DNA of 64,000 nucleotides from an uncultured Phycisphaerales bacterium. Lineage in GTDB: Bacteria; Planctomycetota; Phycisphaerae; Tepidisphaerales; Tepidisphaeraceae. Made by a program: the position numbers and the translations under genes. The notes beneath the pieces were generated by a model. That model saw only the letters and a list, made by a program, of their open reading frames with translations. It did no database searches and was not told where the DNA came from. This document shows positions 1 to 64,000 of this stretch, piece after piece. Position 1 is the first letter of the stretch, and every line of letters begins with the position of its first letter. The stretch covers positions 3,456,001-3,520,000 of the forward strand of contig CAVWVQ010000003.1 in the NCBI GenBank assembly GCA_963758525.1, written 5' to 3'.

Positions 1-127
1 CGAGCGGACGGAGTTTCCCAGAAGTTGCGGAGTCCAGCGAATCGCAATCCGTCTGCTGTCGGCTGTAATCGAGCGCGCGGCCGATCAATATGCGCGATTG
101 CACAACCACCCCAGGGCCAAATTAATC

Positions 128-604
128 TCATGCATCGATCCGGCTCGTAATAATAAAACCATGAGCAATCTCAACGCCTTCAAACTGGCGGGAGGAGATC
201 TCCACCAACCCATGATCTACGGTCACCGCTTGATGAATGGCGCGAAGAAATTGATCCTTCGCTCCCAGCAGCACGATCCGGGAGATCATCAACAACTGCT
301 GGCGCGTGAGCGCGTGCGACAGCCTTTCGGAAAGGAATTCCAGGGAGTTTCGTCGATCCGTGAGCCACGGTGCGGCAACGGCCCAATCCCATCGGTCTGG
401 CGAGCCCTCCCGGAGCAGTAGCGCGAACAAGGAAAAATCGCCCTTCTCGCCAGACAGTTCCCCTTCAAGGATTCTCAGCCTGTCCACGATCGTGGCTATA
501 GAACCGACATAAGAGACTGCACTGCCTGAATCATTTGCGCCGCGTCCGCCCTGGTGAGCGTTCCTGGCACGGGCGATTGTGCGAAGTTCGTCACGGGTAA
601 GCAT
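128..604 (-). CDS. Hypothetical protein resembling the partner gene that follows HEPN-domain genes; its N-terminus appears to come from a deleted HEPN-like gene
   Basis: ORF from ATG 604. The body (EKGDFSLFALLLREGSPDRWD..APW..ISRIVLL) resembles a family I recall lying downstream of HEPN genes. See findings. Confidence 0.5.
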   Translation of the reverse strand: MLTRDELRTIARARNAHQGGRGANDSGSAVSYVGSIATIVDRLRILEGELSGEKGDFSLFALLLREGSPDRWDWAVAAPWLTDRRNSLEFLSERLSHALTRQQLLMISRIVLLGAKDQFLRAIHQAVTVDHGLVEISSRQFEGVEIAHGFIITSRIDA

Positions 605-699
605 CGACCACCCCACGCCGAGAATCAATGATATTCGTCAGACTATTGTACCACCGATCAGTTCGGCAGGAAGTCTATCGCGTTATCGCCAGCGTCACC

Positions 700-842
700 G
701 GGTGTGGCGCTCGAAAGTGGCGATCGGCTCCGAGTAGGGCGGGATTCATCCCGCCGATTTGTTGGCCGGCTGAGAAAACGGCGGGATGAATCCCGCCCTA
801 CGATCGCAAAATCTGCAATCGCCACAAATAAAAGTTACACCC
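700..842 (+). mobile_element. 143-bp MITE, copy 1, carrying a GTAG-type REP-like inverted pair
   Basis: Ends GGGTGT...ACACCC; 8-bp direct repeat GCGTCACC at 692-699 and 843-850; near-identical copies at 22763 and 38154. Confidence 0.9.
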
Positions 843-976
843 GCGTCACCTGTCGTCGCGTGTGCTGCGGCAAACCGGCGAAACTGGGGGAATTGGGCAT
901 GCGATTTTATCGTCCTTTACGTTTGCCTGACGCGGACGTACGTTAGTCCCCGGATCGTTGGCGGGACGGACCGGAC

Positions 977-1737
977 ATGAGCCTTTTGGACGACATCACT
1001 CCCGAGCGAATCCCCCGGCACATTGCCGTGATCATGGATGGCAATGGCCGCTGGGCGGTGCAGCGCGGCCTGGAGCGGGTTCGCGGCCATCAACAGGGGG
1101 CGCGGGTCGTGCGGACCATCGTGACGGAGTGTTCACGCATTCGCCGCGAGCGCGGCGGGCCGGATTACCTCACGCTCTACTCATTCAGCCTGGAAAACTG
1201 GAAACGCCCGCCGGGCGAAATCTCGTTTTTGATGCAGATGTACATCGATTATCTGCGGACGGAACGCCCGACGATGATGGAGAACAACATCCGTTTTCGC
1301 CAGATCGGACGACTCGACAATCTTCCCCAACCCGTCCTGGACGAGGTCGAGGCGACACTCGAAGAAACCCGCAAGAACGACGGGCTGACCCTGATGCTTG
1401 CGCTGAATTATGGCAGCCGGGCCGAGATTACCGACGCCGTTCGGGCGATCGCCGAGGAAGTGCGTGACGGCCGGCTTCGGCCCGAGCAGATTCAGGAATC
1501 GACCATCTCCCAGCACCTCTACACTGCCGGCATCCCCGACCCGGATCTTCTGGTGCGCACGGCGGGCGAAATGCGGATCAGCAATTATCTGCTGTGGCAA
1601 ATCAGTTATGCGGAGCTGTTTATCAGCAATGTGCTCTGGCCGGACTTCGGCATCGACAACCTGCACGAAGCGCTGCACGCCTACGCGTCGCGCAACCGGC
1701 GGTTTGTGCGCTGGATCGCACCAATACGCTCCTCTGA
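977..1737 (+). CDS. uppS: Undecaprenyl diphosphate synthase (isoprenyl transferase), 1-bp frameshift near 1706
   Basis: HIAVIMDGNGRWA, FSLENWKRP, RTAGEMRISNYLLWQ. Adding one G restores RRFGALDRTNTLL* (TGA 1735-1737). Confidence 0.93.
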
Positions 1738-1741
1738 TTTG

Positions 1742-2668
1742 ATGGAACCCGCGCTGAAAAACCGCCTGACGTTTGGTTCGCTGATGCTCGCGGGGCTCTT
1801 TTTCCTGCTCTGGCTTGATGCCGCCGTCGAACGCTGGACCAAGCCCTGGATGATCAACTCGCACAAGGATCACCCGGTGCGCCACGGGCTGGGCGGCGTC
1901 GGGTTGCTGATTGTGCTGATGATTATCCTTCCGCTTGCGGTAACCGAGCTGGCCGCGCTGTTTACTGCTGAGCAGGTGCGTCCGTATCGCATCATCGCCG
2001 CATTCGGGTCCGGAGCCCTGGTGCTCCATGCCTTTCTCACGCAGCTTCCCAAGTTCCAGATCGTTGCGGCTTCCTCGCTGGCGATGATCGTGGTCTCCGT
2101 GATGCTTCTGGCGGCGGGCCGCAGGGCATGGGAACGCCAGACAGACCGCGCCATTCTCCGCATGGCCGGCACTGTGCTCGCGACGCTCTATTTGGGAGGC
2201 CTGGCGTGGTTTCTCATGGCGATCCGCGTCAAGCAATCGTTGTATTTCCACGGCAGCACCATGGTCGTCCTCATGATCCTGCTGGTGGTGAAGTCCACCG
2301 ATATCGGCGCGTACTTTGGCGGTCGAGCACTGGGGCGACGCAAGCTGATCGCCTGGCTCAGCCCCGGCAAGACGTGGGAGGGGCTGATCTGCGGAATGAT
2401 CACCGCCGGATTCGTCGGGATGATCTGCTCGCTGTTCGTACGCGAGGTCTATCTCAGCCCGCACAAGGGATTCATTTTTGGCGTGGTGATCGGCGGAATC
2501 GGACAAGTGGGCGACCTGCTCGAAAGCCTGATGAAGCGCGATGCTGGCATCAAAGACAGCGGGCGGCTCATTCCCGGATTTGGGGGCATTCTGGACGTGA
2601 TTGACAGTCCGCTCTTTGCGGCCCCGTTCGCTTACCTGCTTTTCAGCCTGTTCGCGTTCCGCGCATAA
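1742..2668 (+). CDS. cdsA: Phosphatidate cytidylyltransferase
   Basis: DIGAYFGG, SPGKTWEG, GDLLESLMKRDAGIKDSG..IPGFGGILDVIDS; follows uppS. Confidence 0.92.
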   Translation: MEPALKNRLTFGSLMLAGLFFLLWLDAAVERWTKPWMINSHKDHPVRHGLGGVGLLIVLMIILPLAVTELAALFTAEQVRPYRIIAAFGSGALVLHAFLTQLPKFQIVAASSLAMIVVSVMLLAAGRRAWERQTDRAILRMAGTVLATLYLGGLAWFLMAIRVKQSLYFHGSTMVVLMILLVVKSTDIGAYFGGRALGRRKLIAWLSPGKTWEGLICGMITAGFVGMICSLFVREVYLSPHKGFIFGVVIGGIGQVGDLLESLMKRDAGIKDSGRLIPGFGGILDVIDSPLFAAPFAYLLFSLFAFRA

Positions 2669-2841
2669 CCGTCATATCTGGCATAGGTTGCAGCTCATCG
2701 GCAACTTGGACCTCGCTGCGCGATGTTATTGGAACACACGCTTCTCGACATCCTGGCGCGGATTGGCAACAATGTCCCCGAACCAACTGCGATGAGCCAA
2801 GGCAAAAATGCCAATGGCATAAACGTTGTTCTCTCCGAACC

Positions 2842-3783
2842 GTGGACCTCAATATCACTGTCGAGCAGCCGGATAAGAAGCTGGCCCTGTTTGGGTCTGC
2901 AGATCGGCATTTGCGCATGATTCGCGACACGTTCGGCGTTCAAGTCGTCAGCCGGGAGGACGAATTGCGCCTCTCGGGCGACCGCACGCAGGTCGGTCGG
3001 GCGGCAGCAGTGTTGGAACAGATGCAGCGCAAGCTGCGCCGCCAGGACTGGCTGAGCGTGGAAGACGTCGGCGGCGCGATCGGCAGCGCGGTTGACGAGA
3101 TGCGCGAGCGCTCCGCCGACGAGATCGACGTCTACGCCAAAGGGCATGCGATCCGGCCCAAGACCGAGGGCCAGAAGCGCTATTTCCACGCGATCCAGAA
3201 TCACGACCTGACTTTCTGCATCGGACCGGCCGGCACGGGAAAAACGTATCTGGCCGTCGCTGCCGCCGCGAGCATGCTCAAGACCGGCCGCGCCCGCCGG
3301 CTGGTGCTGGCGCGCCCCGCCGTCGAGGCGGGCGAACGCCTTGGGTTTCTCCCGGGCGATCTGCAGGCGAAGGTGAATCCCTACCTTCGGCCCCTCTTTG
3401 ACGCGTTGCACGACATGATGGATTTTGACCAGGTGAAGCGATTCATGGTCAATGATGTGATCGAGGTCATCCCGCTGGCGTTTATGCGGGGGCGAACCCT
3501 CAACGAATGCGTGGTCATCCTTGATGAAGCGCAGAACACGACCGCCGCCCAGATGCTGATGTTCCTGACGCGTCTGGGGCATGATTCGAAGATGATCGTC
3601 ACCGGCGACGCAACCCAGGTCGACCTCCCGGACGGCACGCGCAGCGGTCTGGTCGACGCGATCGGCAAGCTCCGGGGAATCAAGGGAATTGGAATCGTCG
3701 AGCTCGAACAGAGTGACATCGTTCGGCATCGGCTAGTGCAAAGCATTGTCAACGCCTACGAAAGGAGCGGCGGCCAGTCCTAG
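2842..3783 (+). CDS. phoH: PhoH family ATPase (YbeZ-like)
   Basis: GPAGTGKT, RPAVEAGERLGFLPGD, AFMRGRTL, DEAQN; GTG start. Confidence 0.93.
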   Translation: MDLNITVEQPDKKLALFGSADRHLRMIRDTFGVQVVSREDELRLSGDRTQVGRAAAVLEQMQRKLRRQDWLSVEDVGGAIGSAVDEMRERSADEIDVYAKGHAIRPKTEGQKRYFHAIQNHDLTFCIGPAGTGKTYLAVAAAASMLKTGRARRLVLARPAVEAGERLGFLPGDLQAKVNPYLRPLFDALHDMMDFDQVKRFMVNDVIEVIPLAFMRGRTLNECVVILDEAQNTTAAQMLMFLTRLGHDSKMIVTGDATQVDLPDGTRSGLVDAIGKLRGIKGIGIVELEQSDIVRHRLVQSIVNAYERSGGQS

Positions 3784-3801
3784 ACTGGAACGCCGCATTG
3801 A

Positions 3802-6102
3802 ATGATGCCTTCCATCGAGTCCAGCCGGGCCCGCCGCGAGGAAATCCGCCGCAAGAGCCGCGCGGAAACCTCCGGATTCCGCGTGCACCATCTCCGCCAG
3901 GACGGGGTGGTCGAATCCATCTGCATCGCAGCCGTCTTCTTCCTCGTGGCGACGATGATTCTGGTGCTCCGCCAGGGCGTGATGCAGTATCGCCCCGGGC
4001 AGTGGGTTGCCAGCGACATCGTGAGCCGGGTTGCTTTTGGCTACAACGATCCCGACCAGCTCCTCCGCGCCCAGCGCGACCGCGCCGATCAGGAGCCGCG
4101 GGTCTATCACGCGATTCCCAACACCGATATCTGGGCTTCACTGGAGCAGTCGCTGCTGGATCTTCCCGACAAGTTGGCCGTCGGCAGCCAGGATTCGCAG
4201 CCGAAGGAATTGCGCGACATTTTCGACAGCGGCTCCATCACTGCATTGCGCCGATATCTCGCCCCCGAGCAGCGCAAGGGCTACGTCCGCCGGGTGACGG
4301 CATACGTGCAGGCGCTGCGGGAGTATCGGATTGTTGCGGGCGGCCAGAAATGGCCCATCTATATTCTTCCTGCTGATCAGCGCATGCAGGACATCCGTGC
4401 GCATCGTGATATTCACATCGACAACGCCGGCATTATCGCTCCCGAGCGCACGTTCGCCCCGCAATCCGACGACTTGCGGGCGATTCTCGCAGACGTGGTG
4501 CAAGCCCATTTCCTGCTGTCTCTGCGGCCGATGATCGTGGACTACACCCTTGCGGTGCTCCAGCCCAATTACCAGTACGATGACTTCGCCACCGCCGAGG
4601 CGCGTCAATCGGCGTTCAGCAGCGTGTCGCCCAATGCCGGTCAGCGCCATTATCCCGCCGACTTCATGCTCGTTCCCGGTTCCAGGACGCTGACGACACA
4701 GGACTGGCAACTGCTCAAGGCGGAAAACGATCAATATCTGCGGACGATCAAGGGAACCCGCTGGAGCGCGAAGCTCGGAACCGCCCTGTTCGCGCTGATC
4801 ATGACCATTGTGATCAGCGGCTACATCGTGCGCTATCAGCCGAGGATCGTGACGAATCACGCCCGCGCCATCGCCATCGCGGGCCTGCTGCTGGCGATGC
4901 TGCTGCTCAATCAGCTTGCCGGGCTGAGCAACGGGCCGCTCTATCTGTTCGGAATCGCGCCGACGCTGCTGGTGGCGATGATTCTGACGATTGCCTACGA
5001 CCAGCGATTCGGCATCGGCATTGCCAGCATGCACGGCACCCTCGCGGCCCTGGCGCTCAATGAAGGCGTGCCGTTCTTCATCATCATCTGGGTTGGAGTG
5101 CTGGTAACCTGCTTCATGCTCGATGAAATCCGCACCCGCAGCAAACTGATCGAAGTCGGCGGCGCCGCGGCGCTGGCGATGGTCGTTGCCACGGCAGCTT
5201 CCGGACTGATCGAGTTTGACCCATGGCCATTCGTTCTGCAGAACTGCCTCTACGCAGGCGCGGCCGGCTTGGCCGTGGGCTTTGTGGTGCTCGGAATTCT
5301 CCCCTTTGTTGAGAAGGCGTTCCGCATCACCACTTCGATGACACTGCTCGAACTGGCGGATGTGAGCCAGCCGCTGCTCCGCCGGCTGCAGAGCGAAGCG
5401 CCCGGGACCTACAACCACAGCCTTCAGGTTGCCACGCTCAGCGAAGCCGCGGCGGCGGCGATCGGCGCCAACGCGCTGCTCTGCCGGGTCGCGGCGTACT
5501 ACCACGACGTCGGCAAGATGAACAAAGCCGAGTACTTCGTCGAAAATCAGAGCGGCGGAGAAAGCCGCCATCTCAACCTCAGCCCCAACGTGTCGCTGAT
5601 GATCATTACCGGGCATGTTCGCGACGGCGTCGAGCTGGCGCATGAGTACAACCTGCCCACCAGCATCGTCCCATTTATTCAGCAGCATCACGGCACGACG
5701 CTCGTCGAATTCTTCTATCGCGCGGCATGCTCCCAGCACGAGCAGCAGCAGCCGGACATGCCGGCCATCAGTGAGCATCAATTCCGCTACCCCGGTCCCA
5801 AGCCCAGAACGCGCGAGGTGGCGGTCGTGATGCTGGCCGATGCTGTCGAGAGCGCGACCCGCACCCTGGTGGAGCCCAATGCGAGCCGCATTGAGGCGCT
5901 GGTGCATGACCTGGCGATGAAACGGCTGATCGACGGTCAGTTCGACGAATGCGCCCTGACCATGAAGGATCTGGAGCAGATGGAGCGGTCGATGATCAAA
6001 ACCCTCGTCGCGTTTTACCACGGGCGCATCGCCTACCCCTCCACTGCCGGCCTTTCCGCGGCGCCCGGTTCGTCGCAGGGGCCAGCGATGCGGAGCGCAT
6101 GA
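3802..6102 (+). CDS. 7TM-HD membrane phosphohydrolase (PgpH/YqfF-like, probable cyclic-di-AMP phosphodiesterase)
   Basis: Extracytoplasmic domain, multiple TM helices, APGTYNHS, YYHDVGK, QHHGT, FRYPGPKP, MLADAVES; phoH-ybeY context. Confidence 0.85.
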   Translation: MMPSIESSRARREEIRRKSRAETSGFRVHHLRQDGVVESICIAAVFFLVATMILVLRQGVMQYRPGQWVASDIVSRVAFGYNDPDQLLRAQRDRADQEPRVYHAIPNTDIWASLEQSLLDLPDKLAVGSQDSQPKELRDIFDSGSITALRRYLAPEQRKGYVRRVTAYVQALREYRIVAGGQKWPIYILPADQRMQDIRAHRDIHIDNAGIIAPERTFAPQSDDLRAILADVVQAHFLLSLRPMIVDYTLAVLQPNYQYDDFATAEARQSAFSSVSPNAGQRHYPADFMLVPGSRTLTTQDWQLLKAENDQYLRTIKGTRWSAKLGTALFALIMTIVISGYIVRYQPRIVTNHARAIAIAGLLLAMLLLNQLAGLSNGPLYLFGIAPTLLVAMILTIAYDQRFGIGIASMHGTLAALALNEGVPFFIIIWVGVLVTCFMLDEIRTRSKLIEVGGAAALAMVVATAASGLIEFDPWPFVLQNCLYAGAAGLAVGFVVLGILPFVEKAFRITTSMTLLELADVSQPLLRRLQSEAPGTYNHSLQVATLSEAAAAAIGANALLCRVAAYYHDVGKMNKAEYFVENQSGGESRHLNLSPNVSLMIITGHVRDGVELAHEYNLPTSIVPFIQQHHGTTLVEFFYRAACSQHEQQQPDMPAISEHQFRYPGPKPRTREVAVVMLADAVESATRTLVEPNASRIEALVHDLAMKRLIDGQFDECALTMKDLEQMERSMIKTLVAFYHGRIAYPSTAGLSAAPGSSQGPAMRSA

Positions 6103-6620
6103 CCCGAAGCTCTCAGATTTCACGCAGCGCCGACTCCGTCTCCAAGCTCGATCTGGCGATTTCCACCACCGCAAGCGCCGCCAAGTTCGTTCCGCTGCTG
6201 CGGACCAGCCTGCGCAAAGTTCACGCAATGCTGCGGCCCAGCCTGGGGGAGTTATCAGTCGCACTGATCGGCGACAGGCAAATGTCAGAACTGCACCACG
6301 AGTTTCTGGGAATTGTCGGCCCGACCGATGTGCTGACTTTCACGCTGGAGACAGATCCGCGTGGACGGGTAACCTCTGGGGAAATAGCGATTTGCGTTCC
6401 GGAAGCCCGCCGCCAGGCACGACAGCGCGGTGGAAAAGTGGAACATGAGGTGCTCCTCTATGCCGTGCATGGCGTGTTGCATCTGTGCGGCTTCAGCGAT
6501 AAAACCGACCGGGGTTTTCAGGCCATGCATCGCCGCGAAGATCAGATTCTCACCGCTTTGGGAATAGGGCCTGTTTTCCGCCCCGCGCCAGCCCGCCGCC
6601 AACGCCGTGGAGTTCGTTGA
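6099..6620 (+). CDS. ybeY: rRNA maturation endoribonuclease YbeY
   Basis: PTDVLTF, GEIAIC, HGVLHLCGFSD; ATGA overlap with the upstream stop. Confidence 0.88.
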   Translation: MTRSSQISRSADSVSKLDLAISTTASAAKFVPLLRTSLRKVHAMLRPSLGELSVALIGDRQMSELHHEFLGIVGPTDVLTFTLETDPRGRVTSGEIAICVPEARRQARQRGGKVEHEVLLYAVHGVLHLCGFSDKTDRGFQAMHRREDQILTALGIGPVFRPAPARRQRRGVR

Positions 6621-7891
6621 TGCCTGCGTATTTCTATGTGACGGCGGTCGCCGCGGCTTCTCTCGCGTCCTTGCTTTTTGCCACGCTGAACTACGCACTG
6701 CGCGACATCTCCCGCCTGCGGCTCGAACAATACCTCGAGCGGCAAGGCCGACTACGCTGGCTGGAGCCCACCATCCAACGCCGCGGCGAACTGTTGATCG
6801 TCACCGCGGTCGTCCGTCTCATCAGCAATACCCTCATCGCGCTCACCCTCTTTGACGGCCTGCACCGCGCCCTCGATCACCCTGTGCTTGCGTTCTGGCT
6901 CGCTGCGGCAATTTCGCTGGTTCTGACATTCTTCTTCTCCGTGGCGCTCCCCCACGCACTGGCGGAAATTGCCGGCGTCCCGTTCGTCGGCGCCGCCGCG
7001 GCGCCGCTGCATGTGCTTGCCAAGGCGCTGACGCCCTTCACCAGCATCACCAATCTCGTTGAAAACCGGGTGCAGAACACCATGGGCGATTCTGAAGCAT
7101 CCGAGCCGGCCAAGATCGAGGAAGAGTTGCTGGCCGTCGTCGAAGAGGGTGAAAAGGAAGGCGTCGTCGACAAGCAGGAGCGCGTCATTATCGAATCCGC
7201 CATCGGATTTCACGACACCACGGTCGGCCGGATCATGAGCCCGCGCGCCGACATCGAGGCGCTGCCGGTCGATTCGACTCTGGAACAGATTCAGGCCGAG
7301 ATCAGGAAGACCGGCCACTCCCGCATCCCCGTGTACCGCGGCACGCTCGATCAGATCGTCGGCATTCTTTACGCACGCGATCTGTTGCACCTTCTGGGCA
7401 AAACGCCCGCCGCCTTTGACATCAAGTCGATCACCCGCCCCGCCCTGTTCATCCCGGAGACCAAGACGCTCCGCGATCTGCTGCATGATTTCCGCCTGCA
7501 GAAGGTGCACATCGCGATTGTGCTGGACGAATACGGGAGCACCGCCGGCTTGATCACCATTGAAGACATGCTCAAGCAGTTGCTGGGCGACATCAGCGAC
7601 GAGCATGAGCCGCTGGAGCCGCCGATGTTCCGCAGGATTGACGATCAGATCAGCGAAGCAGACGCGCGGCTGCGGATCGATGAATTGAATCGGCTTACGG
7701 GGCTGTCGCTCCCTGAGGATGCCGGGTACGAAACACTGGGCGGCTTCATCTCAACAACGCTCGGTCGAATCCCCAAGGCCGGCGTTGTGCTCGAGCACTC
7801 CGGCGCGAAGTTCACCGTCCTTGATGCCGAGCCTCAAAAGGTCAATCGCCTGCGGGTTGAGCTGCTGCCCGTGCCGCAGCCGGTGAGTTAG
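6620..7891 (+). CDS. CNNM/HlyC-CorC family protein (DUF21, 2 CBS, CorC domain)
   Basis: N-terminal TMs, IMSPRADI, GHSRIPVY, HIAIVLDEYGSTAGLITIED, YETLGGF. Confidence 0.9.
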   Translation: MPAYFYVTAVAAASLASLLFATLNYALRDISRLRLEQYLERQGRLRWLEPTIQRRGELLIVTAVVRLISNTLIALTLFDGLHRALDHPVLAFWLAAAISLVLTFFFSVALPHALAEIAGVPFVGAAAAPLHVLAKALTPFTSITNLVENRVQNTMGDSEASEPAKIEEELLAVVEEGEKEGVVDKQERVIIESAIGFHDTTVGRIMSPRADIEALPVDSTLEQIQAEIRKTGHSRIPVYRGTLDQIVGILYARDLLHLLGKTPAAFDIKSITRPALFIPETKTLRDLLHDFRLQKVHIAIVLDEYGSTAGLITIEDMLKQLLGDISDEHEPLEPPMFRRIDDQISEADARLRIDELNRLTGLSLPEDAGYETLGGFISTTLGRIPKAGVVLEHSGAKFTVLDAEPQKVNRLRVELLPVPQPVS

Positions 7892-7982
7892 TCCCCCTTT
7901 CACAACCCTACTTCTGATCCGTGCCACAATCTGTCGAAACTTCGCGCGCTGCGCAAATGTTCCTGGCCGACAATAAGCCAAA

Positions 7983-9034
7983 GATAAAGAGCCGCGAAGA
8001 CGCGAAGCAGCGAAGACAAACGCGAAGGAAGACAATTCAATTGCACATAAAAGCCAAAGCAAAATCCCGGGGATTCCAGCCCTGCGTTTTCTTACCTTCG
8101 TTTCTGTCTTCGCGCCTTCGCGCCTTCGCGGCTCTTCCTCTTGCGGCTTGCCGCGCTGGGATAAAGAGCCGCGAAGACGCGAAGCAGCGAAGACAAACGC
8201 GAAGGAAGACAATTCAATTGCACATAAAAGCCAAAGCAAAATCCCTGAGCTTCCGGCCCTGGGTTTTCTTACCTTTCGCTTCTGTCTTCGCGCCTTCGCG
8301 CCTTCGCGGCTCTTCCTCTTGCGGCTTGCCGCGCTGGGATAAAGAGCCGCGAAGACGCGAAGCAGCGAAGACAAACGCGAAGGAAGACAATTCAATTGCA
8401 CATAAAAGCCAAAGGCAAAATCCCGGGGGCTTCCAGCCCTGCGTTTTCTTACCTTCGCTTCTGTCTTCGCGCCTTCGCGCCTTCGCGGCTCTTCCTCTTG
8501 CGGCTTGCCGCGCTGGGATAAAGAGCAGCGAAGACGCGAAGCAGCGAAGACAAACGCGAAGGAAGACAATTCAATTGCACATAAAAGCCAAAGCAAAATC
8601 CCTGAGCTTCCAGCCCTGCGTTTTCTTACCTTCGCTTCTGTCTTCGCGCCTTCGCGCCTTCGCGGCTCTTTCTCTTGCGGCTTGCCGCGCTGGGATAAAG
8701 AGCCGCGAAGACGCGAAGCAGCGAAGACAAACGCGAAGGAAGACAATTCAATTGCACATAAAAGCCAAAGGCAAAATCCCGGGGGCTTCCAGCCCTGCGT
8801 TTTCTTACCTTCGCTTCTGTCTTCGCGCCTTCGCGCCTTCGCGGCTCTTCCTCTTGCGGCTTGCCGCGCTGGGATAAAGAGCAGCGAAGACGCGAAGCAG
8901 CGAAGACAAACGCGAAGGAAGACAATTCAATTGCACATAAAAACCAAAGGCAAAATCCCGGGGCTTCCGGCCCTGCGTTTTCTTACCTTCGCTTCTGTCT
9001 TCGCGCCTTCGCGCCTTCGCGGCTCTTCCTCTTG
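7983..9034. repeat. Tandem array of six ~177-179-bp units (last one partial), each holding a long imperfect inverted repeat
   Basis: Units start GATAAAGAGC at 7983, 8160, 8338, 8517, 8694 and 8873; arms AAGAGCCGCGAAGACGCGAAG...CTTCGCGCCTTCGCGGCTCTT. Confidence 0.95.
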
Positions 9035-9068
9035 GGACCTCAGTGTAATCCGTGGTGAATGACCTGGC

Positions 9069-10046
9069 CTAATCCCCCGGCAGCCGATACAGATCGCCGA
9101 ACTCCCGGTACCAGGCCACGAACTGCCGCAGTCCCTCCGCCAGCGGGGTCGTTGGCTGATATCCTAATTCGGCGCTAGACCGCGTCAGATCGGCAAACGT
9201 CCGCTCCACATCGCCAGGCTGCGAAGGCCGTTGCTCGATGATTGCCTTCTTCCCCACCGCGGTCTCGATCGCGGCAATCAAACCGGAGAGCGTGATCGGC
9301 TCCGAGCCGCCGAGGTTGTAGATGCGATACCGGTCGCAATGATCCAGGCTCGACAGAATTCCCGCGACGATGTCCTTGATAAACGTGTAATCCCGGCTCG
9401 TCGTCCCATCGCCGAACATCGGCACCGGCTTGCCATGGTCGATCAGTCGGATGAACTTATGGATCGCCAGGTCGGGCCGTTGCCGCGGCCCATACACCGT
9501 AAAAAACCGCAGGCAGAACACCGGAAGCTTGTAGAGATGCCAATACGCATGGCAGAGCAATTCGCCCGACCGCTTCGTCGCCGCGTACGGACTGATCGGC
9601 TCCGCGACCGGATCCTCCTCGTGAAACGGCACCCGCCCCAGATTGCCATACACGCTTGAACTGGAGGCGAAGAGGAATTTGCCGACCTTGTGATTGACGG
9701 CCGCCTGCAGCAGATGCGTCGTCCCCTCCACATTGACCCGCGCATAATACCCCGGCTGCTCGATTGACGGCCGCACCCCCGCCATCGCCGCCAGATGCAG
9801 AATCGCCAGCGGCCGCGTCCGCGCCACCAACTGGTCGATCCGCGGCCCGTCGATGATGTCGATTTCCTCAACATCGACCGGCTCCCCATGGATGCTCTTC
9901 AGATTGGTTTCCTTCCACGTGCGGTCGTAGAAGTCGCAGAAATTATCGACGCCGATGACGCGGTACCCGCGCTCGAGCAGCGCTTGCGCCGCGTGCGAGC
10001 CGATAAAGCCCGCCGCTCCGGTGACGAGAATGTTCTGCCTGGGCAT
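9069..10046 (-). CDS. NAD-dependent nucleotide-sugar epimerase/dehydratase (UDP-glucuronate 4-epimerase-like)
   Basis: ILVTGAAGFIG, HLAAMAGVRPS, YAATK, RFFTVYGPRQRPD. Confidence 0.9.
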   Translation of the reverse strand: MPRQNILVTGAAGFIGSHAAQALLERGYRVIGVDNFCDFYDRTWKETNLKSIHGEPVDVEEIDIIDGPRIDQLVARTRPLAILHLAAMAGVRPSIEQPGYYARVNVEGTTHLLQAAVNHKVGKFLFASSSSVYGNLGRVPFHEEDPVAEPISPYAATKRSGELLCHAYWHLYKLPVFCLRFFTVYGPRQRPDLAIHKFIRLIDHGKPVPMFGDGTTSRDYTFIKDIVAGILSSLDHCDRYRIYNLGGSEPITLSGLIAAIETAVGKKAIIEQRPSQPGDVERTFADLTRSSAELGYQPTTPLAEGLRQFVAWYREFGDLYRLPGD

Positions 10047-11241
10047 CGCGGGGAGTCTAAAAGCCGAGGAGATGAAATGCCAGTGATGACGGCTCATTTG
10101 GGTTCATTGACGTTCATTGACGCGGCGTCAGGCGCAAGCCGGGCTTGCGGAGGGGAATCCAAGGAGGAACTGGCTGCGTTGCGCCGCGCGGTTGCTCGCG
10201 GCCGTCCCCACGGCGATGATCGCTGATCACAGCGGACGGCCAGGGCGCTGGGGACGGAAAGCTCCTTGCGCCCAATTGGCCGCCCGAGGACATCAAAGTC
10301 GCGCAAGAAGAAAGAATGATGCGGATGCCGGAACATTGGCTTATGACCCCTTTCCTCACTCCCCCTTTCCTCACTCTAGCCGTACAACAAAGAGATGCCG
10401 CGCACGAGAGCAGCTTCCGATTCACTTTCTGCTCTTGCCCGTCGCCTCTCTCTTTCCCTTTTTGTGTTTTTGTGTTTTTTGTGGCCATTCGCTGATTGAT
10501 CCCAACGCGCTCGGCCATGGTCTGCGCACATCGTCAATCAGAGTGCGACTTGGTGCTGAACCCGCGGCTGTCCCAGCGGATCTGTTGTCATTGCCTCACC
10601 GTATCATTTTCGCTCGACGCGATGCGACATTGATTGGCCTCCGGCTTCTCCGCTGCCAACGATTCGGTCTGTTCGAGGCGTAGGGTCCGCTCGGCGGCTC
10701 CTAAGGTACGCCTCGAATGGCCGAAAGCGGCGAGCCGCCGTGCGGACCATTCCTCGACTTCCGCGAGAATCCTCGACGGCGCTCTCCGCTGTCCATAATG
10801 AGTTATCCATTCAACCCGTTTCTAACAGCTGTCGCAGACGGTAATCCACCTTGATTGCGTGTGTCCAAAAGCCGACGGATCCTCCGTCGGAACTGCTCTG
10901 CGCCTGGGCCGCAGCCGATGTCTCGAACTCCTGACTCCTGGGTTCCCTCTCCTCTCCTCCGGCCCCGATTCGTGGCGTTGAAACTACGAAATCCCCCGTC
11001 TGCGATGCGACGTTTACTGTCGCCCGAATTTTGCAATCAGGACGTCCAGACCCCAGCTTCCCCCGCAAAGTGGCACGAAGTGGCACATTATTTTCCGAGC
11101 CCGACCGTGCTTTCAGCGGATTTCCCTCCTCGTTTAGCCGGTGGGCATGCCCGCCGTGTCGCCGCAGGCGAACCGATTTCCAAAACCACGCAGTGTCCTG
11201 CGCTATCCGATGCGCCGCGAAAACTTCTAACCGGACGAAAC

Positions 11242-11375
11242 TTGCAACGGCTCACCATCACACATGTCCGGCGATGGGTGGAACATCACCATCGGGTGGG
11301 ATATGGATCGGTCTATCAGGGCCGCTACAAGTCCTTCCCCGTCCAGGACGATGCGCATTTCTCCACGCTGGTGCG
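11242..11375 (+). pseudogene. Fragment of a second, divergent RAYT-like transposase
   Basis: LQRLTITHVRRW..GYGSVYQGRYKSFPVQDDAHFSTLVR aligns with LTNTHVKRY..GHLYQGRYKSFVVQEDGHLLTLLR of the adjacent copy. Confidence 0.75.
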
Positions 11376-11470
11376 AAGCCGGCAGAGGAGATTCCCCTGT
11401 AGTAGCAAGGCCGTCCCGGCTGTGATTCAAAAGCCACAGCCGAGACGGCTGTGCTGCAGCCTGCAGGAAG

Positions 11471-12228
11471 GCTGTTAAGGTGACATCCATCTTTCTTGAC
11501 GATGCTCATCCGCTGAATATATCATGCGGCCAGGCCCCGCACTTCTCGAGCCGCGATCGGCGGTCTGGTTTACCACGTTCTCAATCGCGGCAACGGCCGG
11601 CTGGAGATCTTCCGCAAGCCGGGAGACTTCCTGGCGTTTTGCGATCTGATGGTCGACGCCAAGGAACGGGCCGAGGTCGAAGTGTTCGGCTTCTGTCTGA
11701 TGTCCAACCACTGGCACATGGTGGTGCGGCCGCGTCGGGATCAGGACCTGGCGAGGTACTTCTCCTGGCTGACCAATACGCACGTGAAGCGGTACCGTGC
11801 TCATTACCGTCGGACCAGCGGCCATCTGTATCAGGGCCGCTACAAGAGCTTCGTTGTCCAGGAAGATGGGCATTTGCTAACACTGCTGCGTTATGTGGAA
11901 GCCGATCCATTGCGGGCGAACATGGTGGAGCGGGCGCAGGACTGGCACTGGTCGAGCCTGGGCTGCCAGAAAGAGCTGGCGAGACAACTGCTCGACGATT
12001 GGCCGATCGACCGCCCGCGGAACTGGACGGCGCTGGTGAACGAGCCGATGGATCCGGCCGCCGTGAAACGGGTGGCACTTAGCTTCGAGCGTGGCCGGCC
12101 GCTGGGAAGCGATCCCTGGACCCTGAAAATGGCGGGCCGGATGGGGCTGCAGTACACTCTGAATCCGAGAGGCAGGCCGAAGATGCCGGAAAAAGGCAAA
12201 TAAAAACGGTGGATGTCACCTTAACAGC
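11471..12228 (+). mobile_element. RAYT-like cassette copy 1, bounded by a perfect 19-bp inverted repeat
   Basis: GCTGTTAAGGTGACATCCA at 11471-11489 and TGGATGTCACCTTAACAGC at 12210-12228. Confidence 0.8.
11532..12203 (+). CDS. REP-associated tyrosine transposase (Y1 HUH, IS200-like); start codon reads AGG
   Basis: YHVLNRGN, CLMSNHWH (HUH), QGRYKS, RYVEADP, DWHWSS, RGRPK. Copy 2 has ATG at the equivalent position. Confidence 0.85.
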   Translation, partial: RPRTSRAAIGGLVYHVLNRGNGRLEIFRKPGDFLAFCDLMVDAKERAEVEVFGFCLMSNHWHMVVRPRRDQDLARYFSWLTNTHVKRYRAHYRRTSGHLYQGRYKSFVVQEDGHLLTLLRYVEADPLRANMVERAQDWHWSSLGCQKELARQLLDDWPIDRPRNWTALVNEPMDPAAVKRVALSFERGRPLGSDPWTLKMAGRMGLQYTLNPRGRPKMPEKGK

Positions 12229-12231
12229 TTC

Positions 12232-12472
12232 CCCTGACGCGCATTACGGCGATTGGACGGACGCGGATCCAAAAGTTTGCGATTGCATAACCAGTCAGGC
12301 TAAGCAGAAACAATTCAATAATAACGATAAAGCTGCGTACCGGCTCCTGGGAACGAATAGCAATTGGGCGTCGAAGTGCTACTTAAAGTCATGCTGTGGC
12401 CACGAGTTGGCATTGCCACCAGGGGCGGTCGGGGCGAATGACGGCACTCAATGCCCGAGCTGTGGTTGCTGA
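12232..12472 (+). pseudogene. Probable orphan Cys-rich toxin C-terminal fragment
   Basis: Open frame begins right after the inverted repeat with no credible start; ...CDCI...YRLLGTNSNWASKCYLKSCC...CPSCGC*; visibly more AT-rich; RHS context. Confidence 0.5.
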
Positions 12473-12554
12473 AGATTGGCATCGCGATGTTTTCAAGTTT
12501 CGGTTGGTTCTGTCGTCTACTATAAACGGGTACGAGATAGTTGGAGATGCTGCT

Positions 12555-12890
12555 ATGCTACGCCACCTAATGGGATTGCTGAATGTCGGCGTAATTCTAT
12601 TTGCAGCAGATGCAGGGTGCTGTACTGTTAGCCCCAACCAAGACCAAATTGAGGCATGGGTTCGCACTGAACTGCCGCGGGGGAGTACTGATTCGGACGT
12701 GCGCGCGTTCTGTGTCCGGCATCATTTCTTCTATGATCACAACGTCATGGCCGACAAGACCGGAGTCGAGCTTCTGCGTCCGCTGAAAGGATGTGATAGC
12801 CAGAAGCCAATGGCCACGATAACGGTCACCTACGACGCCGACGGACGACTGGTCGAGGCGGTAACTAAAACATTTGGTCTGACATTTTAA
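12555..12890 (+). CDS. Small exported/lipoprotein-like protein, candidate immunity protein
   Basis: GGAGA RBS, hydrophobic N-terminus ending AGCC, directly after the toxin-like fragment. Confidence 0.55.
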   Translation: MLRHLMGLLNVGVILFAADAGCCTVSPNQDQIEAWVRTELPRGSTDSDVRAFCVRHHFFYDHNVMADKTGVELLRPLKGCDSQKPMATITVTYDADGRLVEAVTKTFGLTF

Positions 12891-12957
12891 GAGGTCATGA
12901 GCGGGATGCAGCTGGTTTTGGAGAAACAGAAGCTGTTAAGGTGACATCCATCTTTGA

Positions 12958-12985
12958 TTGACAGACTTTTTGCCGGAGTTATGAT
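12958..12985 (+). promoter_or_regulatory. Sigma70-like promoter, probably giving a leaderless RAYT mRNA
   Basis: TTGACA-16-TATGAT with ATG 6 nt downstream; copy 1 has TTGACG-18-TATCAT at the same offset. Confidence 0.55.
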
Positions 12986-13303
12986 CCAACTATGCCCCGC
13001 ACGTCCCGCGCAGCTGTCGGCGGGTCTTGTCTACCACGTTCTCAATCGCGGCAACGGCCGGCTGGAGATCTTCCGCAAGCCGGGAGACTTCCTGGCGTTT
13101 TGCGATCTGATGGTCGACGCCAAGGAACGGGCCGAGATCGAAGTCTTCGGCTTCTGCCTGATGTCCAACCACTGGCACATGGTGGTGCGGCCGCGTCGGG
13201 ATCAGGACCTGGCGAGGTACTTCTCCTGGCTGACCAATACGCACGTGAAGCGGTACCGTGCTCATTATCGGCGGACCAGCGGCCATCTCTATCAGGGTCG
13301 CTA

Positions 13304-14224
13304 GGCTCTGTCTGACGGATCGAATGTTCGGCGCTCGTTAGGTATTGCGCGTTCTTCTATGATCGTCATGATGTTCTCCACATGGAGGACAGATGGCGCA
13401 CTACGAACTCACGGATGATCACTGGAACCTGATCAAGGCACTTTTCCCCGTACAAAAACGTGGCGGACGATGGAACGACCACCGCATCACGCTCAATGGG
13501 ATGCTCTGGATTCTTCGCTCCGGAGCTCCATGGCGAGACATGCCCGAACGCTACGGGAAATGGAAGAGCGTCTATGATCGCTTCAACCGCTGGCGGCGCG
13601 AAGGCTTCTTCGATCGCATCCTCAAAGCACTGCGGATTCGACTCAACAAGGAGGGCAAGATCGATTGGGATCTCTGGCTCGTCGACGGCTCCAATGTGCG
13701 TGCTTCTCGCGCTGCCGCCGGGCGCGCAAAAGGGGGCGCGGCCTCGACTTCGAACCGGCCGACCACGCGCTGGGCCGCTCGCGCGGCGGATGGGGATCAA
13801 AGTTCCACGTGGTTACTGACGGAAAGGGCCTTGTGCTCGCCGTCACCGTTACCGCGGGGCAAACGCACGAATCCACGCAGCTCCACAAGGTGATGCACGC
13901 GGTGCAGCACCCCTGCACATCGGCTGGCCGGGGAAGATCGCGGGCGACAAAGGGTACAGCTACGAAACCGTTCGCCAGTTCCTGGCCGATTGCGGGATCG
14001 AAGCCGTCATCCCGCGCAAATCCAATCAGCCACGACCAAAGGGCGAGCGATTCGATAAAAGCAGCTACCGCAAACGAAGCCGCATCGAGTGTGCTATCGG
14101 ATGGCTCAAGGAATGTCGTCGGCTGGGAACACGCTATGAGAAGCTGGCTCTTAACTTCTTGAGCTTCGCCAAACTCGCTATCATGCTGAAATACCTGAGG
14201 GTTCTCGATCCGTCAGACAGAGCC
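13304..14224 (+). mobile_element. IS5-family insertion sequence (IS427-like), 921 bp
   Basis: 20-bp terminal inverted repeat GGCTCTGTCTGACGGATCGA; TA duplication at 13302-13303 and 14225-14226. Confidence 0.92.
13393..14224 (+). CDS. IS5 DDE transposase spread over three frames (shift at AAAAGGGGG 13728-13736, second shift near 13925)
   Basis: ELTDDHW, WILRSGAPWRDMPERYGKWKSVYDRFNRW, VDGS, LGRSRGGWGSKFH, AGDKGYS, YRKRSRIE, RRLGTRYEK. Confidence 0.85.
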
Positions 14225-14697
14225 TACAAGAGCTTCGTTGTCCGGGAAGATGGGCATTTGCTGACACTGCTGCGTTATGTGGAAGCCAATCCATTGCGGG
14301 CGAAGATGGTGGAGCGGGCGCAGGACTGGCACTGGTCGAGCCTGGGCTGCCAGAAAGAGCTGGCGAGACAACTGCTCGGCGATTGGCCGATCGACCGCCC
14401 GCAGAACTGGACGGCGCTGGTGAACGAGCCGATGGATCCGGCCGCCGTGAAACGGGTGGCACTTAGCTTCGAGCGTGGCCGGCCGCTGGGAAGCGATCCC
14501 TGGACCCTGAAAATGGCGGGCCGGATGGCGCTGCAGTACACTCTGAATCCGAGAGGCAGGCCGAAGATGCCGGAAAAAGGCAAATAAAAACGGTGAATGT
14601 CACCTTAACAGCTTCCTGAATCCGAGAGGCAGGCCGAAGATGCCGGAAAAAGGCAAATAAAAACGGTGAATGTCACCTTAACAGCTTCCCCACGCTC

Positions 14698-17600
14698 GTG
14701 GCGAAGTACGGGTACGACGGCCGGGGCTTCCGCATCGTCAAGAAAACCTACACGTCTGGCACGCTCTCCGAAACCCGTGATTTCTACTTCACCAGCAACT
14801 GGCAGAGCATCGAAGAGCGGGTCGGCGGAAGTATGGTCGATCAGCACGTCTGGGGCGTCCGTTTCATTGATGAACTGGTCTGCCGCGACGATGCTACGCC
14901 CCAACGCCTCTACGCCATGCAGGATGCCAACTTCAATCTGACGTGCATCAGCGATGCCAGCGGCATTGTCGTCGAACGATACGTATTTGATCCGTACGCA
15001 AAGCGTGCTATTTTGAGCAGCTCGTGGGGCCTCATCTACACAAGCAGCTATGGATGGGTGGTAGGATTTCAAGGACTCAACTACGATAATTTTAGCAACG
15101 CGATATACGCAAGAAATCGATATCTTCACCAGCTAGGACTTTGGCTGAGCCGGGATCCTCTGAAATCTTCAATGGAGCGTAATTTATATCAGTATATCAA
15201 CAGTAATCCGTTGAAATACGTTGACCCAATAGGGCTACAAGCTGGTCCAACAAAACAGCCGACGACACGGCCATCGCTCATTCCGCCACAACATGTTCCG
15301 GCGGAGGACGACCCCAAATGCGGCGTCACTCTTAATCAAAGGAAAGAAATCGGCGGACACGAATGGATCGGTATCGATTTGGGTGTTCCAGGCCAGTTGC
15401 CTCTCGGTGCGGGATTTTGGCCCTCCGGTTGGCAAACGTGGGAACCAGCACGCAAAACTCAATCCGTAATTGGAACCGAGCAAGGGGAATATTCGAAGGC
15501 CGGCGATCCCCAAACAGGCTGGGGAGACCCATACGCGGGATCCACCCATTTGACTCGCAGCCGCGCACATCAGACGCTGACCTACGCAGTGAACGTGAGC
15601 ACCGGAGACGTCGGAAACGCCTTGATTGGAAACACCTGGTACGACCCCTCGGGAAATGTTCTGCAGAGCATCGGCGAGGGAGCCGGCAAAGTCTTCACCA
15701 AGCAAACCTACAACGGCGTCGGCTGGGTGATGTCCAGCTACCGCGGTTACAACACGTCGGGCGTCAGCTACTCGCAAGCGACGACCGTGTCCGGCGATAT
15801 CATCGTCGAGCAGAAGGACAACACATACGACGAAGCGGGGAATATCGTCGGTTCCGCAATGAGTCAGCGGCTCAACGACGCGCCTGCCAGCGGAACGGGA
15901 AGCACGGGCGCACTGTCGTACAGCAGCGATCCCAAGGCCCGCGTCTCGTACACGGCAAGCTGGTTCGACGGAGTTGATCGGGGAATCGCGAGTGCCAACT
16001 ATGGCGCAATCGCGAGTTTCACCCGGCCCAGTACACCGCCTTCGTCTTCGGCGTCCGTTCTTGTCACTTCAACCGCGTACGATGATGCCAGCCGGCCCTA
16101 CCAGGCGACCGACCCGATGGGCGTCCTGAACCAGACCGGCTTCGACAACGCCAATCGAACGACGCAGACAACCGAGGACCTCGGCGGGCTCGCACGCACC
16201 ACGAACTTCACGTACACGTTAGATAACCTGATCCGGACGATGACAGCGGTGAACTCCAGCACCGGCGACCAGACCACAACCTGGGTGTACGGCACGACAC
16301 TGGCAAATTCCGGCGTCGCCCGCAACGATCTGCTCCGAGCGACGATTTATCCCAACACCGATCTTTCGTGGGCGACACTGACCGCCGATCAGTGGACGAG
16401 CCTCACCGCCGCTCAGTGGGCCTCCCTACGGGCATATCCAGTGGATACGACATTCGCGAACTACAATCGACTCGGCGAGCAGACGACCTTCACCGATCAG
16501 CGGAGAGCTGTCCGGACCTTCACGCGCAACGCGCTTGGCCGGCAGACCGATGATGGCGTCACCACGGTCGGCGCGAATACCGACAGCGCGGTGTTGCGGA
16601 TCAGTCGCGCGTACGAAATTCGCGGCTTGGTCTCGATGATCACCAGCGCCGATAACGCCACGCCCGGCGCTGGCACGATCCTCAATCAGTTCAAACTTAC
16701 GTACAACGATTTCAGCCAGCTCAGCAAAGATGACCAGGAACATTCCGGCGCAGTCGGCAGTTCAACACCGAGTGTGCAATACGGCTACGACTCCGGCGCT
16801 TCGAGCTCGAATCAGGTTCGATTGAATCGCTTGACTTACCCGAACGCCCGCCAGATCACCTATAGCTTCGGAACCTCTGGCGGCATGAGCGACTACCTGG
16901 GCCGAGTGGAGGACATCATCGACACCACCAGCGGAAGCACGACGCTGGCGCAATATCTGTACGTTGGCGCAGGCAAGGTCATCCGAATCACCTACCCCGA
17001 GCCCGGCGTCTGGCTGGATTTGTGGGGTGGAACCTCGGGAACTTTCGCCGGAATCGATCTCTTCGGAAGAATCATCGACCAGCGCTGGCAGAACAACATC
17101 GCCAGCACGCCAGGCGATATCGACCGCTACAAATACGGCTACGACCAGAACTCCAATCGTCTCTGGAAAGCCAACGTCGTCGGCACCGCCGCCATGACCG
17201 CGGGACTCGACGAGTTCTACGTGTACGACCCTCTGAATCGCCTTACCGAAATGCAGCGGGGTGTACTCAACGGCACCCAAACGGGCATCACGGGAACGCC
17301 AAGCATCGAGCAGGACTGGACACTCGATCCCACCGGCAACTGGGCCAACTTCACGACCAAGGCCAGCGGAACGACGGATCTCGATCAAACCCGCACTGCG
17401 AACACTGTCAACGAGATCACCAACATTACAGAAAGCACCGGCCCGACCTGGGTCGTCCCGGCATACGATGCGGCGGGTAATACAATAACGATGCCGCAGC
17501 CGGCGAGTCCGACGAACAGCTTTGCCGCCGCATACGATGCATGGAACCGGATGGTCAGCATCAATGATTCAGCAAATCCGGTCGGTAAGTATCAGTATGA

Positions 17601-18759
17601 CGGCCGGAACTTCCGGATCGTGAAGAAAACATATACCTCGGGCGTGCTCTCGGAAACTCGCGATTTCTACTTCACGAGCAACTGGCAGGATATCGAAGAG
17701 CAAGTCGGCGGAAGCATGGTCGATCAGTACGTTTGGGGGATTCGCTATATCGACGAACTGGTCTGCCGCGATGATGCCACGCCGCAACGGCTATACGGCA
17801 CACAAGACGCAAACTTTAATCTAACGACCGTTACCGACAGCACCGGGACCGTAATTGAACGTTATCTATTTGATCCGTACGGCGTTCGAACGGTCATGAA
17901 TGCTTCATGGAGTATTTCGGGCTTCAGTAGCCATGCATGGCGCATAGGATTTCAGGGCTGGTACGAAGACGCAGAGAGCGCCCTGCAAAATGATCGAAAT
18001 CGTGTGCTCAGCGCGCTCATCGGTTCATGGCTGCAGCGAGACGACCGATACCGCCAAAACGCAAGCCTTTACTCTCTTGAGGGGAACTCCCCCATCGGCC
18101 GGCGAGACCCAACCGGCCGCGACTACTATTCCGACTCGGGCTTTGCGGGCCAGATTTCCCGCGACGAGTTTAACGAGCTGCGCGCGATCATCGAGAAGCA
18201 AACTGGCGAGGCGCATGGTTACGGGAGCGGCGTCGATACCGTAAGTGCCCTGTATGCTACGCAAGCTTTAGGATGGGACGTCAGCAAGCTCTCAGCCGCA
18301 CAGATATTTAAGTTCTTTCGGGAAGAACTGTCGGTACAGGCTGCTATGAACAACGCGTGGAACAAGAGCCTCGCAAACGATCCGGCGATACTTTGCTACC
18401 TCAATTGCAAGAAGAAGTCACTCGCGGGAGCGGCTGGAGTTGGAGGCCTCGGTGGTGCGCTTCCGAATCTTCCCTATTTCCCCAAGGTGTTGTCGTACCC
18501 ATTCCTGGATCCAGGTTCCTACGCCGACTATTTGAAGGGAGGGCCGATTGGAACATTACGCACTGCCGTAGCGGCAGTCGCCGAGCAGTTTGGGTTCGAT
18601 GGCGTATATGAGTCGCTGATGGCCGGACGCGGTCTCGCTCTTGTGCGCGGTGGGACGAGTCCGTTCCTCGCGTATGGCGGTGCGGGTGCAATCGAGGGAG
18701 CACTCCTCCTTGTCACATCGCTGTCGATATACTGCTCCCTCAAATGCCGCTGCAAATGA
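14698..18759 (+). CDS. Chimeric, N-terminally truncated RHS/YD-repeat polymorphic toxin with two core ends
   Basis: YD repeats; NPLKYVDPIG (D at 15223) and SPIGRRDPTG (D at 18106); duplicated core block at 14704 and 17587. Confidence 0.88.
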   Translation: MAKYGYDGRGFRIVKKTYTSGTLSETRDFYFTSNWQSIEERVGGSMVDQHVWGVRFIDELVCRDDATPQRLYAMQDANFNLTCISDASGIVVERYVFDPYAKRAILSSSWGLIYTSSYGWVVGFQGLNYDNFSNAIYARNRYLHQLGLWLSRDPLKSSMERNLYQYINSNPLKYVDPIGLQAGPTKQPTTRPSLIPPQHVPAEDDPKCGVTLNQRKEIGGHEWIGIDLGVPGQLPLGAGFWPSGWQTWEPARKTQSVIGTEQGEYSKAGDPQTGWGDPYAGSTHLTRSRAHQTLTYAVNVSTGDVGNALIGNTWYDPSGNVLQSIGEGAGKVFTKQTYNGVGWVMSSYRGYNTSGVSYSQATTVSGDIIVEQKDNTYDEAGNIVGSAMSQRLNDAPASGTGSTGALSYSSDPKARVSYTASWFDGVDRGIASANYGAIASFTRPSTPPSSSASVLVTSTAYDDASRPYQATDPMGVLNQTGFDNANRTTQTTEDLGGLARTTNFTYTLDNLIRTMTAVNSSTGDQTTTWVYGTTLANSGVARNDLLRATIYPNTDLSWATLTADQWTSLTAAQWASLRAYPVDTTFANYNRLGEQTTFTDQRRAVRTFTRNALGRQTDDGVTTVGANTDSAVLRISRAYEIRGLVSMITSADNATPGAGTILNQFKLTYNDFSQLSKDDQEHSGAVGSSTPSVQYGYDSGASSSNQVRLNRLTYPNARQITYSFGTSGGMSDYLGRVEDIIDTTSGSTTLAQYLYVGAGKVIRITYPEPGVWLDLWGGTSGTFAGIDLFGRIIDQRWQNNIASTPGDIDRYKYGYDQNSNRLWKANVVGTAAMTAGLDEFYVYDPLNRLTEMQRGVLNGTQTGITGTPSIEQDWTLDPTGNWANFTTKASGTTDLDQTRTANTVNEITNITESTGPTWVVPAYDAAGNTITMPQPASPTNSFAAAYDAWNRMVSINDSANPVGKYQYDGRNFRIVKKTYTSGVLSETRDFYFTSNWQDIEEQVGGSMVDQYVWGIRYIDELVCRDDATPQRLYGTQDANFNLTTVTDSTGTVIERYLFDPYGVRTVMNASWSISGFSSHAWRIGFQGWYEDAESALQNDRNRVLSALIGSWLQRDDRYRQNASLYSLEGNSPIGRRDPTGRDYYSDSGFAGQISRDEFNELRAIIEKQTGEAHGYGSGVDTVSALYATQALGWDVSKLSAAQIFKFFREELSVQAAMNNAWNKSLANDPAILCYLNCKKKSLAGAAGVGGLGGALPNLPYFPKVLSYPFLDPGSYADYLKGGPIGTLRTAVAAVAEQFGFDGVYESLMAGRGLALVRGGTSPFLAYGGAGAIEGALLLVTSLSIYCSLKCRCK

Positions 18760-19064
18760 TCGGCGCCGTGAAACCGCCGACGTGCTTTGGCTCGAAGGGT
18801 CCGGTGATGGGAATTGAGCACATTGACATGGCACGAAGACTGGAGAGCCGGCTCGCGGTGTCGCGTCGCGAGATTTGGGCCGACCCTCCGCCGAGGACCT
18901 TTGGCGAACTCTATTCAAATCTACGTCGATTGCCACAACTGGCGTCGGTGCCAGATGAATTATTATGGGAGGCGATCATCCAATCACTGCGCGGCACCGT
19001 GCATCCTCTGATTCCTCACATAGACGAGAATACAGAAATTGACGATATTCTCTCAGGACTATAA
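18756..19064 (+). CDS. Small protein, candidate immunity protein (start may be 18807)
   Basis: ATGA overlap with the RHS stop; position directly after the toxin tip. Confidence 0.5.
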   Translation: MIGAVKPPTCFGSKGPVMGIEHIDMARRLESRLAVSRREIWADPPPRTFGELYSNLRRLPQLASVPDELLWEAIIQSLRGTVHPLIPHIDENTEIDDILSGL

Positions 19065-19104
19065 CACTACGAAACCTGGGTGAGGAAAGACTGCTATGGA
19101 TGAA

Positions 19105-19134
19105 AACTTCTAATGGGACGTCCCGTTAGAAGTT
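19105..19134. repeat. 30-bp near-perfect palindrome; half-sites recur at 11219-11237 and 19380-19390
   Basis: AACTTCTAATGGGACGTCCCGTTAGAAGTT. Confidence 0.8.
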
Positions 19135-19367
19135 CTGCCGCCGAAAGATGGGAAGCGGCGCTTGGGATCCGGTAGAGCAGGCCTCGTATGCCTATTACGG
19201 CGCTTCGGACGCCAATGGCAACGTCAACGATCTTCAGTCCGCCTCCCGCCAGCTTCCCGATGGCTCGGGCGGGTGGAACACCGTCGCGGTGGAGTATGAC
19301 CGCTATTACCTGACCACCGCGGGCACCGGCATCGTTCACGGCCTGAAGATGCACTTCGGCACCGCAA
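19135..19367 (+). pseudogene. Probable RHS N-terminal/middle fragment
   Basis: QASYAYYGASDANGNVNDLQSASRQ...YDRYY...HGLK, RHS-like composition; no credible start. Confidence 0.6.
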
Positions 19368-19700
19368 AAGAATTGGACCCGTCCCGTTAGGCGATTCCGA
19401 ATACGTAAAATTCTGTAAAGTTGTGTAAACCGAACCGCTGATTCCGAGCGACAAACAAGGGTTGACCGCCCGGCGGTCACTGGCGTTGTCCCGGATTGTA
19501 AAGCGGGCTGTTTGCTATGATCCCCTTTCCTAACCCCGGCGGTCCGCCGGCGGGGCGGGATGACGGTGACCCCGGAACATAGGGAGTGAATCTACCCGCA
19601 GACCGCTTGGCGACGGTTGTGAAAAAAACGTCTCGCTATGCTGGCCTGCGGGCAAGTGGTTCTTCTTGACCTCCCAATCGGCGCACATTACGGTTTGATC

Positions 19701-19949
19701 ATGACGATCGAGCAGATCCGCAGGATGCACCAGGCCAAGCCATTCCATCCGTTCGATGTGAACATGGCGGACGGTCGGTCTCTGCCGGTGATGCATCCGG
19801 AGTTCCTGGCGCTGACGCCGCCGGGTCGGACCATTGGTATTGGGCTAGCCGACGGGACCATTGAGATCGTTGACTTGCTTCTGGTGACGAGTTTGAAGCC
19901 GCGGTCGAACGCCCGGCCGCGCGGAAGACGTAACGGGGGCACCAATTGA
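19701..19949 (+). CDS. Small conserved planctomycete-type hypothetical protein
   Basis: MTIEQIRRMHQAKPFHPFDVNMADGRSLPVMHPEF...IVDLLLVT. Confidence 0.75.
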   Translation: MTIEQIRRMHQAKPFHPFDVNMADGRSLPVMHPEFLALTPPGRTIGIGLADGTIEIVDLLLVTSLKPRSNARPRGRRNGGTN

Positions 19950-20086
19950 CGAATAAACGCGGAGGAATTCCGCTTCGTGAAGATTCGTGCGAAAATCGTG
20001 TCCATTCGTGTTCCGCATTTGTCCGTCACTTCGGACCGGGCCGAATTGCGTCAGCGATTCGAGCGAAAGCACGAGAGCACGCCAGG

Positions 20087-21391
20087 CTACCCAATCTTCT
20101 CCCGCCCGCCCATGTAGGTTCGCAGCGCTTCGGGAATCGTCACCGTTCCATCGGCGTTCTGATAGTTCTCCAATATTGGAATGAGGATCCGCGGGCTGGC
20201 GACCACCGTGTTGTTCAGCGTGTGGCAGAAACGGATTTTTCCGTCCGAGCCTTTGTAGCGAAGACCCAAACGGCGCGCCTGGAACTCGTAGAGGCGCGAG
20301 GCGGAGTGCGTTTCGCCGTACCCGCTCCCGGGGTGCTTGGGATCCTGGCGGCTGGGCATCCAGGTTTCGATGTCCATCATCGAGGCATTCTTGACGCCGA
20401 TGTCTCCCGTGCAGCATTGAATGACGCGATAGGGAAGATTCAGCCGTTTGAGCACCTCCTCGCTGTACGAGAGCATCTCCAGGTGCCATCGGCGGCTCTC
20501 CTGGACATCGTTGCGGCAGATGACCACCTGCTCGCACTTGTCGAATTGGTGAACGCGATACAAGCCGGCGGTGTCCTTGCCGTAGGTGCCCGCCTCGCGG
20601 CGGAAGCAGGTGCTGACAGACGTGTATTTGAGCGGCAGATCGGCCTCGCTCAGCGTGACCTTGTCCCCGTCCGGCATCTCATAGGCGGTGAGCCCCACTT
20701 CGGCGGTGCCAGTGAGAAACAGATTGTCGTCGCCCACGTGATAGGTCTGCTCGCGGCCCGCCGGGAAAAATCCGGTGCCGCGCATCGCATCCTCGCGCAC
20801 GAGCACCGGCACGGACATCGGCACGAAGCCCTTCTCGCGCACCATCATGTCCATCGCCAGCCGAAGCACGGCCCAATGCAACTCAGCTCCCTGCCCCTTG
20901 AGAAAATACGACCGCGTCCCGGCGATGCGCACGCCCGCGGCAAAGTCGATGATGTCGAGCTTCTCCCCAAGCTCCAGGTGATTCAGCGGCTTGAATTCAA
21001 ACTTCCGCGGCTGGCCCCAGTGATAGAGCACGACGTTCTGCGTTGCATCCTTCCCGACCGGCACGTCGTCGTCGGGCGGCTGGGGAACCTGCAGCAACAG
21101 CGGAAGCAGCGCCGCCTCCATGGCCTTGGCGCGCTCCTCGGCCAGCTTCACCAGCGACTTGATCTCGCCGACGCGGGCGATCGCCGCCTGCTTCGACGCC
21201 GCGTCCTTCAGTTGGGAAATTTGCTTGCTGGCCTCGTTCTGCTCGGCCCGGGCTTTTTCGAATTCCTTCTGCGCTTCGAGCCGATCGGCTTCAAAGCGCA
21301 GAATCTCATCGATCTCGACCTTCACACCCTTCAACTCCGCCCCGCGGCGGTATTTGTCAGGGTTTTCCCGTAAGTCTTTCAAATCCACCAT
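20087..21391 (-). CDS. serS: Serine--tRNA ligase
   Basis: N-terminal coiled coil, GTAEV, FRREAG, GLYRVHQFDK, ETHSAS, HTLNNT. Confidence 0.96.
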   Translation of the reverse strand: MVDLKDLRENPDKYRRGAELKGVKVEIDEILRFEADRLEAQKEFEKARAEQNEASKQISQLKDAASKQAAIARVGEIKSLVKLAEERAKAMEAALLPLLLQVPQPPDDDVPVGKDATQNVVLYHWGQPRKFEFKPLNHLELGEKLDIIDFAAGVRIAGTRSYFLKGQGAELHWAVLRLAMDMMVREKGFVPMSVPVLVREDAMRGTGFFPAGREQTYHVGDDNLFLTGTAEVGLTAYEMPDGDKVTLSEADLPLKYTSVSTCFRREAGTYGKDTAGLYRVHQFDKCEQVVICRNDVQESRRWHLEMLSYSEEVLKRLNLPYRVIQCCTGDIGVKNASMMDIETWMPSRQDPKHPGSGYGETHSASRLYEFQARRLGLRYKGSDGKIRFCHTLNNTVVASPRILIPILENYQNADGTVTIPEALRTYMGGREKIG

Positions 21392-21434
21392 TGTGCTTCC
21401 TCAACAGAGCTCCAGCAGGGCCAAGCCGAAAACT

Positions 21435-21650
21435 AAAGAGCCGCGAAGACGCGAAGACAGACGCGAAGAAGAAGGAGAGTAAAAAAAAGCGATTTCCACG
21501 GCTCGAGGGCGACGGGGCCCGCTTCCCCAGCGTTGAAAGGATCTCCTCCGCGCCATCTTCAGTCTCGCGCAGCTTCTCGTTTTCGTAACATGATGTTTTT
21601 CGATCTTCCTTCGCGTTTGTCTTCGCGCCTTCGCGTCTTCGCGGCTCTTT
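21435..21650. repeat. Solo inverted-repeat pair of the same family as the 7983-9034 array, with a different spacer
   Basis: AAAGAGCCGCGAAGACGCGAAG...CTTCGCGTCTTCGCGGCTCTTT. Confidence 0.85.
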
Positions 21651-21696
21651 GCTTTTGTTTTTTCCGGCAGTGCGACAATCAGGACCACTCGCGCAA

Positions 21697-21727
21697 ATCA
21701 AAAGTCCACGAAGCACGCTTCGTGGAC
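21697..21727 (-). terminator. Probable intrinsic terminator after rpsG
   Basis: 11-bp arms GTCCACGAAGC/GCTTCGTGGAC followed by TTTTGATTT on the minus strand. Confidence 0.65.
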
Positions 21728-21762
21728 CTTGATCGATTGAATCGCATTGTACGGATTTAAGG

Positions 21763-22239
21763 CTACCAGGCGAAGTGGGCGAACGCCTTGTTGGCCTCGG
21801 CCATGCGGTGCGTGTCGTCGCGCTTCTTCATGGCAAGGCCCTCCTTGCGGTAGGCCGCCATCAGCTCGTCCGCCAGGCGGGCGTGCATCGGCCGGCCGCC
21901 CGCGGCGCGGCAGGCGTTGATCAGCCAGCGAAACGCCAGGCTCTGCTGACGCCGTTTGTTCACCTGCATGGGGACCTGATAGTTGGCCCCGCCGACGCGA
22001 CGGCTCCGCACCTCGACATACGGCTTGACGTTATTGATCGCGGTCTCGAACAGCTCCAGCGGCGGAACGTCCTTGTTCTTCTTGATCACCAGATCCATGG
22101 CTTCGTAAAAGAGCTTCTGCGCAACCGACTTCTTGCCTCCCCACATGAGGGAGTTGATGAACTTGCTGACCAGCTTGCTGTTATAGCGCGGGTCAGGCTT
22201 GAGCATTGCTTCGCTGGCGGTGAATTTCTTGTAAGCCAT
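21763..22239 (-). CDS. rpsG: 30S ribosomal protein S7
   Basis: GKKSVA, EVRSRRVGGANYQVP, THRMAEANKAFAHF. Confidence 0.97.
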   Translation of the reverse strand: MAYKKFTASEAMLKPDPRYNSKLVSKFINSLMWGGKKSVAQKLFYEAMDLVIKKNKDVPPLELFETAINNVKPYVEVRSRRVGGANYQVPMQVNKRRQQSLAFRWLINACRAAGGRPMHARLADELMAAYRKEGLAMKKRDDTHRMAEANKAFAHFAW

Positions 22240-22279
22240 AGGAAAGGGTTCAGGGTTCGGGGTTCAGGGTTTTAGTCTA

Positions 22280-22651
<372 letters not shown>

Positions 22652-22708
22652 ACGCTACCTTCGTTCCATCTTCCGCCGCGTTCCGCCACGGCAAATCGAA
22701 AGCGGGGC

Positions 22709-22737
22709 AGTATAAGGAGAGTCCCGCCGAGTCGCAA
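22709..22737 (-). promoter_or_regulatory. Sigma70-like promoter of rpsL
   Basis: TTGCGA-17-TATACT on the minus strand. Confidence 0.6.
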
Positions 22738-22762
22738 GTGGTGGGGGGGACGCTTGAAAATG

Positions 22763-22905
22763 GGGTGTGGCGCTCGAAAGTGGCGATCGGCTCCGAGTAG
22801 GGCGGGATTCATCCCGCCGATTTGTTGGCCGGCTGAGAAAACGGCGGGATGAATCCCGCCCTACGATCGCAAAATCTGCAATCGCCACAAATAAAAGGTA
22901 CACCC
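22763..22905 (+). mobile_element. 143-bp MITE, copy 2
   Basis: Same sequence as 700-842; TSD TGAAAATG at 22755-22762 and 22906-22913. Confidence 0.9.
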
Positions 22906-23056
22906 TGAAAATGAGGGCGTGGGGGAGATCGTTCATTTGACGCGGCCCGCCGGACGGACGAACCCCCACCCCAACCCTCCCCCAGACTACTAGGGGAGGG
23001 GCAAGAGCGGGATAAGCAGCAAATTTGGCTGCGCAGCTTGAGAGGGCTCTTGCAAC

Positions 23057-24380
23057 TCAAGAGCGGGACTTGGCGACGGCGGCGAAGGCCTTTTCGGCGG
23101 CGCGGATGGTTTCCTCAACCAGTTCATCAGTGTGGCTCAGGCTGACGAACATGGCTTCGTATTGCGACGGGGCCAGGTAGATTCCGTTGTCGAGCATCGC
23201 ATGGAAGAAAATCGCGTAGGCGGCGGTATCGCAACTGGTCGCGTCGGCGTAATTGCTGACTGGTTGGCCCGCGGTTTTGGTGAAGAACGGGGTGAGCATG
23301 GACGCCACGCGGTTGATCGTGACTGGCACTTTCGCCTCTTCCGCGGCGGCGGCGAGGCCGCTGGCGAGCATCGCGCCGTGCCATTCGAGCGCCTCGTAGG
23401 CGCCGCTTTCCTGCAAAACTTCGAGCGTTGCCAGGCCGCCCGCCATGGCAAGGGGATTGCCGCTGAGCGTTCCGGCCTGATAGACCTTGCCGGCGGGGCT
23501 GATCTGTTCCATGAGTTTTCGCGATCCGCCGTACGCTGCGCACGGCAATCCTCCGCCTATCACTTTGCCCAGACAGGTCAAATCGGGCGCGAGGTCATAC
23601 AGGACTTGCGCCGCCCCAGGCAACGCGGAACCCGGTCATCACTTCGTCGAAGATCAGCATTGCGCCGCTCTCGTCGCAGAGTCGTCGCAGGCCGCTCAGA
23701 TATCCCTCGGCTGGCGGAACCACGCCCATGTTTCCCGCAACGGGCTCGATGATGAACCCGGCAATGCGGTTTGCGTAAACTTGAAACAGCGACTTGGCGG
23801 CCTCGAGGTCGTTGTACGGCGCGACAATCGTGGCGGCGGCGATTGCCTCCGGCACGCCCGGACTGCTGGGCGTTCCCAACGTCAGCGCGCCGCTGCCGGC
23901 TTGCACGAGCATCCCGTCGGAGTGCCCGTGATAGCCGCCGGCGCATTTGATGATCAGGTCGCGCCCGGTGACCGCCCGCGCCAGGCGTACGGCGCTCATC
24001 GTCGCCTCGGTGCCGCTGTTCACAAAGCGGATCATGTCGACGGCGGGCAGTGCTCCGATGATGACCGAGGCGAGCTGTGTCTCCAATTCGGTGGGCGCGC
24101 CGAAGCTTGTCCCACGCCCGATGGCTTTGGAGAGAGCGGCGACCACCCGCTCGTTGGTATGACCGGCGATGAGCGGGCCGTAGCTTCCCACGTAGTCGAC
24201 GTAGGTGTTGCCATCGATGTCCTTGAGATGAGCCCCTTCGCCTTCACGAATGAAAAGGGGGGTGCCGCCCACCGCCTTGAACGCCCGCACCGGAGAACTC
24301 ACTCCGCCTGGCATAACGGCGTTGGCCTCGGTGAACGCGGCTTGGGAGTCAACGATGCTTCGCACTTCTTGTTCGCCCAT
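23057..24380 (-). CDS. hemL: Glutamate-1-semialdehyde 2,1-aminomutase, frameshift near 23610
   Basis: [35 protein letters not shown] / [20 protein letters not shown] in two frames. Confidence 0.93.
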
Positions 24381-24553
24381 GCTCGGCGCGATCTTAAAAG
24401 GGGGTCCGGCCGAAGGCAAATCCGCTTGCCATACTGGCAGCAGTATCAGGTCGACTGTCGAATTGGCACTCGCGGCCTCGGCTGGCTGATCGGGCGTGCT
24501 CGCTTATGTACGTGCAGGAGCAAGGCTTGGAGCGATCTGGCGGACGAAATGCA

Positions 24554-24569
24554 TGGCACATTCTTTGCG
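24554..24569 (+). promoter_or_regulatory. Sigma54 -24/-12 promoter candidate upstream of dnaK
   Basis: TGGCAC-ATTCT-TTGC matches TGGCAC-N5-TTGC. Confidence 0.55.
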
Positions 24570-24628
24570 ACAGCGTGCCTAGTCCCGCGGGTATTTCCCT
24601 CGGGTTCAATCCTAGAAGGAGCCGTTTC

Positions 24629-26533
24629 ATGGCGAAGATCATTGGAATTGACTTGGGCACGACCAACAGCGTGGTTGCCATCATGGAAGGAGATCAGCCA
24701 AAGGTGCTGATTAATTCCCAGGGGAGCCGGCTGACGCCGTCAGTCGTTGCCTTTACGGAGAAGGGCGATCGTCTGATCGGTCAGACCGCCAAGCATCAAC
24801 AAATCACCAATCCGAAAAACACGATTTTCTCGATCAAGCGATTCATGGGGCGTCGTCACAGCGAAGTGGGCCAGGAAGAAAAGATGGTCCCATACGAAGT
24901 GGTCGGCGGGCCGCAGGAGTATGTGAAGGTGCGTGTTCGGGGCAAAGACTACACCCCCGAGCAGATCTCCGCGTTTATTCTGCAGGATTTGAAAAAGACC
25001 GCCGAGGATTACCTGGGCGAGAAGGTGACGGACGCGGTGATCACCGTTCCGGCATACTTCAACGACGCGCAGCGCAAAGCGACCAAGGATGCCGGCGAGA
25101 TCGCGGGGCTCAAGGTGCTTCGCGTGCTTCCCGAACCGACCGCGGCTGCGCTCGCGTACGGGCTGGACAAGAAAAAGAACGAGAAGATCTGCGTCTTCGA
25201 TCTGGGCGGCGGCACGTTTGACGTGTCGGTGCTTGACGTCGGCGACGGGGTCTTCGAGGTTCTCTCGATCAATGGGGACACTCACCTCGGCGGCGACGAC
25301 TTCGACCAGGTGCTGATCAATTTCCTGGCCGATGAATTCAAGCGCACCGAGGGGATCGATCTCCGCAAAGACGCGATGGCGCTGCAGCGTCTGAAGGAGT
25401 CGGCTGAAAAAGCCAAGATCGAGCTTTCCACGGCGATGGAAGCGACCGTGAATCTGCCGTTCATCACGGCGGACCAGAGCGGCCCCAAGCACCTGCAGAT
25501 CACCGTGACGCGCACCAAGTTTGAGCAACTGATCGGTCCGCTGGTCGATAAGTGCCGCAAGCCGTTGCTGGATGCGCTGTCCGATGCGAAGCTGCAGCCG
25601 GAGAAAATCGATGAAGTTGTGCTGGTCGGCGGATCGACGCGGGTCCCGATGGTGCAGCGCATGGTCAAGGAGCTGTTCAAAGGCAAAGAGCCGAACCGCA
25701 GCGTGAATCCCGACGAAGTGGTTGCCATTGGCGCCGCCATTCAGGGCGCGATCGCAACCGGCGATGTGAAGGACATTCTGGTTCTTGACGCCACGCCGCT
25801 TTCGCTGGGAGTCGAAACGCTGGGCGGCGTGATGACTCCGCTGATTGCCCGCAATACCACCATCCCCAGCAGCAAGAAGGAAGTCTTCTCCACTGCCTCG
25901 GACAATCAGAACGCGGTCACGATCAACGTCCTGCAGGGCGAACGTGAATTCGCCAAGGACAACCGTCTGCTCGGCACCTTCAATCTGACCGACATTCCGC
26001 CCGCTCCGCGAGGAGTGCCGCAGATCGAGGTCAGCTTCAACATCGATGTCAACGGCATCCTGACCGTGTCGGCAAAGGAGCTGGGCACCGGCAAGGAAAG
26101 CAAGGTGACCATCCAGAACAGCGGCGGCCTTTCCAAGGAAGAGATCGAGAAGATGAAGCGCGACGCCGAGGTCCATGCCGCCGAAGACAAGAAGCGGCGT
26201 GAGACGATTGAGTTGAAGAATCAGGCGGAGAATCTGGCGTTTCAGACGGAGAAGGCGCTGAAGGACAACGGAGAGAAAGTCTCCGCCGACGTCCGCAGCG
26301 GGGCCGAAAGCGCGTTGAATGCGTTGAAAGACGCGATCGGCAGCGACGACGCCGACCGGATGAAGAAGACGATGGAGAATCTCCACGTGATTCTTCACAA
26401 CCTCGGCGCCGCGGCCGGCAGCGCCGGCGCCGGCCCCACGCCGCCACCGAGCGATCGCGCCACCGGCGGCCCGACCGGCGAAGCGAAGAAGGACGAAGAC
26501 GTCATCGACGCCGAGTACGAAGTGAAGGAGTAA
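24629..26533 (+). CDS. dnaK: Chaperone DnaK (Hsp70)
   Basis: [51 protein letters not shown]. Confidence 0.98.
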
Positions 26534-26548
26534 CCGGGCGTTTCATTA

Positions 26549-26857
26549 TTATTTCGATAGAGACCACCTCGGCGGGCGCAAAGAATCGCGCCCGCCGTTG
26601 TTTTTGCGGGCGCGCGGCGCGTAGGGTGGGGAACGATTCTCCGCCGACGGAGTGGTGCTTGTAATGTCCGGAGTTGTTCGGTGGAGAACGACGGGGAACC
26701 CGCGGCGGCCGGGTTGAGCCTGGTGCCGCATGCCGTAGCGTCCTATGAAAAAGCCGATGATAAACATCACCGTCGCGGCGATCGCCAGAATTACGAGAAA
26801 AGCCGTCACCATTTGATCCAGCATTTCTCCCATATTTGCGATGACGGTGCCATTCAT
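26549..26857 (-). CDS. Small single-TM hypothetical protein
   Basis: Hydrophobic stretch AFLVILAIAATVMFIIGFFIG; RRGFPV tail. Confidence 0.5.
   Translation of the reverse strand: MNGTVIANMGEMLDQMVTAFLVILAIAATVMFIIGFFIGRYGMRHQAQPGRRGFPVVLHRTTPDITSTTPSAENRSPPYAPRARKNNGGRDSLRPPRWSLSK
26570..26605 (+). terminator. Probable terminator after dnaK
   Basis: CGGCGGGCGC..GCGCCCGCCG followed by TTGTTTTT. Confidence 0.6.
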
Positions 26858-26999
26858 GCTTGTAATCCGAGGAAAACCCTCGGGATGATGTCGCGTTGGC
26901 GACTTGGCGACCCGCCGTTAACCCGAGTTGCGTAAATTGGGCTAACCGCTCCACCAGTCAACCTTCGCGGCTTGACCCTTCGTCCGCTATCATAGCATC

Positions 27000-27509
27000 A
27001 TGCTCGATAAGTCGTTCACAAAATGGTGGTTGGTGAGGGTGCAGCCGTTTCGGGAAGTGCCCAATGAAAAGCTGTCGGCCGAGCGCGAGGCGATGGCCCG
27101 CCAGCAGGATTACAACCGCAACTACGCAGAATTTTTGAACAACGCTGTTTTTCCCGCGGTCGACAACCTCGTGCAGGTGCTGGCTAAAGCGAACATCGTG
27201 CATCGCGTTTCAACCTGGGGGAACCAGCTTTCGTTGCGGGTGCATCTCGCGTGGCGGTGGGGGGAGTTGGTGATCATGCAGAGCCATGAGGATTGTGTGA
27301 CATTCGAGCATCACATCATTACGGAAGGCGAGAAACGCGGCGATGACTCCGCCGAGGACCACTCTCATCAGTACGACCTGCGCGACGCCATTCCCGCGGC
27401 GATCGCCAGCGAGCAGATTCAATTTTTCCTGGGCCGGCTGGCGCAGGATCTGGTGGAGCCCGAGCCCGAGCCGGAGATTCCTCCGGGCGAAACGCCGCCG
27501 GTGGGGTGA
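27000..27509 (+). CDS. Hypothetical protein
   Basis: 169-aa ORF with protein-like composition filling the gap; start uncertain. Confidence 0.65.
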   Translation: MLDKSFTKWWLVRVQPFREVPNEKLSAEREAMARQQDYNRNYAEFLNNAVFPAVDNLVQVLAKANIVHRVSTWGNQLSLRVHLAWRWGELVIMQSHEDCVTFEHHIITEGEKRGDDSAEDHSHQYDLRDAIPAAIASEQIQFFLGRLAQDLVEPEPEPEIPPGETPPVG

Positions 27510-27772
27510 GGCGCACGGGCGCAACGCAATCCCGTCCGTGCGCGCGGCACTCAGAATCGTTTAGCCGCCTCGCTTGCGAGGCGCGGCAAGCGGTGCGGAT
27601 GCCTGGCTTGGCGCGGTTGGAACAGTTGCGCCGCCAGACACGCCTCGCGAGCGAGGCGGCTAACTAAAGGATTTGGAGTGCTGCGCACACGTTGAGGAGT
27701 TGAGGGGAGTTGAGGATCTCTTGATGGCGGCGGCTGGTTAATTCTCCCGCCCGCTCCTAACATTGGTCAACG

Positions 27773-28159
27773 ATGTCGAAACAGCCATCAGCTCGTCGTG
27801 TGGAATATGACGTGATTGAGCCGACCGGCAAGCGCGTTGTCATTCGCAAGGACGACAACAAGCGGCAGACGCGCGGAGGCATCGTGTTGCCCGACAGCCA
27901 CGAGATTCCAGTCATCACCGGTCGCGTGATCGCGATCAGCAAGGCGATCGAGAACGACGAGGACGAAACCATCCGGCAATACGACAAGGTGCTCTTCGAC
28001 CCGCGCGAAGCGATCCCCGTTGAGCTCGAGCACGACAATCGGTTGTTCGTCGTGGGCATCGATCGTGTGCTGGCAATCTTTCGCCGGTCGGACAAGAACA
28101 AGGCGTCTGTCCAGGACGCGTCGGACAGCGGCGCCCAAGACGATCCGGACCCCCTTTGA
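27773..28159 (+). CDS. GroES/Cpn10-family protein without an adjacent groEL
   Basis: IEPTGKRVVI, TRGGIVLPDS, GRVIAI, DKVLF, VLAI. Confidence 0.8.
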   Translation: MSKQPSARRVEYDVIEPTGKRVVIRKDDNKRQTRGGIVLPDSHEIPVITGRVIAISKAIENDEDETIRQYDKVLFDPREAIPVELEHDNRLFVVGIDRVLAIFRRSDKNKASVQDASDSGAQDDPDPL

Positions 28160-28175
28160 GCAAGGATGTATCGCG

Positions 28176-28574
28176 ATGTCACAGCGCGTTGTATTAGTCG
28201 GTCATTGCGGCCCGGACAGCAGCTATCTTCGAATCTCCGTTGCCAACGCGCTCCCGGGCGCGAAGGTTTCCGCCGTTGACGATGCGGTTGAACTGGAACA
28301 AGGCATTAAGAGCGGCGTTGATTTGCTGCTGGTCAACCGCCTGCTCGATTACGGATTTGAGGAAACTGAAGGCGTCACGCTGATCCGCAACCTGCGATTG
28401 CGCCATCCGGAGTTAAAGGCGATTCTTGTCAGCAATTACCCCGAAGCGCAGAACGCCGCGATTGCCGCGGGGGCGGTGGGCGCTTTCGGAAAGCGCGAGC
28501 TTGGAACGCCGCGCGTGACGGAACTGCTGCGTGAGGTGCTCAAGACCAACGGGCAGGGCTCTGCGGTCAAGTGA
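28176..28574 (+). CDS. Atypical single-domain receiver (CheY-like)
   Basis: VVLVGHCGPD, DLLLVNR, ILVSN, AGAVGAFGK. Confidence 0.75.
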   Translation: MSQRVVLVGHCGPDSSYLRISVANALPGAKVSAVDDAVELEQGIKSGVDLLLVNRLLDYGFEETEGVTLIRNLRLRHPELKAILVSNYPEAQNAAIAAGAVGAFGKRELGTPRVTELLREVLKTNGQGSAVK

Positions 28575-28584
28575 CTGATCTGCC

Positions 28585-29558
28585 CTACGCCGCGTGAGGT
28601 TGGCGCAGCACTTCCGAGGCCTGCTGGACGCAGTTTTTCCCGCGGCGTTTGGCGGCATAGAGGGCAGCATCCGCATGCCGCAGAATCCGCTCGGGCGTGG
28701 CGGATTCTGGCGATCGCGCAGCCACGCCGGCGCTGATCGTCGCGCCCACGCATGCGGCCTCCACCGCGGCGCGGTAGCGATCGGCCGCCAGCGCGGCGCC
28801 GCTCTCATTCTGGTGCGGCATGATAATGAGGAACTCTTCACCGCCATGGCGGATGACGACATCGGTGTCCCTGGCGGTCGAGCGCAACACCATGCCGACG
28901 TTGCGCAGCACCACGTCACCGCCGCCGTGCCCCATCGTGTCATTGATCCGCTTGAAGTTGTCGATGTCGATCATCGCGCAGGAAAGCTGCTGATCGTAGC
29001 GCACCGAAATGCGCCACTCCTCGTCCAATCGCTCCAGGCCGCAGCGGCGGTTGAGCAGGCCGGTGAGCGTATCCGTTGACGCCAGGGACTGCAGCTTGTT
29101 GTTCAGCATCGCGAGCCGGTTGCTCATCCGCTGCCCGACCAGCGCGCGAGCGGCCAGCGATCGTTGCAGGCTGACTGTGCGCGCGCCGCGCGCAGACGGG
29201 CGAACAACTCGGCGGATTTGAACGGCTTGGTCAGGTAGTCGTCTGCACCGGCATCCAGCGCCTCGACAATCCGATGCGTGGCAGAGTGCACCGTCAGCAT
29301 GATGACATACGGCGGCGGGGTCCCAAGCGAACGAAGCTCCCGGCAGACGGCAGGCCCCTGCAATTCGGGCATGACCCAATCCAGTATCACGATCTGCGGG
29401 CGATGCCTTTGGACGATCCGCAGCGCTTCGTGGCCATCTTTGGCCGCCATGGAGGGGAAGCCGGCCGCGGCCAGTTGTCTTTCCAGCAGGGCGAACGTCA
29501 GCGGATCGTCGTCGACCACCAGCACGGTCGGTTTTCGCGCGCGATTGCCAGTAGTCAT
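28585..29558 (-). CDS. REC-GGDEF diguanylate cyclase, frameshift near 29190
   Basis: VLVVDDD, ILDWVMP, DDYLTKPF in one frame; DTLTGLLNRR, DIDNFKRINDTMGH, RHGGEEF in another. Confidence 0.88.
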
Positions 29559-30571
29559 GCGGCCTCCAAAAGCTTCTCCGCGAAACGGTTCGCGATATCG
29601 ATAAATTGCTGCTCGCACGCGAGGAACGTCTCAACGATGCGCGGATCGAAGTGGGTGCCGCTCTCTGCGAGGATGATCGACTTGGCCACTTCGTGCTGGA
29701 ACGCGGCCTTGTACACGCGCTTGGTGGTCAATGCATCGTATACGTCGGCCAGCGCGACGATTCTTCCGCTGAGCGGGATGTCGGTCGCCTTCAGTCCCTT
29801 TGGGTATCCGGTGCCGTCGAACCGCTCGTGATGGGTCGCGGCGATTTCGCGCGCCATTCTCAGGAACTTCGCTTCAGGATGCTGCTTGAGCGCGGCGTCG
29901 AGGGTCTCGGCGCCGAGCATCGCGTGTGATTTCATAATCGTGAACTCACGATCGCTCAGTCGGCCGGGCTTGAGAAGGACACAGTCGGGAATGGCGACCT
30001 TGCCGATATCGTGAAGCGGACTGGTTTCGTAGATCAGGCGGACAAATCCGTCATTGGCCTCCGCCGCGAATTCCGGCCGCCCCGACAGATGGTGCGCCAG
30101 CGCCCGGGAATAACAGCAGACGCGCTCCAGGTGCGCCCCGGTTTCCGGGTCGCGGGATTCGGCGAGCTTCGCCAGGGCGAAGATCGTCAGATCGCGCTGC
30201 TCGAGAGAAAGGATGCGCTCCCCGATGCGGATGCGAACGGCCAATTCCGCGGGATTGAAGGGCTTGGTCATGAAGTCGTCGGCGCCAGCGCCGAGTCCTT
30301 CAACGGTGTCGGCGGAGCTGTCCCGCGAGCTGAGCAAAATGAGATAGACGTACCCCGCCGAGTCGCGCGATCGCAGCGCCCGGCACAGCTCGACTCCGTT
30401 CATCTCCGGCATTTCCCAGTCGCAGATCAACAGGCGCACGGAACCGCTCTGGACAATCTCCAGCGCCTCCCGCCCGTTCTTGGCGCTGAGAACCTCGTGT
30501 CCGAGCTTCTGCAGCGAATGCCGCAGAAGCGCCAGGGCCATCGGATCGTCATCAACGATGAGAATTCGCAT
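29555..30571 (-). CDS. REC-HD-GYP c-di-GMP phosphodiesterase (RpfG-like)
   Basis: ICDWEMP, ETGAHLER, LHDIGK, HHERFDGTGYP, ADVYDAL. Confidence 0.92.
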   Translation of the reverse strand: MRILIVDDDPMALALLRHSLQKLGHEVLSAKNGREALEIVQSGSVRLLICDWEMPEMNGVELCRALRSRDSAGYVYLILLSSRDSSADTVEGLGAGADDFMTKPFNPAELAVRIRIGERILSLEQRDLTIFALAKLAESRDPETGAHLERVCCYSRALAHHLSGRPEFAAEANDGFVRLIYETSPLHDIGKVAIPDCVLLKPGRLSDREFTIMKSHAMLGAETLDAALKQHPEAKFLRMAREIAATHHERFDGTGYPKGLKATDIPLSGRIVALADVYDALTTKRVYKAAFQHEVAKSIILAESGTHFDPRIVETFLACEQQFIDIANRFAEKLLEAA

Positions 30572-30574
30572 CGG

Positions 30575-33500
30575 CTACTCCGAAGCTCCGTTTCCTTTTG
30601 ATCGCGACGCTTTCGAACCGCCGGCAGGTGTGCCGCCTTCCATATGCTCGCGAACAAATTCGACGCATCGCTGCATCTCGGCCTGCAGCAGCTCCATGGT
30701 TTGCTGAGCTTCGCTCAGCGTGGCGGCTCGACCCAGCTCCTCCAGCTTGGCCGCGTACGCGCTCATTCTCTGGGCGGAAAGATTCGCTGAAGACCCTTTC
30801 AGGCCGTGTGCCAGCCGGGAGACCCGTGCAGGATCCGCGGCGATGACACTCGCGCCCAGGTCGGCAATCTGACGCGGCGCCTGTTCCAGGAAGAGCGAGA
30901 GCATTTGAGACGCGAACTCCGCGTCGCCAAGACAGCGCTCCTGCAGCGAAGCAATGTCGATCGGAGGAGCAGAAGGGGCATCTGCCGAGACCGGCGCCAC
31001 TGCCGTCGCTTCCGGCGTCGCGTCGGCCTGCGGGCGCTGATTGAGAATCCGATCAATCGTGGCGATGAGCTGGCGCTGGTCGAGCGGCTTGGACAGATAG
31101 TCATCCATCCCGCATTCGAGGCAATGTTCGCGGTCACCTTTGATGGCGTTGGCGGTGAGGGCGACGATCGGAACTCTTCGATGCACCGCAGCCTCCGCTT
31201 CCCTCCGCCGAATTTCCATCGTGGCGGTGAAGCCGTCCATGATCGGCATCTGGCAGTCCATCAACACCAGCTCATAATGCGCGGACATCGCCGCTTCCAC
31301 GGCCTTGGCCCCGTCGCCCACCACATCACACTGAAATCCGGCCCGCCCCAGCAGCTCGCAAGCGACGAACTGGTTGATCTCGTTGTCCTCGGCGAGAAGG
31401 ATCCGCGCATCGGAAGTGGGGCGGGCGGTGCGTCCCGCGGCAGCAGCACGTGGTGCATCGAGCGTGTCGCCCGCGATTTGCCGCATCACAGTGTCCAGAA
31501 GCTGCGATTGCCGAAGCGGCTTGGTCACCTGATCGCCAAATCCGGCTTCGCGGGCGCGCTCGATCTCCACGGGTGTTTCGATGGAAGACAGGAGCACCAG
31601 AGCCGTATCGCGCAGCAGGATGTCGGCGCGCACCTCGCGAGCAAACGTTGCCGAGTTCGTCCCCGGCATGAGCATGTCGATCATCGCCAGACGGTACGGG
31701 TCGCCCGAGGCGGCGGCTTCACGAAGACGTTGCATCGCCTCCGCGCCGCCCGCAACTGCCGTGGCGCGCATGCCCCAGGCCGTCAGTTGCTCGCACAGCG
31801 CCTCGCGCGGCGCCTCCGTGTCGTCTGCCACCAGTGCCCGAACACCGCGAAGGTCCACCAGCAGTTGCGCGCCAGGCCCCGGATCCGATGCAGCCGGCTC
31901 CAGCGGCACCGTAAAGGAAAAAGTGGAGCCCTCGTTCGCCGCGCTCTGCACCGAGATGGTTCCGCCGAGCGCTTCGACGATCTGCTTGCTGATTGCCAGA
32001 CCCAGTCCCGTGCCGCCATATTTGCGGGTGGTGGATGCGTCAATCTGCGAGAACGGGAGAAAAAGCCGATCCATGCGATCCGGCGGGATTCCAACGCCGG
32101 TATCGCGGACGGAGAAGCGCACGCTTGCTTTTCCATTGGCAGCGTTTGCACTCTCGACACGAATGACCACCTCGCCGTGTTCGGTGAACTTGACGGCGTT
32201 GTTCGCAAGATTCACCAGCACCTGACGGATCCGCGAGGGATCTCCGCGAAGCCGGGCGGGAAGTTTCGGATCCACCCGGGACGAAAGCTCCACACCCTTT
32301 GCCGAAGCGCGCGTCGCGAGCATTTCCGCGACTTCCTCCACGATGTTGCGCAGGTCAAAGTCGATACTCTCCAATTCCAGTTTCCCGGACTCGATCTTCG
32401 AGAAGTCCAGAATCTGATTGATCACCACCAGCAGCGCATCGGCGGAGCTCTTGGCGATCTGGGCGTATCGCCGCTGATGAGGCGGGATGTCCGAATCGAG
32501 CAGCAGCTCGGTCATTCCGATCACCCCGTTGAGCGGGGTGCGAATCTCATGGCTCATCGCGGCAAGAAATTCGCTCTTGGCGCGATTGGCCGCCTCGGCA
32601 TCGAGTTTCGCATGGCGCAGTTGCTCCTGCGCCTCGCGCCGGTCAGTCACATCGGCCACCATGCCCTCGAAATACAGCAGCTTGCCGCTTTCGTCGGTCA
32701 CTGCGCGGGCCTCTTCCGAGATCCAACGGATTGCACCGTCCTTGCGGTAAATCTGCGATTCAAACTGTGAGACCTTGCCGGCATGAGTGATCAGCCGGAC
32801 GAAATCATCCCGCCGCATCGGATCGACATAGAGCTGATTGCAGATGTCCGTGACGCTCGCCCGCAGTTCCTCGGCCGACGCGTAACCGTAGATGTGCGCC
32901 AATGCCGCATTGCTGCTGAGGTAGTGCCCGTCGAGTGTTGTCTGAAAGATTCCGTGGACGGCATTTTCAAAAATGCTGCGGTATTTTTCCTCGGCCTCGC
33001 GGACGGCCCGCTCGGCGCGTTTGCGTTCGGTGATGTCGCTCTCGATCGCGATGAAGTTGGTGAGCGTGCCTGCGGGATCGTGAATGGGCTGGACGCTTGC
33101 CGCGAGCCAATATTTGCGCCGGTCTTTCGCGTAATTGACGATCTCGACCTGAAATCCCTCGCCGCGTCGAAGTTTTTCCCGCATCTGAAGAACGGTGGCC
33201 GGATCGGTGTCTGGTCCTTGGAGAATCGTTCCCGGCTTGCGTCCGCGCACTTCGTCGGGCGTGTAGCCGGTAATGCGGGTGAAGCCTTCGTTGACCCATT
33301 CGATCTTGCCGTCAACGTCAGTGATAATGACCGCGTTATCGCTGCGGCTGGCCACCAGCGCCAGCTTCTCGGCGTGTTTCGCGTCTGCCTCGGCTCGCTT
33401 GCGGTCGGTGATGTCGCGGATATACGCGACAAACACGGGCGGGCCTTTCAGTTGCACCACATTGAGGGCCAGTTCGACAGGGAACTCGCTTCCATCGGCC

Positions 33501-34147
33501 CGCACCGCGGGAACTTCAAGCCGCTTCCCGGTGACCAGCCCTCCCTCCCCGGCCAGATATCTCTGAACTCCGGTGGCATGAACCTCGCGCAGCGCTGGCA
33601 CGACAAGCACCTCGCCGAGATGTTTGCCGACAACGTCACTGCGGGCATAGCCGAATGCACGCTCGGCCGCTGGATTGAACTCGGTGATCCTCCCGTCATC
33701 AGCCATCATGATGATGCAGTCCAGCGACGACTCTCTCACCGCGTCCAGTTCGGCATTGCGGCGCTGCAACTCGGCGGTGCGATCGGCAACCCTTTGCTCC
33801 AGATTGCCGATTGCGTCCAGGCGTTTGCGCAGCGACTCGCGCAGGATTCGCGCGATCAAATGCAAGGCTCGTGTCGGGTGTCGCAGGTCGATCAGTTGGA
33901 GCCTTGTGTGGAGTTGACGGTGCGATTGCCCCTGGTCGGCGGCCATTTCCGCAACCGGTCGTGGCTTCTCCTCGGTCTGTACTCCCGAGGTTCGGCGCGA
34001 GCGGTTGTGCATAATGCACACGGTCACCGCGCCGACCAGCAGCGCCTGGACTCCGTGTTCGTTGGGATCGCACCAGCCGCCGACCAGCGCGGCAGACAAC
34101 ACGAGCGCCACTCCTGCGCACGGAATCAGATATACCGGCGAACGCAT
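30575..34147 (-). CDS. Hybrid sensor kinase: 3 PAS, HisKA, HATPase, 2 REC, Hpt
   Basis: [50 protein letters not shown]; start uncertain (34147 or 34168). Confidence 0.92.
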
Positions 34148-34276
34148 GAACTCCTCACGAGCAGGCACCTTGGGCGCAGCCCAAACACGATCGGTGAAAC
34201 GGCATCCTCGTAAGATGTATCGGGGGGATCGGCGGCGCTATTTATGTGGCCGGCGTTATTTATGCCGGCAGCAGGC

Positions 34277-35560
34277 TCAGCCGCGCTCGGGCGCCACGAG
34301 GTCTTCGTAGGTTTCGCGCCGGCGGATGATCCGATAAGAATCGCCTGCGACAAGCACTTCGGGGGCTCGGGGGCGGTTGTTGTAGTTGCTGCTCATCGAA
34401 AAGCCGTAAGCGCCGGCGGTGAATACCGCCAGTAAATCCCCGCGCTGCGTGCGGGGAAGCGGCCGATTCCTCGCGAGAAAATCGCCGCTTTCGCAGATGG
34501 GTCCGACAATGTCAACGATCTCACCATGCCTCGGCGCGACATCCTTGCTGCGACGATCCAGCACGTTTCCCTCGTCCGGTTTTACCGGCCAGATGAAGTG
34601 GTAAGCATCGTAGAGCATCGGCCGAATCAGGTCGTTCATCCCCGCGTCTACGATCACAAAGTGCTTCTCGCCGCTGCTTTTGCGATAGAGAACGCGCGTG
34701 AGAACAATGCCCGCGTTGCCGGCAATGTAGCGCCCGGGCTCCAGCGCAATACGGTACGGCTTGCCGGAAAGCAGGGGCAAGAGGGCTTTGGCGTGCTCCG
34801 TGATCGGCAGTGCCTGTTCGGGCCGCTCGTAGTCGACGCCAAATCCGCCCCCCAGATCGAGCCACTCGATCTTGTGGCCCCGTTCGGCGAGGCGATCGAT
34901 CAGCGCCGTTACCTTCTCCACCGCATCGACGTAAGGCTGAATTTCATAAACGGGCGAGCCGATGTGAATGTGCAAGCCGCCGATTCTCAAATTTTTCAGT
35001 GAACGATACTGCTCGAATACGCGCTCGGCCCGCTCGATGTCCACACCGAACTTCGTCTCTTTCTTTCCTGTCGTCGTATGACGATGCGTCTTTGGATCGA
35101 CATCGGGGTTGATGCGCAGTGCGCCGATCGCCGTTTTTCCAGCCAGGCCGGCGACCCGATCGATGTTCTCGATTTCCGCTTCGCTTTCGATATTGAACGC
35201 GGCAATCCCCGCGTCGAGCGCTTCGCGAATCTCCTCGTCGGTCTTGCCCACGCCGGCATAGATGATTTTTTTCGGATCACCGCCGGCCTGGAGCCGCCGG
35301 AAGAGTTCTCCGCCGCTGGTCACGTCAAATCCGCAGCCTTCATTAGCGAGCAGCTTGCAGATGTTGAGGTTGCCGCAACTCTTGATCGAGTAGCAGACGG
35401 TCGCGTTGACCGGTGCGAAGGCCTTGGCGATCTGCCGATAATGGTGCAGCAACGTGGCTGAGGAGTAGACGTACGCTGGCGTTCCCACTTCGCGGGCAAT
35501 TTGTTCGGCCGAGACATCTTCGCAATAGAGCTCGCCGTTGCGATAAGCAAAAAAGTCCAT
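34277..35560 (-). CDS. lysA: Diaminopimelate decarboxylase
   Basis: YSIKS, HIHIGS, LGGGFG, EPGRYI, GPICESGD, GAYGFSMSSNYN. Confidence 0.95.
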   Translation of the reverse strand: MDFFAYRNGELYCEDVSAEQIAREVGTPAYVYSSATLLHHYRQIAKAFAPVNATVCYSIKSCGNLNICKLLANEGCGFDVTSGGELFRRLQAGGDPKKIIYAGVGKTDEEIREALDAGIAAFNIESEAEIENIDRVAGLAGKTAIGALRINPDVDPKTHRHTTTGKKETKFGVDIERAERVFEQYRSLKNLRIGGLHIHIGSPVYEIQPYVDAVEKVTALIDRLAERGHKIEWLDLGGGFGVDYERPEQALPITEHAKALLPLLSGKPYRIALEPGRYIAGNAGIVLTRVLYRKSSGEKHFVIVDAGMNDLIRPMLYDAYHFIWPVKPDEGNVLDRRSKDVAPRHGEIVDIVGPICESGDFLARNRPLPRTQRGDLLAVFTAGAYGFSMSSNYNNRPRAPEVLVAGDSYRIIRRRETYEDLVAPERG

Positions 35561-35575
35561 GGTTTGTCCGTGCGG

Positions 35576-36418
35576 TCAATCAGTGATCATCGGGCGCAGA
35601 TGCTCGAATGCACGCTGCGCCACGCCGGCGGCGGTTGTTTCGTAAGGATACAGCTCCACCGTCGTCCATCCCGTATAACCGACATCTTCAATTGCCGCAA
35701 AAACCGCGGGAAAATCGATCACGCCGCGGCCGGGGGTCAGATGCTGATGGACGCGGTTCTTCCCGATGTCTTCCAAGTGAATGTGCGCGATGTGTTCGGG
35801 CAGCGATCGAATGATCGTCGCCGGATCGTCTTCGACACAGAAGAGATGTCCGATATCGCAATTCATGCGAACCATCGGCTCATCTGGAAAAAAGCGATTC
35901 TTGAATTCGAGGTATTCGGCGGCGGTTTCGATGAACAGCCCTGGCTCCGGCTCGACCGCGAGAATAACGTTGTGCTGCCGCGCCGCGGGCACGACGCGCG
36001 ACAGCCCTTCTGCGAATCGCTCGCCCGCCTCATCGCGTGAGAGCGTCGTCCCGATCAGCGGTCCGCCTGGCTGAAGGCTGACTGTTGCCGCCCCCAGGGC
36101 CGCCGCGAGCTCGATAGCGCCGATGGTATGTTGCACACGCGTCTCGCGGAGCTTCGCGTCATCCTCAATCCAGGTCGGGTGATAGGTGTCGCCGCAGGCA
36201 AACAGCGTGAATGCGTTCACATTGCTCGCCTGCATGCCAGCGGTTTCGATCTGCTGGCGCACCGTGCGGCGTTCGACCGCGTTCAGGTTTGCGGGCAATG
36301 CATGCGGGATATCCGCCATCACTTCAACGCCGCGGTATCCGATGGTTGCAACGGAGTTGATCGCCTCTTCGAGCGTGTTCTTTTTGAAGGCGTTGCTGGA
36401 GAAGGCAAGGCGGATCAT
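35576..36418 (-). CDS. Sugar phosphate isomerase/epimerase (xylose isomerase-like TIM barrel)
   Basis: AVEPEPG, CDIGH, HIHLED, HQHLTPGRGVIDF, TVELY. Confidence 0.85.
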   Translation of the reverse strand: MIRLAFSSNAFKKNTLEEAINSVATIGYRGVEVMADIPHALPANLNAVERRTVRQQIETAGMQASNVNAFTLFACGDTYHPTWIEDDAKLRETRVQHTIGAIELAAALGAATVSLQPGGPLIGTTLSRDEAGERFAEGLSRVVPAARQHNVILAVEPEPGLFIETAAEYLEFKNRFFPDEPMVRMNCDIGHLFCVEDDPATIIRSLPEHIAHIHLEDIGKNRVHQHLTPGRGVIDFPAVFAAIEDVGYTGWTTVELYPYETTAAGVAQRAFEHLRPMITD

Positions 36419-36566
36419 GCAAGGATTTTAGCGCGGCCGGAGAGGAACGCCAATGACGGGCCGCCCGAGTGCCCGGCGGGCGCGAAAGTCGGGGACAGCG
36501 TAATCCGCGACGATATCGGCTGCCTCCCCCTCGCCTGATACTGCTCCCGCGCCCGATGCCCTTGCC

Positions 36567-38002
36567 TCAATTCCCCTCAAAAGTGAGCCCAATCCTGAGC
36601 GGCAACATGTAGAGACTCTCCGGCGATTCGGTGAATGTGCCGGTGGCACTGATCGACCTTTCGTTTCTCTGCAACTTCACCGTCCCAAGGAAATCGATTG
36701 CCGGTTGGAGCGACGGCTGTGCCGGCAGGGCGGCTTTGAGAAGCGCCTCGCCCTCTGCGAGGAATCGGTTCAACTGCTGCAATGCCGCCGCCGCGGTCTG
36801 CACGTCCGGCGACTCGCCGCGCGCGGTCAAATTCAATGCGCCGTTGTTTTGATCCCCAACCAATGTGACCGTGTCAAACCCATCGAGCCCGGGAAGCTGG
36901 CGATACGCATCGGAAACCTGCACGGCGATCCACAGCGCGTGAGCCGCGTTGCTGGCGGAGGGCAGCATCTGCCGCACCATCGCCGCCATCTTCGGGGATC
37001 TCTTCAGCGGCGGCTCGCGCGTCTTCGCTGCGGCGATCATTTCCTGCACGGGAGCGTGCTCTCCACCGGGCGAAAACATGACGATGCATTCTCGATCCGA
37101 CGGAAAGAAGATCGTTGTTTCCTTGTCCGGCTCGAAAATTTCAACCCCGTCGACTGTGTGCAGAGCCGCTCCGTGTTCGCGAAGCGCCCGCGCCGCGTTC
37201 GCGGAATCAAATTGGCCGGAGGAAGTGATCGTCAGACATCCGTGATTCGGGTCGATGTTCTCCGACAGGCCGATGTTCAATGTGTCCAGCCGCATGTCGC
37301 CCAATTGCTCGGCAACATTGAGTGCTGTTCGACTCAAGCCCGCGACGAAGCGGGCGCTGTCCTGTCCGGCCCGCATGTGAAGGTGCGCGGCCACCTGACC
37401 CGCGTCGACCGGCCCGCTGTGGCGAGGAAGCAGTTGCGCGACCGCGCGGCAATCGGAAGGCAGCATCCACACTTCGTTTACGGCCTCTGCCCGCAAGTCG
37501 CGATTGGTCTGCTGTCCGTCGATTCCGGCGATTGCCGACCGCGCATAGTCAGAGACAAACATCTCGACCGACGAGAGTTGGGTTTGCAGAAACGGACGAG
37601 CCTTTGGGTCCCTCAATTCTCCAAGCGCTCGCAGCGCCATCAGCCGTCGCACGGCCGCGGCCGTTCGTTGCGGCTGCAGCAGTTTGATCAGCCTGGAGGA
37701 GCGTTCCGCTATTTCCGGATCAGCGCCGTCGGCGGCCTCGCGAAGCTGCGGAAGCGCCGGCACCCCAATCCGTAAAATCTGCTCCGACGCCGCATCACGA
37801 ACATGCGGATCAGCAGCCCCCAGATCGGCGATGACCTTCGCAAAATCCTGCGCCGCGCCGGTCCGGCTTCGTGCAGCATCGCATCGGTCGTTACAACAAT
37901 GCCGCGATCGTTCCAATAGCCCTGAGTCGGCACATAATCGAGGAGGTCGCCGCTGCCACCGCCGACGATAAAACTGAGCAGGACAAGGAAGCTGGGATTC
38001 AT
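36567..38002 (-). CDS. Exported hypothetical protein with a HEAT-like segment, frameshift near 37860
   Basis: Signal-like MNPSFLVLLSFIVGG in one frame; IADLGAADPHVRDAASEQILRIG..LMALRALGELRD in another. Confidence 0.65.
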
Positions 38003-38153
38003 ATTAGAAAAGATACCGCGCGGCCAATCCGCTCGCATTGGGCCGGTGCGCGACCGTTGCTGCGTCCTAACCCCCTCTCCCGGAGTACCGGAGTACCGGG
38101 AGAGGGTGCAACGGCGGCAAATCACAACGATCGAGGATCACATCCAAACGGTA

Positions 38154-38296
38154 GGGTGTAACTTTTATTTGTGGCGATTGCAGATTTTGCGATCGTAGGG
38201 CCGGATTCATCCCGCCGTTTTCTCAGCCGGCCAACAAATCGGCGGGATGAATCCCGCCCTACTCGGAGCCGATCGCCACTTTCGAGCGCCACACCC
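38154..38296 (-). mobile_element. 143-bp MITE, copy 3 (inverted)
   Basis: Reverse complement of 700-842; TSD AAACGGTA at 38146-38153 and 38297-38304. Confidence 0.9.
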
Positions 38297-38360
38297 AAAC
38301 GGTACGGCTCGATGAAACGGCGTTGAAGGACGCCAGCCACTCCGCTACAACCCGCCTTGG

Positions 38361-39464
38361 ATGAGCGGACTCAGTTACGAGAATAGCGGCGTGAACTACG
38401 ACCGGCTCGACGCTTTCAAGCGAGCCTGTCAGCGAGCGGCGGCGCCGACGGCCGATGCTCTGGCAGCACACCGCCTTTCGGAGCCGGCCGGGATTCGGGG
38501 GGAAAGCGCCTACCTGCTGGAAAGTCCCGAGGAATATCTTGCCCATGTCGAAGAGGGACTGGGAACGAAAAACTTGATTGCCGACGCAATGGCGAAGCTG
38601 ACTGGCAAGACGTGGTACCGGTCGATCGGAATCGACACGGTGGCCACGATCGTCAACGACCTGGCGACGACGGGCGCGCTGCCGGTCAGCGTGGCGATGC
38701 ACGCGGCGGTGGGGGACGCGGAGTGGTTTGCCGACGCGGCGCGGGCCGAGGCGCTGGCGGACGGCTTTGCCTCCGCTTGTCGCGCCGCCGGGGCGGTGTG
38801 GGGCGGCGGCGAAACCCCGACGCTGCGGGGAATCGTCGCGCCCGAGGCGATCGTGCTCGCGGGCTCGGCAGTCGGACGAATTCGGCCCAAGCACCTTCGC
38901 ATCGTCGGCGATGTGCACGCGGGAGACGCCATCATCATGGTCGCAAGCTCCGGCGTGCAGACCAACGGGCTGACGCTCTGCCGAACGCTGGCGGATCGAC
39001 TTCCCGACGGCTACCTCACGACCATGCGCGATGGACGCTTGTACGGCGAAGCCTTGCTCGATCCGTCGGTGATCTACGTGAAGCTGATCGCGGAATTGCA
39101 GAAGGCGCGTATTCGACCGCACTACGCCGTCCACGTTACGGGCCACGGATGGCGCAAGCTCATGCGTCTCGACGAGCCGTTTGTTTACCGGATCGAGACG
39201 TTGCGCGCTCCGCATCCGGTTTTTGAGTTCATCGCAGAACACGGCCCGGTGGAACAGCGGGAGGCATATGCCACATTCAACATGGGCGTCGGTTTTGCGC
39301 TGTATCTTGCCCCGGCCGACGTGAGTCGCTGCCTGGAAATCGCAGCCCAGTCCGGATATGACGCGTGGGAAGCGGGGGCGGTTTGCAGGGAGGACAAGCG
39401 GAAGGCTGTGGAGATTCAGCCGCTCGGAATTACCTTCGAAGGTGAGACACTCCAGGTGCGGTAA
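38361..39464 (+). CDS. purM: Phosphoribosylaminoimidazole (AIR) synthetase, divergent type
   Basis: LSYENSGVN, EGLGTK, VNDL, GGETP, SSGVQTNG, HVTGHG, TFNMGVG. Confidence 0.88.
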   Translation: MSGLSYENSGVNYDRLDAFKRACQRAAAPTADALAAHRLSEPAGIRGESAYLLESPEEYLAHVEEGLGTKNLIADAMAKLTGKTWYRSIGIDTVATIVNDLATTGALPVSVAMHAAVGDAEWFADAARAEALADGFASACRAAGAVWGGGETPTLRGIVAPEAIVLAGSAVGRIRPKHLRIVGDVHAGDAIIMVASSGVQTNGLTLCRTLADRLPDGYLTTMRDGRLYGEALLDPSVIYVKLIAELQKARIRPHYAVHVTGHGWRKLMRLDEPFVYRIETLRAPHPVFEFIAEHGPVEQREAYATFNMGVGFALYLAPADVSRCLEIAAQSGYDAWEAGAVCREDKRKAVEIQPLGITFEGETLQVR

Positions 39465-39512
39465 GACACGCTTGTAAGATTCCGCAGCGAAATACGGCGT
39501 CGTTCGTTTACA

Positions 39513-39914
39513 ATGCAGCCGAACCTTCCAGGTTCGGAGCAGCATGTAATGCCGACAGAATTTATTGCAGTAAAGGCCGCGGGTGCGATCAACGTCGTAG
39601 AGCTGGCGTTGCCGGTAGCAATGGACGCCGAGGAATTTGATCGTCTGAACGCAGCCGTGTCACGGCTGCTGATCGATCCCGGCGGTAACCTTTGGGTGCT
39701 CGATCTTTCTCACGTCTCCTATTTGGGCAGCACTGCGCTGGGACTGATGGTCAACCTGCGGCAGCAAATCAAGACGGCGGGGGGGCGATTGGTCCTCTGC
39801 GGACTTTCGCAGCGGCTGGTGCAGATTTTCCACACGTGTTGTCTTGAGCGGCTGTTCACGATCGTCAAGACACAGGAGGACGCACTGCGCGAACTTAAAC
39901 ACGCGAGAAGTTGA
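39513..39914 (+). CDS. STAS-domain anti-sigma factor antagonist
   Basis: VLDLSHVSYLGSTALG, GGRLVLCGL; start may be 39549. Confidence 0.85.
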   Translation: MQPNLPGSEQHVMPTEFIAVKAAGAINVVELALPVAMDAEEFDRLNAAVSRLLIDPGGNLWVLDLSHVSYLGSTALGLMVNLRQQIKTAGGRLVLCGLSQRLVQIFHTCCLERLFTIVKTQEDALRELKHARS

Positions 39915-39963
39915 TCGTGGTGCGGCAATGGTCCATCGCGGGATGGCCGGGTCGAGATGACCG

Positions 39964-40764
39964 TCAAACGTGCGCGCGGATGATGGCGGCCATGCGCCCC
40001 GTGCGGCCGTGTTCCCGGCGATGCGAGAAGAACTCGTCGGCATCGTGGTACGTGCAGCGATCGCTCGTGTCCATGCGATCGGCGGTAATCCCGGCAGCCG
40101 CAAGCTGCAGTCGAATGGCCTGGCGAAGATCGACGAATCCCTTTCCCCCGCCGGCGGCGCGAATCGGAGCGTCGTTGCCAAAACAACGGCCAAATTCCGC
40201 AAGCACTTCCGGTCCGACTTCAAACGCATCAAACCCGATGCAAGGCCCGATCGCCGCGAACACCTCGTCGGCCGAACGATCGGGCTCCAGCAACTCGCGT
40301 AACGCGGCGGGCACTACGCCGCCAACCACGCCGCGCCATCCGGCGTGAACCGCGGCCACCGTCTTCCCGTCGCGCAGGGCCAGCAACACCGGAACGCAAT
40401 CCGCAACCCGCACCGACGCGATGCGGTTCGGATCATCGCTGACAATGGCGTCGGCCTTTGAGGAGTTCTCGAAATGCTCGCCTCGCGCAGCCCGAAGCAC
40501 GCGCGCCCCATGCACCTGATGCACGCGCATCAGCTCCAGCGATCCGCATCCCGACGCGGCGGCCAACAAGCGGTAGTTTTCCCAGATCCGCTCGTAATCA
40601 TCGGCAACGTCGCAGCCGCTCGGATTGCCGAGATTCAGGGAATCAAACGGCGCCGGGCTGAGCCCGCCGAGGCGGGTGCTGAAGGCGTGAGGAATCTCCG
40701 CGGATTCGAGCAAAGGGGAAGCATAATAGACCACTCCGTTGGCAGCCGAGCGGCGCTCGAGCAT
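39964..40764 (-). CDS. pgeF: YfiH/PgeF family protein
   Basis: FSTRLGG, QVHG, VADCVPVLL, HAGWRG, IGPCIG, FFSHRR. Confidence 0.9.
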   Translation of the reverse strand: MLERRSAANGVVYYASPLLESAEIPHAFSTRLGGLSPAPFDSLNLGNPSGCDVADDYERIWENYRLLAAASGCGSLELMRVHQVHGARVLRAARGEHFENSSKADAIVSDDPNRIASVRVADCVPVLLALRDGKTVAAVHAGWRGVVGGVVPAALRELLEPDRSADEVFAAIGPCIGFDAFEVGPEVLAEFGRCFGNDAPIRAAGGGKGFVDLRQAIRLQLAAAGITADRMDTSDRCTYHDADEFFSHRREHGRTGRMAAIIRAHV

Positions 40765-40775
40765 TTTGCACTCCG

Positions 40776-42629
40776 TTACCCGTGCTGTTTTTGCAATAGG
40801 GTTGAAACCTTCGACAAACCGTTCCTGGCGCTGGCCAGGTTCGGATCCAAAATGAGGGCATGATGAAAATGCTCGGCGGCGTGCTGCAGATCGCCTCGCA
40901 TGAGAAATACGTTTGCCAGACTGGACTCGATCTTCGCGGACCCCGGATTCAATGCAATGCACCGTTCGAGTTCTTCGGTTGCGCTGGCCAAATCTCCCTC
41001 TGCCACGAACGCAACTGCCAGCCGGTAATGTGCGTCTTCGTCATTCGGTCTGGCGGCCAGGTAGAGCTTGTATTGTTTGACCGCTTGATCGAAACGCCCC
41101 AGGCCGACCAGTGCATCACCCCACTTCAGGCGGACGTGAAGTCTGGTCGGGTCGACTACCATTTCCATGTCATATAGCTGAACAGCTCCGTCCAACTCTC
41201 CCCGCTTGACCTCGGCATCGCCCAATGCTTCCTTCACGCCGGGTCTCACCGGGTGAAGCCGGATTGACTTGCGGAAATGCGCTTCGGCTCCCTCGTAATC
41301 CTGCTGTCGCGCCAGCTCACTGGCAATGTGACCTTCCGCCAGCCAGTTGTCCTCGACGGCGTTGTTCGCGTGGAGAAACAGCGAGTAATCGTCATGCCAA
41401 TAGCCGATCTGGCCCACCGTGAGGGCTGCGAGAACGGCGAGGATGGCGCCGATTCCCAGAGCGCATTTGCGCTGACCAAGAGGGTAGCGGTGTACAAACT
41501 CCGCGCCGATCCAGCAGATCGCGATCGTGATCCCGATAGACGGCAGATAGGTGTATCGATCGGCAATCGACTGCGACCCGACTTGCACCAGCCCGATCGC
41601 GGGAACCAGCAGTCCGCAGAACCACAGCCAGCCGACAATGAGATAAGGGCGACGTCGCGCCTGCCAAAGTGCGAGGGTCGTGAGCAGCGTCAGTAAAACC
41701 CCCGAGCAGGTGATCTCCCAGATGGGCCAAGTGGGGGACGGCAGCGGATAAAACACGCACAAGTCGATCGGCAAAAAGATCGCTTTCAAATATCGCGCAT
41801 ATCCGACACAACTGTTGGCGATCCGAAGGGGAAGCGTAAAGCTGCGTTCCATGACCGAACCGCCCGCGAACTGGGCTTCATAGGTCACGACGCACGAGGC
41901 GGCGGCCATGAGTAAAAACGGCACCTTCTCCAGCGCGAGCAGTGCTGCAGCGGACTTGTTCAATCTGCGCCATCGCTCGAGCGGCCAGTAATCCACAAGA
42001 ATCAAAAGGCACGGCAGGGTGACGATCATCGGTTTGGCCATCAATCCAAGGGCATAGCATCCGATCGCCGCCCAGTAAGATGCCGCTTTGGAATGGCGAA
42101 CGTAGTGTGCGTAGAACAGCAGTGTCAGAAAAAAGAAAAAACCGCACAGCACGTCTTTCCGCTCCGCGGTCCACGCCACCGACTCCACTCGCAGCGGATG
42201 CCAGGCAAAGAGGGCCGCGCAGATCGCGCTGGGCCATCGTTGACGAGTCGCGCCAAGAAGGAAAAGGAAAAGCAGCATGGCGTTGGCTGCATGCAGCAAG
42301 GCGTTGATCGCATGTGTCGCGGCAGGAAGATCCGCAAAGAGCTGGGCGTCGAGTTGAAGCGAGAGCCAGGTGAGCGGATGCCAGTTGGAGCCCTGCACGG
42401 TTGTGAAGGCCCACTTGAAATTGTCGACACTCAGGCCGGACAAAACGTGCTGATTATGGGCGACGTAGTCCATGTCATCGAAATCGACGAACTCATTTCG
42501 CAGGGAGGGGAGGTACAGCAGCAGTGTGAACAGGAACAGACTCGCGGCAATCCAGGGCGTTTTGATCGGCGGCGCGCTTTCCAGCGGCTGGGCGCTCTGC
42601 CTGGGGAATTGCGCGGTTCGTATCGACAT
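40776..42629 (-). CDS. TMTC-like GT-C glycosyltransferase + TPR (paralog A)
   Basis: FVDFDD, WHPLTWLS, HPLRVESVAW, ADRYTYLP, multiple TMs, C-terminal TPRs. Confidence 0.82.
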   Translation of the reverse strand: MSIRTAQFPRQSAQPLESAPPIKTPWIAASLFLFTLLLYLPSLRNEFVDFDDMDYVAHNQHVLSGLSVDNFKWAFTTVQGSNWHPLTWLSLQLDAQLFADLPAATHAINALLHAANAMLLFLFLLGATRQRWPSAICAALFAWHPLRVESVAWTAERKDVLCGFFFFLTLLFYAHYVRHSKAASYWAAIGCYALGLMAKPMIVTLPCLLILVDYWPLERWRRLNKSAAALLALEKVPFLLMAAASCVVTYEAQFAGGSVMERSFTLPLRIANSCVGYARYLKAIFLPIDLCVFYPLPSPTWPIWEITCSGVLLTLLTTLALWQARRRPYLIVGWLWFCGLLVPAIGLVQVGSQSIADRYTYLPSIGITIAICWIGAEFVHRYPLGQRKCALGIGAILAVLAALTVGQIGYWHDDYSLFLHANNAVEDNWLAEGHIASELARQQDYEGAEAHFRKSIRLHPVRPGVKEALGDAEVKRGELDGAVQLYDMEMVVDPTRLHVRLKWGDALVGLGRFDQAVKQYKLYLAARPNDEDAHYRLAVAFVAEGDLASATEELERCIALNPGSAKIESSLANVFLMRGDLQHAAEHFHHALILDPNLASARNGLSKVSTLLQKQHG

Positions 42630-42707
42630 CCTACGGCCGATGATACTGTCGATCGCACCGAGTGTCCCAGACGCGACACACGAAGACACGAAGCATTCTG
42701 CGCTCCA

Positions 42708-44555
42708 TTACCAGTGACGCTGTTGAATGCGCGCTTGAACATCGGCCAACCCCGACCGGGCTCTGTCCAGTTTCGGATCCAAGGCGAGTGATCGCTGGTA
42801 GTGAGCCACCGCGCCATGCAAATCTCCTCGTGCGGCGAGCAACCCGGCGAGGCTGCATTCCGCTGAAGCCGACGTTGGATCCAACTGAATGCTCTTTTCG
42901 AGTTCCATGGTTGCGCCGGCATAATCATGCGCCGCTGCCGACGCGACCGCGAGGTTATTGTGCGCCTCCGCGTCATTCGGATTGGCCGACAGGTAAAGCT
43001 TGTAGTGCTCCGCAGCCTCATTGAAGCGGTTGTCCTGGAGCAGCAGGTTTCCCAATTTTCCATGCACACGCGGATTGTTGGAATCGACTTGCAATTCCAT
43101 GTCGTAGTATTGCAAAGCCTTCTCAAATTCCCCATTCTTTGCCAGGATATCGCCCAGCGCCTCCTTGACCCCGCGTTTTGTCGGGTGCCATTCCAACTCC
43201 TGGCGGAAATGCGCTTCGGCCCCTTCGTAGTCCTGCTGCTTCGCCAAGGCGTCGGCGATGTGGCCCTGCGCGACCCAGTTTTTGTCGACGGCATTGTCCG
43301 CGTGGAGAAACAACGAGTAGTCGTCGTGCCAGTAGCTGATCTGTCCTACCGTCATCGCCGCAAGAACGACAAGAATGCCGCCGGCTGCTAGTGCCAGCTG
43401 GCGTTCGTTGAGTGACCGCCGCCGCGCCAGTTCTTCCCCCATCCAACAGATTGCGATTGATATGCCAATTGAAGGAAGGTAGGTGTATCGATCGCCAATC
43501 GACTGCGAGCCGACTTGCACGAGCCCGATGGCAGGGACGAGCATGCCGCAGAACCAGAGCCAGCCGACGATCAGGAATGGACGGCGCCGGGTCTGCCAGA
43601 CCGCAATTGCAGTGACCACCGTGAGCAAAATGCCCGAGCTGGCGATTCCCCACACCGGCCACCGGGAAGGCAGCGGGTAGAACACCGCCAGATTGATCGG
43701 CAGGAAAATCTCTCTCAAGTAGCGCGCATACGAGACGCAGGCGTTGGCGATGCGCAGCGGGAATGCAAAACCTTCTTCCATTACCGCGCCGCCCGTTTTC
43801 TGAGCCTCGTAAGTCACGATGCTGGAGGCAATGGCCATGACCAGAAACGGAATTTTTTCCAGGCAGAGAACGAGAATTCGGGGCCTCGTCAGTTTTGACC
43901 AGCGTCGCAGAGGCCAGAAGTCCAGGAGGACCAGCAGACATGGCAAGGTGACGATCATCGGCTTGGCCATCAGCCCCAGGGCATAAAAGGCGATCGCCGC
44001 CGCAAGCCGTGGAGCACGCGACCTGCGGGCGTAGCGCACGTAACAGAGTAATGTCAGAAAGAAGAAAAACGCGCAGAGAACATCCTTCCGCTCCGCCGCC
44101 CATGCCACCGATTCCACTCGCAGCGGATGCCAGGCGAACAACGCCGCGCATATCGCGCTCGGCCAGCGCTGGTCGGTTGCGCCGAGAAGAAAGAAAAATA
44201 GCAGCATTGCGTTGGCGGCATGGAAGAGCGCGCTTACGAAGTGTGGGCCGGCTGGACGACCCGCGAACAGCTGACAGTCGAATTGGTGCGAGAGCCAGGT
44301 AAGGGGATGCCAATTGCATTGCCAAAACGTAGTGAAAGCCCAGATAGAATTGCCGGCGGTAAGACCGGTTAAAACGTGCGGATTGTCCGTGATGTAGCCG
44401 GGATCGTCGAAATTGATGAAGTCGTTGCGGAGGCTTGGAAGGTACAAGAGCAGCGTGCAGAGGAACAAGCCTGCCGCGATCCAATGGGTCTTGATCGCGA
44501 GCGTAACTCGGGTCTGTTCCAGCGGCCGGGTTAATGGCGCGGCGTTGGGGGCCAT
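42708..44555 (-). CDS. TMTC-like GT-C + TPR (paralog B)
   Basis: FINFDD, HPLRVESVAW, GDRYTYLP, TPRs; close paralog of A. Confidence 0.82.
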   Translation of the reverse strand: MAPNAAPLTRPLEQTRVTLAIKTHWIAAGLFLCTLLLYLPSLRNDFINFDDPGYITDNPHVLTGLTAGNSIWAFTTFWQCNWHPLTWLSHQFDCQLFAGRPAGPHFVSALFHAANAMLLFFFLLGATDQRWPSAICAALFAWHPLRVESVAWAAERKDVLCAFFFFLTLLCYVRYARRSRAPRLAAAIAFYALGLMAKPMIVTLPCLLVLLDFWPLRRWSKLTRPRILVLCLEKIPFLVMAIASSIVTYEAQKTGGAVMEEGFAFPLRIANACVSYARYLREIFLPINLAVFYPLPSRWPVWGIASSGILLTVVTAIAVWQTRRRPFLIVGWLWFCGMLVPAIGLVQVGSQSIGDRYTYLPSIGISIAICWMGEELARRRSLNERQLALAAGGILVVLAAMTVGQISYWHDDYSLFLHADNAVDKNWVAQGHIADALAKQQDYEGAEAHFRQELEWHPTKRGVKEALGDILAKNGEFEKALQYYDMELQVDSNNPRVHGKLGNLLLQDNRFNEAAEHYKLYLSANPNDAEAHNNLAVASAAAHDYAGATMELEKSIQLDPTSASAECSLAGLLAARGDLHGAVAHYQRSLALDPKLDRARSGLADVQARIQQRHW

Positions 44556-44651
44556 GTTGACGGCATCATGATACTGCCGGCCGGGTTGAGTGTCTCGGAC
44601 AAGGTCACGTCGAGCTTGACAGAACCGGTGGCTTGGTTCGAATGGCACGGT

Positions 44652-46517
44652 ATGGATCTCAGTCTCGCGACTGTGAATCGCGCAAGCGCCGGGGGGCGAC
44701 GAGCGGAGTTGCGCGCAGCCGGCATTGCGCTGCTCGCGCTGGCGCTGGCGATCCTCTGCGTATTCGGGCGGGCGACCCGCGCCGGGTTTGTCAGTTGGGA
44801 CGACCAGATTCACGTCTCGCATAACCCGGATTTGAATCCGCCGACGACGGAGTCGATCGCGAAATATTGGCGCGGGCCGCAGTTGGGCTTGTATATTCCG
44901 GTGATCTACACCGTCTGGGCCGGGCTGGCGTGGCTGGCGCGCTTGCCTATTGCGGATGCGGGCGGCATCACGCTCGATCCTTCGGTTTTCCATACCGCAA
45001 ATTTGATCGGTCACGGGCTGGCGAGCTTCCTCTGCTGGCAAATTCTTCGACGTCTGATTCCTGTCTCCAAGGCCCGCGACTGGGCGGCAGGCGCGGGAGC
45101 GATTCTCTTTGCACTGCATCCGCTGCAGGCCGAGCCGGTGGCTTGGGTGACCGGATTCAAGGACGTGCTCAGCGGCGTGTTTGCGTTTGGCGCGCTGCTG
45201 CTCTACGTCGTCGGACTGGAGAAGGAGCACGCGGGTGATCGCGCGTTTCAAGGGATCTGGTTTGCCCTGGCAACATCCGTCTACGCAGTAGCGCTGCTTT
45301 CCAAGCCTTCAACAACGTCTGTTCCGCTCATGGCGATCGTGATTGATCGCATGATTTTCCACCGGCCGTGGAAACGCAGCCTGCCTCTGATCGCTCTCTG
45401 GACGGCAATGGCGATAGTCCCTCTGCTCCTTACCCGCGGGGCGCAATTGTCGCTCATGATCTTTCGCCCGCAGGTGGAGTTGCGGCCGTTCGTAGCGCTG
45501 GACGCCATCGGATTTTACCTCGCGAAGTTGTTTCTGCCGCTTGGCTTGGGCGTGGATCAGGGGCGTTCGCCGATGACGCTGCTGCAACATGGAACGCTCC
45601 GGTGGAGTTGGATCCCAGCGGCATTGTTCTGCTGCGCGATCTGGCTCGGTCGAAAGCGATGGCCGGGGTTGATCGCGCCATCGCTGATCTTCCTGGCGGG
45701 GCTTGCCCCGGTGCTTGGCTTTTCGCCGTTCATCTTTCAGGATATCTCGACGGTCGCGGATCGATTCGCCTACCTCGCCATGCTTGGACCGGCGCTGTTG
45801 TTGGCGCAGATCGTCGCGGCATTTCCGAGGGAGATCACTTGGGTCGTCACAGGGACGGCGATTTTGCTGCTCGCGAGCCTCAGCTTCGTCCAAACGGGAT
45901 ATTGGCGCGACGATCTGAGCTTGATGACCCATTCCCTGCAAGTAGCGCCCCAGGTCGAACCTGTCACTGAGATGCTCGCCGCCGCGGTTTCAAGGGAAGG
46001 CGCTCTCGATCGCGGAGACACGCTGTACCGTCAGGCGCTTTCAATGAAGTGGGACGATGCGGCGGCGCTCATCGGTTTGGGAAGCAACATGCACAAGCAG
46101 CATCGCCTGCCCGAGGCGGCGCGATGCCTGCAAGAGGCGATCATCATCGAGCCGGGAAATGCTGACGCAAGATTCAACTACGGTAACGTGCTTCTTGCGG
46201 CGCGCGAGCCCGGCAGGGCTGTCGGGCAATATGAAATCGCGCTGCAGAGCCAACCGCGCAGCGTTCCGGTGCTGGTCAATCTTGGCGCCGCGTTGGCGAT
46301 GGCCGGAAGCTGGCAGCAAAGTGAAGCTATGTTCCGCAGGGCGCTCGAGGCGGCCCCCGCGAGCGCCAAAGCGCATTTCGGCTTGGGCCGCGTGCTCGAA
46401 CAGCGGGGTGATTTAGCCGCCGCGCTGGCAGAATATGAAGCCGCGCTGGAGCAGAATCCGCAGCTCGCGCAGGCGCAAAACGGGCGGACTCGGGTCGTTG
46501 CAATGATGCAGCGATGA
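44652..46517 (+). CDS. TMTC-like GT-C + TPR (paralog C)
   Basis: FVSWDD, HPLQAEPVAW, LLSKP, ADRFAYL, TPRs. Confidence 0.82.
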   Translation: MDLSLATVNRASAGGRRAELRAAGIALLALALAILCVFGRATRAGFVSWDDQIHVSHNPDLNPPTTESIAKYWRGPQLGLYIPVIYTVWAGLAWLARLPIADAGGITLDPSVFHTANLIGHGLASFLCWQILRRLIPVSKARDWAAGAGAILFALHPLQAEPVAWVTGFKDVLSGVFAFGALLLYVVGLEKEHAGDRAFQGIWFALATSVYAVALLSKPSTTSVPLMAIVIDRMIFHRPWKRSLPLIALWTAMAIVPLLLTRGAQLSLMIFRPQVELRPFVALDAIGFYLAKLFLPLGLGVDQGRSPMTLLQHGTLRWSWIPAALFCCAIWLGRKRWPGLIAPSLIFLAGLAPVLGFSPFIFQDISTVADRFAYLAMLGPALLLAQIVAAFPREITWVVTGTAILLLASLSFVQTGYWRDDLSLMTHSLQVAPQVEPVTEMLAAAVSREGALDRGDTLYRQALSMKWDDAAALIGLGSNMHKQHRLPEAARCLQEAIIIEPGNADARFNYGNVLLAAREPGRAVGQYEIALQSQPRSVPVLVNLGAALAMAGSWQQSEAMFRRALEAAPASAKAHFGLGRVLEQRGDLAAALAEYEAALEQNPQLAQAQNGRTRVVAMMQR

Positions 46518-46591
46518 AGCGGCGTTCTTGGCCGGCTTACAAGCCGAAGGCCCTTTACCTTCTGCCGACGCGGGTTAAGCTGCTTTTCACC

Positions 46592-47128
46592 ATGCACGCC
46601 AAGCCGCAGAAGATCGGCGTCTTTCCCGGGCAGTTCGATCCGATCACCAATGGACACGTGGATGTGATTCGGCGGGGGGTCATCCTTTTTGACCATCTGA
46701 TCGTCGGCGTCGGGGTGAATCCCGGCAAGCACGAACTCTTCACGCTCGACGAGCGCGTGAGGATGATTCGCACCATCGTGTCGGACATTCCCGGCGTTAC
46801 AGTCGAAAAATATCGCGGGCTCACCGTCGACTTCGTGAGAGCCGCAAAGGCCACGGCGATGCTGCGCGGCATCCGCGACGTGTCGGACCTTCGCTATGAA
46901 TTTCAGCTTGCGATGGCGAATCGCACTGTCGGCGGCGTGGAAACCGTGTTTATCATGGCCGGCGATCAGTACGCGTTGACCAGCAGCAGCCTCATTCGGC
47001 AGGTTGTCGCGTTGGGAGGTGATGTGCGCAAGCTGGCGTCCGTCGTGCCGGCGCTGGTTGTCGAGAAGATGCAGGAAAAGCAAAAGAAATTCGCCGCCCA
47101 CTGGGCCGCCGATGCGCCGGCAGAGTGA
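46592..47128 (+). CDS. coaD: Pantetheine-phosphate adenylyltransferase
   Basis: FPGQFDPITNGH, LRGIR, YEFQLAMAN, SSSLIR. Confidence 0.94.
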   Translation: MHAKPQKIGVFPGQFDPITNGHVDVIRRGVILFDHLIVGVGVNPGKHELFTLDERVRMIRTIVSDIPGVTVEKYRGLTVDFVRAAKATAMLRGIRDVSDLRYEFQLAMANRTVGGVETVFIMAGDQYALTSSSLIRQVVALGGDVRKLASVVPALVVEKMQEKQKKFAAHWAADAPAE

Positions 47129-47186
47129 TAGCACGCCAGAGGCGTAGGGGCCGCCCCGACAAGCCTGTTGCGCCCGGATTAATACC

Positions 47187-47214
47187 TTGACATGCCTCCC
47201 GGCGCAGTTAGGAT
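47187..47214 (+). promoter_or_regulatory. Sigma70-like promoter candidate about 300 bp upstream of the prepilin gene
   Basis: TTGACA-16-TAGGAT. Confidence 0.5.
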
Positions 47215-47517
47215 TGCTTGGAGAAATCGAGGCTGAGAACGCTCTGCTCCGGCGGATGACGAGGAACGGAGCGCTTACTGCGTTTTTGCCTGGGTTCGGA
47301 TTATGCTCTTGAGGGTTCCCTCCCAATTAAGGTATGTTGCGCCGGCGGTGTTCGCCGGCGCTTATTTCCCCTGCTTCAAACTTGTACCTTTTTCTACACA
47401 CCGGTAGCCGGTTCCGTTGAAAGCGGATCTGTGCATGGCACTCATTTTAATTCTATCTGTCACCGGTTTGCGGAATGCACGTCCAAGCGAGAAGCGCTTT
47501 CTGAAAGGAGCTTCTTT

Positions 47518-48462
47518 ATGAAGAAGCTGCGTAATGTACAGAAGAGTTCCGAGGGCTTTACGCTCGTGGAACTGTTGGTCGTGATCGGGATTATCGCACT
47601 CCTGATTTCGATTCTGCTGCCGGCGTTGAATCGCGCCCGTGAGCAGGCCAACAGAGTCAAGTGCGCCAGCAACCTCAAGCAGATGGGCTTGGCGATGCAG
47701 ATGTACTCCAACGCCGAGAAGACGGGCGGGTTCCCTCGCACGTATTACTCGACCGGCGCAGGAGTCATCGTCACCAACCAGGGTTACGTTGACAACGGCA
47801 CCACCTCGGTGAACAGCTTCAACGGCACTCTTACCGGGATCAACAACGTCGGCGCGAGCTTCTTCCTGCTCCTCAAGACTCAGGATCTGACGCCGGAAGT
47901 GTTCATCTGCCCGAGCAGCAACGGCACCCGCGGGTTCCAGACCTTCTCGGTCCAGAACAGCAACAACTTTGGCGGTTGGGGTCCGGCTTCCTCGGCGAAC
48001 GTCACGGTCGAGACGATTCCCGACGTAACCTATAGCTACTGCGCGGGCTTCCCGCAGGCAGCTGCCTTGTCGGGCGGGTTCAAGTTCAACAACACCCTCA
48101 GCTCCGACTTTCCCCTCGCTGCGGACGTGAACCCCGGCACACAGACCATCAATGGTATTACCGGCGGAAGTCCCTTGACCGTCGCGCCCACGGATGCCCC
48201 TGCGGCGTCGGCCGGCCCGCACGGTCAGGCGTTCGGCAACACCATCAATCACAAGAATCAGGGCCAGAACGTCCTGTACGGCGACGGTCACGTGGAGTTC
48301 CAGACCACCTGCTGGGTTGGAAGCTATCGCAACACCGGATCGGCGACCGTTCGAGACAACATCTACACCAGCGGCACAGATATTGCTGCGGGTGGCGGTC
48401 AGTCCCTCACGGGCGGACCGCTTGATGCGTACGACTCCGTCCTGTTGCCGACCTCGAACTAA
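47518..48462 (+). CDS. Prepilin N-terminal cleavage/methylation protein with C-terminal H-X9-DG motif (DUF1559-like)
   Basis: G^[59 protein letters not shown]; Ser/Thr/Gly/Asn rich. Confidence 0.9.
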
Positions 48463-48694
48463 CCTGGTCCTTCAGCCGGACGGGACTTGCGGTTGCGGAA
48501 ACGCGGCTGCGAGCGTCGTGCGGTGAAGTTCGGTGAAGTTTCGAGATTCGATACCACACCCTGCGATCTGACGATGGATTCACATCGTCGGTCGCAGGGT
48601 GGTTTTGATGAATCGCAAAGTCCAGTTGGTCGATTTGCCTTTTGCCCGCCGAATTTAATGGGAATCCTTCCCGCCCGGCGATAAGCTTGCTGCC

Positions 48695-49171
48695 ATGGAA
48701 GAAGTGCTTCCGCCGCAGACGCAGGAAGGGGCCGGGTTCGAGCTCACTCGAATTCGGCAATTCACTGTCTTTCTCGAAAATCGGGTGGGGCGTTTGCGAG
48801 GGATGCTCGAAGCGTTGGAAGAAAATGCGTGCAAGATCGTGGCCCTCTCGATCGAGGAATCCGCGGACTCGGCCCTGGTTCGTGTGATCTGCTCCGCGCC
48901 TGAAAACGGACGCCAGCAGTTGCAGATCGCGGGATTCAGCTTTAGCGAGTCGGAGATTCTGGCTGTCGAGCTGCCACGCCGGAATCGGCACCCCTGGATT
49001 GCCATCTGCTCGGCGCTCTTGGCCGCGGAAATCAATATTCACTACGCCTATCCGCTGCTGCTTCCACCGCGCGGACCGGCGATCGCGCTCTACGTCGATG
49101 ATACCACGCTTGCCGCTCAGTTGCTGATTCGCAAAGGCTTTACGCTTGTCGGTGAAAGTGATCTGGTTTAG
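48695..49171 (+). CDS. Tandem ACT-domain protein
   Basis: IRQFTVFLENRVGRL, SALVRVI, AEINIHYAYP. Confidence 0.85.
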   Translation: MEEVLPPQTQEGAGFELTRIRQFTVFLENRVGRLRGMLEALEENACKIVALSIEESADSALVRVICSAPENGRQQLQIAGFSFSESEILAVELPRRNRHPWIAICSALLAAEINIHYAYPLLLPPRGPAIALYVDDTTLAAQLLIRKGFTLVGESDLV

Positions 49172-49212
49172 CTCTCCCTTTGATGTCTGCCCGACTGCGA
49201 GCTGAATGCTTA

Positions 49213-51051
49213 ATGGTGCCTGAAGCGCGAAGATTGGCAGACGCTCCGAACATTCACGGCAGTAAGATCGCTGGACTGGTCATCGCAGCGGTGATCGCGC
49301 TTACTCTGTGGCCCCTTTGCATTTGCGAATTTACCAGTTGGGACGACAGCTATACCGTTTCTCAAAATCCAACCCTGAACCCGCCGGCAGCAGACAGTTT
49401 CAAGACATGGTGGACGCGGCCGGTACTGGACATGTGGGACCCGCTCACCTACCTGGTCAACGGCGCGTTGGCCGAAGTCGCGACCGTGACGCCCGATCCG
49501 GTCACCGGCGTCCGCCTGAATCCGTATGTTTTTCACACCGCCAATGTGCTGTTGCACGTCGGGAGCGCGCTGCTTGTCTTTCTGATCCTCCGTCAACTCG
49601 GATTCAGCGTGCCGTCGTCATGTGCCGCCGCACTGGTCTTCGGCATACATCCGGTTCAGGTCGAAGCGGTGGGTTGGGTTTCCGGCCTCAAGGACGTGCT
49701 GTACGGCTTCCTGTCATTAGCCGCTCTTCAGCAGTATCTGCTCCCCGCGCGCTCGCGTTTTTGGACAGCAACAGCGCTGTTCGTGATGGCGACATTGTCA
49801 AAGCCGACTGCGATCGTCGTGCCGGTCATCGTCCTCATCATTGTCCGCTTCAGAGACGGCCGCGCTGCGAGGCGGGCGTGGCTGCAAATGTCGCTGTGGG
49901 CGCTCCTCAGCCTCCCTTGCATCGTTATCACGAAGCTAGTGCAACCGGCGGCCCGCGTCGCTCCCATTGCCCTCTGGAAGCGGTTGCTCGTCGCACTGGA
50001 CGCACTGGCATTCTACCTGTGGAAGCTTCTCTGGCCGGCCTCACTAGGAGTCGACTACGGCCGCAGTCCCAGCTCGGCAATCAGCCACGGCTGGATCTAC
50101 TGGACATGGATCGTGCCCGCGGGGATCGCCGTCGTCCTATGCATCGCGCGTCCGCGACCGCGCGGTTTAATCGCTGGCGCGGCTATCTTCGTAGCGGGAT
50201 TGTCGCCAGTGCTCGGCCTGGTTCCGTTCGACTTTCAAGGCATCTCCACGGTGACGGACCATTATCTCTATCTGCCGATGCTTGGCGTGGCTCTTTCCAT
50301 CGCCTGGTCGCTTGACGAGGCGCAGCGCTTGATCGCGGCGAAAGGAGGTGCTCCGCAAGTTAATGGAAAATACTCTGTTCGATTGGCACTGCCGGTCACG
50401 GTCATCTTGCTTTTCCTTGCGGTTCGAAGCTGGTTCCAAACCTGGATCTGGCACGACACGCGCACACTCTTTGCGCACGCCTTGGAAGTCAATCCCGCTT
50501 CGGACGTCGCGGATAACAGTCTGGCTTCGATGTACCTGGCCTCCGGCGACCTGGAGGCCGCTCACCGCTACGCGATGCAGGCGGTGAAGGCCGCGCCCGA
50601 AAAGCCGGAAGGACGTCTGACCCTGACCGCCATCATAGCCGCCGAGGGGCACTTGGAACTGGCAGCCAAGCTCTACCGCGCAATTCTGGAGGACAACCCT
50701 CGTGAGGCAATGGCCGCAAGCGAGCTTTCCTCAGTGCTTGCTCAACAAGGTCATTTCGACGAGGCGATTTCGTTCGCCCGACGTGCCATTGCGATAGACC
50801 CAAATATCGTTGACGGGCACACAAATCTGGGCGCGGAGCTCGGAAACGAGCGGAAGTTTCCTGAAGCGGTCGAGGAACTGCAACGCGCGTTGCAGCTCAG
50901 CCCGCGATCGTTTCTGGCGCACTTGAACCTCGCGTCCGTGTACGCGGCGATGGGCGAGCGTGAAAAATCCGCCGAGCAGTATCAGGCCGCATTGGACCTC
51001 AATCCGCAGTCCGAGGCTGCGCGTCGCGGCCTGGAAGGCGTGCGTAATTGA
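49213..51051 (+). CDS. TMTC-like GT-C + TPR (paralog D)
   Basis: FTSWDD, HPVQVEAVGW, TLSKP, TDHYLYLP, TPRs. Confidence 0.82.
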   Translation: MVPEARRLADAPNIHGSKIAGLVIAAVIALTLWPLCICEFTSWDDSYTVSQNPTLNPPAADSFKTWWTRPVLDMWDPLTYLVNGALAEVATVTPDPVTGVRLNPYVFHTANVLLHVGSALLVFLILRQLGFSVPSSCAAALVFGIHPVQVEAVGWVSGLKDVLYGFLSLAALQQYLLPARSRFWTATALFVMATLSKPTAIVVPVIVLIIVRFRDGRAARRAWLQMSLWALLSLPCIVITKLVQPAARVAPIALWKRLLVALDALAFYLWKLLWPASLGVDYGRSPSSAISHGWIYWTWIVPAGIAVVLCIARPRPRGLIAGAAIFVAGLSPVLGLVPFDFQGISTVTDHYLYLPMLGVALSIAWSLDEAQRLIAAKGGAPQVNGKYSVRLALPVTVILLFLAVRSWFQTWIWHDTRTLFAHALEVNPASDVADNSLASMYLASGDLEAAHRYAMQAVKAAPEKPEGRLTLTAIIAAEGHLELAAKLYRAILEDNPREAMAASELSSVLAQQGHFDEAISFARRAIAIDPNIVDGHTNLGAELGNERKFPEAVEELQRALQLSPRSFLAHLNLASVYAAMGEREKSAEQYQAALDLNPQSEAARRGLEGVRN

Positions 51052-51105
51052 AGATGATCGCAGGCCCAGCAAGGCGAGAAGTTTCTTCGGATCGGTCGAA
51101 TCAAT

Positions 51106-53073
51106 TCACCGCGGTCGTTCCGGCAGATCCCGCAACGCTGTGATCCGTTTGAGCCCCGCGATCGCGGCGGGGGCATCCGGCTGGATCGCGAGCGCCTGAC
51201 GATAGTGGAATTCGGCTTCGTCCAAATGGCCGCTGAGCGCGAGAACTGCCGCGAGACTGCATTGAGTCGTCACTTCTGACGGTTTGAGTCGGGCAGCCTC
51301 GCGCAGCTCTCGTATAGCGGCGGCGCGGTCTCCGGTTTCCGCAAGCGCAGTTCCGAGATTGAGGTGAGCGATCCAGGATTCGGGACGGAATTGAACAGCG
51401 AGCCGACCGTACCAAATCGCCAGATCATTTTGATGCGCGCTGCCGTAATTGGACGCGATGCGAACCGCTTCATCGCTGACCTTCGCGGGGTCCACCGCAT
51501 GACCGGCACGATACGCTTCCGCCGCCCGGTCCCAATGTCCCAGCTTTACTTCAGCGTCGCCCAGAGACATGTAAGCTTCGCTCCACTCGGGGCGTGCAGC
51601 AATGGCACGATGAAGGAGTGCGATTTCGGTATGAACATCCCCCATGTTGTCGTAACAGAAGGCGAGATTGTTCAGCGCGACGGGACTGACCGGGTTCACC
51701 GCCACAGCGTGAAAAAGCAACGCCATCGAATCCTGCCAGTAGCCCGTTTGGTGCCAGCTGATTCCTGCAAGCACGGCCAGAAGCATGCTGGCGGCTATCG
51801 CTCCGGCCCGATTCGCCCGCTGCACGACCCAGGCAAAGCAAATTGCCGCACCGAGCATCGAAAGATAAAGATATCGATCCGCGACCGATGAGTATGTCTG
51901 GAAATCGAACTGCAGCAGTCCAAGGACGGGCAGAAGCGGCACGGTAAACACTACCGCCGCCACGCACAGGACGCGGGCGCGCGCGCGGAAGAGCACTAAC
52001 GCCACCGCGAGGGAAGCCGGAAGGATCCAGGTCCAGTATGCCCACGCGTTTTGAAAGATCAGCGCGGGGCGTCTGCCGTAGTCGATGGCGAGCGTGGCGG
52101 GCCAAACCAGTTTATAGAGATAAAATGCCAGCGTATCCGCCGCGATAAACGGGCGTTGCCAAAAGTCCACGTGGTGGCGCTCCGTTGCTCCCGATTGCAG
52201 AAGCTTGGTCACGATCATCATGGGCATCCCCAGTACGATCCAAACGCCCATCTGCAACCATATTTTTCTGGGAATCGGCGACCGGCGCAGCCATATCAGC
52301 GGCAACGCGATCAGCGGCAAGATCACTCCGGTTGGCTTCGAAAGGGTTGCTAGCACAAAGAGGACGCTGGCAAGCACGAACTGCGCATTCGATTTCCACG
52401 GTTCCGCCACCGACCCTTTCGGCTGGTCGTCGACCGAAAATCCATCGGCGCGCAACAGCGCCCAGATCGCGGCCACGGAGAGAAATCCGCAGAGAATATC
52501 CTTCAAAGCGGTTGCCCATGCCACAGGTTCAACCTGCACGGGGTGCAGACCGAAGAGCAACGCGCCGCAGCATGCCGGCCAACGGTCCAAACGCAGCAGC
52601 AGCAGCACTCTGTACACCATCAGCGTCGTTAGAACGTGGAGCAAAACATTGTTGGCATGGAAGATATACGGGTTGAGTTGCGTGCGGGTGATGGGATCGA
52701 CCGTGCTTGTCGTCGCAAGCGCGAGCAGCCCCCGCCAAGTTTCCGTGAGCGGATTCCACATCCGCATATCCGCGCTCGTCCACCAGACCCTCAGGCTGTG
52801 GAGTGTGGGTGGCAGGAGTGTGCGATTGCGGTAAATCAGCATGTCGTCGTCCCACATGACGAAATCCGCTGTGAATGCCCGTGAGAATGTGAGGAGGGTG
52901 ATCGCGACGATCAGGAGAAACGGACCCCGTCTGTTCCAGCGACCCGCAGCGTCGCCCCCACTGTCAGCGGGCAAAGTGGAAGTTTTGCGGTCTTCGTTCT
53001 TCAGAGTAAGCCCGCGACTGATAGCCGCCCGTGATTGTAACGCTTCTCCAACAGCCTCCGAATCGTACAGCAT
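51106..53073 (-). CDS. TMTC-like GT-C + TPR (paralog E)
   Basis: FVMWDD, HPVQVEPVAW, ADRYLYL, TPRs; start uncertain. Confidence 0.82.
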   Translation of the reverse strand: MLYDSEAVGEALQSRAAISRGLTLKNEDRKTSTLPADSGGDAAGRWNRRGPFLLIVAITLLTFSRAFTADFVMWDDDMLIYRNRTLLPPTLHSLRVWWTSADMRMWNPLTETWRGLLALATTSTVDPITRTQLNPYIFHANNVLLHVLTTLMVYRVLLLLRLDRWPACCGALLFGLHPVQVEPVAWATALKDILCGFLSVAAIWALLRADGFSVDDQPKGSVAEPWKSNAQFVLASVLFVLATLSKPTGVILPLIALPLIWLRRSPIPRKIWLQMGVWIVLGMPMMIVTKLLQSGATERHHVDFWQRPFIAADTLAFYLYKLVWPATLAIDYGRRPALIFQNAWAYWTWILPASLAVALVLFRARARVLCVAAVVFTVPLLPVLGLLQFDFQTYSSVADRYLYLSMLGAAICFAWVVQRANRAGAIAASMLLAVLAGISWHQTGYWQDSMALLFHAVAVNPVSPVALNNLAFCYDNMGDVHTEIALLHRAIAARPEWSEAYMSLGDAEVKLGHWDRAAEAYRAGHAVDPAKVSDEAVRIASNYGSAHQNDLAIWYGRLAVQFRPESWIAHLNLGTALAETGDRAAAIRELREAARLKPSEVTTQCSLAAVLALSGHLDEAEFHYRQALAIQPDAPAAIAGLKRITALRDLPERPR

Positions 53074-53103
53074 TGGGCCGCTCGCGGACCACTTCGCGAT
53101 TGT

Positions 53104-54940
53104 TCAAGGCTTGGTCGTTGTCGGCAGTGCCGTGCGGGTCTTCATGCGCTGAATCGCGTCTTGAGCAGCACCCCTGTCGGGATCGATCGCCTCAGCCATC
53201 CGAAAATGGATCATTGCACCCGCGCGATCGCCAAGATGAAGCAGTGCCGAGCCAAGGTTGTACTGTGCGGTATAGTCGGATGAATCGAGCGCGGCCGCCG
53301 TCTCCAATTCGGTGCGCGCCTCCGGCCAGTTTCCCTCTTGCGCCAATGCAATGCCGAGGTTCAGATGGGAACGCGCCGAAGGCACTAATTCCACCGCCAG
53401 TCGCGCGAATGCGAGTGCTTGCCGCAGGTCCTTCTGGCGCAGCAACGCCGTTGTAAATTCGTTCAGCGATGCGGTGATCGCGTTGTCCGCCGCAAACCCG
53501 TCCCGAAATGCCTGCACCGCTTGCGGCGTCCTTCCGAGCCTCGCCAGCGACTTGCCGAGCGTCGCATACGCTTCGCCTCGGTGCGGATCCAGCGCGATCG
53601 AGCGGCGGGCAATTTCGACCGAACGCTCATAGTCTCGTTGCGCGCCGAGTTCGGCGGCAACACTCGCGCACGCCACCGCACTTTGGGGATCGTTGTCCAG
53701 AACGTGCCCGAATAGAGTCAGCGAATCGTGCCAGCAGGGGACCTGCAGAGCGCTGCGAACCGCCAGGATCGCCAGCGGAATCACTGCTGCAATTCGGCAA
53801 CCGCGAGGCAATCGCTCGAGTATATCTGCTGCGATTAACGCGATCCCGAACATCGAAAGGTAAACATAGCGGTCGGCAACGGTGGAAAAATATTGAAAGT
53901 TGAAGCCGACGAATCCAAGGACTGGAAGCACGCCAATGACGAAGATGCAGGTTCCCGCGAAGATCAACGGGTCGCGTCGCCTATTGACCCAGGCAGCGGC
54001 AATCAACGTTGCGGGTAAGATCCAAGTCCACCAGATATACCCATGCTGGATGATGAACGCAGGATTGCGACCGTAAAAGACCAGTAGTGTTTTCGGCCAG
54101 ACAATCTTGAAGAGATAGAACGCCAGCGCGTCCGCGGCAACGAGGGGCGCAGCCAGATCGCGAGCCTCTGAGTGTAGGGAGCTGGCTGCGAAAGCTTGGC
54201 GATGATGACGAACGGGATTGTCAGGACGCCCAGACGACAAGCCCGCGCCACGCGTGCCTGGGTATTCGGCCCCAGCGTGCCCAGATCAACGGCAGCGAGA
54301 CCAGCGGCAAGATCACCGCCGTCGGCTTTGACAGCATTGCCAGAAGCAAGCAGATGGTCGCAAAAAGGTAATTCCCCAGACCCTGCCCCCTGCGATCGCG
54401 AGGAGTCGCATCTGATGCGGGCGTGGCCGGGACTGCATCAATTGCCGCCAGAAACCTCCAGATTGCCAGAAATCCGAACCCGCAAAATAGCAAATCTTTG
54501 ATTGATGTAATCCAGACGACCGGTTCGACCTGAAGAGGATGTATTGCAAAAAGCATCGCCCCGCCGCAAGCGGGCCAGGGCCGGACTCTGCAGCAGAGCA
54601 GGAGTTGATACACCACGAGTGTCACTCCGACATGCAGTACGAGGTTCACTCTATGAAACACACGGGGGTTAAGTGTGTATCCGGTGTTCGGGTCAGGAGG
54701 CGCCTGAGCAAGCACGGCGACGCCGCCGCGCACGCTGGCGGTGAGCGGGTCGTACAACTGAAGGCACGGTTGCGTCCACCAGACTTTCAAGCTGTGAAGC
54801 GTTGGCGGATTCATCAGCGGATTCAGTGCTACCGTCCTGTCGTCATCGAGATTCACAAAGCCGTACCCCGAGGCCTGCCAGAAGACCAGAAGGATCGCGA
54901 CCACCAGCACTGCCCGTGTCAGCAGGTGTGAGGATCTCAC
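53104..54940 (-). CDS. TMTC-like GT-C + TPR (paralog F), two frameshifts near 54240 and 54150
   Basis: FVNLDD, HPLQVEPVVW; IIAKLSQPAPY in the middle frame; ADRYVYL and TPRs in a third frame. Confidence 0.78.
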
Positions 54941-56754
54941 GGCGCGACTCCAGCCGTCCGAGCTGCGGTCAGCTGCGCCACGCCAGCGACGGCATCCGGG
55001 TTGCCGGGGTCGATCGCGATCGCCGCTCGATAATGGGTCAATGCCGCGCTCCGATCACCCAGGTGAGCGAGCACCATGGCCAAAGACAATTGCGCGTCCA
55101 GGAGATCCGGATTCAGCCGAACAGCCGTCTCCAATTCCCGTCTTGCTCCGGGCCAATCGTTTGTTCTTGCAAGCGCGATCCCAAGCGTCATTCGCGTGGC
55201 CGCGTTCGAAATATATTCGACGTTCAATCGAGCGAACCTCAGAGCACGGGCGGAATCACCCTGGCGTAGGAGCATTGCCGCATAGTCATTCAGGTACGCT
55301 CCGGTTGCGGGGTCCGACTTGAACCCCTCTCGAAACGCCAGCATGGCCTGGTCGGTCTTTCCAAGGCGATCCAGATCCCGTCCAAGGGTCGCATAAGCCT
55401 CGGAACGATGCGGATCCAAGCGGATCGATTGCCGGGCCAACTCGGCGGAGCGCTCATAGTCTCCTTCGAACGCGAATTCGCTGGCAAGATTGGCATTTGC
55501 AACGGCGCTGCCCGGGTCATTGTCCAGAACATGCGTGAACAGCGTGACCGAATCGCGCCAACAGGGAACTTGCATCATGCTGCGCCACGCGAGAACCGCC
55601 AGGAGCGGGCCACCCAATATTGAGCCGCCGCGCGGAAGTCGCTGCAGAACTGATGCGGCGATCAGCGCAATACCAAGCATCGATACGTAGAGGTACCGAT
55701 CGGTGACGGTAGAAAAATATTGAAAGTTGAAGCTGAAGAATCCCAGCACGGGGAGCAGTCCGCCAACGAAGACACAGATGCCTGCGAATGCGGCCGCGTT
55801 GCGCCGACGATTGAGCCAGAGGAGCACGATGGCAGCCGCTGGCACGGCCCAAGTCCACCAGATAAAGCTGTGCTCGATGACGTATGCCGGGCTTCGGCCA
55901 TAGAAGACGAGCAGGGTTTTCGGCCAGATGATCTGAAAGAGGTAGAACGCCAGCGCGTCGCCGGCCACCAGAAAGCGCTGCCAAGGCACCAGCCGCTGGG
56001 CATAGGGCGCTGGTTGAGCGGACTTGGCAATGAGGATGAACGGGAGCGCGATCAGGCACCAGATTCCCAGCCGGATCCAGGCTCGCATGGAGATCCGGCG
56101 GCAGGCCAGCCACACCAGCGGCAAGGCCAGCAGCGGCACGATCACGGCCGTTGGCTTCGAGAGAACCGCCAGCACGAAACACAGCGTCGCCAGAAGATAA
56201 TTCCCCAGGCCGCTGGTCGCATTCGCGCCACCAGCGGCATGGGGCTGTGCGCCACCGGAGCGGTCTTCAAGAGAAACCAGAAGCCGCCAGATCGCCAGTA
56301 ATGCGAAGGTGCCATACAGCAGGTCCTTGACGGAGGTGATCCAGACCACCGGCTCGACCTGCACGGGATGAATCGCAAAGAGCATCGCTCCGCCGCAGGC
56401 CGGCCACGGCCTGATCCGAAGATAGAGCAGGAGCTGATACACCAGCAGCGTCACCCCCATGTGCAGCAGCAGATTGACGGTGTGAAAGACCCAGGGATTG
56501 ATCGCGTCTCCCGTTTGCGGGTCCGGCGGAACGCGAGCGAGCGAAGCGATGGCAGCGCGGACCGTTGCGGTCAGGGGGTCATAGAGCTGGAATTGCGGCG
56601 TTGTCCACCACACCTTGAAGCTGTGCGGCGTGACCGGATTCATCAGCGGATTGCGCACCACCAACTGACGGTCGTCCAGATTCACGAAATCGTACGTGCA
56701 GGCCCGGCCGAACGTCAGCACAATGGCGACCACGAGGATCACGCGAGCCATCAT
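54937..56754 (-). CDS. TMTC-like GT-C + TPR (paralog G); the ancestral start is probably 56831, separated by a 1-bp indel
   Basis: FVNLDD, HPVQVEPVVW, TDRYLY, TPRs; upstream MKPASPILE parallels MKAATSTLE of H. Confidence 0.82.
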   Translation of the reverse strand: MMARVILVVAIVLTFGRACTYDFVNLDDRQLVVRNPLMNPVTPHSFKVWWTTPQFQLYDPLTATVRAAIASLARVPPDPQTGDAINPWVFHTVNLLLHMGVTLLVYQLLLYLRIRPWPACGGAMLFAIHPVQVEPVVWITSVKDLLYGTFALLAIWRLLVSLEDRSGGAQPHAAGGANATSGLGNYLLATLCFVLAVLSKPTAVIVPLLALPLVWLACRRISMRAWIRLGIWCLIALPFILIAKSAQPAPYAQRLVPWQRFLVAGDALAFYLFQIIWPKTLLVFYGRSPAYVIEHSFIWWTWAVPAAAIVLLWLNRRRNAAAFAGICVFVGGLLPVLGFFSFNFQYFSTVTDRYLYVSMLGIALIAASVLQRLPRGGSILGGPLLAVLAWRSMMQVPCWRDSVTLFTHVLDNDPGSAVANANLASEFAFEGDYERSAELARQSIRLDPHRSEAYATLGRDLDRLGKTDQAMLAFREGFKSDPATGAYLNDYAAMLLRQGDSARALRFARLNVEYISNAATRMTLGIALARTNDWPGARRELETAVRLNPDLLDAQLSLAMVLAHLGDRSAALTHYRAAIAIDPGNPDAVAGVAQLTAARTAGVAP

Positions 56755-56873
56755 GGTGGTCCGCGGGAGCTCGAGATTGCTCCTTGCGCTTCTTCCAGCG
56801 ATGACTCAAGGATCGGGCTCGCAGGCTTCATGAAGGGGAGTTCCAGCTCACGATTCTCTCGTTCTGCCGAGAT

Positions 56874-58778
56874 TCACGGTTGGCTTGTCACAGGCTGAGT
56901 TGCGGCGTGGCTGACCAACTGTTTCAGCCCCGCGAGCGCGGCCGGGTTCTCGGGATCGATTGATACCGCCAATTCGTAATGCAGCCGCGCGCCCGCGAGA
57001 TCGCCAAGATGAAGGAGCACCGAGGCGAGATTGCACTGCGCCTTGTAGTCATTTGGATCGAGTGCCGCCGCACTCTGCAACTCGCGTTTCGCTCCCTGCC
57101 AGTCGTTTGTCTTTGCGAGTGCCACGCCAAGATTCACGTAAGTCGACACCCTGGGGAATAGTTCGGCGCTCAATTCCGCAAATGCCAGAGCGTGCCGCGC
57201 GTCCCCATGGCGGACCAGCGCCGCCGTGTAATCGTTCAAGGGCCCCTTCATTCTCGCATCAGCGCGAAAGCCCGCGCGAAACGCCTCAATGGCCGCGGCT
57301 GTGTTTCCAGTGACGTCCAGGGATTTGGCGAGCGTGACATAGGGTTCGCAGCGATGAGGGTCGAGTGCGATCGATCGCCTGGCGTATTCGATCGATCGAT
57401 CATAGTCCCCCTGATCCGCAAACACGACGGCGAGACCGGCATGGGAGACAGCGCTCCGCGGATCGTAATCCAGCACATGGTTGAACAGCGTCAGCGAATT
57501 CTGCCAGTAAAGCACCTGCGCAAAGCTCCGCATCGCGAGGATCACAAGGAGGATACCCCACATTGCGCCATAACCTTTCGGAACGCGATCGAGGGCCGAG
57601 GCGGCGATCAGTGCGATGCCGAACATGGGGATGTAGAGGTAGCGGTCCGCCACCGTCGAGTAATATTGAAACTCGAAGCCGACAAATCCAAGAATCGGAA
57701 GCAAGCCAACGGCGAAAATCGACATACCTGCCAGTGCTGATGGGCAGCGGCGGCGGTTGACCCAGAGAATGGCAAATATTGTTGCCGGTGCGATCCACGT
57801 CCACCAGATGAACCCATATCGCAGGATGTACCCGGGAGTTCGGCCGTAATACAACAGCAGGGTTTTCGGCCAGATGATCTGAAAGAGGTAGAACGCCAGC
57901 GCGTCGCCGGCCACCAGAAAGCGCTGCCAGGGCACCAGCCGCTGGGCATAGGGCGCTGGTTGAGCGGACTTGGCAATGAGGATGAACGGGAGCGCGATCA
58001 GGCACCAGATTCCCAGCCGGATCCAGGCTCGCATGGAGATCCGGCGGCACGCCAGCCACACCAGCGGCAAGGCCAGCAGCGGCACGATCACCGCCGTTGG
58101 CTTCGAGAGAACCGCCAGGACGAAACACAGCGTCGCCAGAAGATAATTTCCCACGCCGCTGGTCGCATTCGCGCCACCAGCGGCATGGGGCTGTGCGCCA
58201 CCGGAGCGGTCTTCGAGAGAAATCAGAAGCCGCCAGATCGCCAGTAATGCGAAGGTGCCATACAGCAGGTCCTTGACGGAGGTGATCCAAACCACCGGCT
58301 CGACCTGCACGGGATGAATCGCAAAGAGCATCGCTCCGCCGCAGGCCGGCCACGGCCTGATCCGAAGATAGAGCAGGAGCTGATACACCAGCAGCGTCAC
58401 CCCCATGTGCAGCAGCAGATTGACGGTGTGAAAGACCCAGGGATTGAGCGCGTCTCCCGTTTGCGGGTCCGGCGGAACGCGAGCGAGCGATGCGATGGCG
58501 GCGCGGACCGTTGCGGTCAGGGGGTCATAGAGCTGGAATTGCGGCGTTGTCCACCAGACCTTGAAGCTGTGCGGCGTGACGGGATTCATCAGCGGGTTGC
58601 GCACCACCACCTGACGGTCATCCAGATTCACGAAATCGTACGTGCAGGCCCGTCCGAACGTCAGCAGAATGGCGACCATCAGGATCGCGCGAGCCGCCAT
58701 GGTGGTCCGCGGGAGCTCTCGATTGCTCCGCACGGATTCTTCCAGCGGCGGCTCAAGGGTCGAAGTCGCCGCTTTCAT
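56874..58778 (-). CDS. TMTC-like GT-C + TPR (paralog H)
   Basis: FVNLDD, HPVQVEPVVW, ADRYLYIP, TPRs. Confidence 0.82.
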   Translation of the reverse strand: MKAATSTLEPPLEESVRSNRELPRTTMAARAILMVAILLTFGRACTYDFVNLDDRQVVVRNPLMNPVTPHSFKVWWTTPQFQLYDPLTATVRAAIASLARVPPDPQTGDALNPWVFHTVNLLLHMGVTLLVYQLLLYLRIRPWPACGGAMLFAIHPVQVEPVVWITSVKDLLYGTFALLAIWRLLISLEDRSGGAQPHAAGGANATSGVGNYLLATLCFVLAVLSKPTAVIVPLLALPLVWLACRRISMRAWIRLGIWCLIALPFILIAKSAQPAPYAQRLVPWQRFLVAGDALAFYLFQIIWPKTLLLYYGRTPGYILRYGFIWWTWIAPATIFAILWVNRRRCPSALAGMSIFAVGLLPILGFVGFEFQYYSTVADRYLYIPMFGIALIAASALDRVPKGYGAMWGILLVILAMRSFAQVLYWQNSLTLFNHVLDYDPRSAVSHAGLAVVFADQGDYDRSIEYARRSIALDPHRCEPYVTLAKSLDVTGNTAAAIEAFRAGFRADARMKGPLNDYTAALVRHGDARHALAFAELSAELFPRVSTYVNLGVALAKTNDWQGAKRELQSAAALDPNDYKAQCNLASVLLHLGDLAGARLHYELAVSIDPENPAALAGLKQLVSHAATQPVTSQP

Positions 58779-59443
58779 GAATGCGCTTTCAACTTCACGA
58801 CTTTCTGTTCCTCCTCGTGCGACATCAGGATCCCACCCAGTTCCGGCGCCCATTTCAGTTTTGCGACGGCTGCATCGAACGCGTCACGCGTCTTGAACCG
58901 TTCGCGCCGCAGCACGCGGTTCTGCTGGCCGACTTTTTCCCAGCCGCCGAACTCTTCTTCGAAGTACCAGAGCTCAACCCGCCAGATGACTTCGCCCTTT
59001 CCATTGTAAAAATCCTTGTCGCGTACCAATTGCACCAAAACGGTTGCGCGGGTGTGATCGCCACTCACGGCCAGGATGTCGCTTTTGTTGTAGAACGAAG
59101 GAATATCGACGATCGCTTTGATCGCGGCCCGGTCATCATCGGTCAGCTCGCCGGGGTACGGTTTGGGCGGCTCGTCGTTGTACCATCCGAGATCGACGCC
59201 CTGAATCACGCTGCCATCCGCAAGCTCCAGATGGACATCATAACTGGCGTGGGCGATGAGTTTGTCGAAGAAAACGGATTGATCGCCCACCACTCCCGAG
59301 GCAACGCTCTTCGGCTCGGCAGACGTGGCGGTCGCGGATGAAATCTTCATCCCTGCGGGCGTCTTGACGGTTAATGACAGCGGCCGCTCCGCGCCGAGGA
59401 AAGCCATCGCCAAGAGCGGAAAAACCCAGATTTTCGATCGCAT
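58775..59443 (-). CDS. Exported hypothetical protein, translationally coupled to paralog H
   Basis: Signal-like MRSKIWVFPLLAMAFLGA; ATGA overlap at 58775-58778. Confidence 0.7.
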   Translation of the reverse strand: MRSKIWVFPLLAMAFLGAERPLSLTVKTPAGMKISSATATSAEPKSVASGVVGDQSVFFDKLIAHASYDVHLELADGSVIQGVDLGWYNDEPPKPYPGELTDDDRAAIKAIVDIPSFYNKSDILAVSGDHTRATVLVQLVRDKDFYNGKGEVIWRVELWYFEEEFGGWEKVGQQNRVLRRERFKTRDAFDAAVAKLKWAPELGGILMSHEEEQKVVKLKAHS

Positions 59444-59488
59444 GAAAACCGCTCCAGATGGTGCCATGGTATCGACAAACACGGCGAC

Positions 59489-59516
59489 TTGACATGGGTG
59501 CGGACGCCGTTAGACT
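59489..59516 (+). promoter_or_regulatory. Sigma70-like promoter of rplM-rpsI
   Basis: TTGACA-16-TAGACT. Confidence 0.65.
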
Positions 59517-59590
59517 GCCCGATTCTCTTGCGGCCGCTACAGAGGCGGCCGCTGTTCGTTTGCGGAATTGACGAGACAGAGGATTCCAGA

Positions 59591-60028
59591 ATGAGTACGT
59601 ACATGCCCAAGCCGCACGAAGTGCCTGCCAACTGGCACCTCGTGAACGCCGATGGGGCGGTGCTGGGCCGCCTGGCAGCGCGGATTTCGCTGATCCTGCA
59701 GGGAAAGCACAAGCGAACCTACACACCGCACGTCGATACCGGAGATTTCGTCGTCGTGATCAACGCCGACAAAATCAGGGTCACCGGCAAGAAAGCGGAA
59801 GTCATCGAGTACGATACCTACTCCCGCTACCCCGGTGGTCGGCACCTGTACTCCTTCGAGCGGATGAAAGATCTGCATCCGGAAAAGATCGTCGAGCTGG
59901 CTGTGCGGCGCATGCTTCCCAAAAACAAGATGGGCCGTAACATCCTGGGCAAACTGAAGATTTATCGCGGCGATCAGCATCCGCATGCCGCACAGCAACC
60001 GAAAGAACTGAAATTGGCGGCGCGGTAA
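59591..60028 (+). CDS. rplM: 50S ribosomal protein L13
   Basis: VLGRLA, GKHKRTYTPHVDTGD, RMLPKN, HPHAAQQP. Confidence 0.97.
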   Translation: MSTYMPKPHEVPANWHLVNADGAVLGRLAARISLILQGKHKRTYTPHVDTGDFVVVINADKIRVTGKKAEVIEYDTYSRYPGGRHLYSFERMKDLHPEKIVELAVRRMLPKNKMGRNILGKLKIYRGDQHPHAAQQPKELKLAAR

Positions 60029-60104
60029 TCGCGCTGGGATGCGGACGGCCGTTCGCAAGAGCCGAACGGCGAAAATCGCTGCAAAGAATTGAGACGAGCA
60101 ACGT

Positions 60105-60551
60105 ATGGCCGAGCAAGAAACGTCAACCACCGTGGAATCGGGATCGCAGGAAACCAAGACCAAGCCAACGTTTACGTGGGGCGTTGGTCGCCGCAAGAGC
60201 TCCGTCGCTCGGGTGCGCATCGCACCGGGCGCCGGAAAGATCGAAATTAACGGTCGCACGCTCAACGACTACTTCACGGGAGAGCGCGATCGCAAGGCGA
60301 TCTTCGGCCCGCTCGAAGTCACGAACACCGGCGGCAAGATGGATATTTTCGTCCGCGCCACCGGTGGCGGGCAGTGCGGTCAGGCCGGCGCGATTGTCAT
60401 GGGCCTTGCACGAGCCTTGGCTCGCTTTGACAGCGGCCTTGAAGTTGCGCTCCGCGGCGCCGAATTCATGACTCGCGACAGCCGCATGAAGGAACGCAAG
60501 AAGTACGGTCAGCGCGGTGCGCGTCGCCGCTTCCAGTTCTCCAAGCGATAA
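60105..60551 (+). CDS. rpsI: 30S ribosomal protein S9
   Basis: GRRKSSVARV, GGGQCGQAGA, ERKKYG..ARRRFQFSKR. Confidence 0.97.
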   Translation: MAEQETSTTVESGSQETKTKPTFTWGVGRRKSSVARVRIAPGAGKIEINGRTLNDYFTGERDRKAIFGPLEVTNTGGKMDIFVRATGGGQCGQAGAIVMGLARALARFDSGLEVALRGAEFMTRDSRMKERKKYGQRGARRRFQFSKR

Positions 60552-60850
60552 ACCGCGAATTGGCGGGCGCGATTTTGCGTCCCCCAATCTCTATTATGAC
60601 CAGTTCGATGCGTCTAATCCGGCGCTCGCGGCTTCGCAGCGCGCTCTCTCAAGCCGTTGGATCTCCTCGAGGGGCGACTCGAACTCGCAAAATTCTGCGC
60701 GGTCGTGAAATGCTTCCGTCGCCTTCGAGACGAGCCGCCGCAATGTGCGGAATGCCGGCGCCTCACGTTATTAAAGCAAATTTTGCCTTTTTTTTATTTT
60801 TTTAGGCTGCCGTTTCTAGCAACTGCGAAAATGGCCGATATAATCCGTTC

Positions 60851-60965
60851 AGCGGCTACGCAGACATCCCAAATTAACAAGAGTGACATTGCCGCCTTTT
60901 TCGAAAATCTAGCGTTCTTCCCTCCTTACCCCGTAGGTCTCACCCACGCCTACGGGGTACTTTTT
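60851..60965 (+). ncRNA. Candidate small RNA
   Basis: TATAAT at 60839-60844 below T-tracts; terminator at 60927-60965; no credible ORF; CCTCCTT seed. Confidence 0.35.
60927..60965 (+). terminator. Hairpin with + strand U-tract
   Basis: TACCCCGTAGG..CCTACGGGGTA followed by CTTTTT. Confidence 0.65.
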
Positions 60966-60985
60966 CGCCCCAAGTTCTTGCATGA

Positions 60986-63199
60986 TTAGTGTCCGGCATT
61001 CCCGCCGGATTCCATTTTTTCTTCAATTGTTCGGGGAATGTAACCGGCTGGGAAAAAAATCGTTAAGCGATTGCGCCACTCAAAGTCGATTCTGCCGGCG
61101 GGATCGAGCCACACGCGCGTCGGCGAGTTTGTATCGGGAACGTCGTGAGTGAATGTGGATTCGATCCGAAATGCCTCCGCTCCGTTTGGCGTGGGCCGAA
61201 TGCGCATGATCCGCCCTCCCTGGTTGAACAAATACAGCAGTCCGTCCCCCGTCCGAACCAGATGCGCGGTCGCCTTCCCGCTTACAGCAGCAGGCAATGG
61301 CCACGCAGGTTGGACGCCGTTGGGATAGACCGCGCGCAGCGTCGTCTGTCCGTCGCAGTAGCGCGTGCCGTCGGAGGCGACCAGAATCGTCGGCCAGGCG
61401 CTTTGCGTTGTAGTGGGGATTGTCGATCCCGCCCGAGTTACTGGGATTGGGCCCGCGGCTGCGTCGTCAGGCCCACTGAAGATTTTTTCCTTTGGGTCGA
61501 GCAGCCGCCATTCGGTTTCTGTCAGCGCGAAGGCCGCGCCGCGCTTGACGACAGGCCAGCCGTCCTTATCCCAGCCGACGCTGTCGGCTGCCGCGAAAGT
61601 CCATGCGGGCAAACGAGGCAGGGGATCCGGCAGCGTCGGATCGATGATCAGGAAATCCGACTGATGCAGTCCGCCCGCGATATCGGAGCCGCGTGGCTTT
61701 TGCATGATCCATCGGCCGCGATGATCGATTCCGACGAATTCGCTGAACGCTGCTTCGTCTTGCCTGAGCAGATCGACGAAGCCGCTGCCGACAAATCTTT
61801 GCATTCCGCGCAGCGCTGACCAGACGATCCATTCGTCGCCAGCCGCCCATATCCTTGATGACTCGGGTTCGAGATCGGCCGTGAGCGATTCCGCCAGCAG
61901 CGCGATGGGCTCGCCCGGGCGGACGCTGATCCACGCCGGCGTTTGGATTTCGGGTTCTCCCCCAGCATGCGGAATCGAGACGCCATCGGGGGCGTAGAAA
62001 ATCACGCCTCCGTCGGCCAGGCGATCCGCGACGGTCAGCGACTTGCTCCCGACCAGTTTCATCCCACCCAGCGTGGGCTCGGTTTTGTCCTTCAATAATT
62101 GTTCGATCCGCTCCGCGGCTTCCGGCGGCTGATCAGGCGCGAGTTTCTCCAGGATCGGCCAGATGCCGGGCCCGTAGCGAGTGAGTTGCTGATACGCGTC
62201 GACGCGCTTCGCCGGTTCTGGATCGTTGAGCAGATCGACCAGCGCGAAGATCTCCTTCCCGCTCACATCGACTTTGTCCAGCGTCGCAACCGCCAGATGC
62301 ACGCCCGTCTCCGATCCCAACAACTGCAGTGCGCTGCCATCCAGCAGCGGAACGACATGCACCAAATTTCCAGGCCAGCCATTTTCGGCTGTCAGAGGAC
62401 TCCATTTCCCATGGACGAATCGCGCCGCCTGGCCGCTTCCTGCAATAAGGGCATCCCACGGGGTCCAGGCGAGAATTCCCTGCAAGTCCGTCAGAGCCAG
62501 CGGAATGACACGGACGGCGCCCGGCGTTTTCGCAAATTCGTAGTGCGACTCTTCCGTCGCGCCGGTGAGGTCGACAATCGAAACACCGCCGGCCGTCGGA
62601 ACCACCACGAGCCGGTTCCACGCAAATGCCGCCTCCCATCGATAATCGAAAGTGGCCTTGAGCACGGTATGTCCCGTGGGCCAAAACACGTCAAAACCGC
62701 CGCCCTCACGCGCGCAAACCACGTATGGCGTCCAACCCTCTGTGTCGCCAGGCATCCAATCCACAAAGGCCACCTTGCGATCGATGACGTGTGCGTCTAT
62801 GTCAGCATTCGGATCGGCCGCTTCGCGCAGAACTGTTTCAACGGGCGCCGCGTCTGCCCGCGTAATCCACAACTCAGCCCATGGCAACGGACTAAGGTAA
62901 ACCGGCTCGTGGAAATGCAAATGCGCAGCCTGCGTCAGGTCCAATAACTCAGGCAGAGGTTGCGTCGATGGAAAGTCGCTATAATTTGCTCTTACAACGT
63001 CCAGATAGGTGTGTCGCGGCGCAGGGGCTGTCGCCGGGTCGGCCACTGGGACTGCCGCAGTGGTGGGGATGACCGCCAGTCCGGCCAGTCCGGACGCGGC
63101 GCCCGGTCTGCGGCGGCAGCAGATATCGCAGAGAAGCAGCACAGATGTGATTGCCATCACAATCGCTGCTGCCATTGGCTTTGAATTGCGCAACTTCAC
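60986..63199 (-). CDS. Large exported hypothetical protein with a central HEAT-like segment
   Basis: 737-aa ORF, hydrophobic N-terminus, LVDLLNDPEPAKRVDAYQQLTRYG. Confidence 0.7.
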   Translation of the reverse strand: MKLRNSKPMAAAIVMAITSVLLLCDICCRRRPGAASGLAGLAVIPTTAAVPVADPATAPAPRHTYLDVVRANYSDFPSTQPLPELLDLTQAAHLHFHEPVYLSPLPWAELWITRADAAPVETVLREAADPNADIDAHVIDRKVAFVDWMPGDTEGWTPYVVCAREGGGFDVFWPTGHTVLKATFDYRWEAAFAWNRLVVVPTAGGVSIVDLTGATEESHYEFAKTPGAVRVIPLALTDLQGILAWTPWDALIAGSGQAARFVHGKWSPLTAENGWPGNLVHVVPLLDGSALQLLGSETGVHLAVATLDKVDVSGKEIFALVDLLNDPEPAKRVDAYQQLTRYGPGIWPILEKLAPDQPPEAAERIEQLLKDKTEPTLGGMKLVGSKSLTVADRLADGGVIFYAPDGVSIPHAGGEPEIQTPAWISVRPGEPIALLAESLTADLEPESSRIWAAGDEWIVWSALRGMQRFVGSGFVDLLRQDEAAFSEFVGIDHRGRWIMQKPRGSDIAGGLHQSDFLIIDPTLPDPLPRLPAWTFAAADSVGWDKDGWPVVKRGAAFALTETEWRLLDPKEKIFSGPDDAAAGPIPVTRAGSTIPTTTQSAWPTILVASDGTRYCDGQTTLRAVYPNGVQPAWPLPAAVSGKATAHLVRTGDGLLYLFNQGGRIMRIRPTPNGAEAFRIESTFTHDVPDTNSPTRVWLDPAGRIDFEWRNRLTIFFPAGYIPRTIEEKMESGGNAGH

Positions 63200-63258
63200 G
63201 GCGAGGCGTAATCTTACTCTTTTTTGGACGCCGCCGAGATTGAATCGTACGGAGAGAT

Positions 63259-63894
63259 ATGGAAAGCGTTACACCGCCAGGAGCCGCGGGTCGAAGAGTC
63301 TTAATCGTCGAAGACGATACGCTCGTCGGGCTCGGGCTGCGTTCTCAGTTGGAAAAATTCGGGCACGATGTGGTTGCTCAGGCCGCGACAATCACGGAGG
63401 CGACCGCGCTGTATCGGCTGCACAAGCCGGACTTCGTGTTGCTCGATATCCGACTTGGGACCGAAGACGGAATCGATCTGGCCGGGCAGTTGCTGAAGGA
63501 GCGGCGATGTCCGATGGTGGTTCTGAGCGCCTACAGCGATCGCGCCCTGATCGAGCGCGCCACCGCGGCCGGGGTTTTCGGATATTTGATCAAACCGGTC
63601 AGCGCCGAGGCGTTGCAGGCGCAGATCGAGGTCGCTTCGCAGCGCTTCCTCGAACACGAAAATCTCAGCCGCGAGAAAGACTCGCTGGCACAGACGCTGG
63701 AAACGCGCAAGCTTGTCGAGCGCGCCAAGGGGATTTTCATGAAACGGCTCGGGCTGGACGAATCGGAAGCGCACCGCAAGCTGCAGCAGGAGAGCCAGCG
63801 CCGCCGAATCGGCCTTGCGGAACTTGCCAAGCGGGTGATCGAATCCGAAGAGTTGCTCGGCGGGCCGCCGGGCGGTCCAGCCAAGTCGCTTTGA
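63259..63894 (+). CDS. REC-ANTAR response regulator (PdtaR/NasT-like)
   Basis: LIVEDD, LLDIRL, GYLIKP, RKLVERAKGIFMKRLGLDESEAHRKLQ. Confidence 0.92.
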   Translation: MESVTPPGAAGRRVLIVEDDTLVGLGLRSQLEKFGHDVVAQAATITEATALYRLHKPDFVLLDIRLGTEDGIDLAGQLLKERRCPMVVLSAYSDRALIERATAAGVFGYLIKPVSAEALQAQIEVASQRFLEHENLSREKDSLAQTLETRKLVERAKGIFMKRLGLDESEAHRKLQQESQRRRIGLAELAKRVIESEELLGGPPGGPAKSL

Positions 63895-63951
63895 ATCGGC
63901 TTTCAGCGCCGCCGGTCCGTGGCTACAATCCCGCCCTTTACCGGGAGAACC

Positions 63952-64000
63952 ATGATGCATTTGAAGCAGACCGATCCCCAAGTCGCGGAAATCATCGAGC
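63952..64000 (+). CDS. glyA: 5' end of a probable serine hydroxymethyltransferase (runs off the window)
   Basis: MMHLKQTDPQVAEIIE is typical of the GlyA N-terminus; only 16 codons visible. Confidence 0.5.
   Translation, partial: MMHLKQTDPQVAEIIE

Follow-up and report, generated by a model that had tools for sequence, protein, structure and literature searches.

The window analyzed here, 64,000 nucleotides from the genome of an uncultured Phycisphaerales bacterium (G000; GenBank GCA_963758525.1, contig CAVWVQ010000003.1), contains an island in which the terminal inverted repeats (TIRs) of TIRtrons abut truncated RHS toxin genes. TIR ends of several TIRtron families are joined to sites in the middle of genes, with no similarity and no fixed target duplication, and on balance we favor one-end transfer by the TIRYT enzyme as the route by which this would have happened. 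Judged from sequence comparison, the single-strand cutting enzyme of the element likely stitches fragments of toxin and predicted immunity genes together, with no similarity needed.

Identity of the repeated element

The initial annotation had taken the transposase in this region for a RAYT and the repeated ends for its REP sequences. The enzyme is instead a TIRYT, a Y1/HUH transposase encoded between TIRs in an element called a TIRtron (available text of PMC3733652), not a REP-associated enzyme, and the two motifs are the TIRs of two TIRtron families. A reading of the motifs as integron attC or Xer dif sites was dropped because both are TIRs of TIRYT genes. The protein matches PF01797, a Y1 transposase family with HuH and Y---NP motifs, which read NHWH and YVEANP in intact copies; the HuH (H59, H61) and Y120...N124 residues are conserved in 75 aligned proteins, and the closest fold match of the TIRYT model is TnpA-REP 4ER8. 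No Pfam helix-turn-helix family matched a C-terminal extension, where the model shows helices at 174-209. Four intact family-A copies lie elsewhere in the genome, with more than a dozen copies or fragments in total, and TIRs are present at 89 of 106 near-complete TIRYT matches (duplicates included). Compared with the GGGGWSAS motif, which according to the available text of PMC3733652 occurs in the majority of TIRs but not all, family A reads GGTGACAT, family C GGGGTCAT and family D GGGGACGC; these are near matches, and some relatives match exactly. The TIRYT here probably falls in subclass 2.1 of the TnpA-Y1 enzymes (Quentin et al. 2018, PMC6006769).

Other element classes were considered and rejected. 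Membership of the REPtrons (strict RAYT) was ruled out by the multicopy state, a REP-like hairpin at one end only and NF047646 scores of 59-64 against a cut-off of 80. For IS200/IS605, the TIRs are symmetric and the parents of the joined sequences have no common target word; for a classical DDE insertion sequence (IS), there is neither a DDE transposase nor a fixed-length target duplication. An integron or rAID-1 assignment was excluded by the HUH enzyme and by breaks within genes in all frames; the co-directional, low-G+C cargo of those systems is present.

Architecture of the island

The island spans 8 kb and is nested in a TIRtron-B relic, which is uninterrupted at C1:319906-319407 and C3:4264750-4265246. 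These within-genome copies were used in place of an empty site in relatives; G001 and G002 are too distant for an empty-site comparison, with synteny broken on both sides. The features are as follows.

10154..10359, plus strand: 3' remnant of TIRYT family C that retains the right TIR, part of which is repeated immediately outside (81-85% to C1:205785-205989 and C3:2876582-2876779; TIR-C match at 10338-10355)
10386..11086, unstranded: dispersed non-coding repeat, more than ten genomic copies, often beside TIRtrons
11219..11376, plus strand: left part of a TIRtron-B deletion derivative, with outer left TIR and TIRYT residues 77-122 (91% to positions 28-448 of the uninterrupted C1 copy; tblastn)
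11387..11458, unstranded: GTAG-type REP-like hairpin with many genomic copies, adjoining this single TIRtron end only
11467..12232, plus strand: TIRtron-A copy 1, with left TIR, promoter-like site (11496-11525), TIRYT gene and right TIR
12230..12472, plus strand: 80-aa distal half of a C-terminal RHS toxin domain, with the break at the TIR (protein matches)
12396..12890, plus strand: candidate immunity gene, intact, its role predicted from position
12929..14615, plus strand: second TIRtron-A copy, into which IS5 has inserted, with a promoter-like site at 12958-12985
13302..14226, plus strand: IS5-family element, a simple insertion at TA that splits TIRtron-A copy 2; nine genomic copies at at least 99% identity
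14616..14688, plus strand: 73-nt direct repeat of the right end of copy 2 itself
14689..15555, plus strand: RHS core, truncated at the 5' end and running to DPxG at 15237, then a toxin tip that breaks off near 15555
15556..18759, plus strand: RHS middle-to-end piece with toxin tip (residues 897-1751 of P0002, 71%)
18744..19064, plus strand: small downstream ORF, candidate immunity gene by position
19102..19135, unstranded: head-to-head pair of family-B TIR outer halves, collapsed; a palindrome with no gene (inverted repeat, motif matches)
19136..19360, plus strand: N-terminal RHS piece (residues 187-260 of full-length RHS type P0004, 70%)
19364..19398, plus strand: right end of the TIRtron-B derivative, including the right TIR (35 nt, 97% identical to the uninterrupted copy at its positions 760-794)
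19398..19515, unstranded: portion of a different dispersed repeat, starting in the middle of its sequence at the TIR-B end; 11 other copies have a different common upstream sequence

The TIRYT gene of copy 1 lacks the start codon of the intact copies and reads YVEADP. The repeat at 10386..11086, for which an Rfam search gave zero matches at gathering score, is a left scaffold common with a sister island at C3:302787-303687 (93%), which has the same scaffold and different cargo. The two halves of the B relic could derive from two copies.

Most boundaries fall where the initial annotation had placed them. The toxin-like fragment was said to start at the copy-1 right repeat, and there, at 12230, an 80-codon frame with no start of its own opens; it aligns at 84% with the stretch 90-169 of a 169-aa protein, and at 39-41% with the C-terminal domain of two proteins that have an RHS core, which makes it the distal half of a toxin tip of RHS type. 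The candidate immunity gene had been annotated as stopping about 40 bp ahead of the copy-2 left repeat; its end is at 12890, and 38 nt separate it from the repeat at 12929. Homologs of the 12230 toxin and of the 12396 gene are each recorded on 1551-nt contigs, presumably the same contig. One protein, P0143, is 97% identical to the product of the 12396 gene. The truncated RHS core had been placed at the copy-2 right repeat, and its homology does begin at 14689, 4 nt past the motif end; the junction described near 15560 as having no motif lies at ~15556, where the following piece is fused in frame to the preceding tip. A match at 11227 agrees with the variant of the second motif reported before the TIRYT relic. 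The same motif was also said to bracket 19135-19367, and this is correct on the left, in the form of the collapsed head-to-head TIR pair at 19102-19135, but not on the right, where the break at 19360 lies ~37 nt inside the family-B right end.

Features of RHS orphan arrays in the window comprise a core with DPxG, a toxin tip and a small downstream gene. A search of G000 (91% complete) for a full-length gene of this RHS family found none, and none lies upstream in the window. No junction in the window gives a full-length RHS gene a new tip. Pfam contained zero family for any toxin or immunity candidate in the window, and an Atlas search on these candidates gave leads only.

Joins at TIR ends

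Motif A occurs five times in the window (11471+, 12210-, 12932+, 14594- and 14667-; zero expected from 100 shuffles) and 31 times in the genome. The second motif, CGTCCCGTTAG, has five matches in the window at no more than one mismatch, including 11227, 19110/19119 and 19380, against 0.93 expected. At 14689, 19136 and C3:305668, RHS-family pieces break off within 1-4 nt of the outer end of a TIR. The motifs are non-randomly placed with respect to RHS pieces, a TIR end lying within 4 nt of 3 of the 12 boundaries of six RHS-family pieces in G000 (chance 4.5e-4 each). The proposal that the ends act as recombination sites for toxin cassettes stands as regards non-random RHS break points, but neither as regards specificity to toxins nor as a route of RHS tip exchange. 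Across 31 of 31 matches the four bases that follow the motif core hardly vary, with randomness reached by the sixth, and some joins show microhomology of 1-3 nt.

Joins land within genes in all three reading frames. TIR ends also cut ordinary genes (IS, DUF4058, DUF899, DUF4159 and glycoside-hydrolase genes), and the joining process is not aimed at toxins alone; most TIR ends elsewhere adjoin other DNA, RHS lying at only 14 of 251 flanks. The cassette flanks do not rejoin into one ancestral gene, with zero pairs of reciprocal halves among 24 flanks (10 left and 14 right), and no fixed target duplication was found, direct repeats occurring between flanks in 3 of 73 cases versus 57 of 1444 shuffled pairs. 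At L011 the TIRtron is flanked by an 18-nt target repeat, as a plain insertion would be. Copies of 11-233 nt of the element's own terminus are borne by 44 of 156 ends; none were seen in the 25-nt flanks of the nine IS5 copies. By hand count, the base right after the join is C or T in 41 of the 44 self-repeats, a lead only, biased by microhomology and the pyrimidine-rich TIR. Promoter-like sites occur in both left ends (copies 1 and 2), such patterns being at chance level in the region, and a -35/-10 pattern occurs in 22 of 80 left ends only.

Recurrence in relatives

The architecture was found again in independent assemblies: the same RHS-TIR join, always co-directional, occurs in at least four other genomes (G001, G002, G016 and G013) and in a metagenome contig. 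The scan for TIR ends used 31 TIR cores and missed ends known otherwise, so its counts are a lower bound and not a census. An independent RHS protein, P0148, opens with the translation of a fifth TIR family, and by a quick tree the TIRYT-RHS link recurs in at least five TIRYT clades. Across three arrays in G002, five of seven RHS orphan pieces begin in TIRtron DNA, three of them exactly at the outer end; two begin with no TIR, one of these behind a DDE transposase. RHS sequences lie within 1.5 kb of 14 of 251 TIRtron flanks versus 1 of 400 random windows, and are co-directional in 14 of 14 cases (10 loci). A crude coding-strand score, supportive but weak, called 49 flanks co-directional versus 24 opposite, with 65 uncalled. 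The GC skew of C3 is too flat for replichore assignment of the strand bias. We found no literature linking TIRYT or RAYT to RHS, most subscription journals being outside the search.

Comparison with known systems

As in the available text of Di Nocera et al. 2013 (PMC3733652), the elements here have a Y1/HUH gene between TIRs instead of REPs, several TIR families per genome, and solo as well as paired TIRs. Unlike the present case, the available parts of that paper and of PMC6006769 give no mechanism, one-ended joins, end self-repeats or cargo; class 2 is reported, in the text available, as low in copy number, whereas here there are many copies, 85-98% identical. PMC3733652 names cutting and joining of single-stranded DNA at the TIR as a subject for later work. 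E. coli TnpA-REP and its REPtron (PMC3333891) share the fold and the HuH/Y---NP motifs; that enzyme cuts and rejoins single-stranded DNA at low-specificity sites distant from its anchor, and the tandem amplification models proposed for it fit the end repeats seen here. It differs in being anchored on GTAG REP hairpins, single copy and not self-mobile, and in acting on REP arrays, not coding DNA.

The picocyanobacterial tnpA-REP/procA system (10.1101/2020.03.09.984088) likewise combines subclass 2.1 enzymes and many C-terminal fragments with a diversifying peptide-gene family, and was proposed as a diversifying recombination route, a causal claim that its authors later withdrew. Its genes face each other at a fixed distance, with no inverted repeats found and small-indel diversity, whereas here the cuts are intragenic and the genes co-directional. 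The rAID-1 poly-immunity clusters and integrons (10.1101/471110) also place co-directional immunity-like genes of low G+C downstream of a recombinase gene, with repeats in between, but use a XerD-like tyrosine recombinase and whole-gene units; here we see an HUH nuclease, mid-gene breaks and repetition of the element itself. RHS/CDI orphan toxin-immunity arrays, in the available text of PMC3150448, share truncated cores with DPxG, tips, small downstream genes and frequent IS interruption. In contrast to them, the window has no upstream full-length gene, its modules begin at TIR ends at variable places, and some begin past the RHS core, where no homology for tip exchange remains.

Origin of the joins

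The likely reason that TIR ends are joined to the middle of unrelated genes is cleavage of single-stranded DNA by TIRYT at the TIR foot, with transfer of just that end to a target site of low specificity. If, as we infer, each end acts alone, repeated events would yield end repeats, one-sided deletions and uptake of other DNA pieces. Uptake of outside DNA is likewise inferred, and no donor locus of any toxin piece was seen in G000 (91% complete). The motif-less joins (15556 and 19360) could reflect exchange between two distal cuts, as demonstrated in vitro for E. coli TnpA-REP (PMC3333891). Toxin tails with an intact downstream gene would accumulate as harmless, possibly protective cargo readable from the element's putative promoter, which would also account for the shared orientation. 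Homology-free one-ended joining would then build patchwork islands, with selection retaining immunity genes.

A rather unlikely alternative, and the one that survives best, is plain selfish insertion into older RHS orphan arrays that the cell could spare; adjacent deletion and recombination among nearly identical copies would have followed, with no capture. Such deletion and recombination often erase the target duplications of IS (available text of PMC11708052), but recombination between copies predicts the reciprocal halves that are absent among the 24 flanks. IS often disrupt orphan cdiA-CT genes (available text of PMC3150448), in G001 and G002 long RHS genes precede the TIRtrons, and other IS are located near RHS about as often (RHS-core proximity 10/89 for TIRYT versus 5/101, p=0.18, among the matches listed, 150 of 167 for TIRYT). 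Yet the island sits inside a TIRtron relic with empty copies elsewhere, and the G001 and G002 orthologs of two genes flanking it have no RHS or TIRYT found beside them. The succession of tail, immunity gene and next RHS head is normal array order; however, of 18 distinct family-A right ends, ~11 are followed by tail plus small-gene cassettes, at seven dispersed locations (manual reading), with no full-length gene of this RHS family found in G000.

We consider improbable a domesticated, integron-like capture system, in which TIRYT would be kept for collecting toxin tips and immunity genes, the TIRs would be attachment sites and the element promoter would drive the cargo. Intragenic joins in all three frames, the cutting of ordinary genes, and a multicopy element that decays like an IS speak against it, as do genomes that have RHS cores with no TIRYT match at E 1e-8 (among the matches listed, 15 cores in G021, 14 in G030, 11 in G025 and 7 in G024). 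It is favored by the co-directional, low-G+C cargo (8 of 14 right flanks have G+C <0.55; genome mean 0.61), by gene-less mini-TIRtrons directly preceding RHS orphans in G002, and by recurrence of the link across five or more TIRYT clades. On short metagenome contigs, family-A relatives also often adjoin FN3 pieces and toxin-like tails (read by eye), and another tail forms the C-terminal domain of no fewer than 26 of the 27 longer homologs, some WXG100-like.

Host repair, in which paired TIRs form hairpins that break and are patched by microhomology, appears very improbable as the maker of the joins: the TIRs are able to pair across the element, some joins carry the 1-3 nt microhomology, and IS entry into pre-existing breaks has been proposed (available text of PMC11708052), but the joins are fixed at the TIR foot and the catalytic residues of TIRYT are conserved. 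Assembly chimeras at repeated TIRtron copies are hardly credible even in a genome that is probably metagenome-assembled (90.9% complete, 6.1% contamination), since a repeat-borne chimera swaps flanks and cannot cut a gene at the repeat's edge, and these edges recur in four further genomes as well as in short, unrelated contigs.

Implications

TIRYT enzymes are members of what is probably the second-largest Y1 subclass; subclass 2.1 is present in 14.9% of strains (available text of PMC6006769), and the available parts of PMC3733652 and PMC6006769 give no mechanism or role for it. The locus defines the likely cut position of the enzyme and the effect of its ends on neighboring DNA, and the four intact natural family-A copies are material for an assay, an example of an intact TIRYT being C1:316008-316772. 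A bolder and doubtful extension is that TIRtrons are an HUH-based gene-capture platform, whose ends would take up random foreign toxin-locus fragments, keep immunity genes under the element promoter and seed new RHS orphan modules with no homology. If true, this platform would parallel integrons and rAID clusters at the level of single-stranded DNA, and would give TIRYT enzymes their first function. One-ended joining would provide a homology-free route for the first arrival of orphan toxin/immunity modules, an arrival for which homologous tip exchange does not account.

The transposase genes belong to TIRtrons

The nearest homologs of the transposases and RHS proteins of the source genome (G000; 6.47 Mb, six contigs, 90.9% complete) came from Phycisphaerales and Tepidisphaeraceae records, so the source is probably a Phycisphaerae planctomycete. 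The window spans C3:3456001–3520000 of this genome. The window transposase, initially annotated as a RAYT, matched PF01797 in Pfam; its score fell short of the threshold that NCBIfam sets for REP-associated transposases and inverted repeats enclose each such gene in the window, so the RAYT label gives way to TIRYT, a Y1/HUH transposase encoded between terminal inverted repeats (TIRs). A structure model built from 75 relatives (pLDDT 92.9) gave TnpA-REP (PDB ID: 4ER8) as the best predicted fold match. TIRs were present at 89 of 106 near-complete TIRYT matches in the fetched loci (duplicates included). The element corresponds to the TIRtron/TIRYT that Di Nocera et al. described (PMC3733652, available sections), tentatively equated with subclass 2.1 by Quentin et al. 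(PMC6006769, available sections).

G000 holds at least five TIRYT families, each with its own TIRs. Both motifs that the initial annotation placed at RHS breaks are real, but they are TIRs: the first is TIR-A (31 matches in G000) and the second is TIR-B, of another family, which stands in front of a family-B gene at C3:228095 and terminates family-B genes at C1:319407 and C3:4265246. Both TIRtron-A copies in the window are damaged; among nine A elements checked, four intact copies lie elsewhere in G000. Truncated family-A copies across the genome keep the right end in about eight cases and the left in one or two, resembling the C-terminal fragments reported in picocyanobacteria.

TIR ends bound RHS fragments

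The island and its surroundings contain the following features (window positions).

7900–9060 and 21400–21700: long intergenic arrays of a repeated unit, REP/BIME-like (ORF and repeat lists)
10386–11086: non-coding repeat of ~700 nt, more than 10 copies at 80–94%, repeatedly adjoining TIRtron ends; no match in Rfam; perhaps an unknown MITE, or a passenger that TIR ends carry along
11387–11458: GTAG-type REP-like hairpin family, dozens of copies
12230: frame encoding the distal half of an RHS toxin tip
14689 and 19136: starts of RHS homology, each directly at a TIR end
15556: join with no TIR
19398–19515: part of a second dispersed repeat (11 other copies, C3:469578, 2880295, 228598, 989330, 4612615 and others), entered mid-sequence by a TIR-B end

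The frame at 12230 matches the final 80 residues of the protein P0144 (84%) and the C termini of P0148 and P0151 (39–41%), both of which carry RHS cores; the fragment cut at the copy-1 right repeat is therefore half a toxin tip, in line with its initial description as toxin-like. The truncated core reported directly after the copy-2 right repeat likewise begins at the TIR end (14689), and the motif-free junction noted near 15560 is the join at 15556. Six RHS-family pieces in G000 have 12 boundaries. Three of these are no more than 4 nt from a TIR end and a fourth is 37 nt inside one; a single boundary would fall within 30 nt with a chance of 4.5e-4, so placement is not random. Natural core ends account for two of the remaining boundaries. 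The join at C3:4611864 has no TIR, another repeat element bounding that piece; this RHS N-terminal piece (C3:4611864–4612382) has a direct repeat on its flanks, and a short inverted-repeat element from a different family interrupts it. At least 26 of 27 longer homologs of the tail at C2:453614 carry it as their C-terminal domain.

Recurrence in other genomes

In G001, G002, and G016, 5'-truncated RHS cores directly follow the right TIRs of TIRYTs whose identity to those of the window is only about 45%, with a 154-nt end repeat at the G016 join; in G013 and one metagenome contig, RHS pieces are followed by left TIRs. Across three G002 arrays, TIRtron DNA contains the starts of five of seven orphan RHS pieces, and some modules have gene-less mini-TIRtrons in front of them. 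Those at L087:14220–14315 and L089 near 9000 (left TIR, 45–60 nt spacer, right TIR) stand directly before toxin or RHS modules. P0148, from another record, begins at its N terminus with a translation of TIR-E. RHS lay within 1.5 kb of 14/251 TIRtron flanks versus 1/400 random windows, all 14 co-directional (10 loci, not all independent), and a quick tree spread the RHS-linked TIRYTs over at least five clades. The TIR presence, RHS-flank, mini-TIRtron, and end-scan counts drew in part on two loci from an unpublished genome, G004; no positive claim depends on these two loci.

Simple insertion and array decay

Simple insertion into one ancestral gene, which the initial annotation named as a refutation, does not fit the flanks: no combination of the 10 left and 14 right flanks mapped to neighboring parts of a single parent sequence in the genome, the two flanks of complete A elements were unrelated by eye, and direct repeats between flanks occurred at chance level (3/73 versus 57/1444), with one real case of 18 nt. 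The IS5 within copy 2, one of nine in the genome and the only one near RHS, served as a control, being a clean insertion whose flanks rejoin. TIRtrons also occur in Saccharibacteria records (L009, L011, L023, L163); in L011 the end of the upstream gene is repeated over 18 nt on both sides. At L018, L021, L086:7900–7970, and L087:12070–12122, telomere-like runs contain three to six copies of the outer TIR end. Between two TIR-A-like ends, L136:22–174 holds a fragment that looks like the start of comM.

A ~500-nt family-B derivative is uninterrupted at C1:319906–319407 and C3:4264750–4265246. In the window, its left part extends as far as 11376 and its right end starts again at 19364, with 8 kb of cargo in place of ~310 nt of it, although the two halves could derive from two different copies. 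A sister island (C3:302.8–307.3 kb) shares a 900-nt left scaffold with that of the window (93%) and has cargo of its own: another tail, a small gene, and a piece of RHS that ends 2 nt away from a left TIR. In G001 and G002, the orthologs of the flanking genes had no RHS or TIRYT match next to them. Relic nesting, sister island, and these orthologs together favor accretion rather than the decay of an older array.

Specificity for toxins

With this query set, 237/251 flanks had no RHS match, and the genes that TIR ends interrupt also include IS, DUF4058, DUF899, DUF4159, and glycoside-hydrolase genes; some TIR ends lie at plain gene ends. An RHS core lay within 3 kb of 10/89 TIRYT matches versus 5/~101 other IS matches (p=0.18; five genomes, matches listed, ten split IS5 rows removed). 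Among the matches listed, four genomes with 7–15 RHS cores had no TIRYT match. RHS was found at 0/14 phylum-level loci. Joins occur in all three reading frames, and none puts a new tip on a full-length RHS gene. In other Planctomycetota (L191, L193, L197, L200), TIRtrons directly adjoin the stop codons of housekeeping-like genes, and two of them have self-complementary TIRs. In G000, MqsR/MqsA-like and BrnT-like toxin-antitoxin pairs directly follow right ends of families C and D (L117:2498–3317, L118:4773–5401).

Proposed mechanism and known systems

E. coli TnpA-REP cleaves ssDNA at C^T sites that can lie >400 nt from its anchor, and it also carries out strand transfer (PMC3333891, available sections). 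TIRYT would, by analogy, attach to a TIR, cleave at the foot of that TIR, and exchange the cut end with a loosely chosen site; the sequence before joins reads ...TTC or ...TTCC. Own-end repeats of 11–233 nt at 44/156 TIR ends, including 14616–14688, are what would be left behind if an end were joined to a site a short way upstream. Selection may then retain pieces with a broken toxin and a whole downstream gene, possibly read from the promoter-like site located within the left end.

The closest known systems include the tnpA-REP/procA association (10.1101/2020.03.09.984088) and, from the available sections of each source, the TIRtron itself (PMC3733652), rAID-1 (10.1101/471110), orphan arrays disrupted by IS (PMC3150448), and IS-linked deletions (PMC11708052). 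Our literature search found no paper tying these enzymes to RHS junctions, nor did the available sections of 10.1101/2024.07.17.603846, 10.1101/2021.07.10.451892, and 10.64898/2026.07.13.738213 tie a TIRYT-type enzyme to them; supplements of PMC3733652 and PMC6006769 may list planctomycete TIRYTs. Another parallel is the H-repeat (ISAs1) in the Rhs elements of E. coli. That fragments of toxin loci break at TIRtron ends is real and recurs. The TIRtron was already known but functionally blank, and the tie of its TIR ends to breaks in toxin loci appears to be the new part.
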